This document shows positions 1 through 64,000 of a DNA stretch of 64,000 nucleotides, piece by piece. This stretch comes from Candidatus Thorarchaeota archaeon. GTDB taxonomy: Archaea > Asgardarchaeota > Thorarchaeia > Thorarchaeales > Thorarchaeaceae. Position numbers and translations under genes: made by a program. The stretch spans positions 1-64,000 of the forward strand of contig RDOC01000005.1 of the NCBI GenBank assembly GCA_011364985.1. Reading direction: 5' to 3'. The stretch's first letter is position 1. Each line of letters starts with the position of its first letter. The notes under the pieces were generated by a model. It did no database searches. It had not been told where the DNA came from and saw only the letters and a list, made by a program, of their open reading frames with translations.

Positions 1-182
1 ATGTACATCGTTGCTTGAAACTGTTGTCTTTTGTCCATGCGGAAGGACCTTGAATTGAGGTCCAGAATCAATAGTTGAGATTCAGCTTTTGGATGAAACT
101 GGACCGCGTCTTATTGGCACCTTGGAAAGCTGATCAATCTCTGACAAGCTGATCCACTTCATTTGCTGTATCTTTCCAGTGG

Positions 183-545
183 TTATTCTATTCCGATTCT
201 AGTAGCGATTTTGACAATGATGAACACAACAAATGCTACTACTACGAAAGTGATGAGGCTGTCTAGAATAGGTCCAGCAGCGAGGACATAGGTGATCTCT
301 CCTCCACCGACACCAGGATACACAATCTGTACCAGAGGCATGATGAAGCTATTAACCAAAGCCTGTACGACTTGACCCACATAGATACCAAGGATAAAAG
401 CCACTGCCAGACCCAGAACCTTGTATTTTGAGATGAAATCAACAAACTCGTTAATCAGACCCTCAGGAGGTGCTGGTTTTGGGGGTGGTGTTAGTAGTCT
501 ACGTATCTCTTTCAGCTCTTCAAGCATCATTTCTTCTGTCGACAT
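183..545 (-). CDS. mscL: Large-conductance mechanosensitive channel MscL (archaeal type)
   Basis: EFVDFISKYKVLGLAVAFILG (TM1) and GPILDSLITFVVVAFVVFIIVK (TM2) match MscL; N-terminal LEELKEIRRLL helix. Confidence 0.9.
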   Translation of the reverse strand: MSTEEMMLEELKEIRRLLTPPPKPAPPEGLINEFVDFISKYKVLGLAVAFILGIYVGQVVQALVNSFIMPLVQIVYPGVGGGEITYVLAAGPILDSLITFVVVAFVVFIIVKIATRIGIE

Positions 546-647
546 TATGTCACATCCTTTTTTTTGGGCAAACCAATGTTTGTTCTATGATATCTTTCTT
601 GCTATATGGTATCAGACTCATAAGCCGAATTTGTAATCGGATTTGTA

Positions 648-1304
648 GTGAGTTTCTGGTTCATTCTATCAGTCATTGGATTTCTCTTGGTAATTCCATT
701 CCATTTTCTTTCTGTAGAACACCGTCAGCTGGAGAACAGATATGGAAGAAAGAAAGGAAGATAGATAGGAGAAGTCCTCGGAGTGATCTCGGGTTGGGGA
801 TTCTTCGGTTCTTGGATAGGCATCTGGTTTGCGCCGCAGGAGAGATTCACGATTCCGTTGTTCGAACAGGTTCTGGTTGTGATTCCTATCCTGCAGCTCA
901 CTGCAATCTCTACTCCTATTGTTCATCTCATGCTCTCCTTGCTCTTCCTTCTACCTGGGGTCTGGCTAGGGATAGCTGGCGTACGCAAGACTGACCTCAA
1001 GATGGTGTAAACGCACAGAACCAGTGCAGTGATAACGGACAGAGTATATTCGATTGTGCGGCACCCACAATATCTGGGCGGTGTGTTATCCTATTTTGGT
1101 ATAGTATTCTTGCTCTCGTCAGGATATGCATTGTTGCTCTCTCCTGTGGTAATGCTTGCCAATTACGCGATTTCAAGAAAAGAAGAGATAAAATTGATGA
1201 GGGAGTTTGGCTGGGAATATGAGGATTACAGACAAAGTGTGTCTATATTCGTTCCAAGACTCTTTCATGAATCTAACCCCCCCCCCCAAAAAAAAACAGA
1301 ATGA
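648..1304 (+). pseudogene. Isoprenylcysteine carboxylmethyltransferase/PEMT-family membrane protein, disrupted
   Basis: One frame from GTG 648 (MSFWFILSVIGFLLVIPFHFLSVEH...) to TGA 1304, broken by in-frame TAG 762-764 and TAA 1008-1010; contains VYSIVRHPQYLG and EE..L..EFG.EYEDY family motifs. Confidence 0.85.
1277..1296. repeat. Homopolymer tract C11-A9
   Basis: ccccccccccc aaaaaaaaa read directly; lies near the 3' ends of two convergent genes. Confidence 0.9.
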
Positions 1305-1368
1305 TGTTTGGAATCCCTGACAAGGTGTGTCATCGATAATGGTGGAAGATTGTTAATCCTGATGTGAT

Positions 1369-2085
1369 CTAGGTTCCAGCTCTTATAGGAGCACCACAGA
1401 ATGGACAGAAACGATCTGCATTTCTCAGAGCGAAACCGCAGTAGAGACACCCGTGTCCGGTCTTCTCAGAGAGAGGCTCCTTAACTGGAGAAGATATCTT
1501 GGTACCTGTGGAGGAGTCGAACCAGATGCCAGACTCACCGCTTCTTTTCTGGTCGACTATATACTGCCGCACCTCATCTTCAGGCACTCCGGTTCTATCT
1601 GCAATATCCTGAACTGACTCAACATCATCCTGATACAACTGTGTACGAACCCTTGAACTGGTTCTTGACCTACCAGAATAGCTGAACACACATACTAGCA
1701 ATAAGACGAAAAGAGGGATTGTCATCCAGACAACACCTGTAAATAGCCACACAGCAGCGATGATGAGAATGGGCAGAACGAGCCCAAAGTCCGTTCCCTG
1801 CTGCTTCTGTTTCTTCAGGTCATAGATAGGTTTTCTATCAGCTTCAATTGGGTCGGACACGTATCCAGAAGTATAGGTACCAGGTTCTGATGTCCTCCAA
1901 TAGTCAATCTTTTCTTCTCGTTTTCTTATCTGTGTCTCTTCTCTCACATTGCCAAAGAGAACACAAATCAATACGGCAAGGGGGATAACCAGCCATCCAA
2001 CACGTGTTATCAACATGACGATTCCCAGTACGAGGATTGGGATTACAAGGCCCAATTGCTCATCCTGATCTCGGCTCTGCGGCAT
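1369..2085 (-). CDS. Membrane protein with two repeated TM hairpins, HTH-like segment and C-terminal zinc ribbon
   Basis: LGLVIPILVLGIV..GWLVIPL repeated as FGLVLPILIIAAV..VWMTIPL; VQDIADRTGVPEDEVRQYI; CLYCG...CPFCG. Confidence 0.8.
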   Translation of the reverse strand: MPQSRDQDEQLGLVIPILVLGIVMLITRVGWLVIPLAVLICVLFGNVREETQIRKREEKIDYWRTSEPGTYTSGYVSDPIEADRKPIYDLKKQKQQGTDFGLVLPILIIAAVWLFTGVVWMTIPLFVLLLVCVFSYSGRSRTSSRVRTQLYQDDVESVQDIADRTGVPEDEVRQYIVDQKRSGESGIWFDSSTGTKISSPVKEPLSEKTGHGCLYCGFALRNADRFCPFCGAPIRAGT

Positions 2086-2155
2086 CTCTTTTTCTCCTGA
2101 GTACTAGATCGTCTACAACGCTTATTGATTTTTTGAGAGACTACTTGGCACATCG

Positions 2156-2724
2156 TCATAGAATCGCAGAAACAATCATAATTGTCACGATTCCACCAAT
2201 AGAGATTGGAATCAGATTCATGTCGAGATTCCTGCTAGTTGTTGTGATGGATGCCGCTCCGGTAGAGCTTGTTATTGCCATTGTTGTCGTAGGTGTCTGT
2301 GCATTCCAGCCGGCCAGCATTGCCACCATCCACCAGAATGCCCAACCCTTTTGTTCGCAACTTGTGAATGTTGTATACCCAGCCTCATCACCATTAAAGT
2401 CAGAATGCTCCATAGGAACGTGATAGATTACAGATCCATCTACATGATCGTATGTACTATAATCGCCGTCACTCCAAGCATCCAAGTCTGCAAAATCAAA
2501 GATGGCCTTGTCTTAGTGAATCTTGACACTGGTCTGTGCTGCATCAATCCACTTATCTGGGACGGAACTCAAATCTATGCATGTGTGGTCAATGACTAGA
2601 CCGCCAGACCTTGCGGCAGGAAGAACTTCATCTTCGATGACCCAGATTGGCTCAAGGGAGCCGAGAGCAAAGGCATAAACAGAATCAGTACCAGGGCTGC
2701 CGAGGCGGTGTCAAGTCGTGGCAT
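2156..2724 (-). pseudogene. Secreted/membrane-anchored protein (DHTC...AFWW..A.LAGW family), disrupted
   Basis: Signal peptide from ATG 2724, frameshift near 2640, then LVIDHTCIDLSSVPDKWIDAAQTSVKIH, TAA 2513-2515, DKAIFDFADLDAW...AFWWMVAMLAGWN, Thr linker and C-terminal TM. Confidence 0.75.
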
Positions 2725-2851
2725 ATTCAAATCTCCCGTAAAATGAAGGCTCAGCTCAAGCTAATTATCTTTGTGAAAACACTGTTGGGTTTACCAGAAC
2801 TGCTAATTAGCACAATGTCCTTTGATAGAGATAGCCTGCCGAGATGCAAAG

Positions 2852-3541
2852 ATGATGTGGGAGTCCGAGGACTGGTTAACGAATCCTATAGCCTTACTCA
2901 AATGGGCAAATGGCTTGGAAAAGGGACCTGCCTTACTGCTAATCAGACACTCGCAAAGACTAGAACCGAGGGAAGCCGAGAAGATACTGGAGGAACCCCT
3001 CACCTCACTAGGCATCCAGATGGCGGAGGAGTTTGGTAGAAGGCTAGATTGCGATAAAGTAGTATCGATCTGGCACAGTCATCACATGGGGGCACAGCAG
3101 ACTGCAGAGGGCATTGTACGCGGACTTATGGAAAAGGGAAGACTCGTTCATCTCAGAGGCCCCAATCGAACGCTTCTCGGACCGGGATGGGATGCACCGA
3201 AATATATGACGATGTTGAAGGAGATGGGACTTGTGCCCTTCTTTGATTCGTGGGCAAGAGACCGGATACCCATCGAAATCATTGAACCAATTGGAGACTT
3301 CACTCAGAAACTGGTGGTCAGAACAATTGGAAGAATAATGGGTGCCCCTGAAGAGAGTCTACATATACACATCACACATGACCTAGTTGTAATGGCGGCA
3401 AGGAAGGTATTCCTAGACATTGATACAACAGACGAAAACCGTGTATCCTATTTGGGCGGTTTTGGTATTGCACGTTCAAATGATCTCCTTGTCGGATTCC
3501 TAGATTACAATCAGAAGCAAACATGGATCGGTCCAAGCTGA
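2852..3541 (+). CDS. Histidine phosphatase family protein
   Basis: LLIRHSQR (RHG-like), LTSLGIQMAEEFG, HITHD motifs. Confidence 0.85.
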   Translation: MMWESEDWLTNPIALLKWANGLEKGPALLLIRHSQRLEPREAEKILEEPLTSLGIQMAEEFGRRLDCDKVVSIWHSHHMGAQQTAEGIVRGLMEKGRLVHLRGPNRTLLGPGWDAPKYMTMLKEMGLVPFFDSWARDRIPIEIIEPIGDFTQKLVVRTIGRIMGAPEESLHIHITHDLVVMAARKVFLDIDTTDENRVSYLGGFGIARSNDLLVGFLDYNQKQTWIGPS

Positions 3542-3789
3542 ACCTGAAATAATGCACTGAGTGAAACCAGCTATCTTGGACGGAGAAAGCAAAACAGAAC
3601 TACAATGAGAATAAAGACAAGGAAGTGAATACACAAACAAGCTGCAGTAAGAAGAAACGATTCCTAGGCAAGTCATGTTTCTATCGTGCTAAGAAATCGA
3701 ACGCAATCCTTCAAGCAATAGTACAAGTAGATCGATATCAAAAGAAGTATATTGTTAGCTTATAGCTAAAGAGGAAAGAGGCAATTATT

Positions 3790-4152
3790 TTGACGCAATG
3801 GGCAGTAGGGCAGCTCTCCAAGAAAGAACTTGTAGAGCTCAGAAGACTTAGAATTGTGAAAGAGGCACTTGACGAATTCAAGAGAAGAGGGATTGATGCT
3901 GACATCGTTGTGTGTCCTGTCTGCAAGAGTCATAGGGTAATCGACCTGACATCTTATCACGATCTTGGATTTCTTGGTAGCTTCCAACCAGCCTATTACT
4001 GTCTAGACTGTGGTTGGTATGGCAGGATTGCCCCAATGATGACTAACCGTCCAGACGCCAATGATGTTCTGCAAGACATGAAGGAAGCATTCCCATCATA
4101 CAGAGATGAGATCGTAGATGCTTTTGGCGATATTCCTGCTGACGAGCGATAG
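3790..4152 (+). CDS. Zinc-finger hypothetical protein
   Basis: CPVCKS...CLDCGW; TTG start. Confidence 0.75.
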   Translation: MTQWAVGQLSKKELVELRRLRIVKEALDEFKRRGIDADIVVCPVCKSHRVIDLTSYHDLGFLGSFQPAYYCLDCGWYGRIAPMMTNRPDANDVLQDMKEAFPSYRDEIVDAFGDIPADER

Positions 4153-4376
4153 TTCGGCACCTATGCTCCATTCTCTTGAGTTCGAAAATCAAGGGATTGG
4201 AACCATCAGCATTTCTTCCTTAACATCATTATCAGCAAATAGTATCTCATCATCTTCTAGGTGTCCTATGCAGTGCTCTCTTTAACTTCGAACTCGACAG
4301 AGAATGCTCGAGTGTTCATCTTGAATACATGTTCCTGGATCAATGAGGAAGATCCTACCAGCAGGTCTAATAAGCA

Positions 4377-5717
4377 TCATTCCAGTTGTTCTTCGTCTTC
4401 TGATAAGGGAGGGTATTCAGAAAACTCATTTACATTCTTGTCGTCTTCACAGATATCACGCAATTCAGCTGCAAAGAGGCCTTCCTTGTGAGTTTCATAA
4501 GCATCGGCCGGAAATTCCTTTGCTCGTTTCAGACCTTCATCAGCGGCAAGCGGTCCAAATACCTGAAGTATCATTGTCGTCAGTACTAGGACATTAAGTA
4601 TCAGAGTTCCATAGTACACTGCTTCTGGGGTCCCAATCGCGATTAGATTCTGCTCCACAACTAAAGACAAGCCAACAGCAACACCTGCTTGCGACATAAG
4701 ACACAATCCTAGGTACTTCCTAGTCAATGGAGGTGTGTTTGTTACCCTCGCACCTGTAAATGCTCCGAAGTATTTCGATAATGTTCGACCTACCACATAT
4801 AAACCGGCGAGGAGAATAACGGTTGTTTCCATAATTACTGAGAAATCAATTGATGCTCCAACTATAACAAAGAAGATCATAACAATTGGAGACATGACGA
4901 CATTCAGAGTATGGCTTACTGGATCCTTTTCTGGATTGACATAGTTGCCAACAACAAAACCGAATACCATACACGCTAGAATAGAGCTTAAACTCAGAAG
5001 AGCCATCATACCAACGAGGAGTATTATCACACCAAGCTCTAGCTCAAGGAGCTGCCGTCGGTCGCTTTCGCGGTTAATGATATGAACCATGGCAAACCCA
5101 AATGCTGCTCCTGCGAGGGATGAGGCAATTATTTCATAGACGGGCATGAGAAGAGCGTTGATAAGAGTGATAGCACCAGGCGAGGAATAGAAAAGAACCG
5201 CGATAGAAATCGAGAAGTTCGCCAATAGAATAGCAATAACATCATCCATCGCCAGGACAAACATTAAAGTGTCTGTCAAGTTACCCTTGCACTTTCGTTC
5301 CCAAATGACCATCACTGTAGATGCCGGGTCAGTAGCACTAGCCAGAGCACCAAAGACCACCGCAATATGGGGTTGATTCAGTACGATATATGCAAAGACG
5401 GTAACAACTGCAAAAGTCAGCATTGATTCGGCAATGAGAATCACAGACATGCGCTTAGTCTGACCACCAAAAACCTCTTTCCGGAGCTCTAACCCAATGT
5501 TGTAGCCGATCAGCCCAAGGGCAAAATCAACAAGTGGGTATAGCGCGACTCTTGTAGCATCACTGACGAAACCAGTAGAACCAAGAAAAAGACCTGCAAG
5601 CATGAATCCAAGTATTTGAGGAACCCCAAGTTTCTTCATTATGGCAGCACCAACAGCTGCAAGGACAAGTGCTGCACCAATGAGAAACAATACTGTCGGA
5701 TCAAACGAAGCTTGCAT
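4377..5717 (-). CDS. Cation:proton antiporter (CPA family)
   Basis: About 12 TM helices; ASATDPA, LAMDDV, SQAGVAVGL motifs. Confidence 0.92.
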   Translation of the reverse strand: MQASFDPTVLFLIGAALVLAAVGAAIMKKLGVPQILGFMLAGLFLGSTGFVSDATRVALYPLVDFALGLIGYNIGLELRKEVFGGQTKRMSVILIAESMLTFAVVTVFAYIVLNQPHIAVVFGALASATDPASTVMVIWERKCKGNLTDTLMFVLAMDDVIAILLANFSISIAVLFYSSPGAITLINALLMPVYEIIASSLAGAAFGFAMVHIINRESDRRQLLELELGVIILLVGMMALLSLSSILACMVFGFVVGNYVNPEKDPVSHTLNVVMSPIVMIFFVIVGASIDFSVIMETTVILLAGLYVVGRTLSKYFGAFTGARVTNTPPLTRKYLGLCLMSQAGVAVGLSLVVEQNLIAIGTPEAVYYGTLILNVLVLTTMILQVFGPLAADEGLKRAKEFPADAYETHKEGLFAAELRDICEDDKNVNEFSEYPPLSEDEEQLE

Positions 5718-5828
5718 GATGGTATATCACCCTGCATTCTACTAATTTCGGTCAGTAGCAAAGAAACCACGTACCATCCTTTTGTATCTACTGGAATGTA
5801 AGTTATGCAAAGAAGTAATTTTACCATC

Positions 5829-6533
5829 TTATGACGACTGAGTTTCCTTTTTTGCTGAGTGGTAGATACAATGTATTCTTAGGAAACAGCTGACGCATAA
5901 CGGGTTTTGCGATTTGCAGATATTTCTACCATGTTTGACCAGGTTGTGATTCATCGATTTTACACAGCTGCTCGGAATAATATCCATTAGGAGTTTCTGA
6001 GCTTTCTCCCTTGTTATGTTACTTGGTATAAGACCAAGTCGTTTGGTGATCCGCCATACATGAGTATCAACTGGAAGCACAGGCATATCGAAACAGAAGA
6101 GCAATACAATGGATGCAGTCTTAGGACCTACTCCATGAAGAGAAACGAGCCAATCCATGGCATCATTTGGATTCATGTTTGCTAACAGATCAAGCTGCAG
6201 TGCACCCACTCGGTTCATGATTTCTCCAAGCGCTGCCTTAATTCTCTTGGCTTTTACTCTGAAGGGGCCAGAAGAACGAATAATCGGAGCTAATTCGTCT
6301 TCTGGAGCACCAAGAACCTCTTCCCAAGATGAGTAGGCGGATTTGAGTGCTCTAAAGGCACGTTCTGTGTTCACATCAGCCGTGTTTTGAGAGAGAATGG
6401 TAAGAATTAGTTCATCAATTGGATCCATTACCCTCTCGGCCACTACAGAACCGTATTCCTTGACAAGCAAGCAGCAAATCGACTTTGCTTTTTTCCTTAG
6501 CTCTTTCTGTTCTTGACTCAAAGAGATACACAC
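5829..6533 (-). CDS. nth: Endonuclease III (HhH-GPD, 4Fe-4S)
   Basis: ILSQNT, LVSLHGVGPKTA HhH, PVDTHV, C-x6-C-x2-C-x5-C (CKSQNPLCVSCFLRIHC). Confidence 0.93.
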   Translation of the reverse strand: MCISLSQEQKELRKKAKSICCLLVKEYGSVVAERVMDPIDELILTILSQNTADVNTERAFRALKSAYSSWEEVLGAPEDELAPIIRSSGPFRVKAKRIKAALGEIMNRVGALQLDLLANMNPNDAMDWLVSLHGVGPKTASIVLLFCFDMPVLPVDTHVWRITKRLGLIPSNITREKAQKLLMDIIPSSCVKSMNHNLVKHGRNICKSQNPLCVSCFLRIHCIYHSAKKETQSS

Positions 6534-6636
6534 ACAGGAATAGATGGTGTCATATATGAAGGCATCACTTGAGGAGCCTATTGTATCAATCCCAAAGGCT
6601 TTTGTTTGAAATACGATACTTCCTAAGGGATTCAGA

Positions 6637-7059
6637 ATGAGCGCGGTTGTTGTCTACGAAAGCACAAGAGGAAGAACGAAGGCAATGGCTGAGGCGATAT
6701 GTGAAGGAATAAGGAATGCTGGAGTAGAATGCAGCCTCGTTTCAGCTTCAGACTTCACAGACATAGGCGATGCGTGTGCACTGGCAATTGGCAGTTCAAC
6801 TCGAATGAAGAGAACTCTTCCGAGAACAAGACAAATACTTGATGAATTGAAGGGTGTCGAGAATATGCCAGCAGCAGGATTTGGCTCCTATGGGTGGAGC
6901 GGAGAAGCGCCTGATTTCATATCTCAGCAACTGGAGAAAAAGGGAGCTAAGATGGTCCGAGACCAGCCGCTTCGGGTAAAGGACTTTCCTAGAGAGGACG
7001 ACCTTGAGAAATGCCGGACCTTGGGTAGGACTCTTGCAGAAGAATGCAAGCAGTTGTAG
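6637..7059 (+). CDS. Flavodoxin-like protein
   Basis: VYESTRGRTKAMA, IGSST, FGSYGWSGEA. Confidence 0.9.
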   Translation: MSAVVVYESTRGRTKAMAEAICEGIRNAGVECSLVSASDFTDIGDACALAIGSSTRMKRTLPRTRQILDELKGVENMPAAGFGSYGWSGEAPDFISQQLEKKGAKMVRDQPLRVKDFPREDDLEKCRTLGRTLAEECKQL

Positions 7060-7135
7060 ATGATATGAACACACCAGTGCACTCTGCGCAACTCTTATCA
7101 TTTGGGTTCAAGAGCACCAAGAATGTGTTCTGAAA

Positions 7136-9046
7136 ATGGGATACATAAGTCGGCTAACGCAGTATGCCTTGAAATACAGAGGCCATTTCTTCGGCTTCCT
7201 TACAGCCGCAGGTATTGGCACAGTATTCAATGTCATATCACCATTGGTGTTAGTAGAGATTATTGATTCTGTAATTGTATTGGGCGATTATGGACTCCTT
7301 GTGACCTATACACTGCTTTATTTGGCCTTGACTGCGTTTTATATGATTTTTGACACTACTGGGAGATATGTAGCTGCTTTAATGGCGCAGCATGTGATTT
7401 ACGACCTTCGTAGCGAACTGTATGACTCATTAATGGAAAAGGATTTGGCATTCTATGACCAAAACGAAACGGGACAAATCCTAGCTCGCGTGACAACGGA
7501 TGTTACAACAATGCGCGAGTTTCTCTTCTGGGGGTATCGTGTCATTTTCATTGGCATTGTGACGCTAATAGGAACCTATATCGTCATGTGGACAGTCAGC
7601 CCAGAACTAACTCTCATCATGTTGACACTAGTGCCGTTCATCTTCACTTTTGTAATCGTCTTTGCAAAGAAGGTGAGGCCTGTACTCTATGCTGCAAGAA
7701 GTCAGTATGGCGTTCTCAGTTCTGTTCTTGCCGAGAATGTAGTAGGAATGAGAGTTGTCCAGTCTTTTGCAACAGCAGATAGAGAATACGCAAGAGTGGA
7801 TGAAGAGAACAGAGGTTTCCTGAAGCTTAGAGTCGAAGCGCTTCGTCTTTTGTCATTCTATAGACCTATCTTGCCAACAATATTCGGAATTGCTGTCGGA
7901 GCACTAATCTACTTCGGAGGAACAGGTTATGATGCAGGGGGCTTGTCATTTGGTCAATTCGTTGGCTTTGTGACACTTGTGAGTATGCTTGTATTGCCAG
8001 GGAGATTTCTCAGTTGGGGAGTGGGAATGTATCAGAGAGCATCTGCGTCGGCAGAAAGAGCATTCTACATATTGGATGTTCGGGATGAGCTAATGGATCC
8101 AGCTGAACCAGTTTGTGTTGACGAGATAAAGGGGGCTGTGGATTTTGAAAATGTATACTTCAGCTATCGAGGCAATAACTTCATTCTACAAGGCGTTGAC
8201 TTGCATGTCAAACCCGGTCAAGTAGTGGCTTTGCTTGGAGGGACAGGCTCAGGAAAGACGAGCTTGATTAACCTCATTCCGAGATTCTACGATGTGGATG
8301 ACCAGAGGGCTTTCGTCTATGAGGGAAAAGCGTACAGACTCAATGACAAGAATTGCGTTGAGATTGGAGAAAAGAAACTGATGGTCGTGGATGAAGAACT
8401 AGAAATAGACTGTCAGAAGATAGCCATCAGAAAGCCTGGAAGGGTATTGGTAGATGGCGTGGATGTCAGGTCCTACAGAATTGAAGACATTCGAAGACAC
8501 ATTGGGATTGTTCACCAAGACCCATTCCTTTTCACTGATTCTATTCGTGAAAACATTGCCTTTGCAAGGCCGGAAGCCACACTTGAGGAAGTGCAATCTG
8601 CGGCAGAAGCAGCAATGATTCATGACTTTGTTATGACTCTAGAGAAAGGCTATGATACGGTCATAGGCGAACGGGGAATAACCTTGTCTGGAGGGCAAAA
8701 ACAAAGAGTAGCAATAGCTAGGGCACTTCTCGCAAATCCAAAGATATTGATTCTAGATGACTCTACAAGCTCAGTTGACGCAAAGACGGAGATGATGATT
8801 CAGAAGGCATTAGAGAACCTGATGGCTGGACGAACGACGTTCATTATCACACATCGACTAAGTACGATAAGAAATGCAGACCTTATTGTAATGATGGAAA
8901 AGGGACAAATAGTGGAAATGGGGTCTCACGAATATCTCATCAGCCAAGAGGGCCTATACTCATCCATCTTTCATACCCTTACCGAGATGGAATTAGCGGC
9001 CTCGTATGTCGGCACTAAGACCGAGGGGGGAGATTTCGGAGAATGA
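7136..9046 (+). CDS. ABC exporter, fused permease/ATPase (heterodimer subunit 1)
   Basis: 6 TM helices + GGTGSGKT, LSGGQKQR, ILILDD; overlaps partner gene by ATGA. Confidence 0.95.
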   Translation: MGYISRLTQYALKYRGHFFGFLTAAGIGTVFNVISPLVLVEIIDSVIVLGDYGLLVTYTLLYLALTAFYMIFDTTGRYVAALMAQHVIYDLRSELYDSLMEKDLAFYDQNETGQILARVTTDVTTMREFLFWGYRVIFIGIVTLIGTYIVMWTVSPELTLIMLTLVPFIFTFVIVFAKKVRPVLYAARSQYGVLSSVLAENVVGMRVVQSFATADREYARVDEENRGFLKLRVEALRLLSFYRPILPTIFGIAVGALIYFGGTGYDAGGLSFGQFVGFVTLVSMLVLPGRFLSWGVGMYQRASASAERAFYILDVRDELMDPAEPVCVDEIKGAVDFENVYFSYRGNNFILQGVDLHVKPGQVVALLGGTGSGKTSLINLIPRFYDVDDQRAFVYEGKAYRLNDKNCVEIGEKKLMVVDEELEIDCQKIAIRKPGRVLVDGVDVRSYRIEDIRRHIGIVHQDPFLFTDSIRENIAFARPEATLEEVQSAAEAAMIHDFVMTLEKGYDTVIGERGITLSGGQKQRVAIARALLANPKILILDDSTSSVDAKTEMMIQKALENLMAGRTTFIITHRLSTIRNADLIVMMEKGQIVEMGSHEYLISQEGLYSSIFHTLTEMELAASYVGTKTEGGDFGE

Positions 9047-10851
9047 GTGGACATATGGTTGCTGATGAGGAAGAGAGGACCTATGCCTACTCTGATGGAG
9101 ACCTGTTGAAAAGAATGATAAGATATCTTCTAGCCTACAGGCGAAGATTCGCAGCAGTGTCAGTTCTCGTGGCTCTTAGCATCGGGGTCGATATATGGAT
9201 TCCTTTTGTTCTTCGCCAAGCTATCGACGTTGATTTCGGAAGTGGAAATGCTCAGGCTCTGCTCTTCACCTCTCTGCTCTATATTGTGCTGCAGATTGCA
9301 GCATGGTTGACAACCTTTGCTTACGAATACATTATGGCAACTATGGGTCAGCATGCAATATACACTATGCGACAAGAGTTGTATGATCATCTTCAAGGAA
9401 TGTCGCAGGATTTCTACGATAAATCCTCATCCGGAAGAATAATCTCGCGTCTGATTAATGATGTAGAAAGGATGAGCGAGCTCCTTAGCGAGGGCTTGTT
9501 CAGTTCATTCGCTCAGATTTTCATAGTATTAGCCATAGGAACTGTCATCTTCACCGTTGACATCCAGCTCGCACTCATTACTCTTGGAGTTGTCCCTGTT
9601 CTGTTGGTCACAACAATCTACTTCAGGAGATATCTAAGAGAGGCATACCGGCGAACCCGCAAAACCATTTCAAGTGTCACCTCCAACTTTGCTGAGAGCA
9701 TTTCAGGAGCGAAGGAGACTAAGAGCTTCACAAGAGAGAAGAAAAGCATGGATCGCTTTACCGAAGTGAACAGAAAGGATTACCAGTCCAACGTGGATGC
9801 TGGCAAGGCAAATGCAACCTTCTTCCCCTCAATCCGATTTATCAGCGGATTGGGTGTGTTTCTCATTCTTCTAGTTGGAGGCAGTCGACTAATTCAGGGA
9901 ACAATCACGTTGGGAACGGTTGTTATGTTCATTCAGTTTAGTGATCGATTCTTCCGTCCAATTCTAACGATTGCAAACTTCTACACCTCAGTACAAAGCG
10001 CATTTGCAGGCGCAGAACGAGTCTTCACGGTGCTCGATACCGAGCCAACTGTAAGGGACAAGCCCGACGCAATTCCACTACCGCCCATTAAGGGAAACAT
10101 CACTTTTGACCATGTGCACTTTGGATATCTTGAAGACATACCAGTTCTCAAGGACTTCGAACTTGAGATTCAAGCTGGAGAGACAATTGCACTCGTTGGC
10201 GACACAGGCGCAGGAAAGACCACTGTCATCAACCTACTCAACAGGTTCTATGACGTTTGGAGTGGATCGGTGCGCGTTGATGGATTTGACGTAAGAGATT
10301 TAACACTTGAGTCGCTTCGATCTCGGATAGGAGTCGTGCTTCAGAGCCCCTTCCTCTTCATGGGAACTGTTCGAGACAATATTAGGTATGGAAAACATGA
10401 TGCATCAGAGGAGGAGTTGCTTGATGCAGTTGAAGCCATTGGTGCTAGTAGGGTTCTGAGCAACCTTGAGAATGGCCTTGAGACTGAGGTTGGTGAGCGA
10501 GGAGCGAGACTCTCTGAGGGAGAGCGTCAGCTTGTCAGCTTTGCACGTGCACTCCTTGCAGATCCGAGCATTCTGATTCTTGACGAGGCGACAAGTTCCG
10601 TTGATATCTATACTGAGTATGCTATACAACGAGGAATGAAAAGACTTCTCAAGAATAGAACATCCATAGTGATTGCCCATCGCCTTTCGACCATTGTTAA
10701 TGCAGACCGAATTGTGGTCCTAGAAAATGGGGAAATAGTTGAGGCTGGTAAGCATTCAGAACTAATGGCCCTAAAAGGCAAGTACTATTCACTTTATGAA
10801 TTGCAGATTCATCCTAGAGCAATGAAAGTACCATCCAAAGACAGAGAATAA
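9043..10851 (+). CDS. ABC exporter, fused permease/ATPase (heterodimer subunit 2)
   Basis: 6 TM helices + GDTGAGKT, degenerate LSEGERQ, ILDEATS. Confidence 0.95.
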   Translation: MSGHMVADEEERTYAYSDGDLLKRMIRYLLAYRRRFAAVSVLVALSIGVDIWIPFVLRQAIDVDFGSGNAQALLFTSLLYIVLQIAAWLTTFAYEYIMATMGQHAIYTMRQELYDHLQGMSQDFYDKSSSGRIISRLINDVERMSELLSEGLFSSFAQIFIVLAIGTVIFTVDIQLALITLGVVPVLLVTTIYFRRYLREAYRRTRKTISSVTSNFAESISGAKETKSFTREKKSMDRFTEVNRKDYQSNVDAGKANATFFPSIRFISGLGVFLILLVGGSRLIQGTITLGTVVMFIQFSDRFFRPILTIANFYTSVQSAFAGAERVFTVLDTEPTVRDKPDAIPLPPIKGNITFDHVHFGYLEDIPVLKDFELEIQAGETIALVGDTGAGKTTVINLLNRFYDVWSGSVRVDGFDVRDLTLESLRSRIGVVLQSPFLFMGTVRDNIRYGKHDASEEELLDAVEAIGASRVLSNLENGLETEVGERGARLSEGERQLVSFARALLADPSILILDEATSSVDIYTEYAIQRGMKRLLKNRTSIVIAHRLSTIVNADRIVVLENGEIVEAGKHSELMALKGKYYSLYELQIHPRAMKVPSKDRE

Positions 10852-10914
10852 AGAAGGATGGCAGTCTCCACCGAGGGGCAGAGACCTAGTCAATACACCA
10901 TTCTTAGTAGTGGA

Positions 10915-11682
10915 CTAATCATCCCAGTCAAAGTCATCAACATTGTCATAAGCATACTGAGCATTCTTCACGGACTTAAGGGAAGTCCATGAACCAAGGC
11001 TTGAAAGACCCCTCATTGCCTCACCTACTGCTCGGCCAATAGCTGGACCAATCTCAGCAAGACCTTCAAGTCCTACAATTCCATCCTTGGTGACAGCGAT
11101 ATCCCTTCCATGTTTTCCTCGGATCCTAACACCGGACTTGTCAACTGAAACTATATTATCATCACCTACTGCAAAAACATTCTTGCCATGTATGAAGACC
11201 AGTTCCTTGTCATCCTTGGCCACCAGAATAATTGACTTTTCATCGCTATCTTTGCCTAGGAGGATACTCCCCTTTCCAGTTTCGATACTAGTTCTATGAT
11301 CACCATTGACTTGATCTTGAATCTTGTTCATGGACGCCTTAACGAATGCGTCATTGCTGCCATAACCGAGAGCCCTAGCATCATTTTCGCTAGCTGATTC
11401 GGATTTGTTCTCGAGCCTCGTAACGCCCAGATAGAGCTGAATTCCCTTAAGGCAAGGCTTGACAGATTCGCCAACAGCACCATATTCAGTTTCCGCAATC
11501 GCATCCACTACGAGTTGGGATGGCCCGTCAAAGGCAATTCCAACCCTGTTTCCATCATGCTTGAGGTATACAAAGATGCAACCTCTTTCAAGAGTGAGGA
11601 TTGCTTTCTTATGCGAGATCAATTCGTGTGTATTCCTCAGCATCATCACTGGTCCATCAACTTCAAGTTTCTTCATTACCAT
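10915..11682 (-). CDS. Hypothetical beta-rich protein coupled to the upstream regulator
   Basis: 255-aa ORF overlapping the upstream stop; acidic DDFDWDD tail. Confidence 0.8.
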   Translation of the reverse strand: MVMKKLEVDGPVMMLRNTHELISHKKAILTLERGCIFVYLKHDGNRVGIAFDGPSQLVVDAIAETEYGAVGESVKPCLKGIQLYLGVTRLENKSESASENDARALGYGSNDAFVKASMNKIQDQVNGDHRTSIETGKGSILLGKDSDEKSIILVAKDDKELVFIHGKNVFAVGDDNIVSVDKSGVRIRGKHGRDIAVTKDGIVGLEGLAEIGPAIGRAVGEAMRGLSSLGSWTSLKSVKNAQYAYDNVDDFDWDD

Positions 11683-12494
11683 TCATCCTCCTCATCCGAA
11701 AAATCAAGTTCTTCCACATTGATTCCAAAACCATTGGTGTCATCATCAATGTCAACTTCGGACTTAGGAAGGTCTTCCTCCTTGTCCCTTACCACCCGAA
11801 CAATTCTGCTCTCCCCGTTCTCGCCGGACTTAGAACGTTCTCGCTCGACCTGACTTGTGAGCCACTGAGCAAGGCGGTAGGCTAAGCGACCTTCCACGGT
11901 GACATAGTAAGTACCTCGCACTTCACCTTTTATCACATAGCCAGCTTCAAGAAGGGAGTTCAGATGATGTGTGAGTGAACTGCCAGTCTTACCTGTATGG
12001 TTCTCCAATTCATTGAAGGTCTTGCCGCCTTCTCTCAAGAAATCAAGAATACGAAGGCGTTCCTCACTTCCAAGGGGATTTACTATTCGAGCCACTCGTT
12101 CCGGAGATATTGCCTCAACTTCCTTGTCTCGTTTTGTTCTCCGTCGAGCAGTTCTGGGGCTTATGCGAATCTTCTTTCCTAAAGACTTAGAGAATCTTTC
12201 TCCGATTTCACTACCTATATCTTCGATGCCACTTAGTGAGAAACGTATTTGTTCGCCCAAGTCATCCATCATCACATCCAAACTTTCCATGAGAGGATCA
12301 AGGTCAATACTTGCTGTCCGTCTCGCTCTTGGAGATCGCAAAGGTCGAACAGGTTTGGCAGATCTCGATTGCCGCTCATGACTTCTCAGTGTTTTTTTCT
12401 CTTGACGGAGATCTTCGAGCTCCTTTTGAAGGTCAACTCTTATTCTTTGAATCTCCTTGAGCTCTTCCTTGATTTTGTCGATATCTTCTGGCAT
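11676..12494 (-). CDS. ArsR-family wHTH regulator with N-terminal coiled coil
   Basis: LGSEERLRILDFL...TFNELENHTGKTGSSLTHHLNSLLEAGYV; heptad-like N-terminus. Confidence 0.88.
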   Translation of the reverse strand: MPEDIDKIKEELKEIQRIRVDLQKELEDLRQEKKTLRSHERQSRSAKPVRPLRSPRARRTASIDLDPLMESLDVMMDDLGEQIRFSLSGIEDIGSEIGERFSKSLGKKIRISPRTARRRTKRDKEVEAISPERVARIVNPLGSEERLRILDFLREGGKTFNELENHTGKTGSSLTHHLNSLLEAGYVIKGEVRGTYYVTVEGRLAYRLAQWLTSQVERERSKSGENGESRIVRVVRDKEEDLPKSEVDIDDDTNGFGINVEELDFSDEEDEW

Positions 12495-12506
12495 CTTTGA
12501 TTCATC

Positions 12507-12537
12507 AACTGTAATAATGTACAGTTTTAGTTAAAAA
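12507..12537 (-). promoter_or_regulatory. TATA box plus inverted-repeat operator of the ArsR operon
   Basis: AACTGTA-n6-TACAGTT at 12507-12526, between TTTTTAAC (minus, 12537-12530) and ATG 12494. Confidence 0.65.
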
Positions 12538-12614
12538 CTATTCGGTCGAAGTACATTCGGATGAGTCTGTTGTAGGTAATCGTCTATCAAAATGTCGAGG
12601 GACTGCAAGAACGG

Positions 12615-12728
12615 GCGCGAAATAGGTATTTCGTGCAGGTCACGCAGCATAGCCTTTTAAGCAACTTAGGCGCATTTAAGCCACCTTTAAGGAGGTGTGT
12701 ACTAGACGCGCCATAGGTGCGTTCTAGG
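12615..12728 (+). promoter_or_regulatory. Histone promoter: upstream palindrome, TATA box and structured 5' leader
   Basis: GCGCGAAATA-GG-TATTTCGTGC (12615-12636); TTTTAA about 12655-12660; hairpins CACCT/AGGTG (12682-12697) and CTAGACGCGCC-ATA-GGTGCGTTCTAG (12702-12727). Confidence 0.55.
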
Positions 12729-12753
12729 CAGCTTTGAAGGGATGTGTGAAGAA

Positions 12754-12948
12754 TTGGCTAAAGCGAAGAAAAGTTACCCAACCTTTTTTGTAAAGTCAGC
12801 AGTGAAGGAGTTTGCCAAGCAGAACGATATGATGGTTGGCTCCGATGCCTATGATGCAATCAACGTGCAGATTGGCAAGATGTTGGAAGCTGCTGCGGTA
12901 AGATGCAAAGAGAACAAGAGGAAAACCTTGAAGGCTTACGATCTGTGA
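12754..12948 (+). CDS. Archaeal histone-fold protein with truncated alpha3 helix
   Basis: TTG start; KSAVKEFAK...MMVGSDAYDAIN...AAVRCKENKRKTLKAYDL* (RxTxxxxD motif, then one residue and stop). Confidence 0.88.
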   Translation: MAKAKKSYPTFFVKSAVKEFAKQNDMMVGSDAYDAINVQIGKMLEAAAVRCKENKRKTLKAYDL

Positions 12949-12969
12949 GCATTCGAGCAGTAGTATCAA

Positions 12970-12999
12970 CTGGGGGGCAGCCCTTGGTTGCCCCACCAG
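12970..12999 (+). terminator. GC-rich hairpin after the histone gene
   Basis: CTGG-GGGGCAGCC-CTT-GGTTGCCCC-A-CCAG followed by T-rich sequence. Confidence 0.7.
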
Positions 13000-13100
13000 C
13001 TCTCTGATTTTTCGTTTCGATGCAGTTCTTTTTTCCGAGATATTATGCGCAGAAGAGTAGTATTATAGAGACACAAAAGCATAGTACTTCACTGGTTGTT

Positions 13101-13367
13101 ATGAAGCTTGAACATAACGGTGAGGAGCATCCAGCTGGTTACTATGTATGCGTATTGGCAAGTTTGTTACCAATATGCTTCTTGATTCTCTATCCCCTAA
13201 CGTATACAGGACTAGAAGCTTTGCCTTGGGCATTACTGATGTTAGCCGTTGTGATTCTACCTATTCTTAGCTGTGGGCTGGATTTCAGAGGTAGGCCTCT
13301 CTTTCAGTTTCATTACCATGGGATACCATTCAAAGACGAGATCATGGACCTAGCAGATGATGAATGA
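13101..13367 (+). CDS. Small 2-TM hypothetical protein
   Basis: ATG 13101; two hydrophobic helices. Confidence 0.55.
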   Translation: MKLEHNGEEHPAGYYVCVLASLLPICFLILYPLTYTGLEALPWALLMLAVVILPILSCGLDFRGRPLFQFHYHGIPFKDEIMDLADDE

Positions 13368-13744
13368 ATCGAAGACTAATGTAAGATCTAATCATTCTCT
13401 TTGTGGACGTAGAACGGAGTGTCAGATGATAGCCGAGTAAGATTGCGTTCTGCAGTAGTCGCTTTCCCAAGTCCAAAGACATATTTCGCTGATTCAGGGT
13501 TGTAATCCAGAAGAGATGCCCTCCAAATATCCATATCCGATAGGGAATGCGATTAGCACTGCCTCTATGACTGCTTTCTATACGCCTGCTATAGAGGTAG
13601 AAAGAGAGGATGACTACGCCAGTTCCAAGAACCAAATAGATTGGCAACATTATTGTTAACAATAGTTCGTCGTTCTCTCTGATATTTTGCATCCGTTGCT
13701 GATGGTTTTCAAGGTCATTCCCTCACGCAAAGGGCTGCACAAGT

Positions 13745-14797
13745 TTGTTCCTTAAATGGACGGATATATGCGGCTCAAGTAGAAGCATAATGCCATTTTC
13801 TCCACTTCTTCCTTGTCATAGAGCCATCCCATCGCGAAAAAAAGCCTCGGTTCCTTCATATGCCCCGGAAAAGGGCTGGAAGTGGATGCCCACAGAAACT
13901 GGCTCGAAATTAAATCCCCGAGAATTCATCGAAGTTCCATTGAATGTTGACAGCTATAAGGACGTTGAGAAAGTCATCAACCAACTCAAACCCCTTAACG
14001 ACAACCAAATCAGAGAACTGAAGAAACGTCTTGGAAATCTAACTCAAACTGAGGCGTTCATGTATGCACTAGGTTCTCTTGTTTCTGATGGTACTAGCCA
14101 ACAAGCCAATGATTCCACACTTTCTTCATCCAGACTAAATATTGGTTTGGGAAAGAGCTACACATGGAGCGAGAATTATGGAGATGCCACATGCCTAGCT
14201 CTTGGAATGATTGGAATACGTGCTGGACGTATCAGAGGAGAACCTCCAAAGGTTTCATCGAGTTTAATAGAATCATCAGGTAAGCATCGTTGGCAAAGCC
14301 AATACAGCCCACTAATCAATTGGATGAGAAATCATGCACTTGGGCTTAAGCCTAGTGAATTGAAGACCTACGACTCAATAAGAGCTAGTTGGATTCTTGA
14401 AGCTCCGGAATCGTGGAAGATACCATTTCTCCAAGGTGTTTGTGATGGCGACGGTTGTGCATCAGTCGCATCACAATACCTCAGTATAGGAACTTCTGCA
14501 AACACAGAATTCTTTCAGGATTTGCTCGAGTCCATGAATATCAAATCACATGAAGGTGACGGAGCAGTAGCAATTACCTCACATGAGTCAATGAAAAGAG
14601 CTGCTGAAATAGGAATATTCAGGTATGCAACTGGCAGAAAGGAGAATCTTATCAAACTGGATAGCATGATGAGAACATACGACAACTCGAGAGAGCTGAG
14701 ATCAGCTGAGATTGCTATTGTCAAAGAAATGAGAGGACAGGGGAAGTCCTGGGGAAAGATAGCTGAGGAACTCTTCGACCTGTTTGGATATACCTAG
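13745..14797 (+). mobile_element. Free-standing double-motif LAGLIDADG endonuclease-like gene with C-terminal HTH cut by TAG
   Basis: YALGSLVSDG and FLQGVCDGDG motifs; KSWGKIAEEL HTH continues past TAG 14795-14797 to TAA 14843-14845; true start uncertain. Confidence 0.75.
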
Positions 14798-14890
14798 CCA
14801 TACTATACCGTAAAGCGCAGAACAAGGAAACTAGGCATTGAATAAAGGGAAAAGGCCTGCCTGAATTGTCGACCTAGGCAAGCTAGAACT

Positions 14891-16090
14891 CTATCTATCA
14901 GACTGGAGTTTCTTAATCTCCTCTATGATTGCAGGTACAACCTCGAAGATGTCACCAACAATTCCGAAGTCTGCAATCTCAAAGATTGGAGCTTCAGGGT
15001 CTTTATTGATGGCTATGATGATTTCACTGCTGCTCATGCCGCTACAATGTTGAATGGCGCCAGAGATTCCAAGTGCGAAATAAAGACTTGGAGAGATGGT
15101 TCGACCGGATTGACCCACCTGTTGAGTGGGCGGAAGCCATCCGGCATCGACAATAGGCCGAGACCCGCCAACAGCAGCATTGAGTAAATCTGCAAGCTCT
15201 TGTGGAAGAGTAAGATTGGAGGGGTCCTTTATCCCGCGGCCGCTGCAGACGACAATATCTGCCTCCTCAACGGATTTCATTCCTTCAACAACTTCCTTGA
15301 CATGTTCAAGCACTCTAGTCCTGACTTGGTTAGCTCCGATCTTGACCTCAACCTTCTCTATATCGCCGGTGCATGATGTATCACGGTCACTGGGTTTGAA
15401 TACATTCGGCCGGACAGTTGCCATCTGGGGTCGCGTGTACGGGCAGAGAATCTCTGCCATGATGTTGCCTCCAAACGCCGGTCTTGTCTGTACCAGCTGT
15501 CGCTCATCGTCAATGTCGAGACCTGTGCAATCGGCTGTGAGGCCCAAGGCCATTCTAGCAGCAACTCGAGGTGCTAGGTCCCGACCATTGTTTGTTGCTC
15601 CATAGAGGACAATTGATGGCTTCCGCGGAGCTATCAAGGTGACCATGGCAATGGTGTAGGCATCAGTCGTATAGTCGGCGAATATCTTATCGTCTACAAG
15701 TAGAACCCTGTCTGCCCCCTGATGAATCAGAAACTCAGCTAAATGTTCTACTTCATGTCCAATTAAAACTGCAATCACGTTTTCTCCGAGTTTATCGGCA
15801 AGCTCTCGAGCCTTTGTCACCAGCTCGAAGGCAACACCCCTTAGTTTGCCCTCAGCGGTTTCGCACCAGACCCAAACGTCCTTGTATTCAGCAATCTTCT
15901 CCTTGTCAACGGTCTTGCGTTCGATTCCGATTGCGTCCTCGGGACAGATCTCCTCACAGGAACCGCATAGAACACACTTGTCAAGATCGAATTTGACCTT
16001 GTCACCGTCCTTCTCAATGGCTCCAAAATTGCAGACTTTTGGACAAAGCATACAGCCTGTACATTTCTCTTTATCATAGATTAGGCCCAT
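14891..16090 (-). CDS. etfA: Electron transfer flavoprotein alpha subunit with N-terminal 2x[4Fe-4S] ferredoxin
   Basis: CTGCMLCPKVC and CVLCGSCEEICP; GLTADCT, QTRPAFGG, QVGQSG, GISGAIQH. Confidence 0.95.
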   Translation of the reverse strand: MGLIYDKEKCTGCMLCPKVCNFGAIEKDGDKVKFDLDKCVLCGSCEEICPEDAIGIERKTVDKEKIAEYKDVWVWCETAEGKLRGVAFELVTKARELADKLGENVIAVLIGHEVEHLAEFLIHQGADRVLLVDDKIFADYTTDAYTIAMVTLIAPRKPSIVLYGATNNGRDLAPRVAARMALGLTADCTGLDIDDERQLVQTRPAFGGNIMAEILCPYTRPQMATVRPNVFKPSDRDTSCTGDIEKVEVKIGANQVRTRVLEHVKEVVEGMKSVEEADIVVCSGRGIKDPSNLTLPQELADLLNAAVGGSRPIVDAGWLPPTQQVGQSGRTISPSLYFALGISGAIQHCSGMSSSEIIIAINKDPEAPIFEIADFGIVGDIFEVVPAIIEEIKKLQSDR

Positions 16091-16093
16091 TTC

Positions 16094-16882
16094 TTAGATC
16101 GCCCCTTTCTTTGCAAGGAATTCAACCAGCTGCCTGGCGGCCTCCTTTGCATCAACATCCTGAAGCTTAATGCCTCCGCTCTTCCTCTCAGGAGGAAACA
16201 CTTTTCGAACGGTGGTAGGAGAGCCCTTCAGACCCAAATCGTCTTCAGGTACGCCAAGTGTGGCTGCATCTATCTCTTCAAGTGGCTTCTTCTTCGCCTT
16301 CATTATACCCATAATATTTGGGAGTCTTGGTTCATTGAGGCCTTTCGTTGCAGTAAGAAGCACTGGCATTTTGGCTTTGATGACATCATATCCATCATCA
16401 GTTTCTCGATGAGCAATAACATGCTTTCCGTCTTCGTCAATCTCAAGATGGCGCACATAGCATATCTGGGGAATTCCAAGCAGTTCTGCAATCTCCGGAC
16501 CGACCTGTGCAGTGTCGCCGTCAATTGCTTGTTTGCCGCAGATCACCAAGTCGTATTCCATCTTCTTGATTTGTCGTGCAAGAGTATAGGCTGTTGCCCA
16601 TGTATCAGCGCCTGCGAAAATTCTATCTGTCAGATGTATTGCCCGGTCGCCGCCCATAGCCAAGGCTTTCCAGAGAGCTTCCTTGGCCTGTGGCGGACCC
16701 ATGGTCATAACTACAACTTCGCCTCCATAATGATCCCTAAGCTTGATTGCTTCCTCAACAGCATATTCGTCAAAGGGGTTTAGAATGCTGGGAACACCAT
16801 CACGTATTAGCGTCCCAGTCTCCTCATTGACCTTGACTTCTGCAACCTCAGGAACCTGTTTCACTGGAACTATGATTTTCAT
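16094..16882 (-). CDS. etfB: Electron transfer flavoprotein beta subunit
   Basis: KQVP, NPFDEYAVE, GADTWAT, GKQAIDGDTAQVG. Confidence 0.96.
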   Translation of the reverse strand: MKIIVPVKQVPEVAEVKVNEETGTLIRDGVPSILNPFDEYAVEEAIKLRDHYGGEVVVMTMGPPQAKEALWKALAMGGDRAIHLTDRIFAGADTWATAYTLARQIKKMEYDLVICGKQAIDGDTAQVGPEIAELLGIPQICYVRHLEIDEDGKHVIAHRETDDGYDVIKAKMPVLLTATKGLNEPRLPNIMGIMKAKKKPLEEIDAATLGVPEDDLGLKGSPTTVRKVFPPERKSGGIKLQDVDAKEAARQLVEFLAKKGAI

Positions 16883-17011
16883 GTAAGCACCTCAGGTCGT
16901 GGGGATTACGTAGCCGGCTTGTAAACTGAGCTCGTTATAAGGCATACGCACACGGAATAGTTCCTTTGAGTGATAGTGAACACAGGAGAGACACAGTAAA
17001 ATAACGGAGAA

Positions 17012-17140
17012 CTAGCCAAACCCCATAATTGCCAGCAAGATGCTCACAATTGCGATTGCAACGCCAAAAACTGCCTTGGGCATCTGAACCCTTCTCTCTT
17101 CATCCCTAAGTTCAGCAGAGACATCATTCATCTTTCTCAT
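17012..17140 (-). CDS. 42-aa tail-anchored small protein (not in ORF track)
   Basis: MRKMNDVSAELRDEERRVQMPKAVFGVAIAIVSILLAIMGFG*; charged N-terminus and single C-terminal TM. Confidence 0.5.
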   Translation of the reverse strand: MRKMNDVSAELRDEERRVQMPKAVFGVAIAIVSILLAIMGFG

Positions 17141-17432
17141 AGCTCATTGAGTGATAGATTAGCTAACCTAGGAAGCAGCGTTCTGGAATTAGATTATTTC
17201 TCCAAGAACGGGATATTAAGTGTGGATTACGCACGAAATAAAAGGGAACCATGACCTATGCACAATTGTGAACCACTGTACACCGGACTGCAGAAATCTC
17301 TCATGAAAGAATTCAGAATGGTGCTCGCATCAAATCCTGATTTTTCTTCTTCAATGAGACAGCTCTAAGCCCTACGTTATGCTTTTAACTTGGGCTATGC
17401 AATTGGATGTAAGTCCCGAAGAAGGAGAGGAA

Positions 17433-17807
17433 ATGATGCAGCTTGATTGGATCATCTCGTATATTCAGGCAGCAATCGAGTTTGTTTTGATATTCACAGT
17501 TATTTTCATGATAGTAAGCATAATGTCATTGGGTTATGCTTTGAATTATGTCGGTGGAAAGAACACCGGCTTCTTTTCATCATCAATCTCGGCGATACTG
17601 ATGGTCATTCTGGTCGTATTCATTCCATGTTTGGGCTGCATAATTGCTCTGTACCTACTCAAGCTTCGCCACAATATTAGCTGGGGAAAGGCAATCATTG
17701 CTGTACTACTTGCAGGGATCATAGCTATTGCAGCCTATATTGTAGTTGCATTCCTGTTCTTGGGTGGTTTGACAGCGATATCTGCACTAATACCATTCCT
17801 CCCGTAG
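17433..17807 (+). CDS. Hypothetical integral membrane protein
   Basis: GGAGAGG RBS before ATG 17433; 3-4 TM helices. Confidence 0.75.
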   Translation: MMQLDWIISYIQAAIEFVLIFTVIFMIVSIMSLGYALNYVGGKNTGFFSSSISAILMVILVVFIPCLGCIIALYLLKLRHNISWGKAIIAVLLAGIIAIAAYIVVAFLFLGGLTAISALIPFLP

Positions 17808-17831
17808 AGTGATTGCACGCCTAAGAGCGTA

Positions 17832-18521
17832 GTGAGGGATAGAATGCACGAGGATAATGAGGAAGACAGAATTCCCTGTGAAGAAATACTCCTCGATGAG
17901 AGAAGAGGGAAGCTGCTCTTCAACAGCGGACATATACTTAGACATCCAATTCTGTTCCTAAGGATTCTGGGCCCCCTCTTGACCGCGCATCATCCATATT
18001 GCACAGAATACGAAGGGCACGTCTTCACGTTCAGACGAAGGCAATGGTGTATTGGCTGCTTCTTTAACACTCTCTCATTCTTCACAGTGCTTGGACTTCT
18101 TGTATTTGGATGGCTTGCTGCTTCCTTTGCCATGAACAGATTCAGCCTCTTTTGGGGAGCAGTTACCTTAGTGACGATTTCCTTTGCCATGAGCAGCCTG
18201 AACCCAACCGACAATAAGTCATTGAAGATTCTTTCCAAGTTGATTCTTGGTTCATCATTTGCATTCATGACCTGGGCAATAATCATTGCAGACGGTTTTG
18301 AGGCGTATATTGAAATTAAAGCTGCAGTAATACTCTCGCTCTATCTGCTCCTAGTATTCGTAATGGCGATTCGAAGAATAACTCAAATCGAAAAGGTCTG
18401 TAAGGGATGCAAGCACAAAATGCGATGGAGTAGATGCCCAGGTTTCAAGATAGTCCTCTGTCCCTTGGTTGAACAGAGCTTTCTCGTGCCTGAGGATTTG
18501 GAAAAGATTCATATTGAATAG
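17832..18521 (+). CDS. Cys/His-rich membrane protein (DUF2085-like)
   Basis: HHPYC...H...WCIGCF, 4 TM helices, C-terminal CKGC...CPG. Confidence 0.7.
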   Translation: MRDRMHEDNEEDRIPCEEILLDERRGKLLFNSGHILRHPILFLRILGPLLTAHHPYCTEYEGHVFTFRRRQWCIGCFFNTLSFFTVLGLLVFGWLAASFAMNRFSLFWGAVTLVTISFAMSSLNPTDNKSLKILSKLILGSSFAFMTWAIIIADGFEAYIEIKAAVILSLYLLLVFVMAIRRITQIEKVCKGCKHKMRWSRCPGFKIVLCPLVEQSFLVPEDLEKIHIE

Positions 18522-18627
18522 AAGATTGAATTGGTTACAGGTACAAATTGCCTCTGCACAATCCTTTTATGAGAGGGCATGTGCTAAACGAATTAGTACC
18601 ATAAAACACCGCTAGAGGTAGTTTTCG

Positions 18628-18966
18628 ATGGGCAAGGAAAAAATACTTGGTGCATTGATATTCATCTTCGCATTGTTGGTGCTTATATACTACACATGGG
18701 CACTGGTTCTACTTGAGAATGGCTTAACCGGCCCTGGACTAGCTGCCTGGGTGGAATCGCTGGTTGGAACTGAGGGACTATGGCATGATATCTTGCTTCC
18801 CGACAGAATGTTCCTAATCATTCTGCCAATCTGGGCAGCTGCTGTGCTAATCATGGTTATTGCAATGTGGATCGGTTGGACCATGCTAACCACTCCAGCT
18901 CCAGAGCCACTTGAAGACTTTGACTTTGATGAGGAAGAAGTTTCAGAGACAAAGCCAGAGGAGTAA
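18628..18966 (+). CDS. DPM2-like two-TM protein
   Basis: LVLIYYTWALVL and LLPDRMFLIILPIWAAAVLIMVIAMWIGWTMLT resemble eukaryotic DPM2 (YYT..V.L; FLPR..A..IP...I..VMLK); GAGGT RBS. Confidence 0.7.
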   Translation: MGKEKILGALIFIFALLVLIYYTWALVLLENGLTGPGLAAWVESLVGTEGLWHDILLPDRMFLIILPIWAAAVLIMVIAMWIGWTMLTTPAPEPLEDFDFDEEEVSETKPEE

Positions 18967-19000
18967 AGGGCGAAACACCCAAATTCAAATCAACAGAGCT

Positions 19001-19023
19001 GGGCCCTACGGGCCCTTCTTCCT
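19001..19023 (+). terminator. Hairpin terminator
   Basis: GGGCCC-TAC-GGGCCC followed by TTCTTCCT, between convergent genes. Confidence 0.65.
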
Positions 19024-19078
19024 AACTTTATCACAATAGCCAATTCAAGATGAACTAGATTGCGTTATATCCTGCTCT

Positions 19079-20467
19079 TCAAACAGGAATTGGCTCCTCT
19101 CCAGATTCAAATGCCTTGTAGATGAAGTACATGCAAAGACCTAAGAAGATAATGATGATTGAGATGTTCAGCATCACTCCTGGGCCGGTGTCTTCATTCA
19201 ACACAAAATAGGGTATGTTGTTTTCAGCCCAATTCGTAAGACCAGTAAAGAAACTTGCAATCTCGACCACAACGGTCATCATAAACAGAGATAAACCTGC
19301 CAAGCCAAAATACCGGCCTCTCATCATCCAGGGATGGTCCCACCAAGATCTGGTTTCTGTGGTCGCTCTTCGTTCCAGATGATACCAGCCGAGTCCTCCT
19401 GCAAGGCAGACTGGCAGATTAAGAGAGTAGAACGCCAAATGATGAAGGGGAGTAGGAAAACCAATACTCTGTATATCGAAGAAATGATACCAGATGGAGA
19501 AGTAGAAGATTTGGAAAAGAAGAATATGGTATGATGCCTTCCCTATCATAGCAATATGCCTTGAAACTCTGCCTGTGACATCAGCAGGTAAGTACTTCAT
19601 TGCTAATAGGAAAAATAGAGCAACATATGGATACATCAAGAAAGTGTAGTCACCCCAGATAAGTCGACGAATAGTAGTTGCATCGGCAACAAGAACGCGA
19701 TAGTCGAGAAACTGGTAGGCAAAGGTGTATGCCAGACTAAGAGGGAAAGCAATCCACATGAATAGATTATGTTTGCTTTTGATATCAAAATCACTTGAGA
19801 ACCAGAGACCCAATCCAACAGCAGGCAGATAGAAGAGAATATTGAGTCTGATGGCGCTAACCATAAACGCTACCGTGGAGCTTGTGTAGGTATAGGCGAC
19901 ACCATTCCAAACCTGTGGAGCATTGAAGAATAGAAAGACGCCAAGGAGAAGCTCGCTGATGAAGCAAAGACTCACCGTGAGCTTTGGACGGATAGTATAT
20001 CCCTTGTACACCAAGGGAAAAACAAGAATAGATGTGAAGAGCACCGGGATAAACCAGTCACCCGGTCCTGAGAAAGGCGGTAGTAGAAGAAGGGAATACT
20101 CGCTGAAGTATATAGAATTGAAGTAAAGACCTAGAAGCCACAAAGCCGCATATAGAACAATGAAAGGCGCGACATATCTTATGAACTTCTTTTTGAAATA
20201 GCTCCATGAGTATAGCTCACGCAGGGTCGTGCCTCCACTCCTTCGAAATGATAGCCCCATATTGAATCCCATAACTATCAGAAAGAAGGGAATAGATATT
20301 CGTTCCCATAATGGTCCTCCAATAGCGTGTTTTAGGTCCCAAGTAAGACTATGGTCCAGAACAACCAAAGCGATGGCAAATGCCTTCAGAGCATCAATCG
20401 CGAAGTAGTTGCGACGCTCAGATGAAATATCTTCTTCAGGAGAATGTTCTAGAGAGGGTTTGAGCAT
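19079..20467 (-). CDS. Acyltransferase-3 family membrane protein
   Basis: IDALKAFAIALVVLDH, IPFFLIVMG, IGKASYHILLFQ. Confidence 0.85.
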   Translation of the reverse strand: MLKPSLEHSPEEDISSERRNYFAIDALKAFAIALVVLDHSLTWDLKHAIGGPLWERISIPFFLIVMGFNMGLSFRRSGGTTLRELYSWSYFKKKFIRYVAPFIVLYAALWLLGLYFNSIYFSEYSLLLLPPFSGPGDWFIPVLFTSILVFPLVYKGYTIRPKLTVSLCFISELLLGVFLFFNAPQVWNGVAYTYTSSTVAFMVSAIRLNILFYLPAVGLGLWFSSDFDIKSKHNLFMWIAFPLSLAYTFAYQFLDYRVLVADATTIRRLIWGDYTFLMYPYVALFFLLAMKYLPADVTGRVSRHIAMIGKASYHILLFQIFYFSIWYHFFDIQSIGFPTPLHHLAFYSLNLPVCLAGGLGWYHLERRATTETRSWWDHPWMMRGRYFGLAGLSLFMMTVVVEIASFFTGLTNWAENNIPYFVLNEDTGPGVMLNISIIIIFLGLCMYFIYKAFESGEEPIPV

Positions 20468-20515
20468 GGGATATCTAGAACATTCCTCATAAAATAAACA
20501 TCCGAACAGAGCAAA

Positions 20516-21874
20516 CTATGCCAAGTCAATGGCTTGGTGGATGAAATCCGCACCCAGCTTGACAAGACGCTTAGCCTCTGCCTGTGTCTTGCCTTCTGCA
20601 AAGCATCTCCAGAGGGGTTCTGTTCCAGAGGGTCTCATTAAGACCCAACCTTCATCAAATACTAGCTTTACGCCATCCAGAGTAATACGGTTCTGATCCT
20701 CTGTAAGCTGTAGTAGTATATCGAGAATCTTGCTCTTCTTCTCAGACGGAACTTGGACCTTTGTTTTGTTACTGAAGTAGGTCGGAAGCTCGGCAACAAG
20801 TTGGGAAAGAGTCTTTCGCTCAACAGCCATTACTTCAACAATTTGTGCTGCTGTCATTGGCCCATCACGCACGGATTGATGCGGAGGATAGAACACGCCT
20901 CCGTTTTCCTCGCCACCGAGATCTGCTCTCAGCTCCTCCAGTTTGTGAGAAACAACGACACTACCAACAACGGTCCACTCAATCTTTGCGCCCGCATCTT
21001 TCGCGACATCTTCAATAAGACGCCCGCTACTAATGGGTGTTACGAGAGTAGAGTTTAGCCTTCTCCGTAACACACGAGAAGCAATAATGGCGAAAGACTG
21101 GTCGCCCCAGAGCACTGCACCATTCTCGTCCACAAATGTTGCGCGATCAGCATCTCCGTCATGGGCAATTCCAATATCTGCATTTACTGCCTTGACTGTT
21201 TCACTTAGCTCGGAAAGGTTCTGTGCAGTTGGCTCTGGAGGCCGTCCCGGAAATGCACCGTCCAGCTGAGAATTAAGGGAAATGACCTTGCAACCAAGGT
21301 CACGCATTAGTTCAGGTGTGGCCAAAGCGCCAACGCTGTTGGCACTGTCTACAACAACTACTAGCTGAGCCTTGTGGATTTCGCCTTCATTCACATGCCG
21401 TTTGATTCCGGCAATATACTCCCGGAGGGCTGTTTCATATCTCTGGTTCTTGCCCACCTTATCCCATGTGCAAATCTTGAATTCTCTGTTGAAGTAGCAG
21501 CCTTCAATCTGCAGTTCGACTTGGCGTGAAACCTCGATTCCATTGGCACCCATGACCTTGATACCATTGAACTCTCCGGGATTGTGGGAAGCAGTGATCA
21601 TGATTCCTGCGGCAGCATTGAGTCGAGGGACCATGAACTGCAGTGTAGGAGTGGGGGCCGGTCCGATATCAATCGTATGGCATCCAGTAGACAGTATTCC
21701 AGATACAGCAGCGTTTAGGAACATCATTCCACCCCTTCGCGAGTCACGCGAAACAACAACTCGACCAGGTCCAAGGATTGTACATGCAGCCCGTGAGATA
21801 TTTAGAACCATCTCTACGGATAGGTCTTTATTGATAGTCCCGCGTACTCCATTTGTACCGAAGAGGTGTCCCAT
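20516..21874 (-). CDS. glmM: Phosphoglucosamine mutase / phosphomannomutase
   Basis: LFGTNGVRG, ITASHNP, DGDADR, GGEENGG, RPSGTEP; substrate specificity uncertain. Confidence 0.9.
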   Translation of the reverse strand: MGHLFGTNGVRGTINKDLSVEMVLNISRAACTILGPGRVVVSRDSRRGGMMFLNAAVSGILSTGCHTIDIGPAPTPTLQFMVPRLNAAAGIMITASHNPGEFNGIKVMGANGIEVSRQVELQIEGCYFNREFKICTWDKVGKNQRYETALREYIAGIKRHVNEGEIHKAQLVVVVDSANSVGALATPELMRDLGCKVISLNSQLDGAFPGRPPEPTAQNLSELSETVKAVNADIGIAHDGDADRATFVDENGAVLWGDQSFAIIASRVLRRRLNSTLVTPISSGRLIEDVAKDAGAKIEWTVVGSVVVSHKLEELRADLGGEENGGVFYPPHQSVRDGPMTAAQIVEVMAVERKTLSQLVAELPTYFSNKTKVQVPSEKKSKILDILLQLTEDQNRITLDGVKLVFDEGWVLMRPSGTEPLWRCFAEGKTQAEAKRLVKLGADFIHQAIDLA

Positions 21875-21948
21875 TGATCTTCACTCGCTGCGCGTGTGAT
21901 AGATATCGACTTAAGAGTATTGACTACCAGATTGGAATGGGTGTAGAT

Positions 21949-22521
21949 ATGCCGATCTTCGGGCAGAAAGACAAGGAATACCAGACAATTGCCAAGATGC
22001 TGGCAGAGGGATATAATCAGGATGCAATCACCCGTCTTCGCAAGTTTCGAGAAGAAAACCACAAGCACACCAACGCGATGGTAACTCTTGCTGTTGCTCT
22101 AATACAAGCACAAAAACAACCTAAGATAGACGCTCCAGAAACAATCGAAGCGTTGGCACTGCTGGACAAGGCTACTGAGATGAAACCAAAGGATCCAGTC
22201 CCACGATTCAACAAGGGAGTATGTCTTCGAAGCTTAGGAATGCTAGAGGAAGCCCTTGAATGCTTCCAGTCTGCCCTGGCCCTCCAAGAACGTTTTTCCC
22301 CTGCAATTCTACATATGGCTGAAATAAACTATGAGCTGGAAAGATGGGAGAACGCAGTGATGCTAGCGCGTCTTGCCTTAATTCGAGACCCTGCTCTCGA
22401 AGCGTCCCTGAATTGGGTGCCAACAGCAATGAGAAAGGCAGGATATCTTGACGAAGATGGAAATGTCGGCGACGTTCCTTGGAAGGACGAAAAGATAGTA
22501 GACTGGCGAAACTGGGTCTAG
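21949..22521 (+). CDS. Tetratricopeptide repeat protein
   Basis: FNKGVCLRSLGMLEEALECFQSAL and neighbouring TPR-like repeats. Confidence 0.85.
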   Translation: MPIFGQKDKEYQTIAKMLAEGYNQDAITRLRKFREENHKHTNAMVTLAVALIQAQKQPKIDAPETIEALALLDKATEMKPKDPVPRFNKGVCLRSLGMLEEALECFQSALALQERFSPAILHMAEINYELERWENAVMLARLALIRDPALEASLNWVPTAMRKAGYLDEDGNVGDVPWKDEKIVDWRNWV

Positions 22522-22622
22522 AAACGTGTAACACACTTCACAAGGTTTAAATGACATCTACCTCGACACAACATAGCTTAGTGTGGTCATTGGCCACGTT
22601 ATATACCATCTCAGGTGATTAC

Positions 22623-23033
22623 ATGTCCTCAAAGAGCGAACCCATGTATCGCGGCTACAAGCTCTCTGATTTGGTCCAGATGAACATGGATACACTGATT
22701 GAGCTGCTTCCCTCACGTAGGAGAAGGACTCTCAGGCGAGGCCTTCCACAGCGTCAGAAGAAACTCCTCATGAAACTCAGAGCGGCTCGCAAGGCCAAGA
22801 AGAAGGGAAAAGACATCATTGTCAAGACACATTGCCGCGACATGGTCATTCTTCCGGAGATGGTCGACCTCACGATCGGAGTCCACAATGGCAAGGAGTT
22901 TGTCAAGGTTAAGATACTGCCGCAGATGATTGGGGAAGTATTGGGATCGCTCTCGATACCGACTCGACAAGTCAAGCATGGCAGCCCTGGTATAGGCGCG
23001 ACAAAAAGCAGCGCTTACGTGCCTCTAAAATAG
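22623..23033 (+). CDS. rps19p: 30S ribosomal protein uS19 (S19P)
   Basis: YRGYKL...RRRRTLRRG...KTHCRDMVILPEM...HGSPGIGATKSSAYVPLK; GGTGA RBS. Confidence 0.97.
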   Translation: MSSKSEPMYRGYKLSDLVQMNMDTLIELLPSRRRRTLRRGLPQRQKKLLMKLRAARKAKKKGKDIIVKTHCRDMVILPEMVDLTIGVHNGKEFVKVKILPQMIGEVLGSLSIPTRQVKHGSPGIGATKSSAYVPLK

Positions 23034-23076
23034 TTTTAGGGATACCTAATCACTCCCTATTTGAAAATAAGGATTA

Positions 23077-23732
23077 TCAAACATTTTTCTTATTACATTC
23101 AAGAATTACTGACTTCGGCAAGAGAGACTAATGTCTTCCAAAAAAGAGATTCTGAAGGTCTATGACACCATCAAAATCCAACGAGTGAACCGTCTCAACG
23201 ACCTCGTTTCACTGTTTCATTCAGTCCTCATCACTGAACTTGATGGTCATCTTCTTGAGAAGAGAGTCCTGCTCACTCATCGTCCCTCTCTGTGACTTGA
23301 GTTTCCCCAGATTCTCCTGCCGCTAATCAGCAAGTCTTTCAAGATAGGCATAGATGCAATGGGCAATGCCGTGTTTCTCTGTCGTTCGATACCGAAATGC
23401 CTCCATTTCAGCAGATTTTTCCACAACTTCTTCATGCCACTTCTTGCACTTCTCAGTCTTTTCATATTGCCATAGAAGACCGTAACACCAAACACCTAGC
23501 CCATTCTTCCAATGAGTCATGAAGTCTTAAGCTGTGTCCTATGCACAAAGGAACTCGTCTGCCTCATTGAAGCCCTATTCTCTTAGCATCTGAATGGCCA
23601 GTTCTCTTGACAACACTCCCATGTATTTGGGATTATCTGCATCTCAGTTGGCACTTCATCATCAAAAGGCCACATTACTATGCTCTCCAAATCGCAGTAT
23701 CTGCATTTGTAAGTCCTGCGTGCTAGGTTCAT
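23077..23732 (-). pseudogene. Heavily decayed gene remnant (N-terminal CxxC)
   Basis: MNLARRTYKCRYCDLES..., frameshift, then a protein-like frame with at least 6 in-frame stops. Confidence 0.5.
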
Positions 23733-23777
23733 TAAAGTGAAATAGTGGTGGCAAACCAATCCAGATCGGCGATGTAA

Positions 23778-25385
23778 ATGAACAGCGATGAGAAGCTCGA
23801 TGACCTAGTCAAGAAATCGATCGACGAGTTCCTTAGCAGGAATCCAGCATTTGCTACGCAGCTAGGTGCACACGAATATGATGACAAACTTGACGACATG
23901 AGTCCTGAATTCCTTGAGGAAATGATACAACTACTAAAGGACACGCAGGAAGAGCTTGATAAGATAGAGAAATCGGGACACTCAGAAATCGGCTTGATTG
24001 ATCGTGAGGTGTTCAGATCAAGCATTGATCTATTTCTCTTCCAACTGGAGGAGATGGTCGACCAAGAGAAGAATCCGGATTTTGGTGGCTTTGTTGGCGG
24101 CGCCCTCTTTCCGTTATTCATGCGGGATTTTGCACCGATAGAAGAACGAATGCGGTGTATTGCATCTAGGCTTGAACAGGTGCCAAGAGCATTTGAGCAA
24201 TTCAAATCGTTAGTTACTCATCCTGTCAAGCTCTGGACCCAGTTAGCTATTCAGTCGGTACAAGGTATTCCAGGTCTTATACAACTAATAATCTCAGTGT
24301 CTGAAGCTCAGGTCAGTAAAGAGCTCCATGAGCGTTTGAAGAAGGCAGGAGCAGTAGCTACAAAGACTTTGGAAGAAACAAAGGTGTGGCTTGAGGAATT
24401 ATTGCTCACTGCACATGATGAATGGGCTCTAGGTCCGGAGAGATTCGAGCAATTGCTTCAGCTGCGAAAGATACCTCTCAAATCCAGTGAGATTCTCGAA
24501 CTTGGTGAGAGCTATCTTCGGAAATTCAAACAAGAGCTTGCGGAGCTGACGGAGATAATATCTCCCGGTTCGTCTACTGAACAGATCCGTGAGCAATTAC
24601 AGGATAACCACCCAAGTACCTTTGATGAGGTCCTTGAAACCTATAGACAGTGGGTTGCGAAAGCTCAACGGTGGGTCATTGACAACGATTTTGCCACTGT
24701 CTTGGACGGAGAATTACGAGTGGTAGAAACTCCGGGTTATCTCAAGCCGCTTATCCCTACGGCAGCTCTGATTCTTCCCAGTATATTTGATGAAACCAAG
24801 TTTGGGGAGTATATCGTCACCAATTTGGATGATGAAGAGAATTTGAGAAGACACTACATGGCTGGTATCCCACGGACATGTGTCCATGAAGCGTACCCAG
24901 GACATTTTCTTCAAAACATTGGCAAAGCGAATGCGCCATTATCTCGCCTGCTGCATTCTGAACTCACATTGGTGGAGGGATGGGCATTCTACTGCGAACA
25001 AGCAACAATAGATCTGGGATTCAATGATACTTCTGAGGCCCGTTTCTCACAGACCTTGGCCTTAATATGGAGGGCAGCTCGCATTATCATAGACATCAAA
25101 CTCTCGCGTGGAGAGATGACATTTGACGAAGCGGTCCAAATGCTAATGGCTGAAGCTGGTATGGATGAGAACCGTGCAAAAGCCGAAGTTTCGAGATATA
25201 CCATGACCCCCGGATATCCACTCTCATATCTACTTGGTAGACACCTAATAATGGAGGCGCGAAGAAACCTGGAGGAGGAGTTTGGTCCTGAGTTTAATCT
25301 CAAGCTCTTCCATGATACAATCATTAATGCTGGTTCTATACCGGTTTCCTTCATTCCTCAACTCTACAGGGCGTCGATTAAGTAG
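23778..25385 (+). CDS. DUF885 family protein (putative metallopeptidase)
   Basis: HEAYPGHFLQ, EGWAFYCE, RAARIIID, PGYPLSYLLG, LKLFHD. Confidence 0.92.
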   Translation: MNSDEKLDDLVKKSIDEFLSRNPAFATQLGAHEYDDKLDDMSPEFLEEMIQLLKDTQEELDKIEKSGHSEIGLIDREVFRSSIDLFLFQLEEMVDQEKNPDFGGFVGGALFPLFMRDFAPIEERMRCIASRLEQVPRAFEQFKSLVTHPVKLWTQLAIQSVQGIPGLIQLIISVSEAQVSKELHERLKKAGAVATKTLEETKVWLEELLLTAHDEWALGPERFEQLLQLRKIPLKSSEILELGESYLRKFKQELAELTEIISPGSSTEQIREQLQDNHPSTFDEVLETYRQWVAKAQRWVIDNDFATVLDGELRVVETPGYLKPLIPTAALILPSIFDETKFGEYIVTNLDDEENLRRHYMAGIPRTCVHEAYPGHFLQNIGKANAPLSRLLHSELTLVEGWAFYCEQATIDLGFNDTSEARFSQTLALIWRAARIIIDIKLSRGEMTFDEAVQMLMAEAGMDENRAKAEVSRYTMTPGYPLSYLLGRHLIMEARRNLEEEFGPEFNLKLFHDTIINAGSIPVSFIPQLYRASIK

Positions 25386-25458
25386 TTACCCATGAACACC
25401 TGTGGGAACCTTATTTACCAGTACGTAATTAGCAAGGCTACTAGCGGTTGAATGCTGA

Positions 25459-26421
25459 ATGAAAGTAGAAGAAATCCGATTCGAAGAAGCGGATCGACAA
25501 AGAATAGCTAAGTTGATACTTCATGCAAGGCAAGCAGCTGGATATTGGGATTCCAGCATGGAAATCAGTCGTGTTGAGGAAATTCTCTCACGTGACTTTG
25601 AGGGATTGAATGTCAAGCTGATTTCGATAGAAGAGGACGGTCAAATTAAAGGGTCGATTCTGTTGAAAGTGAATGACGATAACACGGCGGAAATCAATCC
25701 TTGGTTCCTTGGTGGTTTACCCATTGTTTCACCCAGCGCCAAGAATGGGAACGAACTTGCGTCTACATTATTGACCAAGGCGCTTCAATCGGCTATGCGT
25801 ATTGGTGTGACCAGAGTTGAGGCCCTCTTTCCTCATGATGTGCATTCCGAGCAAATCAAGACCATGTTCAAAGCTCACGATATGGAGCTGATTGAAGAGA
25901 TAGAACATCTCCGTAGCCCTCTTACCGAACTTGTAGTTTCTACACCGGATATTCCAATCGAAGGCAATGTTGTTAGACTATCCGATATTGATAGGGCGCA
26001 GCTTTTCGATTGCTGGTACAAAACCTTCACCACCGGCGAAGATCGCAGCATCCTTAGTCGTAATGAGAAGGAGAGAAGAGTATTCTTTGAGGAAGGATTC
26101 GACCTCACAAAGGAGTGGGTGGATAAGGCCTCCTTAGCCATTATTGCTGAAAAAACTCTCATTGCCTTTGCTCTGATCAGATCTACTCATGGAAGAGAGA
26201 ATGCGCATCTTTGGCAATTTGGAGTTCATCCTGAACACCGCCGCAAAGGACTAGCGAAAGGCCTTCTGAAGAGGATTTTCGAGAAGCTGATTGAGCTTGG
26301 ATTCACAACACTTAGTCTGAACGTTGATGTCAGCAATTTTCCGGCATATCACTTGTACAAAAGTCTTGGACTCAAGAGAGAATGGGGACTTGTGTGTTAT
26401 GCATGGAAGGAAAGGGAGTAG
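25459..26421 (+). CDS. Tandem GNAT N-acetyltransferase
   Basis: GVHPEHRRKGLA, N.PAYHLYKSLG. Confidence 0.88.
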   Translation: MKVEEIRFEEADRQRIAKLILHARQAAGYWDSSMEISRVEEILSRDFEGLNVKLISIEEDGQIKGSILLKVNDDNTAEINPWFLGGLPIVSPSAKNGNELASTLLTKALQSAMRIGVTRVEALFPHDVHSEQIKTMFKAHDMELIEEIEHLRSPLTELVVSTPDIPIEGNVVRLSDIDRAQLFDCWYKTFTTGEDRSILSRNEKERRVFFEEGFDLTKEWVDKASLAIIAEKTLIAFALIRSTHGRENAHLWQFGVHPEHRRKGLAKGLLKRIFEKLIELGFTTLSLNVDVSNFPAYHLYKSLGLKREWGLVCYAWKERE

Positions 26422-26451
26422 TCAGGCAGAAACAGGAAATATCGTTGAGTG

Positions 26452-26949
26452 CTACTTCGACACACTGTTCGGAATAAGAGGCCGATTGATTGGAGAGAAC
26501 AGAGGAGATACATCCTCTTCATCGTTGGCATCTACGGGGCACTTTTTGGCGGTTGGTATGACTCGGGAAGTTTCCATCCACATACGCATTTTGTCAACTT
26601 GACTTCGGAGCTGAATGATGCTATCAGCATGGCCCAAGGATAGCGCACCAGAGTTGATGTGCAACCCTTTTGCGTGAGCAGTATAGAAGAACACCTTGAA
26701 CCCTTTTGCATGCATCTTTTGCGCTTTCTCCCCCACACTCAGGACCAAATCAAGGTCGTCCTCGGTTTCGAGAGTCATATAGAAGGCAGGATGAAGCGGA
26801 TGTTCAGTGTCAGTAAATTTCACAACTCTGGTTCCAGGGAGAAAGTGTTTGTTAACGCAGGATGTACATCGCCACTCATTTCCTTCGGAGAACTCATTGT
26901 ATACTGCATGAACGTTCCTTGTTGATCCGCAAGCGCCACATCTCATCAC
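26452..26949 (-). CDS. Hypothetical protein with N-terminal zinc finger
   Basis: CGAC...CTSC; GGGTGA RBS before start. Confidence 0.75.
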   Translation of the reverse strand: MMRCGACGSTRNVHAVYNEFSEGNEWRCTSCVNKHFLPGTRVVKFTDTEHPLHPAFYMTLETEDDLDLVLSVGEKAQKMHAKGFKVFFYTAHAKGLHINSGALSLGHADSIIQLRSQVDKMRMWMETSRVIPTAKKCPVDANDEEDVSPLFSPINRPLIPNSVSK

Positions 26950-27142
26950 ATATAGTCACCCTCACAAGAGGAGTACCTCTATTTCACAGGGAAATCAGAT
27001 AGCTACAAAGAACTTGAGATGTTATGTTCTTCTCGTGATACACACAATAAGCCACCAATTCACTAGCTCATTCAAGAATGGAAAGGAGCGGCAGCCCGAT
27101 AATGGATGCTGTGCGGATTTAGTTCGCGTTTTCCACCAATAG

Positions 27143-27421
27143 CTAAAGAACCTTCATCCTCGTTCCGATTGCCGTACGATTGACGTAGAAGTCTATCTGC
27201 ATTTCTTTCATCCGTACTGGGTCCACAGCGTAAAGTGATTGGCGCATATCAAGCAGATTGGGAATCTTTAAGCAGAGCTTCTTTTCCGTAAGCCTTCGCA
27301 AGGCAGTCGATACCGTCCTTGACGGGAGGCCCATTTGCTCGCGAATCTCCAACGGTGTCATTGGTCCCTTTGCTGCCAGCTCTTGGAGTACAACCAATGC
27401 TGTTGGAGTCAATTCAGCCAT
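27143..27421 (-). CDS. Small MarR/TrmB-like wHTH regulator
   Basis: MAELTPTALVVLQEL..GPMTPLEI..MGLPSRTVSTALRRL..IPNLLDMRQSLY; the longer ORF-track start is a shadow of the opposite gene. Confidence 0.85.
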   Translation of the reverse strand: MAELTPTALVVLQELAAKGPMTPLEIREQMGLPSRTVSTALRRLTEKKLCLKIPNLLDMRQSLYAVDPVRMKEMQIDFYVNRTAIGTRMKVL

Positions 27422-27470
27422 CCTGCCAAGCTCCTTGATGCTTCTGTGTTTAATTATTCCTCCGTTCCAT

Positions 27471-27552
27471 CGGCAAATTATCGGCACTAATATTGCCGCA
27501 ACATTGCCATACATATGCGGCAAATCACTTAAGTTTATTTTGCCGTCGGCAA
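27471..27552. promoter_or_regulatory. Cluster of CGGCA/TGCCG operator half-sites between divergent regulators
   Basis: CGGCA at 27471, 27482, 27518, 27547; TTGCCG at 27493, 27540; TTGCCA at 27504; perfect TTGCCG-T-CGGCAA at 27540-27552. Confidence 0.75.
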
Positions 27553-27621
27553 TCGAGAGGCATATGTGCAGGACTTCATGGAAGAGATGCAATAGAACAT
27601 CAATAACAAGGAAGTGAGAGT

Positions 27622-28713
27622 CTGAAGAAACGATCCACACTTGATAAGACTGCCCGACGCATACTCGCTGCGATTGACAGGATGGGGGGAAGTGCATCAG
27701 CACAAGAGATAGGTGACGCTCTGAGTATTCCGGCCAGAACAGTAAGATACAGACTCTCAGTGATGATGGAAAGAGGAATGCTATTACCATCGTACTACCA
27801 GACGAGAGAGAGAAGAGTTGGACTCGGTGAGAAGATTCTGGTAGTTCAAGAGGAACCCGAAAAAGGTGATGATCTGCAGAGGTGCATAAGCAAGATACCA
27901 ATATTCTACTGGTACATTCCAACCTACGGAAAGCATGATGGATACTTGATTCATTCTGTATACGACGTGAGAGAACCTGAGAAGCTGACGAAAATTGTCG
28001 ATAAGCTGAAGAATACAGGTCTCATCCAAGATTACTATTCTTTTGATATTCTTGACACTGATTCAAAGAGAATAGACTTCTCTGAGTATGGGCCTCGTGG
28101 TAAATGGCTCTGGGATGCAGAGCTCTGGAAGAAGGAGATAGAAAAGGGCTTTCCTGAGGGAGTAAGAACGCCACATAACATGAGCTTGGAGGACGAGATC
28201 ATCGAATGCGATGCAAATGATATCAGAATTCTGAAGGAACTCAAACTCGGAGTGGAGACCTCTATGACAGCACTTGCATCAACAACGGGTATTCCAGTTT
28301 CCAGTGTCAGAGAAAAGGTACAGCGTCTGAGGAAGAAAGGTATCGTAAAAGGATATCGTCGTGCCTACGGTTTTGCTGAAGATGCGATATGGTTCTCGTG
28401 TTTCATTAAGATTCGAGAAAACATTCCTGGGGTATTGAACATGTTCTACGCACTACCGCACCCAGGTGTCATCATGATGGAGAGTGAAACCAGCTATTGC
28501 GTAAGCTTTGGATTCACAGCCTCAGAGCTCAGCGCGTTTTTAGAGGGATTCAGGCTGTTGACAAGCAATCTGGAACACTATGCCTTTCAGTTTCATTTGC
28601 CTGATATTATCGAGTCGACATATGCCAATGTCTTTGATTTCTTCAATGAAGAAAAGAACCGATGGGACATTCCTATTGATAAGTGTATGAGAATAATAGA
28701 CCAGTATTCGTAG
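27622..28713 (+). CDS. Lrp/AsnC-type regulator with two HTH domains (probable CTG start)
   Basis: LDKTARRILAAI..AQEIGDALSIPARTVRYRL and DANDIRILKEL..SVREKVQRLRKKGIV; frame open upstream of ATG 27682 to CTG 27622. Confidence 0.85.
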   Translation: MKKRSTLDKTARRILAAIDRMGGSASAQEIGDALSIPARTVRYRLSVMMERGMLLPSYYQTRERRVGLGEKILVVQEEPEKGDDLQRCISKIPIFYWYIPTYGKHDGYLIHSVYDVREPEKLTKIVDKLKNTGLIQDYYSFDILDTDSKRIDFSEYGPRGKWLWDAELWKKEIEKGFPEGVRTPHNMSLEDEIIECDANDIRILKELKLGVETSMTALASTTGIPVSSVREKVQRLRKKGIVKGYRRAYGFAEDAIWFSCFIKIRENIPGVLNMFYALPHPGVIMMESETSYCVSFGFTASELSAFLEGFRLLTSNLEHYAFQFHLPDIIESTYANVFDFFNEEKNRWDIPIDKCMRIIDQYS

Positions 28714-28717
28714 TACA

Positions 28718-29881
28718 ATGTCGAGGAATGTTAGCATGCCTGTGAAGCCAAATTATGATGATAGCATTGTCAATCTTATGAGTTCAATCGCAGGGGCGCT
28801 TGGAGTTGAGAGTCCGTACGCACCACTGGACATGGGATTCTCTGATTTTGATGAAATAAGCAACATAGTACTTCTGATTGTAGATGGCGTAGGTTTCAAT
28901 TATCTGCAAAATCGGGGAAAGAAAACCCTGTTCCACAAATCACTCAGACGGCCAATAACATCAGTATTCCCGCCATCAACTGGCTCTGCAATTACTTCGT
29001 TCATGACTGGTTTGGCACCGCAGCAACACGCAGTGACTGGATGGTTCGTTTATCTGAAAGAGTATGGAATAATGTCTAGAATCCTGCCTTTCTCAACATG
29101 CATTGACTGGAATGTAATTGAAGCTTCGATTTCTGATGTAGTGAATACCCGTCCAATATTCGATAAGATAGATCGCAATCACATCATCCTTACACCCCAC
29201 AATATCAGCAATTCAAAATTCACCATCAATTTGAGGGGAGACGCACGTATCATAGGATACAATGAACTAGCCGACCTTTTTCAAAAAGCACAAAACACAG
29301 TGTCGAATAGCCTAGAGGGCTGTTTCTTGTATGCATACTGGGGGGTTTACGATAGTGTTAGCCACACACTTGGATCTAATAGTCAGGAGGCACAGCAACA
29401 ACTATGGGAGTTTGATGATGCACTTAAGCAATTCAGCGAGAAAATGGAAGGAACTGATACTATGATTGTCGTTACAAGTGACCATGGATTTCAAGATGTT
29501 TCTGAAGACAATATTGTTCACGCAGCCAACCATTCGGACTTAATGGATTGCCTCATCCTGCCATTCGGCGGAGATACGCGAGCAGCCTACTGCTATGTAC
29601 GCCCTTCGATGACTGATGCCTTTGAGAAGTATGTTTCGAACAAGCTGAGTCACGTCTGCCAGATTCGCTCCAGCACGGCAATGATTAGAGAAGGGTGGTT
29701 TGGGAACTTTGAACCAAATCCAAGACTTCAGGAGAGGGTTGGTGACTACATCCTGCTCGCGAAGAATGGATATTGCTTCATGAATTCCTTTCCGGGTCAG
29801 GAAGGAGCAGCTTTTCCTGGGCATCATGGTGGCGTATCAAAGGACGAAATGCTTGTGCCGTTGAGCACGATCTACTGTTAG
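28718..29881 (+). CDS. Alkaline phosphatase superfamily / type I phosphodiesterase
   Basis: LLIVDGVG, TSVFPPSTGSA, YDSVSH, TSDHG, GHHGG.S..EM. Confidence 0.92.
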   Translation: MSRNVSMPVKPNYDDSIVNLMSSIAGALGVESPYAPLDMGFSDFDEISNIVLLIVDGVGFNYLQNRGKKTLFHKSLRRPITSVFPPSTGSAITSFMTGLAPQQHAVTGWFVYLKEYGIMSRILPFSTCIDWNVIEASISDVVNTRPIFDKIDRNHIILTPHNISNSKFTINLRGDARIIGYNELADLFQKAQNTVSNSLEGCFLYAYWGVYDSVSHTLGSNSQEAQQQLWEFDDALKQFSEKMEGTDTMIVVTSDHGFQDVSEDNIVHAANHSDLMDCLILPFGGDTRAAYCYVRPSMTDAFEKYVSNKLSHVCQIRSSTAMIREGWFGNFEPNPRLQERVGDYILLAKNGYCFMNSFPGQEGAAFPGHHGGVSKDEMLVPLSTIYC

Positions 29882-30080
29882 CAGCTAATCCAAGTAACAT
29901 CGATAATATCTGACCTCACAACAGGGACCATTAATATAGAATGTTCATGATTGACCCAATTGCCACGTGTAAGGCCTTTGAATTACACTATTATGCGATG
30001 GAGAAGGGGAGGGGTTCATCATGTCTGGAGTACTGCTTTTTCTGTTGTGATGAATTCAAGGAGCAGTTTCCCCTTTGATC

Positions 30081-30764
30081 TTACCCTCCGAATAGTAGTC
30101 TTGCAATCAATCCGAAGAGAGCGATGTAGAAATTCCCACTTGGTGGAGCAATGAAGTCAAGTGAAAGATGGAAATATGGACGAAGAACCCAAGCCAATTG
30201 TGTTCCAACAAAGGCCAGTACACCTGTGCCTATCACCATTGCAGGAATCCATTTCTTATTCTCGCCATGAAGTCGGTTGAAGCCTTGCAGAAGGTATGCA
30301 ACGGCCGTAAATCCAGAAATTGTGAAGAAGAACACGTTCAGAAGAACTGTGAAAGCATAAGACGAAAAAGTTCGTTCAGGCGTAGTGAACATGAAGAAGA
30401 GAGTTACTGGAAGAAAGGAAATCAGCAAGGTCGCCATAGCAGTGATTGATACTGCAAAGAGTGCCGCCATTTGTCGGAAGCTGAGCTCGCCACCCAGGAT
30501 TCCGTTCAATACAAAAAAAGTCGGCAAAGAAACATAAACTGCGACAAGCAATAGTAAAGGGATTTTTATGGCATCATAGAAGATCTGGATTCCTCCTGCA
30601 TAAGTACCCATTACCATACCGTAAAGCAGTCCAAAAAGCACAGTAGCCAAGGTGGACGTAATCAGATGTTCCGTAATATTGCTTTTATCCTTGATATCTT
30701 GGTATACGCTCTCCCTGGCTTGAATATAGCGAGCGATTGTCTCAAAGAAGACCTCTCGATTCAT
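30081..30764 (-). CDS. Yip1-like membrane protein (QLAW.LRP family)
   Basis: 5-6 TM helices; DAIKIPLLL, FVGTQLAWVLRPYF. Confidence 0.8.
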   Translation of the reverse strand: MNREVFFETIARYIQARESVYQDIKDKSNITEHLITSTLATVLFGLLYGMVMGTYAGGIQIFYDAIKIPLLLLVAVYVSLPTFFVLNGILGGELSFRQMAALFAVSITAMATLLISFLPVTLFFMFTTPERTFSSYAFTVLLNVFFFTISGFTAVAYLLQGFNRLHGENKKWIPAMVIGTGVLAFVGTQLAWVLRPYFHLSLDFIAPPSGNFYIALFGLIARLLFGG

Positions 30765-30931
30765 TATTCCATCTCCTCTTATGAAAGTAGCAGCAAAGAA
30801 ACTGTATGCACAAAAGAAGGCATAGTAATTTCGATTAAAGAAGAGATGTACTATTTGAGCATCTTTATGAAGCACTGAAGAAACGAGATAGAAGTTCGTA
30901 ATTCATACCTTTGAAGCAATCTAACCAATCA

Positions 30932-31318
30932 CTATTGCCTATTTCTTATGGTCGGCAGCTGTTCAGCAAACAGAAACCCAAAAAGAAGGTCTATTGCCAC
31001 AATAAGAAGAACTCAAACAGAGCAGTCGCCAGCAATTGTGCGAAGAACATCAACGGAAAAGACTACCACCTTCCAGAAGACAGCCATTTGAATCAGTCCA
31101 TGTTTCTTGTGTACATTCAGGCTAACAAAGTAGAAACCCAATCCTAGCGAGAAGATGAAAGCCAAGAAGATATCGAACCAGAGTAGTGATATAGGTGTCT
31201 GTAGTCCAAAGAAAGAAAACGCATTTGGGATAGCAAATGAAAGTATCCCAAAGATAATCGCAAGGCTGCAATTTCAGAACGCACCAACCAAGAAGAGTAG
31301 TCTGTGGTATCGAACCGT
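30932..31318 (-). pseudogene. 4-TM membrane protein remnant
   Basis: RYHRLLFLVGAF*NCSLAIIFG...GLIQMAVFWKVVVF...SV*VLLIVAIDLLFGFLFAE; TGA at 31274-31276 and 31013-31015; no canonical start (ACG at 31318). Confidence 0.7.
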
Positions 31319-31463
31319 TCCGTGATTACCGACCCAGACATACAGGAGTTCAGCACTCTTATGATTTCACTTACGCGGGTGGCTCCAGTCTGTCTATTCG
31401 GTGGCGTGAAGAGAAACTGTCAAGATGAAAGAGTTCTAGTCTTTTCAGGACTGTGAGAGTAAT

Positions 31464-32357
31464 TCAGAGTAGCATTTGCATAGCCTTTGCTGTGCCCATG
31501 TTTCTAAGAGTGATTTCTAGGCCGGGGTCAAGAACAAGGGCACGATTATAACATTCCATCGCACGTTTTACCTCTCCCTTCTCTCTCAGCACAACTCCAA
31601 GATTGTTCCAACCCCGCGGGTCCTCAGGTGTTGAGATTGTGTAGGTTTCTAGATAGGGAACAGCATCAATCCATCGCTCAACGAACCAAAGTGAAGTTCC
31701 ATACCGGAATATGATTTCTGGTTGGTTCTCGTCGTAGTCTAGGCTCGATCTGTAGAAATCACAAGCTCGCTCATAGTTACCAGCTTCATAGCAGAGGCTG
31801 CCAACCATATTTAATGCGATGAGGGAACCCGGATGTAGTTCAATGGCCATATTCAGACTGATGCAAGCGGCGTTGTAGCGAGAAGTCTTTGCCTGACATA
31901 TGCCTCGTAGCTCCCATGCTTCATAGATATCATCATCAATATCAAGAACTCTTGAGGTGATCTTCAATACCGCCTTGCACTTACCTAGGTGGCTCGCGGC
32001 CTTAGCAAATGTAAGCAATGCCTCGAGATCCTCTCCTCCAACGTTTGAGTACTTTTGCAGAGTATCAAATGCCTCGTCATACAGCCCCATCGAGAATTCT
32101 AGCATTCCTAGATGAAGAAGCGGTTCAATCCATTGTGGCTTGAGATTAGCAGCCTTGATGAAGCTTCTTCTTGCCTTCTCAAGATCCCAAGCCTGCTGAT
32201 ATACCAATCCAAGGAGGTTCCATGCTTCAGCGAAAGCACTGTCTTCTTCAACAGCAGCAACTAGCGCTTCCTCTGCCGCACTCAGTTCTCCGAATTGTCT
32301 GTACCTTTCTCCCTTGCGATAGAGTATCATTGCTTCTTTACTGGCAGAAGGACTCAT
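31464..32357 (-). CDS. Tetratricopeptide repeat protein
   Basis: About 8 TPRs, e.g. AEAWNLLGLVY and GWNNLGVVLREKGEVKRAMECYNRAL. Confidence 0.92.
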   Translation of the reverse strand: MSPSASKEAMILYRKGERYRQFGELSAAEEALVAAVEEDSAFAEAWNLLGLVYQQAWDLEKARRSFIKAANLKPQWIEPLLHLGMLEFSMGLYDEAFDTLQKYSNVGGEDLEALLTFAKAASHLGKCKAVLKITSRVLDIDDDIYEAWELRGICQAKTSRYNAACISLNMAIELHPGSLIALNMVGSLCYEAGNYERACDFYRSSLDYDENQPEIIFRYGTSLWFVERWIDAVPYLETYTISTPEDPRGWNNLGVVLREKGEVKRAMECYNRALVLDPGLEITLRNMGTAKAMQMLL

Positions 32358-32493
32358 TCGTTGAGAACCCCGGTTCGTTTCACTATTGACAAGGACGTGC
32401 GTAAATCAAGAAGTAGCATTGAAGGTTTTTGAATGATTATCCGATGAAGGCCAAAGGCGAGTATCCCTTGTCAAGTAGAGAAAGAGAAGAGGC

Positions 32494-32517
32494 AGACGCC
32501 TTCTGAGGAAGGCGCCT
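32494..32517 (-). terminator. Hairpin terminator
   Basis: Minus strand AGGCGCCTTC-CTCA-GAAGGCGTCT followed by a pyrimidine tract; the G-U pair works only on minus. Confidence 0.7.
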
Positions 32518-32557
32518 AGTTACTGTTAGAACGGGTGATACCCAGCCAATTCTGAAT

Positions 32558-32755
32558 CTAGACAATATACCACCGTCTATTGTATTCAAGCTCTGAGTCA
32601 TCGATACCCCTCTCTGATTTTTGCTCTTCCTTCTTCTTCGAAGGAGGGGGATCTATGACGTTGGCTTTGGAACTCACGCTCTTATTGGATTCAGGATGTT
32701 CCTGTTCTGCTTTCGATGAGTTTAGGGTTATGATCTCCACCTCTATGGATTTCAT
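32558..32755 (-). CDS. Small disordered protein ending EYNRRWYIV
   Basis: 65-aa ORF followed by a strand-matched terminator. Confidence 0.5.
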   Translation of the reverse strand: MKSIEVEIITLNSSKAEQEHPESNKSVSSKANVIDPPPSKKKEEQKSERGIDDSELEYNRRWYIV

Positions 32756-33320
32756 GCTTGCTTCAGCAAGATTCGCATTACTGGACGATGACTCTCAAAG
32801 GCCTTGACACTGCTTAATCGTCCATAGCTCATGGAATCAGACGTTTGCCTTTCTATTAGCACATTCATGTTCAGTAGAAGGTGCAGTGAACAAGCATTGG
32901 TCAGCAAATGCCTGATTCGGTTTCAGGTTGGTCCTACGCATCACATTGTGCAGATTCTCGAAACATTGTGAGACCTCCTGAAACATACTGCTTCTTGTAG
33001 TATTCACTAGAAGTCAAATAGCTCAATCAAGATACAACCAAAGGCTGGTCTATATATCGTTTTCCAACAGAGTAATGCTACTCGCATTCCAAGTGTAGTT
33101 GTAGAGAGAGACCTTTGGCGACGCAGTCACTAAAGCGTAAAGACATCATCGTATTGGAGATTCAGGATTAAAAAGCCAGCGTTATCTATGAGAGCATCTG
33201 TGGGAATACAGAGACCGGTAAGGAACAGAAGAAACGAATGTTTCCCCTCATCTTGTCTGGTATGGTACTAATTCACAGGAGAAATGATCAACATTGTACA
33301 ATGCGTCAAGAGAAGATTCA

Positions 33321-33518
33321 ATGATTAAGAAAGAGAGCATCCTTGTGATTGTAATATGCCTAGTGTTTCTTCTTACAGATTTTGTACTTGCGGGATTACA
33401 TTCATATTTGGACGATTCCCAGCCGCCTGAGCAATTGCAATCATTGTTAGTATTCTTGGAGGATGAGGGCTGCTTCCTCATAGATTCGGCTTCTGATCCA
33501 TGCATCTGTCTTGCGTAG
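33321..33518 (+). CDS. Small hypothetical protein with N-terminal TM
   Basis: MIKKESILVIVICLVFLL...; weak support. Confidence 0.35.
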   Translation: MIKKESILVIVICLVFLLTDFVLAGLHSYLDDSQPPEQLQSLLVFLEDEGCFLIDSASDPCICLA

Positions 33519-33581
33519 CTGGAAAAAACCGATTCAAAGAAAGCTATTGGAGGACGGTCTGTCCTTAACCTCTCATGTGTA

Positions 33582-34769
33582 CTAGGCAATTTCAAGCCAA
33601 TCCTCTGATCTGGACAAGACTCTGCAGTCCCTTTCGGTAATGGCATATGTATCTTCAATTCCAAGAACTTCATGCCCAGGGAGAATCAGTTTTGGTTCAG
33701 ACGCCAAGATATTGCCTTCTTCAAGAGGTGGACCCCTAGAATAGAAGATAGGCAACTCATCAAGCTCAAGTCCCACACCATGTCCGATGAATGCAACTTT
33801 GTCTGTCTGGTATCCCATGAACTGGTCATTCACATCCAATTCCTTACTAAGCTCGATTACTTCAGTATATAGACTCCCGAGGCTAACGCCAGGCCGCATT
33901 CTATTGGTGATGAACTCCTTTATTTCTTGAAGTATCGTGAGTTTTCTTCTTGCATCCTTTTCGAATTTGCCGCAGACCAGCGTTCTAGTGGTATCAGAGA
34001 TATACCCATTGATGTTTCCACAACTATCAACCAAGAAGGGTCGATTGCGACCAAGTTTCCGTCGAGTTGGACCAAAGGGATGTTTGAGAGAGAGCCCTTG
34101 ACCAGATATAGGAGTGAAGAATGTGTTGAGAGAAGACGAGCTACTCGATACAACATATGAGTATATCAGCATTGATGAATTGAAAGCACGTGTCGTGATA
34201 TATCCTGCATGACCATGCTCCACAAGCCATGAATCCAGATGCATCGATAGCTCGATTTCTGTCATGTCGGGCGTCACAATTTCGCAACAGTGGACAAGAG
34301 ACTCATCAACCAAATCTGCCGCTTTCTCTATGAGGGTAATTTCGAATTCTGATTTCCTTGATCTGATTGTCCTGAAGATCGAACTGCCGTCTACAAGATC
34401 AATGCCCTTAACTCGGGATTTGAGAAAGGTCATGAGGGAGTAAGGAATGATGTCTGATTCCATTGCTATACGCGAGCCCTTCGAGATGCCAAGAGTCTCA
34501 AAGAGCTTGGATTGTCTGCCCATTGGTCGGACATCTGATATTCCTGAGTATGCGCTGACAAGATTTTCATTGCGTTCGGCAAGCCTCATGGCTTCACCAT
34601 CAGCAGGAACATAGACTGCGCCCGGGATTCCAATACCTGAGTAGTAGTACAGCTCTGTGGTGGAGAGAAGGATTGCGCCATCCAGATTTGCCTCTCTGAG
34701 GCTAACTTCAAGTCTCTGAATTCTACTGGAAATCTCATCCTTTGGAACCTTAAGATACACGTATTCCAT
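33582..34769 (-). CDS. Xaa-Pro aminopeptidase (M24)
   Basis: RSRKSEFEI, VD..GYISDTTRT, GHGVGLELDE, EP..IEDT. Confidence 0.93.
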   Translation of the reverse strand: MEYVYLKVPKDEISSRIQRLEVSLREANLDGAILLSTTELYYYSGIGIPGAVYVPADGEAMRLAERNENLVSAYSGISDVRPMGRQSKLFETLGISKGSRIAMESDIIPYSLMTFLKSRVKGIDLVDGSSIFRTIRSRKSEFEITLIEKAADLVDESLVHCCEIVTPDMTEIELSMHLDSWLVEHGHAGYITTRAFNSSMLIYSYVVSSSSSSLNTFFTPISGQGLSLKHPFGPTRRKLGRNRPFLVDSCGNINGYISDTTRTLVCGKFEKDARRKLTILQEIKEFITNRMRPGVSLGSLYTEVIELSKELDVNDQFMGYQTDKVAFIGHGVGLELDELPIFYSRGPPLEEGNILASEPKLILPGHEVLGIEDTYAITERDCRVLSRSEDWLEIA

Positions 34770-34906
34770 GCATATATTGCGATATATGCTCAATATGACT
34801 CCTGCGAATTGACGAAATTCCCGCGGATATACCTACCAGAATAAGTAATAATAGGAACTAAGCATGAATATTTGGAGGCGGATGTTAGATGACGAAGGTC
34901 GTAGAA

Positions 34907-35227
34907 ATGTCAAATGGACTTGGCAAAACCCCATGCGGCAGATGCAGCTGCATAATCGTCTATACTGGAGATTATTGCCTTTTCTGCGACGCAGCAAAAG
35001 AGATGCTTGGCGAAGCAATAGCGCACTATGGAGTATCAGATGCTGCAATTTGCCAAGTCGACGTTGACTCAGAAGACGGTTGCGGCTGTAATGACGGAAT
35101 CACAAGACTTCCGACAATCAGAATATGCAACGTCAAACTTGAGGGATTGCCTGATGAGAAGGAAATCACCGATGCGGTCCTAAGGGCACTTATGATGGAT
35201 TGCTTCTGCGAGGACCCAAGGTATTAG
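34907..35227 (+). CDS. Cys-rich thioredoxin/glutaredoxin-fold protein
   Basis: VYTGDYCLFCD active-site CxxC; LPTIRI cis-Pro loop; GLP. Confidence 0.75.
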   Translation: MSNGLGKTPCGRCSCIIVYTGDYCLFCDAAKEMLGEAIAHYGVSDAAICQVDVDSEDGCGCNDGITRLPTIRICNVKLEGLPDEKEITDAVLRALMMDCFCEDPRY

Positions 35228-35233
35228 AGATGA

Positions 35234-35713
35234 CTATCTTTTGTTTATGCCAGCCAGTCTTTTCAGAGGATTCTTGGCATGATTCATGACTGTCCTCTCT
35301 TGACCTTCAGTCTCTATGGCGCATGGTCGAACTGACCGGACTTTATTGATGACTGTCTGACCGTCTCTTTCTCCATAGATATAGATCTCAGCAAGTGCCA
35401 ACATTGTTCCTGTTCGTCCACAGCCTCCCAGACAATGAACCAAAATGGTCTTTCTCTTCTTCAGGGCACGATCGACAGCACGGATGAACTCGATTACGTT
35501 CTCATCAGAGGGAGAACTAAAATCGGGAATAGGGATGGTGACATGTTCTATTTCGAGTTCTGAGAAATCGGGAAGTTCAGAAATCAATTCCAAGGAGATA
35601 ACGAAATCAATTCCAGCTTCTTCGAGTTCCTCAAGGTCCTCTGCCGAGCTAGGTAAGGCGGAACCAAAGAGCTCGCCGCGCTTGAATTCAAAGAGATCTA
35701 CTGTAATTGCCAA
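35234..35713 (-). CDS. Dual-specificity protein phosphatase
   Basis: IPDFSSP; VHCLGGCGRTG (CX5R); RSVRPCAIET. Confidence 0.93.
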   Translation of the reverse strand: MAITVDLFEFKRGELFGSALPSSAEDLEELEEAGIDFVISLELISELPDFSELEIEHVTIPIPDFSSPSDENVIEFIRAVDRALKKRKTILVHCLGGCGRTGTMLALAEIYIYGERDGQTVINKVRSVRPCAIETEGQERTVMNHAKNPLKRLAGINKR

Positions 35714-35796
35714 CCACCTCGCCCATCTGCCAAAAAGCACTCAGAATGGATATGAGTGGAGAATCGCAATGTACGGATAAGCATTATGGCATGGTT

Positions 35797-36252
35797 CTAC
35801 AACTCCACGCGAATGGTTTCCCACCGCACTCGGCCAGTTTCAACAGCTTCCTTTATCATTCGCTCCGTCCGATTGAGCCTTGCATCACCAGTCTTGATAT
35901 CAGCCAATACAACCGTTATCGGAGCCTCTGATTGTTCATCTTTGGCAGAGGTATACCCGTCGAAAATGAGATAGTCAATGGGAGAACCAATGAATCGTGC
36001 ATCAGCAGGATTGAACTTAAACATATCAGGAAACATCGGAACCATATGTTCGGCAATCTTTCCCTTCAGTACATAGCGGCTTCGTTGTGCTGCATCCTTT
36101 CTAATATCGCCTTCCTGCTCAGCCCACATTCTGCGAAACTCAGCTTCCACCATTGAGATACGATGTTTTACACGCCAGTTCATTGCAAAATACACGAATA
36201 GTGCAATGAGCAGACCAATAGAGAGGCCAAGGGCCAATTCTTCAAAAGCCAT
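35797..36252 (-). CDS. Membrane-anchored Holliday-junction-resolvase-like nuclease (COG4741 type)
   Basis: N-terminal TM; SRYVLKGKIAEH, DARFIGSPIDYLIFDG, DIKTG. Confidence 0.9.
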   Translation of the reverse strand: MAFEELALGLSIGLLIALFVYFAMNWRVKHRISMVEAEFRRMWAEQEGDIRKDAAQRSRYVLKGKIAEHMVPMFPDMFKFNPADARFIGSPIDYLIFDGYTSAKDEQSEAPITVVLADIKTGDARLNRTERMIKEAVETGRVRWETIRVEL

Positions 36253-36460
36253 ACACTTCTTAGCTGAATCTGCAATATATGCTCAGGTAATTGCAGAGTA
36301 TTGTCTAGGTATAGCAAAAACATCAAGCTGAATGTGAGTTCTATATTGAAGATCCGCTATGGCCACAGATGATGCGGCTTCTTCTATTTGCAGTTCTAGG
36401 GAAAGAATATTAGTGCGCCCTGCACAAATGATTTCCAGCTGAGAAGACACTCGGGATGGT

Positions 36461-36871
36461 TTGGATAGAATGAAGGCTCAGACCAAACTAATCTGCATTG
36501 GGGTAGTCTTTATGATTTTGCTATCTGGAATCATCATTATGGCAGTGTTTGACGATGTTGATGGTCCTCTCATTTATCAAATTGATGTACTTCCCATCTC
36601 CCCACAACCAGGAGACTACATTAGCGTCATAATATATTGTATTGACCCTTCTGGAGTCTCCGGAGCAAGACTCTCATGGATGATCAATGGTGCAGAGTGG
36701 AAGAGCACGGATATGAATTTCTTCGCGTGCTTATGCATAGCAGGTGGCAGATGGGTGGCCAATTTCGGCCCAATGGGAGAAGGAGATCAAGCGCAGTTCT
36801 TTGTGACAGCCACTGATAATTCTCCATATCAGAACGAGGCTGATAGTCAGGTCTTCTCGGTAGAAATCTAG
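36461..36871 (+). CDS. Membrane-anchored Ig-like protein with CxC motif
   Basis: N-terminal TM; DPSGVSGARLSW...FFVTATDN beta-sandwich pattern; ACLCI. Confidence 0.75.
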   Translation: MDRMKAQTKLICIGVVFMILLSGIIIMAVFDDVDGPLIYQIDVLPISPQPGDYISVIIYCIDPSGVSGARLSWMINGAEWKSTDMNFFACLCIAGGRWVANFGPMGEGDQAQFFVTATDNSPYQNEADSQVFSVEI

Positions 36872-36890
36872 AGTAGATGAGTGAAAGAGA

Positions 36891-37082
36891 ATGAAACTTG
36901 AACTAATACTTAACCTCCTCATACTAATCCTTGGCATCATTGTCGCTATTGCACCTCATACATTCGCTCCCGTCTGTGTTACTGAGATGCGATGTTGGTT
37001 TACACGGGATATGGAAACAATCCTTGGTGTCGCCATCGCCATTCTTGGTTTTGTTGGAGCATACCGTAGCCTTGGGCAATGA
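36891..37082 (+). CDS. DUF4418-like small membrane protein
   Basis: APHTFAPVC...MRCWFT between two TM helices. Confidence 0.75.
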   Translation: MKLELILNLLILILGIIVAIAPHTFAPVCVTEMRCWFTRDMETILGVAIAILGFVGAYRSLGQ

Positions 37083-37106
37083 TATAGAAGAAATGGTGAA
37101 TCCAAC

Positions 37107-37586
37107 ATGAATTCGGAGCAGCGTCGACTGATTGAGATGGTTCTTGTCATCATCGGCTGCTTTACAATCTATACGTATACTACTGCCCTTCCCGTTAATC
37201 ACACATGTGAATGGACAGGCCTAATAATCCAGGACCGAATCGGGCATGAAGTAAGCTTCATTTACCATAACGGGAGCATAGAATACTATTGCTGTGTTAA
37301 TGTATCACTTCTTGCATTTGAGAGGCTAATGGGAACCGATTCAATTACTGAGCTCGCGAATATTCAGGTTCGATGTCCAATGTGCGGAATGCTGATGGAT
37401 TGGGATGACGAGATGATAGTCTGGGTCTATTCAACAGAGTATCTCAATCCAACAACCAAGGAGCCGACTATCGTTCCATTATGTGAAAACTATCACGAAA
37501 CAGAGATGTGTGAAGGACACTTCCTTGCAGAATACGGTGGTAGCATAATTGACAATCCCTTTGTATGGCATGGGGGTCTAGGATGA
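37107..37586 (+). CDS. NosL-like metal-binding protein with N-terminal anchor
   Basis: CEWTG, H...NGSIEYYCC, IQVRCPMCGM, FLAEYGGSII. Confidence 0.65.
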   Translation: MNSEQRRLIEMVLVIIGCFTIYTYTTALPVNHTCEWTGLIIQDRIGHEVSFIYHNGSIEYYCCVNVSLLAFERLMGTDSITELANIQVRCPMCGMLMDWDDEMIVWVYSTEYLNPTTKEPTIVPLCENYHETEMCEGHFLAEYGGSIIDNPFVWHGGLG

Positions 37587-37587
37587 T

Positions 37588-38001
37588 TTGGCAAAAAAGA
37601 TCCATTTGATTCTAGTTGCACTGGCAGTCTCATTGAGCTTCAACGCTGCGTTCATCGCCTTTCAAAACTCGGTGACCCATACCCCTTCATCATGGTCATT
37701 TTCAGATTTGGGACCTGCCTTGATGCAGGATTCGTATAGCAATCGTGCACCTGCGCTTGAATCTCCATTTGGAATGATTGGAGATATTCCGGGAGGGTAC
37801 CCACTATATGTGGGTTGCCCTCTTCAGTCAAACCCACCAGAGACTCTGTCGCCATGGATCCCTTCATGTGACTTTGGAGCATGGAATTTATTGACTGAAA
37901 ACATCGAAATGCTTCTAACAGCACTGCTCATTTCGCTTATTCCGCTTCTGGTAATTCTCGTACTTGGGAGGAAAAGCTTTGGGTCTGCAAAAACACAGTA
38001 A
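37588..38001 (+). CDS. Signal peptide + C-terminal TM protein with paired Cys
   Basis: TTG start immediately after the upstream stop; GCPLQ...PSC. Confidence 0.7.
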   Translation: MAKKIHLILVALAVSLSFNAAFIAFQNSVTHTPSSWSFSDLGPALMQDSYSNRAPALESPFGMIGDIPGGYPLYVGCPLQSNPPETLSPWIPSCDFGAWNLLTENIEMLLTALLISLIPLLVILVLGRKSFGSAKTQ

Positions 38002-39187
38002 CTTGGCTAGCTATGCAATTGGGAACATTCTCAAGTATCGCACACGGAGTACCGCGATGATTGTAGCCCTTATCTTCTCCACATTTCTTCTCGGATCAGC
38101 AGAGTTTCTTAGAGAAGGCGTAATGATGGATATTGCCGCTTCGGTTGATGAAGGTCCAGATATTGTCGTTCAGCGGCTTGTTGGTGGCAGACAAGTGGAA
38201 GTTCACAGTTCATGGAGAGAGAACCTGAGTTCAATAACAGGCGTTAGAATTGCCACACCACGAGCATGGGGCTACTTCGATATTGGAACTGGTAACCTCC
38301 TAACGATAATGGGAATCAATGCGACAGATTATGGGAATATTGTAGGTGCGACTGGCACAGAAATCCTACCAGGCGGAAGATTTCTCGAACAAACTGACAG
38401 ATACAGAATTGTTGTGGGACAAGGTATTATTGACCTGATGAGCACCGCCAGAGTGTCAATCTCTGCTGGCTCGATCTTGTCGATTATAGCCCAAAATGGC
38501 TCACTCATCGAGTTTGAGGTTGTAGGAATCTTTGATACAGATGCCAAGATCTACAGCTATGATATGATAGTAACCGACTTGAAGAGCGCACAAGAAGTGC
38601 TTGGATTGGAAGATGAAGCCTACACTGACTTCGCAATCTGGACTGATTATGGTGCCAACCTCAATGACGTAGCCTTTCGTATCGATACGCAGATGCCGGA
38701 AACCAGAGTATTGACACGAGATGCTATGGACGACATAATGATGAAGACTTACGGTGGCCGCGCTGGGATTATCGCTTTGATTTGGGTGGTTGTTCTGATG
38801 ACTGTGGTGCTATTGACATTTACAGTTTCTAGTGCAGGCTCCGACGAGGCTCGTAGAGAAGTAGGCCTCCTGAAAGCACTGGGATTCGACACCGTGGATG
38901 TTTTGGAGATTCGAATGATTGAAAGCCTGATACTTAGTCTTCTCGGAGCCAGCTTCGGAATGTCCTTTGCCATCATCTTTGATTTTTATCTAGGAGCGCC
39001 TATTCTTTCAGGCTATATGCTAGGCTGGAGTATCTTACTGCTAAATGCAGGCTTGCCCCTGGCAATTTCAGGACCCACCATCTTCATTCTCTATGCGGTG
39101 GCGATTGTACCTATCTTGGTAGGAACCGTTGTACCGGCTTGGAGAAATGCGATCACTGAACCGGACATCGTTTTGCGAGGCGTATGA
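37964..39187 (+). CDS. FtsX/LolE-like ABC permease
   Basis: TM1 + large extracytoplasmic domain + 3 TM; RREVGLLKALGF; PAWRNA..EP. Confidence 0.9.
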   Translation: MGGKALGLQKHSNLASYAIGNILKYRTRSTAMIVALIFSTFLLGSAEFLREGVMMDIAASVDEGPDIVVQRLVGGRQVEVHSSWRENLSSITGVRIATPRAWGYFDIGTGNLLTIMGINATDYGNIVGATGTEILPGGRFLEQTDRYRIVVGQGIIDLMSTARVSISAGSILSIIAQNGSLIEFEVVGIFDTDAKIYSYDMIVTDLKSAQEVLGLEDEAYTDFAIWTDYGANLNDVAFRIDTQMPETRVLTRDAMDDIMMKTYGGRAGIIALIWVVVLMTVVLLTFTVSSAGSDEARREVGLLKALGFDTVDVLEIRMIESLILSLLGASFGMSFAIIFDFYLGAPILSGYMLGWSILLLNAGLPLAISGPTIFILYAVAIVPILVGTVVPAWRNAITEPDIVLRGV

Positions 39188-39876
39188 GCATGGGGTGTGC
39201 AATAAGAACAGAAGGGTTATGGAAAAGCTACGGTATTGGGGGGCCGAGGCAAGTCGATGCTGTAAAAGAAGCCAGCGTTGAGATTGAAAGTGGAAAAGTA
39301 ACCGCCTTTGGTGGCCCATCAGGATCTGGGAAAACAACTATGTTGAGTATGATAGGATTGCTCACAAAGCCAACCAGAGGGCAGCTCTTTCATGAGCATG
39401 AGGAGCTATCAACTGTATCTGAAGTGTATAGGACAAAGATTCGAAGGGAACGCATTGGTTTTGTATTCCAAGCGCAGTACCTGATACCCCAGCTGACAGC
39501 CGTTGAGAATGTCGTCCTACCTAGTATGTGTACTGATACCTCTCCGCGGGATGCAGAAGCCCTCGCACGAAAAAGACTCATTGAGCTTGGAATGGAACAC
39601 AGACTTGATTTTCGGGTTGCAGAATTGAGCGGTGGTGAAGCTCAACGGGTCAGTATTGCCAGATCGATGATGAACTCGCCAGAAATTCTGATTGCAGATG
39701 AACCAAGCTCATCCATAGATGAAGCACTTACGAAGGATCTCCTTTCGCAGCTTCGCAAGATGGTGAAAGAGGAGAAACTCACGATAATTGTGGCATCGCA
39801 TGACCCCGTAGTACTAAACTGGGCCGACAAGGTCTACCAAATGCGTTCGGGGAAAATACTGGAAGAAACTGGATAG
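39184..39876 (+). CDS. LolD/MacB-like ABC ATPase
   Basis: GPSGSGKT, IGFVFQ, LSGGEAQR, IADEP. Confidence 0.95.
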   Translation: MSMGCAIRTEGLWKSYGIGGPRQVDAVKEASVEIESGKVTAFGGPSGSGKTTMLSMIGLLTKPTRGQLFHEHEELSTVSEVYRTKIRRERIGFVFQAQYLIPQLTAVENVVLPSMCTDTSPRDAEALARKRLIELGMEHRLDFRVAELSGGEAQRVSIARSMMNSPEILIADEPSSSIDEALTKDLLSQLRKMVKEEKLTIIVASHDPVVLNWADKVYQMRSGKILEETG

Positions 39877-39955
39877 TGAAGAAGCCTACATGGACGGAAA
39901 CGCTAATAGTATCAGTTCTGATCTGTTTTCATAGCTCTATACCAAAGGAGAACGC

Positions 39956-41506
39956 TTGAGAATGGCTCGCACAGAGAACATGTGTTCTGCGATATTAGCC
40001 CTGTTAGTCATACTGAGCATGTGTGGCCTAGCCAATAATGGGAGCATGTTCCAGAATCCGGTGCAAGTCGAGTCTGATTCTACTGCATATCAAGAAAACG
40101 TATTGCCAATTAGATACTTCTCAGAGAATATCCTTCTTTCAACTAACGATATGGTTTACCCACACCACGTTGAAGTCACCATGGCCATAGCAGAGAATGA
40201 CATTATGTTTGTAGGATGGAAGAACTCCGAAACTCACAATGGTGAGGGAACTCGAGTGAGTTTTGTCAAGTCAACAGATTTCGGCACGACATGGAGTTGG
40301 CCCTATGACATGCCGATGTTTGGAGACCTGAGTTCCACCAGACAATCAGACCCATGGATGGCGTGGCATGCCGGAGCACTGTATTATGCTTACCTGGAGT
40401 TTTCGGAGGAAGACTTCACACAGATAACTGTGGCGAAGAGCACAGATTATGGAAACTCCTGGTCTCCAGTCAAAGCCTCGTTTGGCAGAGGATTTGCAGA
40501 TAAGGAAACCATGATGGTAGCAGACGATGGAACAATATATGTAGCATATGATGATGTGGAAGAAGACGGTGTGACTGTAGAGCTGTCGAAGTCTACTGAT
40601 GGAGGAAAACTCTTCAGAGGCGCAGGAACAATAGGGGAGAAATCAGACGGCCATGTTGGTCCGTATTTGGCGTTGAGCTCGTCTGGCGATGTATACTGTG
40701 CATGGTCATGGTTCGATGAATTCGGAGGAAACATATTTCTAGACAGGAGCCTCAATGATGGAGAAACCTTTGGCGAGGAGAGATTCGTCAACCAAGATGG
40801 TAATTTCTCTGCTTGGACCACCGCAGATGGAAACCCTGCAAAGGTGACATTACCAGTAATTCGTTTCGACCAGAACGATCGGCTCTATGTCCTATGGGCA
40901 GATATGTACGAAGGTGTTCATGATACGTTCGATGTCTTCCTGAGGTATTCGGATGATTATGGACGGACTTGGAGTCCCCGGTTGCGAATAAACAAGCTTA
41001 CAGAAGGCAATCAGTGGAATCCAGAGTTTGCAATCGATTCAACTGGAAGACTTCACATTGTATACTATGAGGATAGACTGATTGGTGGCTATAGGTCCTT
41101 TTACAAGGCTGTCAGCTTCACGGGACCATCGCGAGACGTACCCGAGTTTGGTGAAGAGATGCCCATCGCATCAGCTGGGACCGACTTGTCATTTACTAGA
41201 CCTGGGGAATATTTCTGCATAAAACTTGACAGCAATGATATTCCTCATGTGGTCTGGACTGACGGCCGAAAAGGAGCTCTGGACATTTACTATGCGCATG
41301 GTGTACCTAACTACCCAGATCATACTGAAACAAACTCGACCAAAACAACGACTTCTACACAAACGTCTGTAACCACAACAGCGACAACAGATGGAGAGGA
41401 GCTGTTGATTGTGCGAATGGCAAGATTGGTGGCAATAATCGGCGGAGCGGCTGCAATAGTTGGAGCCGTAATAGTCTGGTGGAATCGAAGAACCGGTTTT
41501 GGATGA
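39956..41506 (+). CDS. Surface BNR/Asp-box (sialidase-like) beta-propeller protein
   Basis: Signal peptide; Asp boxes STDFGTTW, STDYGNSW, STDGGKLF, SLNDGETF, SDDYGRTW; Thr linker; C-terminal TM. Confidence 0.9.
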   Translation: MRMARTENMCSAILALLVILSMCGLANNGSMFQNPVQVESDSTAYQENVLPIRYFSENILLSTNDMVYPHHVEVTMAIAENDIMFVGWKNSETHNGEGTRVSFVKSTDFGTTWSWPYDMPMFGDLSSTRQSDPWMAWHAGALYYAYLEFSEEDFTQITVAKSTDYGNSWSPVKASFGRGFADKETMMVADDGTIYVAYDDVEEDGVTVELSKSTDGGKLFRGAGTIGEKSDGHVGPYLALSSSGDVYCAWSWFDEFGGNIFLDRSLNDGETFGEERFVNQDGNFSAWTTADGNPAKVTLPVIRFDQNDRLYVLWADMYEGVHDTFDVFLRYSDDYGRTWSPRLRINKLTEGNQWNPEFAIDSTGRLHIVYYEDRLIGGYRSFYKAVSFTGPSRDVPEFGEEMPIASAGTDLSFTRPGEYFCIKLDSNDIPHVVWTDGRKGALDIYYAHGVPNYPDHTETNSTKTTTSTQTSVTTTATTDGEELLIVRMARLVAIIGGAAAIVGAVIVWWNRRTGFG

Positions 41507-42487
41507 TTATAGCACTAACAACAGATGCGAAACCATCGAAACCATGCTGAATAGAAGTGCCACTGATGACAACTTTCGCAACAGATTAACTATGCTAGTG
41601 ATGCTTTGTTTGGAAGGGTTCTTTCTCATCCAGAGAGATTCCAGAAGAACTCGCCAACCGGTACTTGCCACCCCGACCCAGAAGAGGCCGGCAAATAATG
41701 CTGTGTCGGGAAACTCCTGGAAGAGACAGTAAGGACAATGATGACTTGTGAGTCCAAGAATAAGCGGAGCATATGTATCGTGAAGAGCAACCAGATACAA
41801 TACTGAAACAGCAGCAGCTAAGAAAATGACAACTTCTCTAAAAGATCGGAATCTCACTTCGATCCACTGGATAAAGATAAGAAGAAGAGTCAGTATTATG
41901 GTAGCTTCCATTATAATCCAACCAACCTCCGGACCAAGAATTGCTGATGGAGAGAAAGGGGGATCAACGTCATAGACACTCGAACAACAAGGTGCATAGA
42001 CTGGTCTGATAGAAGCCACCAAGAAGAGATCCATTGTGCTGTCCAAGAGGATCAAGGGTACAAGTAGAATCAGGAAGGTGCGCACAAGATCACGCATAAA
42101 GACTAGATTTGGGTTACGACGATTTGCAACTTCTAGAACGAGCCAGCTGCCATATGCGAAAGGGAGTAAGAGCTTTAAAACTAGAGCAATTGTGGACCAA
42201 GGATTTCCAACGTTAATAACACCATAGGAACACATTGCCCCTGGACAGTAGGGAACCAGCGACTGCAGCATCCAGAAAAACACTGGAACATTGAGTAGAC
42301 GAGCAGCAAGTACGATTATTCCAATCATACCTAGAAGATAGTAACGTTGTTCGGCAGCTAGCTGCTGTTCGTTGTTCCCGGTTGTTTTTTCCAGAATCTC
42401 TGATGACACATAGCCACCATATAGCGCAAGTGCTAATGACAATACACCAATGACAAGAACCACCACTGTTGTAACAGTAACAATCAT
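41507..42487 (-). CDS. Cys-motif polytopic membrane protein (GAMC / CCS / HHCPxC family)
   Basis: YCPGAMCSYG, APCCSSVY, HHCPYCLFQE; about 8 TM helices. Confidence 0.85.
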   Translation of the reverse strand: MIVTVTTVVVLVIGVLSLALALYGGYVSSEILEKTTGNNEQQLAAEQRYYLLGMIGIIVLAARLLNVPVFFWMLQSLVPYCPGAMCSYGVINVGNPWSTIALVLKLLLPFAYGSWLVLEVANRRNPNLVFMRDLVRTFLILLVPLILLDSTMDLFLVASIRPVYAPCCSSVYDVDPPFSPSAILGPEVGWIIMEATIILTLLLIFIQWIEVRFRSFREVVIFLAAAVSVLYLVALHDTYAPLILGLTSHHCPYCLFQEFPDTALFAGLFWVGVASTGWRVLLESLWMRKNPSKQSITSIVNLLRKLSSVALLFSMVSMVSHLLLVL

Positions 42488-42609
42488 TGGATATCACACT
42501 TGAGGACATTTTGGATTCCAAACCAGCACTAAAGCGTTCCGAAAACCATACCATTCAGTTATGGGTATTGCTTAGGTGTACTAGAGAAAAGATTGAAACT
42601 AACTCCTCA

Positions 42610-42955
42610 TGATCGAGAGCATCTTTGAGCTACCCTGGTACTTCCGCGGAGGCAGGAATATCGCTAAGACAGAGTCCAGTTATTGTTATCAAGAATACAC
42701 AACTGCATTAGTCTCATAAACAGAAGCAATTGCTGGCATCTGTCGCAGAAAGAGATGAGATTCTCTTTCAAAGAGCGGTCTATGACAATTACATGGCAGA
42801 CGGAATGCAAATGGCAGCACGGGGCCACACGGGTTCAGCTATTGGGTTTCCTTGTAGATATTCGCATAGTAGCTTAGACAATAATGCTAGAGGATGTAGC
42901 AAATGCCATCAGATTGCTTCTTGAGTTCTTGGCTGTTTCAAGGGAATTGCATTAG
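42610..42955 (+). pseudogene. C-terminal fragment of an M42 aminopeptidase
   Basis: AGISLRQSPVIVIK..H*SH..ILFQRAV..DG..AIGFPCRYSHS, then frameshift to EDVANAIRLLLEFL; N-terminal two thirds absent. Confidence 0.7.
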
Positions 42956-43341
42956 TCACAAGATTCTAGTGGTATCACGCGAACTCGCATATGGTCTCTG
43001 CTGACCACCTTTACATCTACTCCGGTCGGTATTTCACCTTCATCACATCTAGCATCCCAAATCTCAGCTCCAACCTTAATCTTCCCCGAACGCTGTGTTA
43101 CGGGTTCTATGACCTTCCCCATCATTCCTTCGAGGTTGTAGAGCATGTAGCTGCCATCTTGGAGGGATGGGTACACCAAGTAGTACTTCACTGCGACAAA
43201 AATAGCAGCCCCAATAATCAGGGCAATAGTAGCATAGACGACAAGATCGGGTATGAAATAGTATACAAGGACAATTGCTATTGGGACTAGAATAAGTTCA
43301 TCTATCGTTATCACTATGAATTTGACTTTTGCTGATACCAT
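42952..43341 (-). CDS. NfeD family protein
   Basis: 2 TM helices + OB fold (GKIKVGAEIWDA...IPTG..VKVV). Confidence 0.88.
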   Translation of the reverse strand: MVSAKVKFIVITIDELILVPIAIVLVYYFIPDLVVYATIALIIGAAIFVAVKYYLVYPSLQDGSYMLYNLEGMMGKVIEPVTQRSGKIKVGAEIWDARCDEGEIPTGVDVKVVSRDHMRVRVIPLESCD

Positions 43342-43692
43342 TGCTCTCAGGTTTACATTGATTCCTTAGCAGAAAAGGGTTTGTGAAAAGGGCAACGAAA
43401 TGCCGTAGTGAGTCTTACCGCATCATTGAATAGTCGTGTCGATTGTATCTGACATTCAGCCACTCTTTTGAAGATCGAAATGATCCAAGTCATGGCCAGC
43501 GCTGCACTGCTGTCTGCTTTACTTACGTTCCTATACCAGCAAGAGAGCATTTGAATACAACGAGTTCTTTATGAGAATCCTTGTTGGTGCATATGCCGCA
43601 CCAGCTTTCATTGCAAGCTACTTTAGAAGAGCAGAAGATAACAGGAAGGAGATATCATCTGTAGAGTCGGCAGTCTAGTTCAAGAGAAACAA

Positions 43693-43712
43693 AGAGGGGA
43701 AAGAACCCCTCT
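43693..43712 (-). terminator. Hairpin terminator of the MFS gene
   Basis: AGAGGGG-n6-CCCCTCT followed by TTGTTT on minus. Confidence 0.7.
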
Positions 43713-43719
43713 CGTATCT

Positions 43720-45075
43720 CTAAGAGGCCCCTATCGCTTGGTCTCCAACCTCGCCGGTTCTAATCGCCAGAGTAAGTATCAGGGCCACAACAAAGAAGGC
43801 GATGGAAACAGGATACATCAGAGTTATGCTTGTTATATCAAAAATCACGCCGGTCGCAAAGGGTCCAAAGATTGCAGCACTCATGCTTGCAAAGTAGTAC
43901 AAACCGGTTCCTGCACCGAGCCGTTTTTGTCCAAGCAACTGCCAAACTATGACTATGCTGTTCACATTCACCATTGCCCAACCAACTCCAGCGACTACAA
44001 GAATACCCAGAATAGTGTAATAGTCGCTCACAACCCAAAGAGCCACTAGAGCAGCAAGCATTATGACTAGGCCACCAAGAATTGTTTTCTTTCTTCCAAT
44101 TCTGCCTGCAATGAATCCTGCTGGAACTGCAAATATAACAAAGGCCAACGCAATGCCATTGAGAAGGAAGGAAGCATCTGCTGTTGCGAAACCTAGGACT
44201 TCTTTCCCATACTTTGTGAACCAAGTTTCTATGGCGTTATAGCCAAGGAACCAGAAGAAGATAGCACCAAGGATAGCTATGGCAGATTTATCATCTGAGA
44301 AGGACACCTGCCGCATAGCTTCGAGTATTCCAATTTCCTCTTGCTCTTCTTCTTCTTCTCGTTTAGGAGAATCTGTTTCCTTTATGACTAGGAAAAGCAC
44401 AATTACTGCAATAATCATGATTAGAGAAGTGGTTACAAAGGCCAGTACTGGTCCGATTTGCCAAATTTGAACATGAAATATACTGGCCAAGTTCGTGTCT
44501 CGAATCTTGTATATTTGGGATGCAACAGCATAAGCATAGATGGCTCCGATACCGCCCATGAGATTGATAACCCCATTGGCTTTTGACCGGTGCTCTGAAG
44601 GCACTAGGTCGGGCATGAGAGCTACTACTGGCGCACGATAGAAGGCCATAGCCACATTGAATACGGTAATCATTCCAAACATAACCCAGAACATAGAAGC
44701 TGCCCAACCGTACGCAATTAGCGAGAAGTAAATTGCAGCAATTGGTGTTCCAATCAGAATATAGGGCATTCTTCTACCCCATCTCGTGCGTGTCTTGTCT
44801 GAACGGGCACCTATGTATGGTTGGAGAAACAAGGCAAGAATATTATCCAACACCATTATCGCACCGATAATGGTGTTCTCAAAATCGCCTGAGATGAAAG
44901 CCGGGAGGAAGTCTGCAGGGAGGTAGCTGTTGTAAACGCTCCAGCTTACACCTGTAGTGAAAAAGCCAAGGCCAATAGCAAGAACATAGAGCCACCGCAT
45001 CTTTGGTGCCTCATTTGCATTGGTTTCACCGACTTCATCGTCTGCAACGGATTCATTTTCATCCTCGTATGTCAA
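43720..45075 (-). CDS. MFS transporter (SLC45/maltose-type)
   Basis: 12 TM helices; SDKTRTRWGRRMPYI; AFYRAPVVALMPD. Confidence 0.93.
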   Translation of the reverse strand: MTYEDENESVADDEVGETNANEAPKMRWLYVLAIGLGFFTTGVSWSVYNSYLPADFLPAFISGDFENTIIGAIMVLDNILALFLQPYIGARSDKTRTRWGRRMPYILIGTPIAAIYFSLIAYGWAASMFWVMFGMITVFNVAMAFYRAPVVALMPDLVPSEHRSKANGVINLMGGIGAIYAYAVASQIYKIRDTNLASIFHVQIWQIGPVLAFVTTSLIMIIAVIVLFLVIKETDSPKREEEEEQEEIGILEAMRQVSFSDDKSAIAILGAIFFWFLGYNAIETWFTKYGKEVLGFATADASFLLNGIALAFVIFAVPAGFIAGRIGRKKTILGGLVIMLAALVALWVVSDYYTILGILVVAGVGWAMVNVNSIVIVWQLLGQKRLGAGTGLYYFASMSAAIFGPFATGVIFDITSITLMYPVSIAFFVVALILTLAIRTGEVGDQAIGAS

Positions 45076-45261
45076 CTTGTACCGCTCCTTCCGAAAGAAA
45101 GCTGATTAACAAGCGCTTTCAGGAAATCTTGAGTGCACAATCGGATATATGAATGATGGCAAGGAAACCAATAGGAAGATCTTAGAAACGGGGAAGGTTC
45201 TTCTCGTAGTGTTTCGAGAGCAGTCCAGAATCAGTTCATCATTTCCAGTTCACGAGGATGT

Positions 45262-46113
45262 ATGACACAGATGAGAATTCGAAATATGAATACAAACGAC
45301 CTTGGCTTTGCTATAAGCCTAACAGAACAGGAGAAATGGGGTAGTATTAGAGAGGATTTTCAGGAACTCCTGCTTTTCGACCCAAATGGATCCTTTATTG
45401 CAGAAATGAATGGCGAACCAATCGGAATGGTATGCGCAATTTCCTATGGGTCCTTTGGATTCATTGGAAACCTGATAGTCCGATCAGAATATCGAAAGAG
45501 CGGCTATGGAACAACTCTGATGAGTCATGCCATCGCGTATCTCAAAGGGAAAGGAACAGATACTGTAATGCTTGATGCAGTACAGAAAGCAGTACCTTTA
45601 TACAAGAAGCTAGGTTTCAAAGAGATGTGCAACTCACTTAGGTACGAGGGACGCGTTGAGCCAGAGACTTCCAGCAATTCTCGGGATATGGAAGACAAGG
45701 ATATGATGCACATTCTAGGGATTGACAGGAAGCACTTCGGAGCCAATAGATTTCTTTTCCTTGGGAGCAGTTTGTCCAGGGACCCAGATTTGGCCCGTGT
45801 TATTGAAGTGGGAGGCAGAATAGTTGGTTACATAATGGGAAGTAAGCGGCATGGGTTTGTTAGGCTGGCACCATGGATAATCTCGGAGTGCCCTGAGCTT
45901 GCCAATGAGATGCTACGCGATTTTGCAGTACGTGTAGAAGGAAAGCAGATCAAGCTAGGAGTTCTCGAATCTAATACTCATGCTGTAAAAGTCATGAAGG
46001 CCCACGCGTTCTATCAGAAGAGCTATTCTGTTCGAATGGTCCTTGGCGCTTTGCCGAGAGATATGCAACCGTCAAACGCAGTATATGCAATAGGGTCCGC
46101 TATGCGTGGATGA
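45262..46113 (+). CDS. GNAT N-acetyltransferase (two-domain)
   Basis: LIVRSEYRKSGYG; AVPLYKKLGF. Confidence 0.9.
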   Translation: MTQMRIRNMNTNDLGFAISLTEQEKWGSIREDFQELLLFDPNGSFIAEMNGEPIGMVCAISYGSFGFIGNLIVRSEYRKSGYGTTLMSHAIAYLKGKGTDTVMLDAVQKAVPLYKKLGFKEMCNSLRYEGRVEPETSSNSRDMEDKDMMHILGIDRKHFGANRFLFLGSSLSRDPDLARVIEVGGRIVGYIMGSKRHGFVRLAPWIISECPELANEMLRDFAVRVEGKQIKLGVLESNTHAVKVMKAHAFYQKSYSVRMVLGALPRDMQPSNAVYAIGSAMRG

Positions 46114-47284
46114 CCATTTTCTTTCGTCGTGACCTCATTCTCTCAATCCTAGCCCCTAAGTTAACCTCACTAATACGATTCGCCACAAATGGTGACGCAG
46201 CTATTAGGGCAACAGCAAGGAGCCAGACTACGGAGATATCGATTGTTGCATGGCTATAGGTTCCCTGAACAAACATCTCAATCATAGTGCGATATGCATT
46301 GGAGAAGGGCACATACTCGTTGAGAACTGTGAAGCCCATTCCGGTCAAAGATAGTGGTGCGATCCCACCTCCAGTGATCCAGTAAAAGAGAGCAACCAGT
46401 GCGCAAAGTGGAACAACATACACCGAGTTTCTTGCCATCGACCCTAATATTGTTCCCACGCCTGCAGTAAAGATAGCCAATGGTAGCGTCATCGCAAGGA
46501 ACGTGAGTATGTCACCTCTAGGTAGAACACCATATAATCCCCATCCCAGAAACAACACCGCTGGAATGGAAATGTAGCTTAGAACTGCTCCACTCAACAT
46601 TTTTCCAGCATAGATCGCATATGGAGACCGATTGGAGAGTGTGAGTTCCTCGATTGTGCTCTGTTCATACTCTTGTGCTGTCGCTGATGCTGCAAGGAAC
46701 ATTCCTCCAAAAGATATGCCGTATACCATAACTGTCCATGCCATATACGCCAACCTTGGAGGAGTATACTCATTCAACAGTTCTACATTGAAATCGACTT
46801 TCGCATCCTCAGTGAGATAGGTCTGATAGAAGATGTCAAGCTTCCTGATGACAGGCATACGTAGGTTCTTTGTCATGTCCTCGTGGGCATTGTTAACCAT
46901 AATGTGGATACTAGTTGATTGGTTATTTTGAAGAGCTTCTTCAAATCCTTCAGGGATCGTAATCACAAGCAGAATCTCACCAGTTTCAAATAGGCGGTTC
47001 GCAGTATCGCTATCCAGCTCAACTAGCCTCAAGCTGGGAGGAATTGGATCATGCGTTCCCAGAATCTCAATCAATCCATTTGTGTAGAATTCGGGATTCT
47101 GTTCCTCAACCACAAGAGCAGTATCAACACCCGGTCCGGCATATACTCCGCCCATTAGCAGCACGAAAGCGGAGTAGTATAGTAGAGGAAAGAGTATGAC
47201 AAATCCCAGCCGCTCCTTGTTTCTGAGCCAAGTCTTGATCTCTTTCACAAATGATGCACGAAGTACTCTGGACCGATCACTCAT
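46100..47284 (-). CDS. ABC-2 type permease
   Basis: TM + extracytoplasmic domain + 5 TM; EYEQSTIEEL; GKML. Confidence 0.9.
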   Translation of the reverse strand: MSDRSRVLRASFVKEIKTWLRNKERLGFVILFPLLYYSAFVLLMGGVYAGPGVDTALVVEEQNPEFYTNGLIEILGTHDPIPPSLRLVELDSDTANRLFETGEILLVITIPEGFEEALQNNQSTSIHIMVNNAHEDMTKNLRMPVIRKLDIFYQTYLTEDAKVDFNVELLNEYTPPRLAYMAWTVMVYGISFGGMFLAASATAQEYEQSTIEELTLSNRSPYAIYAGKMLSGAVLSYISIPAVLFLGWGLYGVLPRGDILTFLAMTLPLAIFTAGVGTILGSMARNSVYVVPLCALVALFYWITGGGIAPLSLTGMGFTVLNEYVPFSNAYRTMIEMFVQGTYSHATIDISVVWLLAVALIAASPFVANRISEVNLGARIERMRSRRKKMVIHA

Positions 47285-48414
47285 GAACGCTCAACCTCCT
47301 GTGCCATTAGCTTCGTGGAAAGAAGTGTGAACACTATCCACATTGTCAGTAGAGCAACCATGCCAAATAGAAGCCCAGACATAGTATCATAGAAGAACAC
47401 ACGAGCCCACATGCTTATAGAATGAGTCGTTGGAAGCATCATCACCAGAGCTCTGAGCTCTCTTGGCATCAAACCAATTGGGGCAAGGCCACCTCCAGCA
47501 AGAAAACAAACAACGCTGAATAGAACCGAGAAAAGGATTGCAGTTTCCCTCTTTTTAGACCGAAGACCAATAATATCGCCTATAGGTACAAGGACCAAGA
47601 TAGAGAGCAAGAGGATTAGTCCAAGTATTACCGGATTGCCAGCAGGAAGTGTTCCGGTGCCAAGCAGGATAACTGGCACAGTAATCAAGAGCACAAAAAG
47701 AGAGCGGGGAATTGCAGCAATCGTGTGGGCAACCACTATGGCAATTCTACTCGTTGGCGAGTTCAATGTATCATAAACTGCCTTTGTTTCAAAATCAGAT
47801 GCGGTAGCAAGGGCTTGCCCAGTGACAGAGCAGACAATGACAGATAGAACTACTGCTACTGCATACATATAGGCGAGGTTTGACGGAGTTACGTCTAGAT
47901 TCAGAGTTTCATTGAGAGCAACCCGTGCATCAGATTGATCGTATTCTGGATAGATTGCACCCTGATTATAGAGAAGAACTGCAGCCTCAATTCTATGCAC
48001 ATAATTCTTGACAACATCATCATTCAGATTGACTATGTAGATGACAACTACCGCTTTAATGCCCGCAGTTATGTTTACTCCAAACCCTTCAGGGATTAGA
48101 ACATATGCAATAAGTTCGCCGCTTTGAAATAAGTCCATTGCAGTCGCAGAATCATACCGGCTCATTTTGAACCAAGTATGATTCGTAGTAGAAACCATAT
48201 TCTCTAGGATGAGGGCCATATCTTCTGCTTGTGTTGATGAGTCTTCGACAACAAGTCCACAGACAAAGGATTCACCTCCTCCAACTTGAGCCCACATGAT
48301 TGCATAGACCAATGCGAGCACAAATGGAACTATCAGGCTGGGGGCAACGAATCTTGGGTCTCTTTTTGCTTGCTTCAGGTCCTTCCTTACTATGGCGGCA
48401 ATCTCCCTTAGCAA
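47281..48414 (-). CDS. ABC-2 type permease
   Basis: KDLKQAKRDPR; paralog of the adjacent permease. Confidence 0.9.
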   Translation of the reverse strand: MLREIAAIVRKDLKQAKRDPRFVAPSLIVPFVLALVYAIMWAQVGGGESFVCGLVVEDSSTQAEDMALILENMVSTTNHTWFKMSRYDSATAMDLFQSGELIAYVLIPEGFGVNITAGIKAVVVIYIVNLNDDVVKNYVHRIEAAVLLYNQGAIYPEYDQSDARVALNETLNLDVTPSNLAYMYAVAVVLSVIVCSVTGQALATASDFETKAVYDTLNSPTSRIAIVVAHTIAAIPRSLFVLLITVPVILLGTGTLPAGNPVILGLILLLSILVLVPIGDIIGLRSKKRETAILFSVLFSVVCFLAGGGLAPIGLMPRELRALVMMLPTTHSISMWARVFFYDTMSGLLFGMVALLTMWIVFTLLSTKLMAQEVERS

Positions 48415-48416
48415 CT

Positions 48417-49379
48417 CTAATCCCTCAACTTTGATCCTGTTATCGTCAGAAACACATCACCCAGAGAGGGCTCTCTCAGGGAGGCCTGCTTAACCCTCAG
48501 GTTGCGCTTTGTGAGTCGTTCGATTACTATTGGAAGATCAGAATGACCTGACTGACTCCGAATCCATGCCGTTCGGGGGCCTCCATCAAGAGGCGCACTT
48601 ACTTTCTCAACCTCCAGTTTTAGCTCCCCAGCGAGCCACTCGGCACCAAGAGCAGAGTCCATGTTCTCGACTAGGACCTCAATGAGATACTCACCCACAT
48701 ATTCGCGCTTCAGGTCGTTTGGTGTGCCTTCAGCCACCAGTTTCCCATTATCAATTATTATTACTCGATCGGCTAATGCTTCGCTCTCATCCATGTAATT
48801 TGTACAAAAAAGAACGGTACGCCCTTCATCCCGCATCTTCCGGACCTGATTCCAAATCAGATTTCGGCTTTGAACATCGACACCAAGAGACATCTCGTCA
48901 AGAATGACAAGCTTGGAGTCATGTAAAATCGACCGGACTAGAGCAAGACGACGCTTCATACCTCCGGAATAGGTCTTCACCAAGTCATCTTTACGATTGG
49001 TAAGTCCAGCGATCTCAAGCATTGATGCAACACGTGAATCAACTTCGGTTTCAGGCACTCCATATAGGTGTGCATGGTATACCAGAGATTCTTGTGCGGT
49101 GAGGTCTTGATATAATGCGGTTTCCTGTGGCATGAAGCCAATCAACTGACGAATCTTGGAGAGGTTCTTTGATACTTCGTAACTATGAATCTTGACACTT
49201 CCAGAACTGGGCTTGAGAATTCCTGTAATCAGTTTGACAGTTGTTGATTTTCCTGCACCATTGGGACCAAGGAGGCCAACTATTTCACCCTGCTCAACTG
49301 AGAATGAGAGGTCATCCAAGGCTTTTCTTTGCTCACCATAGATATGGGTAAGGTTTGAAATTTCTATCATCGAAGGCAA
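48417..49379 (-). CDS. ABC-2 ATPase (DrrA-like)
   Basis: GPNGAGKST, YSGGMKRR, EPSLGDVFLTITG. Confidence 0.95.
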   Translation of the reverse strand: MPSMIEISNLTHIYGEQRKALDDLSFSVEQGEIVGLLGPNGAGKSTTVKLITGILKPSSGSVKIHSYEVSKNLSKIRQLIGFMPQETALYQDLTAQESLVYHAHLYGVPETEVDSRVASMLEIAGLTNRKDDLVKTYSGGMKRRLALVRSILHDSKLVILDEMSLGVDVQSRNLIWNQVRKMRDEGRTVLFCTNYMDESEALADRVIIIDNGKLVAEGTPNDLKREYVGEYLIEVLVENMDSALGAEWLAGELKLEVEKVSAPLDGGPRTAWIRSQSGHSDLPIVIERLTKRNLRVKQASLREPSLGDVFLTITGSKLRD

Positions 49380-49488
49380 CTAACCACCAACATATCCTTC
49401 AGCAATCGAGAATATGAAATTCGTGTCACTCCAGAGGTAACAACGAGAGATTCATATCCAGAGAGGGTCATCTCAATGAGGAAGGATA

Positions 49489-49794
49489 TTGACACTGGAA
49501 TATATTTTGCAGCCACGAGTTTTGGTTGTTTTGAAAGAATTAAACTGGGGAGACCGATTTGAGAGTGATCTCCAACAGAAGATTTCTGAGATATCAGGTG
49601 GACCTGAGAGTCTGGCCGATATTAGGAATGAGCTATTGAAGAACGGACTGATTTTACAATTGAAGGGAGGACAAGGCAGCCCGTATCTGTCACTGACCTA
49701 TAAGGGCCAGCTCATAGTCGATCGGCTCCTTGAAACAGAAGAGATGCTCGCTTCAGAGGATGTTGACCAGTCTGGAGCGTTACCCCAAGAGTGA
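49489..49794 (+). CDS. Small wHTH-like protein
   Basis: RNELLKNGLI...YLSLTYKG. Confidence 0.75.
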   Translation: MTLEYILQPRVLVVLKELNWGDRFESDLQQKISEISGGPESLADIRNELLKNGLILQLKGGQGSPYLSLTYKGQLIVDRLLETEEMLASEDVDQSGALPQE

Positions 49795-49833
49795 CAAGGT
49801 CTTGAAAAGGATGCAAAGCTATCTCTAGTTGGT

Positions 49834-50673
49834 ATGGCAATGTCAGATGATGAAATCGTTTCGCAAATGATGAGTCTTGGATTGCACCTAAACGAAGCAA
49901 AAGCATACAAGGCTCTTGTTACCATCGGACAGAGTACAGCTCGAGATGTTGCTTCCAGTTCTGGGATTCCTAGGAGCAAGGTGTATGACGTACTGTACTC
50001 ACTTGAGAACAAGGGACTTGTTCGAAGAATCCTTGGAAGCGAACCAACAGAATTTAGACCATATCCTCCGAAAGAGGCGATTCCCCTTCTTCTTGAGAAA
50101 ATCCAGCAGTCAGGTAAGCTTGTACAGAGAACGTTGGAGAGCTTGGAGAACGAGAGAGGCATTGAGGGTAGAGAGTTAGTGTACACAATAGAGGGGAATG
50201 ATCAGATTAGAATTGAAGTTCGAAGCTTAATCAACAATGCAAAGAAACAGGTGTTTATTTCGACTCTGAACCCTGCCATACTCAGTCTTGCAAGGCCAGC
50301 CTTAGCAAATGCAAAGAAGCAGGGTATAGAAATCAGTCTTGTCACATCACGCAACTTCATCGAAGAATGGCCCGAGTTCAAGCACTATGTAAACATGACA
50401 GATCTGGCAGACGTAAGCCCGCCTGGGATTATGGAGCAGATGAGTGCAGTTCTACAGGACGATTCAGTTATCGATGCAGGATGGAATCCAACACAGATGG
50501 GAATTGTTATTGCGGATAACACAGAGAGTATCGCATTCTTTGGCAGCCATAGAAACCAATCCAAGCCATGGGCATTGACCGTTCGCGTTCCGATGATTGT
50601 TATCTTGCAAAAACATGTGATATCAGCCGTCCTCGCCCAGATAGTACGATTTCTTGAAGGAAGCGCCAAATGA
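49834..50673 (+). CDS. TrmB family transcriptional regulator
   Basis: LGLHLNEAKAYKAL..SGIPRSKVYDVLYSLENKGLV. Confidence 0.93.
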   Translation: MAMSDDEIVSQMMSLGLHLNEAKAYKALVTIGQSTARDVASSSGIPRSKVYDVLYSLENKGLVRRILGSEPTEFRPYPPKEAIPLLLEKIQQSGKLVQRTLESLENERGIEGRELVYTIEGNDQIRIEVRSLINNAKKQVFISTLNPAILSLARPALANAKKQGIEISLVTSRNFIEEWPEFKHYVNMTDLADVSPPGIMEQMSAVLQDDSVIDAGWNPTQMGIVIADNTESIAFFGSHRNQSKPWALTVRVPMIVILQKHVISAVLAQIVRFLEGSAK

Positions 50674-50772
50674 GCAGTTATAGGATAACTTATCCTAGTA
50701 CCTGCTGAGAGTAAGTTCATATTTGAAAGAGGCCATTCTTTCTTGCTGCTCCTGATTGGAGGAAAAAGAGGA

Positions 50773-51585
50773 TTGAAGAAACCGCTTCTCAAGGTTCTTA
50801 GGTGTCCAAAATGCCAGAGGAGCCTATTCATATCTGAGAATAATGCGAATCTAAATGAAATTCACGAAACGACCTTAGCGTGCGAGAAGGGTCACATTTG
50901 GAAGGTAGAGGATGGAATTCCTTCTCTTGTGTTTCCGTCCGTTAGTTCCAAGGATGCAAAATGGATTGCCCAATATGAAGAAATGGCCGAGAGCTACGAT
51001 GATCTTGTCAAGCAGTACGATGATTGGCTTGGCATAGATATGATGAAAGAACGAGAGAGAATTGTTCGTTTCGTTCCGATAGAGGCACCTGTAAAGATAC
51101 TGGATGTAAGCATTGGAACTGCAGCCACCTTTATTGCTTTGTACAATGCATTCCAAGGAAAACAGATGGAACGTTTCAATCTTCATGGGCTCGATCTCTC
51201 TCTTGGCATGCTCAAGGTGGCGAAACAGAAGATAGAGAAAAGAAGCTTGGACATCAGTCTCGTTCACGGGAACGTATTCAATATTCCATACAAGAACAAC
51301 TCGTTCAACATCGTCTATCATAGTGGGGGTATCAATACATTCTCAGATATTGGCCTAGCATTGAACGAGATGCTCAGAGTTGTACGGTCCGGTGGAATTG
51401 TTGTAGTTGTTGATGAGGGGTTGTCTCCAGACATGCGTGAAAGCGAGAAAGGGAAGGAGATTATAAGGACCAATAGTTTATTTGCAGCAAGGCCACCCAT
51501 CGCATACTTGCCTGAGAAGGTAAAGGATGTTGAAATGAACTATATCATGAATGGGACGTTCTATGAGGTTGTATTCAGAAAATAG
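50773..51585 (+). CDS. Trm112-like zinc ribbon fused to a class I SAM methyltransferase
   Basis: LRCPKC..LACEKGH.W.VEDGIP; ILDVSIGT, GLDLSLGML, EMLRVVRSGG; GAGGA RBS before TTG 50773. Confidence 0.88.
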   Translation: MKKPLLKVLRCPKCQRSLFISENNANLNEIHETTLACEKGHIWKVEDGIPSLVFPSVSSKDAKWIAQYEEMAESYDDLVKQYDDWLGIDMMKERERIVRFVPIEAPVKILDVSIGTAATFIALYNAFQGKQMERFNLHGLDLSLGMLKVAKQKIEKRSLDISLVHGNVFNIPYKNNSFNIVYHSGGINTFSDIGLALNEMLRVVRSGGIVVVVDEGLSPDMRESEKGKEIIRTNSLFAARPPIAYLPEKVKDVEMNYIMNGTFYEVVFRK

Positions 51586-51615
51586 ATGAGTCTGTTAATA
51601 GAAAATAGTCTGTGC

Positions 51616-51726
51616 TCATGTGGCTTCCCACAAGAGCACTTGTTCGCATGTGGCACAACGATGATCGGCTTTCTCGTTGCGACTGGGATGATGAGTAGTT
51701 CGAATGAATTCCTTTTGGTCATTCAT
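51616..51726 (-). CDS. Micropeptide P4 (36 aa), possibly a frameshifted fourth array copy
   Basis: GAGGT-n10-ATG; MNDQKEFIRTTHHPSRNEKADHRCATCEQVLLWEAT*; motif-like HMRTSALVGSHM in an adjacent frame. Confidence 0.4.
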   Translation of the reverse strand: MNDQKEFIRTTHHPSRNEKADHRCATCEQVLLWEAT

Positions 51727-51732
51727 AGCGGA

Positions 51733-51825
51733 CTATACCTCTTTGTAAAGATATGAATGTGCAAGCGCCTTGGTCGAAACATGCTGCTTGACACGTCGAT
51801 CATATTCTTTCTTAACTGGAAACAT
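51733..51825 (-). CDS. Micropeptide P3 (30 aa)
   Basis: GGAGGT-n7-ATG; MFPVKKEYDRRVKQHVSTKALAHSYLYKEV*. Confidence 0.7.
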   Translation of the reverse strand: MFPVKKEYDRRVKQHVSTKALAHSYLYKEV

Positions 51826-51830
51826 CGAGC

Positions 51831-51938
51831 TTACCTCCTGTATGCAAGCGCGTACCCAATAGCATCGGTCGAAACAACCTTTGCCATTTTCGAATTCCTT
51901 GTTCCACTTCTGAATAGGGCATTCTTCTCAATTGCCAT
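51831..51938 (-). CDS. Micropeptide P2 (35 aa)
   Basis: GAGGT-n8-ATG; MAIEKNALFRSGTRNSKMAKVVSTDAIGYALAYRR*. Confidence 0.7.
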   Translation of the reverse strand: MAIEKNALFRSGTRNSKMAKVVSTDAIGYALAYRR

Positions 51939-51940
51939 TT

Positions 51941-52048
51941 TTACTTACCTCGTGATGCGTATGAGTAGTAGAGTGCCTCATTCCAGTGATAGTTCGAAGT
52001 TGATGCATATTGGAGTTCTTCACTTCGATTACTTGTTTCTTGGACCAA
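51941..52048 (-). CDS. Micropeptide P1 (35 aa)
   Basis: GGTGA-n6-TTG; MVQETSNRSEELQYASTSNYHWNEALYYSYASRGK*. Confidence 0.65.
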   Translation of the reverse strand: MVQETSNRSEELQYASTSNYHWNEALYYSYASRGK

Positions 52049-52109
52049 TCTTGCTCACCAATCCTTGTGTGAACCAGTTGAGTTCGCATGTTTCCATACA
52101 AAGTCTACA

Positions 52110-52204
52110 TATATAAAGGTTTGTAAACCAAACCATTTGTAACTAAAACCATTTTAATACGTACTTTTTTTGTCTTACATGGTTCCTACGATAAACCTTT
52201 TAAA
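52110..52204. promoter_or_regulatory. Divergent promoters with 16-bp tandem operator repeats
   Basis: TTTATATA (minus, 52117-52110); TTTGTAAACCAAACCA / TTTGTAACTAAAACCA at 52120-52151; inverted TTACATGGTT at 52175-52184; TTTTAAA (plus) ending 52203. Confidence 0.7.
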
Positions 52205-52254
52205 ATGGATTGCGCATAAAATACAAAGAACAAAGAACGAATTGGGATGATAGA

Positions 52255-52992
52255 TTGACGAAATATGAAGTGACTGACGCCCTTGAGGGAATTGAACTCA
52301 CGGAAGAGGGCAAACAGGAAATGCGCGACATCGTGTTCATTCACGATAAAGAACGTGGGGAAATCATAGACGACCAAGTAAGACATTTCATCATCCAAAT
52401 CCTGAAGCGCGGAATTGACGATATGCTGACGACTGAAACCAAGGACCCAAGTACAGGGGGAACTATTAGGATTCAGAGAGAAATAAAGCGATATGCAATG
52501 TCGGTTGTGGAGATTGTCAGAATGGCAAAGAGGTATAACGACATTGACAATGTGACCAAAAATCAAGTTTATCACCACCTGCCAAAACTCATTGAAGCGG
52601 GCTTTGTAGTCAAATATGGAACCGTTGTAACTGGAAAAAGAACAACGGATTACTACCGAAGAACGGCAAAGGGCTTTGTTCTTGCTACGAGCCAATCGAC
52701 TATGAATGAAGCGTTAATGAAGAGGAAAGCAGAAAGTCATGTCGAGAAGTTCTCAATCTTTGATATTACTCTTTCAGAGGCCCAGAAGAAGGAACTAGTG
52801 GGCCTGCTGTTTGAAGCAGCCAAGATAGAGAAGAAAGGCGTATCGGAAATCGCCAAGCTCGTGAAGGGGGACGTCGCCGATAAGGAGATACTATCGATGT
52901 ACGAGGATTTGGTTATGCTATATGCCCTTGGTGATGAGAACTGGTTACAAATTCATAGAAGGATACGGGAAATTCTCCTTCCAAACAAATAA
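52255..52992 (+). CDS. ArsR-like wHTH regulator with C-terminal helical domain
   Basis: DQVRHFIIQIL..MSVVEIV..TKNQVYHHLPKLIEAGFV..TDYYRRTAKGF; GGGATGA before TTG 52255. Confidence 0.88.
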   Translation: MTKYEVTDALEGIELTEEGKQEMRDIVFIHDKERGEIIDDQVRHFIIQILKRGIDDMLTTETKDPSTGGTIRIQREIKRYAMSVVEIVRMAKRYNDIDNVTKNQVYHHLPKLIEAGFVVKYGTVVTGKRTTDYYRRTAKGFVLATSQSTMNEALMKRKAESHVEKFSIFDITLSEAQKKELVGLLFEAAKIEKKGVSEIAKLVKGDVADKEILSMYEDLVMLYALGDENWLQIHRRIREILLPNK

Positions 52993-53024
52993 CCATTAGT
53001 CGATATCATCGAAATGGGAAAAAT

Positions 53025-53261
53025 TCAACAGGTCGCACATACATTCGTCTGAGTCTCACCTACACCCTCAATCGCCTTGAGTTTTTCCACAACGTAGATA
53101 CTCATGTCATCGTTAGACTTGAATTCTGCCTTGACAATGATGTCAAAAGCGCCGAATATTATGAATGCTTCTTTCGTTTCGTCAAGTGCGATGATTTTGT
53201 CCAGAACATGCCGATTGGACATCCCTTCTATCTTGATCATGATATAAGCTGTGATTGTCAT
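53025..53261 (-). CDS. Stand-alone Lrp/AsnC ligand-binding (RAM) domain protein
   Basis: AYIMIK...FGAFDIIVK...IEGVGETQT. Confidence 0.9.
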   Translation of the reverse strand: MTITAYIMIKIEGMSNRHVLDKIIALDETKEAFIIFGAFDIIVKAEFKSNDDMSIYVVEKLKAIEGVGETQTNVCATC

Positions 53262-53364
53262 TGGATTGACCTCGCAGGTGTTTCTTTTGGACGATACGAT
53301 CTGCACTTATCCTTTACTAATTGGCTGCGCAGTAGTGATGAATCTGTGAGTGCTATTGAATGTG

Positions 53365-53742
53365 CTAAAGCCGCCTCATTAGTTGAATTGCAGTCTTCGC
53401 CAAATCAACAATGGTGAGCTCTGGTACGGAGTCAGGAGTGGCCCAAGCAATTGCCCAAGTGTCATCTTCTACAAGAGCCATTAGGAGATGACCTTGGTCC
53501 TTGTCCGCAGTTGCTATGTACGATTCGTCATCGGCAGCTACCAATCTGTAGGTCACACCACCTACCGAAATAGAGGAGGCTCCTGACGATGATGCAGTGG
53601 CTAAGGATTCTGTGGCATCGACAAGGTTATTCCAGTTTCTGGTAACCCAAATGATCTCACCGTTCTTCATAATCGCGAAAGCCTGAATCTTCGGATTATG
53701 GGAATACAGAAGTTTCCACTCATTATCGATAGTCATGTCCAT
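53365..53742 (-). CDS. Profilin-like protein (divergent paralog)
   Basis: IQAFAIMKNGEIIWVTRNW..SISVGGVTY..QGHLLMA..AIAWATPD; collinear with its neighbour. Confidence 0.7.
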   Translation of the reverse strand: MDMTIDNEWKLLYSHNPKIQAFAIMKNGEIIWVTRNWNNLVDATESLATASSSGASSISVGGVTYRLVAADDESYIATADKDQGHLLMALVEDDTWAIAWATPDSVPELTIVDLAKTAIQLMRRL

Positions 53743-53847
53743 TTTGATTTCACCAGAATGCAGCTATATTCTTGGACACCTAGAACTCACAAGATGGGTC
53801 GGACGGATTGCATTGGCCAGATAGACAGCCCATCTCAGACTGCCTTC

Positions 53848-54228
53848 TTAGATTTTGCCTTTCAGTGATTTTGCAGCACGATCAACATCGACATAGATTC
53901 CGTCTGGAGCAGCTTCTGCCGCAGCCCAAGCAACAACGAACTTGTCGCCCTCGATTTTGGCTAAAACCAAAATGCCGCTTCCTTGAACATTTCTGGCTAC
54001 GAGACTATCGGGAGTTGTCCGAATTGTGCTGTATTTCACCTGATTCTGCATGACACTTGCAGCACCACTGCCAACTGCCTTGCCAAGCTGAGCTGCATCG
54101 GCTGTGAGGTCCCAGTTGTTTGACTGCCAAAGGACCTGGCCGGAGGTAGTGATTACTCCAAAGGCTTGAACCATGTTTCCGCTGTCATTGTAGGCTTGTG
54201 TGTATGCATCCATAACTGGATCTGACAA
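53848..54228 (-). CDS. Asgard profilin
   Basis: AFGVITTSGQVLWQSNNWDL..QNQVKYSTIRTT..VARNVQGSG matches the Asgard profilin pattern (G..I.QT.NW..GIKY...N..GKG). Confidence 0.85.
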   Translation of the reverse strand: MSDPVMDAYTQAYNDSGNMVQAFGVITTSGQVLWQSNNWDLTADAAQLGKAVGSGAASVMQNQVKYSTIRTTPDSLVARNVQGSGILVLAKIEGDKFVVAWAAAEAAPDGIYVDVDRAAKSLKGKI

Positions 54229-54402
54229 TATTATTCACCCCATGTTATACACGGTTTCTGGAAAGAAAGAAACAGTGTTACCATAAAAAGGAATTCTTGA
54301 TAGCCTTCTAAAAGTATCTTAGTCGGCAGTTGCCTAACATATTTTGAGAAATCTCATCATACTGGGGTCACACTCATATGTTCCGAACACATATTGGGAA
54401 TC

Positions 54403-54705
54403 ATGAGCCACGGACCGATCTGGGAGAACAACGATGGGGTCATCATAAAGATACTGGTTAGGCCGCGCTCGAAAGAGCGAGCTGTCATTTCTGAGCTCAC
54501 TGACGAGTATTTGGCCATCAATATCAGAGCTCCAGCAAGAGAAGGAAAGGCAAATATCGAACTCCTGAAACAATTGGCGAAACTCCTTCACGTGTCAACA
54601 GCCAACATAGAGATAATATCAGGTCATAAATCCCGAGAGAAGACCATCAAAGTAATCGGGATTCAGAAAGAACAAGTTGTCAAGCTGGTCACAAACGATA
54701 AATAA
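54403..54705 (+). CDS. DUF167 (YggU) family protein
   Basis: VRPRS, APAREGKANIELL, ISGHKSREK. Confidence 0.92.
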   Translation: MSHGPIWENNDGVIIKILVRPRSKERAVISELTDEYLAINIRAPAREGKANIELLKQLAKLLHVSTANIEIISGHKSREKTIKVIGIQKEQVVKLVTNDK

Positions 54706-54802
54706 TCGCAAGCCTGAGATTTCCTTCACAGGAGTTCCCCTGTATTGCATCGTATCTGCTTCATGCAACAGATGTATGCTCGCTTAGCTAGGAGGATAAC
54801 TA

Positions 54803-57025
54803 GTGGACCAGACCCCAAGAACAACGAAAGCACTTCTCTTGGGCATCTTTGGAGCTGGCGCCTTCTATGCTGCACTTGTAGCTTTTCAGGGGAAATGGGA
54901 CGATCCAAGTGTACTTATTGCAATTCTTGTTGAGTGTGGATTGCTCTATGGATCATTGTATAGAAAAGCACCCGAAATCCCTGAAATTCTCACATTCTTA
55001 TTGGCAGCCCTGCTCCTGCCAATCTTCTCAGCTCTTCTCGGAATCCTCACTGAGATCACGATAATGGCGTCAGCTGGACTGATCATCTATCCTGCTGTTA
55101 TGAGCAGGCCAAGATTCCCCTTAACCAAGAGAGCGGTGACTTCTGGAATTATCATTGGTGTAATCATGACTTTCTTGGGGATCTATCTCGCGCTAAAAAT
55201 CGGTGTGGTCTATTTCATCGGAGCTGAGCTACTTGGTGCCTTGCTTCTTGGTGCATATGGCAGATATACTCCAGAGGAGAATACAATTGTTGTTTCCATA
55301 GCAAACAGCTCAGCATACATCTCTGTGGGCGTCCTAGTCGCCTTTCCTGCAATTGCAATCTTCACTCCACCCAGTTACGCAGACGCAGTAATCACATATC
55401 CCTTCATAGTCATCGTCACAGGCCTTAGCGCACTCTTTGGGTTGATTCTCTTGTTTCCATTCAGAGAGCAATTTGAAAAAGATCCATGGCCCCAAGTTGT
55501 TCCTCAAGCTAACTGCATTGTATCCCTCGCTGCAGATCCCAACTCAAAGGAGAATGTAGTTGGAGGAATGGTGACAAGTGCGTCTTGGATGGGGACCACA
55601 CGGTTCTTAGAGAGCATCACAGCCTCAAATCTGTCTTCACTCCCCCAAGCATTGGCACCTATTATCCCTGCAGCAGGAAATGTGCCAAATTGGATTGGAG
55701 TGACGAATTCCCCATTGCTTGCAGGAGTCGGATACTTCGTTGGATGGAAAAGGACACTCACGATAGCCCTCGGCACTCTAGTGACGGTGCTAATCTGGGT
55801 GCTTGTAGAAGGTGCAACACCAATCGAGTACGGGGAACACCTGCATCGTCCCGAGATAATCTACTTGGTTCTAGGAGTCTTCGTGGCAGTCATTCTCAAT
55901 GATATAGTTTCTAGTAGGGCAAAGGACCTGACACCCGAGGAATTTGAGAAGCAGGCAAGAAACCACAAGAATACTCTGAATGGGAAGAGCCAAGAGATGC
56001 ATCTAATCGATAAGCCGCATAAGGCAGAAGAGATTCAGGAGCTACTCCGAGTAAGAACGGAACTCTTCAGCATAGAAGCTCTGATGGAAGAGATCCGATG
56101 GATGGTAAAAGATCCTAGAGGTTACATGAGAAGCAAGAGAGGGAGATTGCCACCTTGGGTCGCTTTCACGTCACTAGCTCTCTTCGTAGTTGTGGGCATA
56201 GTTGTCTTCTCAGCTCTCAGACCTTTTCTGAACATCAGTATTCCGTGGCTATTATTCTTGATTGGAGCACCATTAGCAATGGTCTCGGCCTATTTCACCG
56301 CCAGAGCTATCAGCGAAACGGGTATGCTCGCCGGGTATATCTCAGATATCATTGCCATCCCTGCCATTCTGTTGTTCCGAACGACATTCCAATCGATAAC
56401 GACATTCATGGCGATGCTTGGGGGTCTTCAAGATGCTGCAATAGCCCTGTTAGTGCATCTAAAGCTGGGCAGAATCACTGGAGTGAAGGCGAGAAGCATT
56501 GTGAAGGCAGTTGCAATTGGAATGGCGCTAGGAACGTCGATTGGCTCCATGATAACCTATCTCTTGTACCGAACTTATGGTTTCGGCGGAGCTGAATTCC
56601 CTGCCCCTGTTTCACAGCTGTTCGGTTTTCTGGTCACTAGTATCACACATATTGGCAATTTCCAACTACCAGGAGCGGACCAGCTGCCCGGTATGCCCAT
56701 CTACCTCGCATTTGCATATCTCATGACTTTCGCTATAATTGGATATATTGCTGGAAGAGAACTCAATCGAAGAGGGTTTAGCGCAATTAGCTTGGCTGTG
56801 GGCTTGCTGATACCGCCAACTACATCAGTCACATTGCTAATTGGTGGAGCCTTGCACTACTGGGTCGACAGAAAGAAGAGGGCAGAGGCTCTTAACTCCG
56901 AAGCGATTGCAGCTTGCGAGAAGTCTGTGGAGAAGACGAGCCAAGTCCTGAGTGGAGTTGTAGCTGGAGAGGCTATTGTCACCGTGTTTGTTGTTGTATT
57001 GGCTGCCTTCGCAATGATTATCTAG
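54803..57025 (+). CDS. OPT/YSL-like oligopeptide transporter
   Basis: LTKRAV..YLALKIG, EENTIV, FPAP, SGVVAGEAI. Confidence 0.8.
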   Translation: MDQTPRTTKALLLGIFGAGAFYAALVAFQGKWDDPSVLIAILVECGLLYGSLYRKAPEIPEILTFLLAALLLPIFSALLGILTEITIMASAGLIIYPAVMSRPRFPLTKRAVTSGIIIGVIMTFLGIYLALKIGVVYFIGAELLGALLLGAYGRYTPEENTIVVSIANSSAYISVGVLVAFPAIAIFTPPSYADAVITYPFIVIVTGLSALFGLILLFPFREQFEKDPWPQVVPQANCIVSLAADPNSKENVVGGMVTSASWMGTTRFLESITASNLSSLPQALAPIIPAAGNVPNWIGVTNSPLLAGVGYFVGWKRTLTIALGTLVTVLIWVLVEGATPIEYGEHLHRPEIIYLVLGVFVAVILNDIVSSRAKDLTPEEFEKQARNHKNTLNGKSQEMHLIDKPHKAEEIQELLRVRTELFSIEALMEEIRWMVKDPRGYMRSKRGRLPPWVAFTSLALFVVVGIVVFSALRPFLNISIPWLLFLIGAPLAMVSAYFTARAISETGMLAGYISDIIAIPAILLFRTTFQSITTFMAMLGGLQDAAIALLVHLKLGRITGVKARSIVKAVAIGMALGTSIGSMITYLLYRTYGFGGAEFPAPVSQLFGFLVTSITHIGNFQLPGADQLPGMPIYLAFAYLMTFAIIGYIAGRELNRRGFSAISLAVGLLIPPTTSVTLLIGGALHYWVDRKKRAEALNSEAIAACEKSVEKTSQVLSGVVAGEAIVTVFVVVLAAFAMII

Positions 57026-57990
57026 GCTCCCTGGTCAAGATACTCAGCAAGGCTCTGAAGAAATCGGGGAAAGTCATTCTTGCTCATCGATGCTCCCGCT
57101 GCGGCAGGATGACCACCACCCTGACCTCCGTCGATGGAAGGAAGTATTGCGTTCATGGCCTTGTTAAGATCGATGTTGCATTGACGCCTGCGGATACTGC
57201 AGTCCATATCGTCCCCTGAAGACCGTGCGCTGATACCAATCATCGAGTTTGTCAAATAGGCTGCGAACTTTGCGCTTTTCCCACGATAGCCATTGACAGG
57301 CATATCGAGGACGTAGCCAATTAGGTTCATTTTCCTAGCATTCTTCTGGACATATCGGAACACCTCATGCTCAATTCGGGTTGCCTTCAGTGCCAAATCC
57401 ACTATATCATTCATTGAGCTTGGCTCAATTCCCATTGTCAACTGGCGAACTAGGTCCTTCGACTCTCTTCGATAATCAATCTCCTGAAGGGCCTGAACAA
57501 GAATCCCAGCTTCAAGGTACAGAGTCCTTTTGTCATAATCGTCGAAGTGCTTCTTGCAGAAGGGAGTATCATCGCAGTAGTCACCTATGGCGCCATAAAG
57601 GGCTAAACGGAGAGCATGCTCTGGGAGCTCTTCGGCAAACTTTCTGAATACAAGCTCAGCTGCGCAGGGTCCGACTTCATGGAATAGGTCAACTCGATCG
57701 GACAGTTTCTTCTTTTGTCTTGCTGTCAAGGGATGATGGTCAGTCCAGTGGATTCTTGTTGAATCAGAGAATTTATCAAGAGCCCTTAGAATATCATCGA
57801 ATCGCTTGCTATTTATTGCTATGTCACTGATATGAACCACATCGGATTGGTCCTTTGCCACACGGTACAGGTCTTGATGAATCTGAGAAGGTTTTGTGAA
57901 GTAAAGATCAGCTCTAGGAAATGCGAGAAGTGCGATGGCACCTGAAGTTATTCCATCAAGGTCTCCATGAGTTAGTACTACATTCACCAT
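57022..57990 (-). CDS. DHH family phosphoesterase (DHHA1)
   Basis: THGDLDG, ISD, TDHH, GGGHPAAAG. Confidence 0.92.
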   Translation of the reverse strand: MVNVVLTHGDLDGITSGAIALLAFPRADLYFTKPSQIHQDLYRVAKDQSDVVHISDIAINSKRFDDILRALDKFSDSTRIHWTDHHPLTARQKKKLSDRVDLFHEVGPCAAELVFRKFAEELPEHALRLALYGAIGDYCDDTPFCKKHFDDYDKRTLYLEAGILVQALQEIDYRRESKDLVRQLTMGIEPSSMNDIVDLALKATRIEHEVFRYVQKNARKMNLIGYVLDMPVNGYRGKSAKFAAYLTNSMIGISARSSGDDMDCSIRRRQCNIDLNKAMNAILPSIDGGQGGGHPAAAGASMSKNDFPRFLQSLAEYLDQGA

Positions 57991-58015
57991 TTCAAAACCA
58001 TCCTAGTATGCGACT

Positions 58016-59407
58016 TTATCGGTAGGTTTCTTCAAGAGCTTTATCCCATTCATCCTTTTCTTCGCCATGTTCTCGCCGTTTTTGAGCCTCCTTGCGAGCC
58101 TTCTCACGTGCCCTGCGCTTCTCTTTGGCTTCCTTCTTGAGTTGTTCAATTCTTCTTTTATGTCGCTTTTGCTCCTCTTCTTCTTCTTTGGAGAGTTTGG
58201 GTTCTTCCACGACTTCTCGCTTAGAGAACCAAGTAATCACCATAGCTGCAAAGGGGAATAATAGAGCAATAGGAACGAGAAGGAGAAGCGTCATCTCGGG
58301 TTGAAGAATCTCAACACTATTCTGGATTCCAATTGGCAGATTCAGTATAGTTGTAAGGACTGATGGACTGATGAGCAGGAATGATACAGCGACCACACTT
58401 AGAAATCTAATTGCAGACCCCATTATCGTTGAACCAATGATGTATCCAGAAGAGGGAGAAGCAGCCTTTGCAGTTAGCTCATCCCTTGCCCTCGAATCTG
58501 AGGTAAGAATGTCATCAACGTAGTTCTGTAATCTCCGAACGTCTGATATGGCATCTAAGTTTTCAAGCGCATCTTTACTTCCAACAACTTTCCGTTCAAT
58601 AGCTTCTCGGAGGAAGGAGAAAGCTGTGGCTCCTGAAGACCTGCTCATGGCTGTCAAACTCACTTTGTCACCGCGCTCAATAGCATCAACCTTGCGCGTG
58701 GCTTGTCTGAGCGCCAGTAGCTGCTTTCGCAAGGTTTCTTCTCGCTCTTCGACTGGCTTGCCCACCGAGTGGCTGTAAATCATCTGGTAGCTGGTTTCAA
58801 GATAGGCAAAGGAAATCAATGCAAGTATCTGCACTGGATGGAAGAGAAACACCAGGAAGTCAGCAGGGAATACTTCAAAATTGGGGATGAGATGTCCACG
58901 GAAAGCTGCCAAGATCAAAATGAGCTGCATCGACACGAATGCACCACTAGCGTACTTGTGTTCCATTCTGAACAGGCTTTGAAGAAACAGGGCAATACTG
59001 ACTCCTGCACATAAGAAATAGAGAAAGAGGAAAGCGTTGTCCCATAGACTAAGAAGAATTCTTTCGAGATCGCCTTGAAATTGAGCCATCACCTGGTTGA
59101 TGTTTGTAAGTGGACCTCTCACACCATAGGGCTGCATATACCACATTCTGAGAACAAGCGTATTGTACAAACCAGTGACCAGGGTCCCAGGGTTTGCTCC
59201 TGTGAATACAATAACAAGGGCGGATAGGAGAACTATTGAAGCAAAGAAGAATATCAATGAAAGAAGGCGGAATACTGTGACCACAAACTCGTATGGAGCA
59301 GCCCAATGCCAGACGTCATTTACGTCCATTGCACTGTAAACGAGGAATGCCATTGCGGCAAAGGTGACAATGGAGGCGAATCTGAGAATCCAAGTCACGA
59401 TCCTCAA
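58016..59407 (-). CDS. Polytopic membrane protein of the MoxR operon
   Basis: About 7 TM helices, charged C-terminus, GTGA overlap with the DUF58 gene. Confidence 0.85.
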   Translation of the reverse strand: MRIVTWILRFASIVTFAAMAFLVYSAMDVNDVWHWAAPYEFVVTVFRLLSLIFFFASIVLLSALVIVFTGANPGTLVTGLYNTLVLRMWYMQPYGVRGPLTNINQVMAQFQGDLERILLSLWDNAFLFLYFLCAGVSIALFLQSLFRMEHKYASGAFVSMQLILILAAFRGHLIPNFEVFPADFLVFLFHPVQILALISFAYLETSYQMIYSHSVGKPVEEREETLRKQLLALRQATRKVDAIERGDKVSLTAMSRSSGATAFSFLREAIERKVVGSKDALENLDAISDVRRLQNYVDDILTSDSRARDELTAKAASPSSGYIIGSTIMGSAIRFLSVVAVSFLLISPSVLTTILNLPIGIQNSVEILQPEMTLLLLVPIALLFPFAAMVITWFSKREVVEEPKLSKEEEEEQKRHKRRIEQLKKEAKEKRRAREKARKEAQKRREHGEEKDEWDKALEETYR

Positions 59408-60726
59408 AACATTGCCACTCCCCTTTGTTTTGCTTCCTCGTAGGTCTTTATGATTGTTGGAAGAAAGTCCTCAGGCCCAACATTGACAACAGAGATGTTG
59501 AATTTGGCCAAAGCCCGCGAGATCTTCCTTCTTCTCTCCCATAGCTCTTCAGATACTGCTTCCGAAAGCACTTTTTCTACAGGACCAAATTGTCCGACAG
59601 GTGCCTCAAACCATGGGCCAAACGGACTAATGACTTGCGCACGGTGTCCATTTGCCACAATCGTTTTCATGGCGTTTAGCAATGGAGCAGGACTTTCCTC
59701 CATATCTGTGAAGAATATGAAGAGAGATCGCTTTCGAGTCTGTTCCACCACGTAGGAAACCGCTGACTCATAGTCGCCCCATCCCGAAGGACTGGCCATT
59801 GCCAACGACTCCAGAACGTTATACATGTGATTAGGAGATGTAGCTGGGGGCACATAGGAGTGAACAATCTCGCTGAAGACACAAGTTCCAACCAGATCCT
59901 TCCTCTCAAGTCCAAGATGTGTCAGGAGCACAGCCGCTCGGATGGCATATTCCAGCTTTGTGTTCTCAGGATATCCATTACCCATACTCCCGCTTGTATC
60001 AACCATGCAGACGACTTGAATGTTCTTCTCCTGTTCGAATTGTCTTACAACAAGGTCCCCACGTTTTGCACTTGTCTTCCAGTCTATCAGCCTGAACGGG
60101 TCACCAGGCACATACTCACGAAATCCTGCAAAATCCGTACCCATTCCAACAATCTTGGTACGATGCGCACCAAACATCAGTCCAAGTTGTCGCTGCTTTC
60201 CAAGGGCCTCCATTCGACGTACATCTTTCCAAGTCGGATATACCAGAATTTCCGTTTCAGCTTCCAGAGTTCGCTTATAATAGTGTAGCCCTAGTCGATC
60301 ACGCATGACCACGTCTGTAGGTCCAAGATTGTACCGCCCGCGCATTCGTGCCTGTAAAATATAAGAAAAAGTGATGCTGCTTCCGGGCTCGATCCGACTA
60401 GCAATGAAATTCTCTCCGATTGCCAGTATCCAAGTTTCAGGATACTGGTCCCAGATCTCGATGAAATCGAAGTGCCTTCGTGACGTGTTATGAACAGTAA
60501 CACGCACACGTACGAAATCTCCGGAGAAGACCTTGACTTTGTCAATCTCTCTGTCAATCTGTATTCCTGCGATATTAGCTGTGAGTGCGAAAAGAGGCAG
60601 TGTTACAACTAGGCCTATGATTAGATAAACGCCAAGGGTTGTGAGGTAGAAATTCGCCCACACAAAGCCACTTGTTACTAGAAGTACTCCGGAGAATACT
60701 ACCGCAAAGCCTCTTTGAGTAATCAC
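59404..60726 (-). CDS. DUF58 (vWA-like) protein
   Basis: FAGFREYVPGD..IDWKTSAK; VDTSGSM MIDAS. Confidence 0.93.
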   Translation of the reverse strand: MITQRGFAVVFSGVLLVTSGFVWANFYLTTLGVYLIIGLVVTLPLFALTANIAGIQIDREIDKVKVFSGDFVRVRVTVHNTSRRHFDFIEIWDQYPETWILAIGENFIASRIEPGSSITFSYILQARMRGRYNLGPTDVVMRDRLGLHYYKRTLEAETEILVYPTWKDVRRMEALGKQRQLGLMFGAHRTKIVGMGTDFAGFREYVPGDPFRLIDWKTSAKRGDLVVRQFEQEKNIQVVCMVDTSGSMGNGYPENTKLEYAIRAAVLLTHLGLERKDLVGTCVFSEIVHSYVPPATSPNHMYNVLESLAMASPSGWGDYESAVSYVVEQTRKRSLFIFFTDMEESPAPLLNAMKTIVANGHRAQVISPFGPWFEAPVGQFGPVEKVLSEAVSEELWERRRKISRALAKFNISVVNVGPEDFLPTIIKTYEEAKQRGVAMF

Positions 60727-60764
60727 ATCACATCTTCTCCGTGATAATCACAGGTCAGGAGCAT

Positions 60765-61751
60765 TTATCGTGGAATATCCACTTCGCCCAGAATTCGGGA
60801 CACAACACGCTCAACAGTCAATCCTTCCAGCTCTGCCTCTGGCTTCAGAATCAGCCTGTGATTGAGAGTTTGAACGGTCAGTCTCCGGACATCCTCAGGA
60901 ATGACATAGTCACGACCATGCATTGCCGCCCTTGTCTTTGATGCATTCATTAGCACTAGTGAAGCTCTTGGCGATCCGCCCAAGAGTACCTGGGGGTCGT
61001 TTCGTGTTCTGATGATTATATCACGAATGTAGTTTATGATATCCTCCTCAAGGAACACTGTTCGGCAGGCATTCTGCATTCTCACAATTGTTGCCGGGTC
61101 AGCCAGTACACGCAGGTCCATGACTTCGCCAACATGTTTCCTACGAATGACCTCAGCCTCTTCATTGGTTGTTGGGTAATCAAGAATCAACCTAAACATG
61201 AATCGGTCAAGTTGCGCCTCAGGAAGCGGATAGGTACCTTCCTGTTCCACAGGATTTTGCGTGGCGATTATCAGGAATGGCTTGGGCAGTTTCCGGGTTA
61301 CTCCTTCAATGGACACTTGGCGTTCTTCCATGACCTCAAGAAGTGCGCTTTGCGATTTCGGAGGACATCGGTTAATTTCGTCGGCCAAGACCAAGTTTGA
61401 GAAGACTGGTCCTTTTCTGAACCAGAATTCCCCTGTCCGTTGGTTGAAGACATTGCTTCCGAGCAAATCTGCAGGAAGTGTGTCAACAGTAAGCTGAATG
61501 CGTTTGAATGCGCAACCAAGAATGGATGCAAAGGTCCGTGCCATATAGGTCTTTGCCAGTCCTGGAACGCCTTCCAAAACAACATGACCATCAGACAGGA
61601 AAGCAATCAGCACATCACGCATTATCTCCGTTTGCCCTACAACACGACGAGCACACTCATGAAGTATCTCCTGGCTGGAGGCCTTTACCTCATCAATGGT
61701 CATCGTCGGTAGACCGGCAACTTCAGTTTCTGTCTGTTCTTCTGTTGTCAA
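60765..61751 (-). CDS. moxR: MoxR family AAA+ ATPase
   Basis: EGVPGLAKT, LADEINR, ATQNPVEQEGTYPLPEAQLDRF. Confidence 0.96.
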   Translation of the reverse strand: MTTEEQTETEVAGLPTMTIDEVKASSQEILHECARRVVGQTEIMRDVLIAFLSDGHVVLEGVPGLAKTYMARTFASILGCAFKRIQLTVDTLPADLLGSNVFNQRTGEFWFRKGPVFSNLVLADEINRCPPKSQSALLEVMEERQVSIEGVTRKLPKPFLIIATQNPVEQEGTYPLPEAQLDRFMFRLILDYPTTNEEAEVIRRKHVGEVMDLRVLADPATIVRMQNACRTVFLEEDIINYIRDIIIRTRNDPQVLLGGSPRASLVLMNASKTRAAMHGRDYVIPEDVRRLTVQTLNHRLILKPEAELEGLTVERVVSRILGEVDIPR

Positions 61752-61764
61752 TTTTATTTCTACC

Positions 61765-63153
61765 TCACTTTGACTTTGTATCGATTAGTAATGATTGAAT
61801 ATTACGCATGAAAAAGAAGAGATCCATCATCTCATTCTCCTTAACTTTCATCCTTGGGTTTGAGGATATCTCTTCTATTCTCCTGATGGCCCGAAAGAAC
61901 TCCTCTTGCTTCATCTTTGAGTCCTTATATTGTATGAGCTCCCAGAGCTTTTGGATGCTAAACTCCGTCCATCGGTTTTTCCGAGTAAGGTCTCTTCTTA
62001 GTCGTCTGTAAAGCATCTTGACAACCCGACCATAGTTACCCTCTTTTCTGTAATAGACCATCCGTTCGCTGAAGTAGGTCTGACCACGTCGCAGGAATAC
62101 TTCTGACACACTCTTTACCTCAGGCTTCTTAGGGTCAGGAAGATACTTGCGAATACCCAACACTGTGCTTAGAGGATAGAGAGGGGCTAGCAAAGGAATG
62201 GCTGACAGCCATAATGCTCTCCCAAGATAAAGACCAAAGATGAACTCTGGGGAGTTCCATGGAACAGCAAGGAGATTCTCGCTAAATGCGATTGTGTAGT
62301 TTCTCTGACCCTGGGATAACCAGTTGATAATGTTTGAACCGAATCTTTGGTTGTCAGGAAAGCGATCCCACATGTCATTGGTGAATACACTGGGATCGCT
62401 TAGAGCTACTAATCTACCGCCGCCTGGGATGAATGTGGAGAAATCAATTGCTCCAACAACTGGTAGTACACCCGCCATTGTATCGTTTTTGGGCCAAGGA
62501 TATTTGTCAGTAACATTGACTTCAACCCATGCTCGATTAGTTGTCCATGCTATTCCAAGATTTCCGAGGAGAGAATATGGGTTGAGTGTCGATGCCCAAT
62601 TCAGATGGAGTTCGCTAATCCCTTGAGTTATAGGATGAGGCACAAAGCTTTTGATTACTGGAAGCCGTGGGTCCTTGTCATAAGAATCTATATCCAGAAG
62701 AACTCCTTCGGTGAAGGTTAGTAAACCGGTGAAGTTCGTTCCAGTAATTGGTGAGGAAATATCTCTGAAGAGAAAATCATTGAATAAGCCCAAGGAATCG
62801 TTGGCAGTCCCAAAATCATCAGCTATGAGCACACCGCCGCCTGTTGATAGATGCTGGAATATCACAAGTACCATGTCCGTAGAGAAGTCTATGACCGGAC
62901 CAGCAATGACTAGCACTGCAGACCCTTGGTATCTGCCAAGGACACTCATGGAGGACTGGATGGACTTAACATCATAACCGGACTCATTGATGGCCGTGCT
63001 AAACTCGCTGTATCCGTTCCATCCTTCATTGTATATACTGAAATCATGTGTATACACCTCCGTAATTCCTACAACAGTGGTGCCAGCAAGGAGACCTATC
63101 GGAGCCCAGCTTAGAATAAATAGAATCACTTGAACTGTTTCTTTCCAGCCCAT
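61765..63153 (-). CDS. DUF4350 membrane protein
   Basis: FSIYNEGWNGYS, GGGVLIADDFG, LSDPSVFTNDM. Confidence 0.85.
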   Translation of the reverse strand: MGWKETVQVILFILSWAPIGLLAGTTVVGITEVYTHDFSIYNEGWNGYSEFSTAINESGYDVKSIQSSMSVLGRYQGSAVLVIAGPVIDFSTDMVLVIFQHLSTGGGVLIADDFGTANDSLGLFNDFLFRDISSPITGTNFTGLLTFTEGVLLDIDSYDKDPRLPVIKSFVPHPITQGISELHLNWASTLNPYSLLGNLGIAWTTNRAWVEVNVTDKYPWPKNDTMAGVLPVVGAIDFSTFIPGGGRLVALSDPSVFTNDMWDRFPDNQRFGSNIINWLSQGQRNYTIAFSENLLAVPWNSPEFIFGLYLGRALWLSAIPLLAPLYPLSTVLGIRKYLPDPKKPEVKSVSEVFLRRGQTYFSERMVYYRKEGNYGRVVKMLYRRLRRDLTRKNRWTEFSIQKLWELIQYKDSKMKQEEFFRAIRRIEEISSNPRMKVKENEMMDLFFFMRNIQSLLIDTKSK

Positions 63154-63167
63154 TAGTCACACCTTTC

Positions 63168-63554
63168 TTACGCCGACAGCGTTTTACCTTCTATTCTTGG
63201 ATACAAATCACTGAAAGTCTTGATGACCACTTCATAGCGTTCCCGTGATATCACGTGGTTGGAGAAACGAGCCTCCAAATAGATGTCAACAAACTCGTCT
63301 ACGATTACGCTATCAAGAAGCAATGATTTCGAAACACGATCCAAGAATTCGTGCGCAGTTTCAGAGTGCATCCTTTCAGTTCCTGTCTTCCGACCGCACA
63401 TCTGTTCAAAAGTGCGATAGGCAAGCGTTATCGCTGCATCATATTTGCCAGCATCAGCCAGCTTCTTGATGTTCCTAAGCTTTGAAGGAATGTCCACACT
63501 CTCCTCTCTCGGCGTCCGAGAGAATCTGCCTCTGAGGGAGTCCATTAAGCCCAT
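63168..63554 (-). CDS. Stand-alone soluble DUF4129 protein
   Basis: AYRTFE..SETAHEF..YLEARFS; GGTGA RBS. Confidence 0.85.
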   Translation of the reverse strand: MGLMDSLRGRFSRTPREESVDIPSKLRNIKKLADAGKYDAAITLAYRTFEQMCGRKTGTERMHSETAHEFLDRVSKSLLLDSVIVDEFVDIYLEARFSNHVISRERYEVVIKTFSDLYPRIEGKTLSA

Positions 63555-63565
63555 ATCATCACCTT

Positions 63566-64000
63566 CTATTCTGTAATTACAACAACCGCCTCGATTCGTG
63601 GATAGAGGTCGGTAAGAACACGCATCGTGTTTTCGTAGCGCGAACGCGAAACCTCATGGTCCGAGAAGCGCGCCTCTTCGTAGGCTTCAAGCAACTCGCT
63701 AACAGAAGCAAGGTCCAGCGGGATTTGCTCCAACGTACGAGTCACAAAATCCCGAGCTGTCTCAGAAAGACGGCGCTCGGAGCCTATCTTAGTGCCGCAT
63801 AACGCCTCAAAGGTATGGTACGCGAGATTTATCGCGGCACTGAATTTGCCAGCATCTGCGAGTTTCTTGATGTTACGCAGGCGCTGCGATATACTCCCAT
63901 CTTCAAGACTTGACTTACCCCTTCCATATCCTTTCATGAAGTAAATGTAGATAAAAATGACAACTATCGCAGCACCAAGAAGTGCGAAAGGAACGAGGAA
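63566..64000 (-). CDS. C-terminus (TM + DUF4129) of a gene starting beyond the window
   Basis: Frame open to the edge (FLVPFALLGAAIVVIFIYIYFMK...); SETARDF, YEEARFS. Confidence 0.85.
   Translation of the reverse strand, partial: FLVPFALLGAAIVVIFIYIYFMKGYGRGKSSLEDGSISQRLRNIKKLADAGKFSAAINLAYHTFEALCGTKIGSERRLSETARDFVTRTLEQIPLDLASVSELLEAYEEARFSDHEVSRSRYENTMRVLTDLYPRIEAVVVITE

Follow-up and report, generated by a model that had tools for sequence, protein, structure and literature searches.

DPM2 and PIG-P are small and poorly understood subunits of two enzymes of the ER, Dol-P-Man synthase and GPI-GnT, which feed N-glycosylation, O- and C-mannosylation, and GPI anchoring. The human DPM1 protein has no transmembrane (TM) domain and depends on DPM2 and DPM3. 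The cytoplasmic C-terminal peptide of DPM3 is described as the element that docks the TM-less catalytic subunit (Ashida et al., 2006). The type-III Dol-P-Man synthase (DPMS) of P. furiosus (5MLZ) carries two GtrA-like TM hairpins fused to its catalytic domain; these hairpins were described as topological counterparts of DPM2 and DPM3, with TMH1 and TMH3 resembling DPM2 (Gandini et al., 2017). A later survey of type-III enzymes, also the source of the DPMS motif definitions used here, makes no mention of Asgard archaea (Gandini et al., 2026). For Dpm1, a proteoarchaeal origin was argued to be probable (Lombard, 2016).

According to an older paper, no accessory proteins of GPI-GnT had been found in archaea. 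In the supplement of Kay et al. (Nature, 2025), a PF07297 tree places Asgard sequences as sister to eukaryotic DPM2 plus PIGP, in which nFECA diverges from Asgard and a pre-LECA duplication then yields DPM2 and PIGP (Kay et al., 2025). The homology of the protein described here is thus not new.

This protein, named X, is a 112-aa hairpin protein of the DPM2/PIG-P type encoded in a Thorarchaeota (Asgard) genome, within the window, that is, the whole stretch of 64,000 nucleotides that was analysed. X is, like DPM2, a two-TM hairpin of similar size, collinear with the DPM2 profile over positions 2-27 and 39-71 of 75, and DPM2 is the best Pfam match both for X and for 24 of 37 Thorarchaeota orthologues. 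It differs from DPM2 in a loop about 16 residues longer, in a conserved 25-residue acidic tail that follows TM2 at the point where the DPM2 profile ends, in a score of 23.4 bits against a cut-off of 27.3, and in its occurrence in a genome where DPM3 was not found. PIG-P (Gpi19) shares with X the two TM helices and a conserved cytoplasmic segment directly after TM2, but X reaches only 18-22 bits against its profile, the last third of which has no counterpart in X, and PIG-A-type and PIG-C partners are rare or were not found in the searched Asgard genomes.

DPM3 (PF08285), the tether of human DPM1, provides a working analogy, with two N-terminal TM helices and a cytoplasmic C-terminal peptide, but the tail of X is acidic and predicted to be disordered, not a coiled coil. 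X gave no significant sequence match to PF08285, and two members of the wider family gave weak full-length matches (E 0.011 and 0.034). In contrast to the fused hairpins of the type-III synthases, X is a separate gene, and its profile detected no similarity to 5MLZ or to the 362-aa type-III forms of Asgard archaea, including their TM domains. With type-II Dol-P-Man synthases, the window genome has in common a TM-less GT2 of the DPM1 type; the difference is that no DPM3-type tether was found in this genome (74% complete), where PF08285 gave no match at E ≤ 10.

The X gene

X is a real gene under purifying selection and not an ORF that arose by chance. Its homologues at E ≤ 0.01 number 159, the nearest relatives being named Thorarchaeota, and comparison with Thorarchaeota orthologues gave pN/pS values of 0.13-0.31 at pS 0.6-0.9, synonymous sites being near saturation. 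X occurs as a single copy in the window genome (1.7 Mb, 74% complete), in which no paralogues were found. The features of the gene and of its immediate surroundings are given in Table 1. A search of NCBIfam with X gave no match. Some members of the family are labelled "transcriptional regulator" in their source annotation; this label was rejected because X is a membrane hairpin without a DNA-binding domain. No RNA runs containing the stretch were listed, and two marine-sediment DNA runs that contain it may be the source of the assembly.

Table 1. Features of X and its surroundings, in positions of the window
Feature	Position	Strand	Basis
X coding sequence, 112 aa	18628..18966	+	ORF; 159 homologues; Pfam DPM2 and PIG-P matches; pN/pS
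GAGGT, putative ribosome-binding-like box, 8 nt 5' of the X ATG	18615..18619	+	sequence reading
TM helix 1, residues about 5-30	18640..18717	+	AlphaFold2; hydropathy; conservation; DPM2 profile positions 2-27
Variable loop, predicted extracytoplasmic, residues 31-59	18718..18804	+	alignments A1 and A2; split DPM2 match
TM helix 2, residues 60-88	18805..18891	+	AlphaFold2 helix 60-88; DPM2 profile positions 39-71
Tail motif TTPAPEPLEDFDFDEE, predicted cytoplasmic, residues 88-103	18889..18936	+	conservation; codon variation; PIG-P alignment
GC-rich terminator-like hairpin with T-rich tail, between convergent genes	19001..19015	not assigned	
Acyl_transf_3 membrane acyltransferase	19079..20467	-	Pfam
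Phosphohexomutase (archaeal GlmM/PMM family), convergent with X	20516..21874	-	TIGR03990

Relationship to DPM2 and PIG-P

X matches two Pfam families and no others, DPM2 (PF07297; E 7.5e-5) and PIG-P (PF08510; E 2.7e-3), in both cases below the gathering cut-off: the DPM2 score of 23.4 bits compares with 27.3, and the PIG-P score of 18 bits (21.9 in a six-frame search) with 39.3. The match to the DPM2 profile falls into two collinear parts that cover both helices, positions 2-27 lying on residues 4-28 and positions 39-71 on residues 56-88. In the six-frame search, positions 9-87 of the 121 of PIG-P align with residues 10-106, tail included. Among the 37 Thorarchaeota orthologues, 24 match DPM2 and nine match PIG-P, and nothing else is matched at E < 0.01.

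A profile built from the Thorarchaeota orthologues retrieved 200 cluster representatives at E ≤ 1e-3. One of them, P0127, represents a cluster of proteins from Asgardarchaeia MAGs. It is 36% identical to X (BLASTP E 7e-14) and lies above both curated cut-offs, with 40.8 bits for PIG-P (39.3 required) and 35 bits for DPM2 (27.3 required); homology at the level of the DPM2/PIG-P superfamily is thus well supported. Precomputed PF07297 matches are carried by the homologues P0006, P0016, P0018, and P0021, and many fused forms carry PF08510. Of the 70 members of the wider family (alignment A2), 27 match PIG-P and 19 match DPM2; at this level PIG-P is no more distant than DPM2. A further 21 matches (E < 1e-3) are to Phage_holin_3_6, which shows that composition inflates individual E-values of TM hairpins.

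Homology was accepted on the collinearity of the DPM2 match, its exclusivity within Thorarchaeota together with that of PIG-P, the member above both cut-offs, and the independent publication. Taken together, the profile evidence makes it very probable that X is homologous to DPM2 and PIG-P, distantly and at the superfamily level. The initial annotation had described X as a possible DPM2 homologue; the superfamily relation was borne out by P0127, whereas the assignment to DPM2 specifically was not, PIG-P being at least equally close across the wider family. The best explanation is that X corresponds to the form that preceded the eukaryotic duplication into DPM2 and PIG-P.

Structure searches with X were uninformative. 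Foldseek with the X model gave no match in the PDB, and a wide structure-alignment search (VIA-align) returned nothing beyond generic helical hairpins (Z at most 5); a structure search of the ESM Atlas listed a eukaryotic PIG-P cluster at TM 0.47. Sequence and profile searches of the PDB that used X, A1, and A2 as queries retrieved neither a DPM2 nor a PIG-P chain, and the only matches, to photosystem I PsaF and to TM1-TM2 of DHHC proteins (E 0.005), were treated as compositional. Alignment A2 matched the DHHC palmitoyltransferases 6bms_A and 6bml_A over the TM1-TM2 hairpin and a W..W..TPP.P linker (E 0.005-0.03). This resemblance is probably compositional, although the collinear TPP motif is curious.

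Hairpin architecture and the acidic tail

Two TM helices had been read from the letters alone, and two are given both by a hydropathy scan (residues 10-28 and 61-79) and by an AlphaFold2 model (pLDDT 84, built on 37 homologues), in which helices span residues 3-30 and 60-88, the loop between them forms two short helices, and the tail is disordered and of low confidence. TM helix 1 contains an invariant G8 and the YYTW motif (Y21 Y22 T23 W24), and TM helix 2 contains ILPIW and the family signature WIGWTM. The motifs pointed out at the start are all present, LIYYTWALVLL in TM1, LLPDRMFLIILP...WIGWTML in and around TM2, and the acidic tail PEPLEDFDFDEEEVSETKPEE. A loop longer than that of DPM2 had also been noticed; it measures 28 residues, more than in the DPM2 profile, and its greater length is confirmed by the splitting of the DPM2 match into two collinear pieces. 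X is predicted to form a two-TM hairpin with both termini in the cytoplasm.

The tail motif TTPAPEPLEDFDFDEE is invariant in the alignment of 37 Thorarchaeota homologues. Across 25 Thorarchaeota genomes each of its positions is encoded by two to five synonymous codons while the peptide is unchanged, and selection thus acts on the peptide and not on a nucleic-acid element. The form of the tail found throughout the family is TTPPPxP[IL]EE, TTPAPEPLEDFDFDEE being that of Thorarchaeota, and in the signature of the X family WIG[WY]T[ML]xTTP precedes P.P[IL]E and a stretch of acidic residues.

Natural fusions of 275-315 aa (P0181, P0268-P0286) consist of the hairpin followed by C-terminal HHH_5 and DUF4332 domains, and many of them have a precomputed PIG-P match. 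In a search of longer proteins, HHH_5 plus DUF4332 was the only fused form of X found, and no fusion of X with a glycosyltransferase was detected. The C-terminal position of the HhH/DUF4332 domains suggests that the tail lies on the cytoplasmic side.

Distribution and gene neighbourhood

The X profile matches in 108 of 121 sampled Asgard genomes, mostly in single copy, and in 49 of the 51 of high quality. It also matches in 187 of 201 sampled genomes of Thermoproteota (the phylum containing a Bathyarchaeia genome), often with two to four copies. A signature scan of one genome per species identified at least 350 X-type loci, with named sources that include Thor-, Hermod-, Hel-, Jord-, and Atabeyarchaeia, Bathyarchaeia, Nitrososphaerota, and Geothermarchaeales.

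Both neighbours named in the initial annotation, an acyltransferase-3 gene (Acyl_transf_3) and a phosphohexomutase (PGM/PMM family), are present beside X. The argument drawn from them holds for the mutase, which reaches 535 bits with the archaeal GlmM model TIGR03990 (cut-off 439 bits) and is conserved beside X in about 20 of about 26 Thorarchaeota-type loci. It fails for the acyltransferase, which is not a conserved neighbour (found in few related loci only, cluster c48) and is thus probably outside the X system. The usual Thorarchaeota order is ETF-beta (-), X (+), and GlmM/PMM mutase (-), then TPR and uS19-like genes, to which the window adds the acyltransferase on the downstream side of X and, on its upstream side, two ORFs for membrane proteins. 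As the mutase is convergent with X in Thorarchaeota, the two genes are not co-transcribed.

The two additional ORFs (17379-17807 and 17832-18521), located between the ETF genes and X, encode membrane proteins without significant Pfam match. Their slot is empty in most Thorarchaeota relatives, and the product of the second has a Cys-rich C-terminus, CKGCKHK..CPGFKIVLCP. In 18-19 Thorarchaeota loci, X shows synteny with genes for a TPR protein (21853-22521) and for a uS19-like ribosomal protein (22551-23033) whose N-terminal extension is eukaryote-like, and in loci L021-L024 the TPR gene comes immediately after X. TPR domains often bind acidic C-terminal peptides, which makes the TPR protein a possible partner of the X tail.

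In Hermodarchaeota-type loci, X is divergent from a gene for a 353-aa NTP_transferase+LbH protein, whose best NCBIfam match is mannose-1-phosphate guanylyltransferase (255 bits, below cut-off). The order in Bathyarchaeia is AdoHcy hydrolase, X, and a 250-aa NTP_transferase, all co-directional and separated by gaps of 36-79 bp. Genes for two further conserved proteins, 544-582 aa in length (L058:9169-10800 and L058:10865-12610), extend this operon-like string, and neither protein has a Pfam match at E < 0.01. The nucleotidyltransferases beside X gave no NCBIfam match above cut-off, sugar specificity lying below every cut-off. Three lineages place X beside sugar-nucleotide supply enzymes, and a DPMS-like GT2 occurs within 8 kb of X in only four of 79 loci.

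A candidate partner glycosyltransferase

The window genome encodes a 232-aa Dol-P-Man-synthase-like GT2 (G000:C11:319631-320329). Its gene lies in a glycosylation island (G000:C11:303000-322900, L082) together with a second short GT2 (C11:307423-308133). The island also encodes three GT4s, an NTP_transferase, a flippase (Polysacc_synt_3), a PMT_2-like GT-C of 878 aa, and two large proteins that match no Pfam family.

The best PDB match of the 232-aa GT2 is P. furiosus DPMS 5MLZ (E 3.5e-40, residues 3-220 against 26-245 of 374). Its AlphaFold2 model (pLDDT 87.6) matches 5MLZ in Foldseek with E 1e-22, an rmsd of 2.2 Å, and 36% identity; the query TM-score of 0.88 and the target TM-score of 0.58 indicate that the catalytic domain and one terminal helix are covered, and not the four-helix TM domain. 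A hydropathy scan found no TM segment, and the C-terminus forms a basic amphipathic helix. The protein is motif-complete for DPMS, with DADFSH (DAD.SH), GSRY (SRY), R..S, and K.VLE (K.(L/V)LE), and an NCBIfam search of the GT2s gave no match above cut-off.

Homologues of this GT2 in other Asgard genomes are mostly open frames of 224-278 aa. Motif-complete short DPMS were found in 44 of 121 Asgard genomes (E ≤ 1e-20), compared with 108 of 121 for X, and the nearest short GT2s of other Asgard families deviate in the DPMS motifs. Type-III DPMS of 362 aa with four C-terminal TM segments occur in the Asgard genomes G029 and G048 (L103:991-2079 and L104:1014-2102). The type-III motif DADLQHPP is exact in both proteins, and X coexists with them in both genomes.

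Possible functions of X

The initial annotation had suggested a regulator of the ER-glycosylation type; X may act in this way on a DPM synthase or GPI-GnT, but neither a DPM3 nor a PIGA-domain match was found in its genome (74% complete). By analogy with the eukaryotic systems, the likeliest role of X is tentatively proposed to be that of an accessory or anchor subunit in the membrane, serving a peripheral polyprenyl-phosphate glycosyltransferase, a reading to which we assign a probability of roughly 30-40%. X would be a small accessory subunit embedded in the membrane, and its conserved acidic cytoplasmic tail would be a docking element that recruits, stabilises, or regulates a TM-less peripheral glycosyltransferase acting on polyprenyl phosphate. 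In the window genome the likeliest partner would be the 232-aa Dol-P-Man-synthase-like GT2, and the two proteins together may constitute a eukaryote-like multi-subunit (type-II-like) Dol-P-sugar synthase. Consistent with this proposal, X repeatedly adjoins PMM/GlmM or sugar-1-P nucleotidyltransferase genes, and a TM-less, motif-complete DPMS-like GT2 is encoded in the same genome. Against it, X is far more widespread than motif-complete short DPMS and coexists with the 4-TM type-III DPMS in G029 and G048, and the searches revealed no operon of X with a GT2, no X-GT fusion, and no DPM3 homologue.

A broader version of the anchor proposal, drawn from the same analogy, is more doubtful. Asgard and TACK archaea may already have a split Dol-P-sugar synthase of the eukaryotic style, in which a single DPM2/PIG-P-type hairpin would anchor and regulate a TM-less DPM1-type GT2, its invariant acidic tail playing the part of the DPM3 peptide in humans; the functions of DPM2, PIG-P, and possibly DPM3 in the ER would then come from one core archaeal subunit.

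It is also possible, if somewhat unlikely, that X serves as a small, conserved scaffold in the membrane and that its acidic tail recruits another cytoplasmic partner, perhaps unrelated to Dol-P-sugar synthesis. Examples would be the TPR protein encoded in synteny with X, a factor of the HhH/DUF4332 type, or some other membrane enzyme that is universal in TACK and Asgard archaea. The near-universal presence of X (108/121 Asgard and 187/201 Thermoproteota genomes), broader than that of any single GT2 orthologue, would agree with a scaffold, as would the lack of synteny with GT2 genes, the joining of HHH_5 and DUF4332 in the only natural fusions, and the TPR gene, syntenic in 18 Thorarchaeota loci and directly after X in L021-L024. 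However, the only recognisable relatives of X, DPM2 and PIG-P, both serve lipid-linked glycosyltransferase complexes, and X lies repeatedly beside sugar-nucleotide genes in three lineages.

A PIG-P-like role, in which X would belong to an archaeal GPI-GnT-type enzyme with a PIG-A-like GT4 transferring GlcNAc from UDP-GlcNAc to archaetidylinositol, is improbable. The wider family matches PIG-P (27/70) more than DPM2 (19/70), the PIG-P profile covers the conserved tail, the ESM Atlas lists the eukaryotic PIG-P cluster at TM 0.47, and the conserved neighbour in Thorarchaeota is a GlmM-type mutase, which feeds the UDP-GlcNAc pathway. The PIGA domain, however, gave no match in the window genome or in six other genomes of its family, and was found in seven of 61 Asgard genomes, with only two above cut-off; PIG-C (GPI2) was found in none of the 61, a weak result, as the prokaryotic control genomes also gave none. 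Given that X is near-universal, most genomes that carry it are without PIG-A-type or PIG-C partners, and the GPI-GnT alternative for Asgard archaea is weak.

Least probable of all is a convergent or compositional resemblance, with X as an unrelated two-TM protein, for example a holin-like one: X itself stays under both Pfam cut-offs, Phage_holin_3_6 matches 21 of 70 wider-family members (E < 1e-3), the structure searches were uninformative, and the PDB profile search found only the DHHC TM1-TM2 region, but the two-piece DPM2 match is collinear and full-length, only DPM2 and PIG-P match among the Thorarchaeota orthologues, P0127 is above both curated cut-offs, and an independent published phylogeny puts Asgard sequences in PF07297.

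Implications

If the single archaeal counterpart of DPM2 and PIG-P belongs to the core genes of Asgard and TACK archaea, it would provide a simpler system for the role of the hairpin in anchoring, regulation, or lipid handling. The invariant tail motif of X offers a concrete handle for the identification of its partner. As a core gene, X would also bear on the origin of the multi-subunit glycosylation machinery of the ER.

Follow-up and report, generated by a model that had tools for sequence, protein, structure and literature searches.

A run of very short open reading frames facing a regulatory gene raises the question of whether such frames encode functional peptides and, if so, whether these peptides act together with the regulator. 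To address this question we examined a locus in the first 64,000 nucleotides of contig RDOC01000005.1 from a Thorarchaeota genome of 1.7 Mb, a stretch that we refer to as the window. A sequence-only reading of this stretch had proposed that 3 back-to-back ORFs with embedded SDs and similar C-termini were paired with a divergent ArsR-like regulator that carries an additional helical domain, and this observation was confirmed. The 3 ORFs, here called P1, P2, and P3, are separated by gaps of 2 and 5 nt, their SDs are embedded in the preceding ORF, and their C-termini align without gaps. It was also noted that the array contains a fourth SD-led ORF, P4, located 6 nt downstream of P3, as well as a 3' hairpin with a T-tract and a palindromic operator, none of which had been recognized in that reading (Table 1). 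In the whole genome, chains of three SD-led ORFs of 24 to 42 amino acids with gaps of less than 10 nt were identified only at this locus, and no such chain was obtained in 5 block shuffles.

Table 1. Features of the peptide array, its surroundings and 2 related loci. Coordinates refer to the window, except in the last 2 rows, where L followed by a number denotes one of the loci used for comparison.
Coordinates	Strand	Feature	Supporting observations
46100-49379	-	DrrA-like ABC ATPase with 2 permease-like genes	no op1 or op2 site found by PWM scan
50743-51585	+	class I methyltransferase with an N-terminal Cys-rich segment	convergent to the array in many orthologous loci
51597-51639	-	12-bp hairpin spanning the P4 stop codon, followed by a T-tract; probable 3' end of the transcript	83.7% of cells paired (slid controls 23% to 48%); outer 5 pairs recovered by RNAalifold
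51616-51726	-	P4, 36-aa ORF of a second family	EVLxWEAT end, median charge -2; dN/dS 0.58; last codons partly fixed by the hairpin
51733-51825	-	P3, 30-aa basic family peptide	family HMM 30.6 bits; dN/dS 0.38, C-terminal part 0.24
51831-51938	-	P2, 35-aa basic family peptide	family HMM 56.6 bits; dN/dS 0.44 over 12 orthologues
51941-52048	-	P1, 35-aa family peptide, subtype with a less basic N-terminus, TTG start	family HMM 34.9 bits; orthologue in L002 has ATG at the same place behind the same SD; C-terminal dN/dS 0.31 versus L002
52110-52117	-	TATA box of the peptide operon	same position in orthologous loci
52118-52136	-	op1 palindrome (GGTTTG-N5-CAAACC), abutting the TATA box and covering the BRE position; a weaker tandem copy lies just upstream	only strong PWM site in the genome, 31.8 versus 14.9 for the next; exact pattern in 52 of 86 genomes, reversed control 8 hits in total
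52179-52205	+	degenerate op1 copy followed by the TATA-like box of the regulator gene; suggests autoregulation	read from the sequence; function inferred
52255-52992	+	regulator of predicted PH1932 fold (ArsR-like wHTH plus C-terminal helical bundle), 245 aa, TTG start; likely binder of op1	AF2 pLDDT 88.7; 2CWE Z 13.8, 183 aligned, rmsd 5.6; 1ULY E 1e-9; matches in 33 of 36 family genomes, the best hits in 4 of them being weak paralogues
53365-54228	-	2 tandem profilin-like genes and an Lrp/AsnC gene, convergent to the regulator	profilin hit within 1.5 kb of the regulator match in all 27 loci L001-L027; class-wide synteny, no operon link
54803-57025	+	740-aa OPT-family oligopeptide transporter	1.8 kb from the regulator
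L061:2238-3959 (genome G000, contig C11)		HTH_45 gene (Sso10a-like, below cut-off) plus a 412-aa bactofilin (PF04519, 35.1 bits, above cut-off)	HTH 82% to 90% and bactofilin 53% to 66% conserved; both also match in Hermodarchaeia and some other Asgard families
L287:1347-1436		Hermodarchaeia 28-30-aa peptide under op2; also in L272, L273, L275, L277, L280, L294, and L298	mostly ending in Phe-Ala-Cys-Arg-x, followed by a conserved inverted repeat

We next asked whether the peptides are conserved as proteins. The divergent strand of the regulator loci in related genomes carried the same arrays, and a profile built from 38 peptides identified 1 to 12 matches each in 82 of 85 Thorarchaeia genomes (the family genomes), but none in the other 314 Asgard genomes searched. 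The shared motif is S-T-x-A-[ILV]-x-aromatic-[AS]-Y-x-Y-R. The codons for the conserved Ser, Thr, and Ala residues vary freely at third positions, with an entropy of 1.65 to 1.83 bits compared to 0.2 to 0.45 at second positions, and both Tyr codons are used, so that selection acts on the protein. In line with this, the pooled dN/dS values were below 1, ranging from 0.18 for one P1 subtype to 0.69 for the P1 gene in the window against its single close orthologue, although the genes are short and the pairs are not independent. Tests for conserved small ORFs at orthologous loci and for dN/dS below 1 had been suggested beforehand, and both came out in favor of coding. A total of 200 members were 22 to 42 amino acids long, with a median charge of +5, a median GRAVY value of -0.65, and no signal peptide or hydrophobic segment. 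Variant peptides under the same promoters were found at loci L028-L030, L081, L135, L154, L156, L157, and L180, several of which keep a MALAK-type start while all carry different C-terminal motifs, and the family profile therefore undercounts them.

It could be argued that the ORFs merely carry SD repeats or RNA structure and that their products are irrelevant. The final Arg codons are indeed mostly AGG or CGG because they form the next SD, and the end of P4 overlaps the hairpin, in which 20 cells changed on both sides, a count that was not reached in any of 500 shuffles, although only 3 pairs carry such changes. Part of the conservation of P4, which has a variable N-terminus and a conserved end, is therefore driven by the RNA, and the array looks like a self-contained transcript. 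However, the synonymous freedom at the motif positions of P1 to P3 and the dN/dS values of 0.24 to 0.38 in the C-terminal parts of P2 and P3 largely refute this explanation for P2 and P3, and there was no match in Rfam. We consider it very unlikely overall, and plausible mainly for P4.

A read-through of TAG that joins P3 and P4 was also considered, since the junction is in frame with a 6-nt gap in 38 of 51 cases and contains TAG in 37 of 51, and since public collections contain P3-Gln-P4 fusions (here P0143, P0147, P0150, P0157, and P0161), probably from gene callers reading TAG as Gln across the junction. This reading was rejected because SD spacing and shared ancestry explain the pattern and other stop codons occur; PylS was not found in this genome, which is 74% complete. 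Searches of Pfam, NCBIfam, PHROGs, PDB, the ESM Atlas, and Rfam returned no significant match, and a search of 1.84 billion proteins returned 45 hits, all of 29 to 90 amino acids, of which the 14 that were inspected were family members or fusions. Three metatranscriptomes from the same study did not cover the locus and provide no evidence on expression either way.

The regulator model, which is of a monomer, matched PH1932 over most of its length, and the named homologues of the protein were mostly from Thorarchaeota. An op1 site was located upstream of 29 of 30 regulator loci, compared to 2.5% of random windows, and a family peptide was present at 25 of the 30 loci, with variant peptides at 3 more, confirming the pairing at the DNA level. 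The single locus without op1 is that of a paralogous regulator on contig C3 of this genome, which also lacks peptides upstream. Of 30 sampled exact op1 sites in the family, 19 were at regulator loci, whereas 7 headed MFS genes, 3 were located before GNAT genes, and 1 before an ABC ATPase. The position over the BRE suggests repression, which is inferred by analogy with CopR of P. furiosus, for which sites upstream of the BRE go with activation and sites blocking TBP/TFB recruitment go with repression (10.1101/2020.08.14.251413).

The genome contains 3 additional arrays, on contigs C4, C15, and C20, located behind a different promoter with a GTCACA-N3-TGTGAC palindrome and further half-sites 13 bp apart, here called op2. 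There are exactly 4 op2 sites in the genome, the fourth of which heads a bactofilin gene of 412 codons directly behind an HTH_45 gene. The op2 sequence was identified in 70 of 86 family genomes with no control hits, and about 88 to 107 nt upstream of bactofilin in 28 of 28 loci (control 0.5%), with the HTH_45 gene adjacent in 25 of these; HTH_45 is 82% to 90% identical across these loci. Some op2 arrays are SD-coupled to a DHA3-type MFS gene, others lead to a second MFS family, and op1 copies are nested inside several op2 arrays. In this genome, the bactofilin and the MFS_1 gene carry no op1.

These findings bear on the suggestion that the peptides are ligands or anti-repressors of the divergent regulator and close a feedback loop, as for PSMs acting on PmtR. 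The regulator and the peptide family have the same class-restricted range, op1 also heads exporters, as PmtR heads pmt (PMC5080381), and the C-terminal bundles of PH1932-type proteins are thought to hold an effector cavity. However, most arrays in this genome are under op2 rather than under this regulator, and the paralogous regulator on contig C3 has neither op1 nor peptides upstream. Prediction of a complex of the regulator dimer with P2 gave an ipSAE of 0.01, which is not evidence either way. Direct binding of a peptide to the regulator remains a hypothesis, and a rather improbable one on present evidence.

In Hermodarchaeia, we identified 27 op2 sites, which head bactofilin (8), an MFS protein 41% to 46% identical to that of the second MFS family in Thorarchaeia (7), a single basic peptide of 28 to 30 amino acids (8, plus one degenerate), and a protein of 190 amino acids (3). 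The latter, at loci L281, L292, and L295 in one Hermodarchaeia genus, has an N-terminal hydrophobic stretch and no match in NCBIfam. Peptide, MFS, and bactofilin run under op2 there, and the regulator was not found with our query in the 3 genomes of that family sampled, which also speaks against a role as ligand of the regulator. The Hermodarchaeia peptide, which is undescribed, resembles the Thorarchaeia family in size, charge, and aromatic C-terminus, but homology was not detectable (under 3 bits; hhalign 0.5%). The possibility of a peptide acting as a mimic of the dimer helix of HTH_45 was rejected (rank 646 of 2,947 frames, hhalign 0.3%).

The coupling to MFS genes raises the possibility that the peptides, or their clipped C-terminal 10 to 13 residues, are exported and act outside the cell as signals or antimicrobials, like multi-peptide leaderless bacteriocins or PSMs. 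A DHA3-type MFS gene (TIGR00900, E 1e-65, below cut-off) starts a few nt after the last peptide in L087, L095, L126, L140, L143, L153, and L155, overlaps it in L142, and follows the array on contig C15 of this genome. The OPT-family transporter near the regulator would be a possible import route if the peptides are exported. On the other hand, the peptides are hydrophilic with a weak helical moment (0.19), no recurrent immunity gene was seen, and this array and many others end in a terminator with no transporter. Furthermore, the family is chromosomal core rather than patchy, and the motif is shared across the class instead of diversifying by kin. SD coupling to an efflux-type pump fits export as well as it fits the interpretation given below. 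We regard export as the main alternative, and we consider it unlikely rather than excluded.

A role as bulk protectants, similar to SASPs, that bind DNA, RNA, or ribosomes during stress or dormancy would fit the many dispersed paralogous small genes under one promoter type, the strong SDs, the basic Lys/Arg tails, and the Tyr/Arg-rich ends, and the only PDB look-alikes of the N-terminus were ribosomal protein tails, at non-significant E values of 0.3 to 0.5. However, there was no significant match to any chromatin or ribosomal family, and this role does not explain the coupling to MFS genes, making it doubtful. Still less probable is that they are RiPP precursors with an alternating aromatic core cross-linked in trans by a radical-SAM enzyme, in the style of dynobactin or triceptides. 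The aromatic-x-Tyr-x-Tyr pattern and the presence of one SPASM gene in the genome fit this idea, but no radical-SAM, YcaO, P450, or LanM protein was recognized among the 45 largest neighbour clusters of the array and operator loci (read by eye, with 10 checked by Pfam), no operator was found upstream of the SPASM gene, and the second Tyr is replaced in many members; a trans-acting enzyme is not fully excluded, given the incomplete genome. The suggested role in proteostasis, through an HbYX end as in proteasome activators, holds for only a minority of peptides: about 30 of the 200 end in x-Tyr-Arg, 106 end in YRR or FRR, and P1 to P3 in the window do not fit, while the final Arg is largely a by-product of the SD. 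Signalling of the RRNPP or Rgg-SHP type was not supported either, since the regulator model is a wHTH plus a four-helix C-terminal part rather than a TPR-like peptide-binding domain, and the median best 12-residue Kyte-Doolittle mean of 0.55 gives no hydrophobic export segment.

Taken together, the interpretation that regulator and diversified peptides form a module was only partly supported: the peptides are real, paralogous, and conserved, and form a conserved divergent unit with the regulator, but they are not members of a closed regulator-peptide pair, because 3 of the 4 arrays in this genome sit under an operator shared with bactofilin and, in other genomes, MFS genes. We suggest, with a probability of about 0.35, that the peptides are the high-dose output of a two-regulator regulon and not its sensor. 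In this view, the array is one transcript in which ribosomes are handed on through overlapping SDs, and the peptides stay in the cytoplasm and use a basic N-terminal tail plus a conserved 13-residue aromatic C-terminal motif to dock on a conserved protein of the same regulon, either the acidic bactofilin polymer (pI 5.2, net charge -10) or the cytoplasmic face of the MFS pumps, and tune its assembly or activity. It is likely, judging from position, that the PH1932-type protein binds op1 and represses both the array and itself until an effector releases it, and somewhat more probable than not that a second factor, probably the HTH_45 protein, turns on the other arrays through op2 upstream of the BRE. 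What our analyses demonstrate is the coding capacity, the array layout, and 2 conserved palindromes at fixed promoter positions with their target sets, whereas transcription, the protein that binds each operator (assigned by linkage), any dimer or effector cavity of the regulator, the sign of control, and the task of the peptides, including docking, export, or antimicrobial activity, are inferred.

A core gene family of the class, found at several long-standing syntenic loci with one shared motif, fits a conserved target better than an arms race, and high gene dosage, the lack of an export segment, and the lack of a linked maturase fit a cytoplasmic effector. However, co-regulation is not contact, no partner has been demonstrated, and bactofilin homologues exist in Asgard families where the peptide profile finds nothing. 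The fold of the motif is also unsettled, since AF2 gives a low-confidence helix (pLDDT 66) while the alternation of I, aromatic, Y, and Y gives a higher beta-strand moment. A more far-reaching but unlikely possibility is that an old Asgard regulon, kept in Thorarchaeia and Hermodarchaeia, co-induces a bactofilin filament, an MFS pump, and micro-proteins that bind and control that filament, and that Thorarchaeia expanded these into SD-chained arrays and put them under a second, PH1932-type regulator. If true, this would be a class of cytoskeleton-regulating micropeptides in relatives of the eukaryotic ancestor.

We found no description of such a system in the papers searched, which did not include subscription journals, in agreement with the sequence-only reading, which knew of no archaeal system of this form. 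The analysis exposes a class-wide, multi-copy gene family that annotation mostly misses or mis-fuses in Asgard archaea, with 2 candidate operator-regulator pairs. Regulons in uncultured Asgard lineages are hardly mapped, and this one ties tiny proteins to a bactofilin and MFS pumps in 2 classes. Since every part is small (operators of 19 and 28 bp, regulators of 118 and 245 amino acids, and peptides of about 30 amino acids), the function is accessible in vitro without culturing the organism.

Among known systems, the bactofilins and halofilins (PMC11459167) are related to the op2 target, which is a PF04519 beta-helix protein but has 412 amino acids; a term search of the halofilin paper found one mention of Asgard homologues and no passage on small proteins or operons. 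The small acid-soluble spore proteins of Firmicutes are likewise encoded by dispersed paralogous small genes under one promoter type and are cytoplasmic and present at high dose, but there is no homology, and the genes studied here are chained in SD-coupled arrays and co-regulated with bactofilin and MFS pumps. In layout, the array resembles the multi-peptide leaderless bacteriocins aureocin A70, garvicin KS, and cereucins, with 3 to 4 tandem paralogous cationic peptides of 26 to 34 amino acids, no leader, and an HTH regulator nearby (PMC6131525); an exporter gene, here of the MFS type, is coupled to the peptides in one locus class but not at this locus. However, the GRAVY values are +0.4 to +0.7 for A70 and garvicin KS, whereas the Thorarchaeia peptides are hydrophilic products of chromosomal core genes at several loci, with MFS rather than ABC genes and no sequence match. 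The PSMalpha, PmtR, and Pmt system of Staphylococcus aureus also combines a small-peptide operon with a repressor that controls exporters, but PSMs are amphipathic and exported by an ABC system, while the regulator studied here appears to control the peptide genes themselves. Finally, PH1932 of Pyrococcus horikoshii (PDB 1ULY/2CWE), an archaeal ArsR-type regulator, shares the N-terminal wHTH and C-terminal helical bundle with 22% identity, whereas the Thorarchaeia protein, found essentially only in Thorarchaeia among the Asgard genomes searched, has an extra N-terminal arm and a long beta-hairpin insertion (245 versus 191 amino acids), as well as a candidate operator and peptide regulon.
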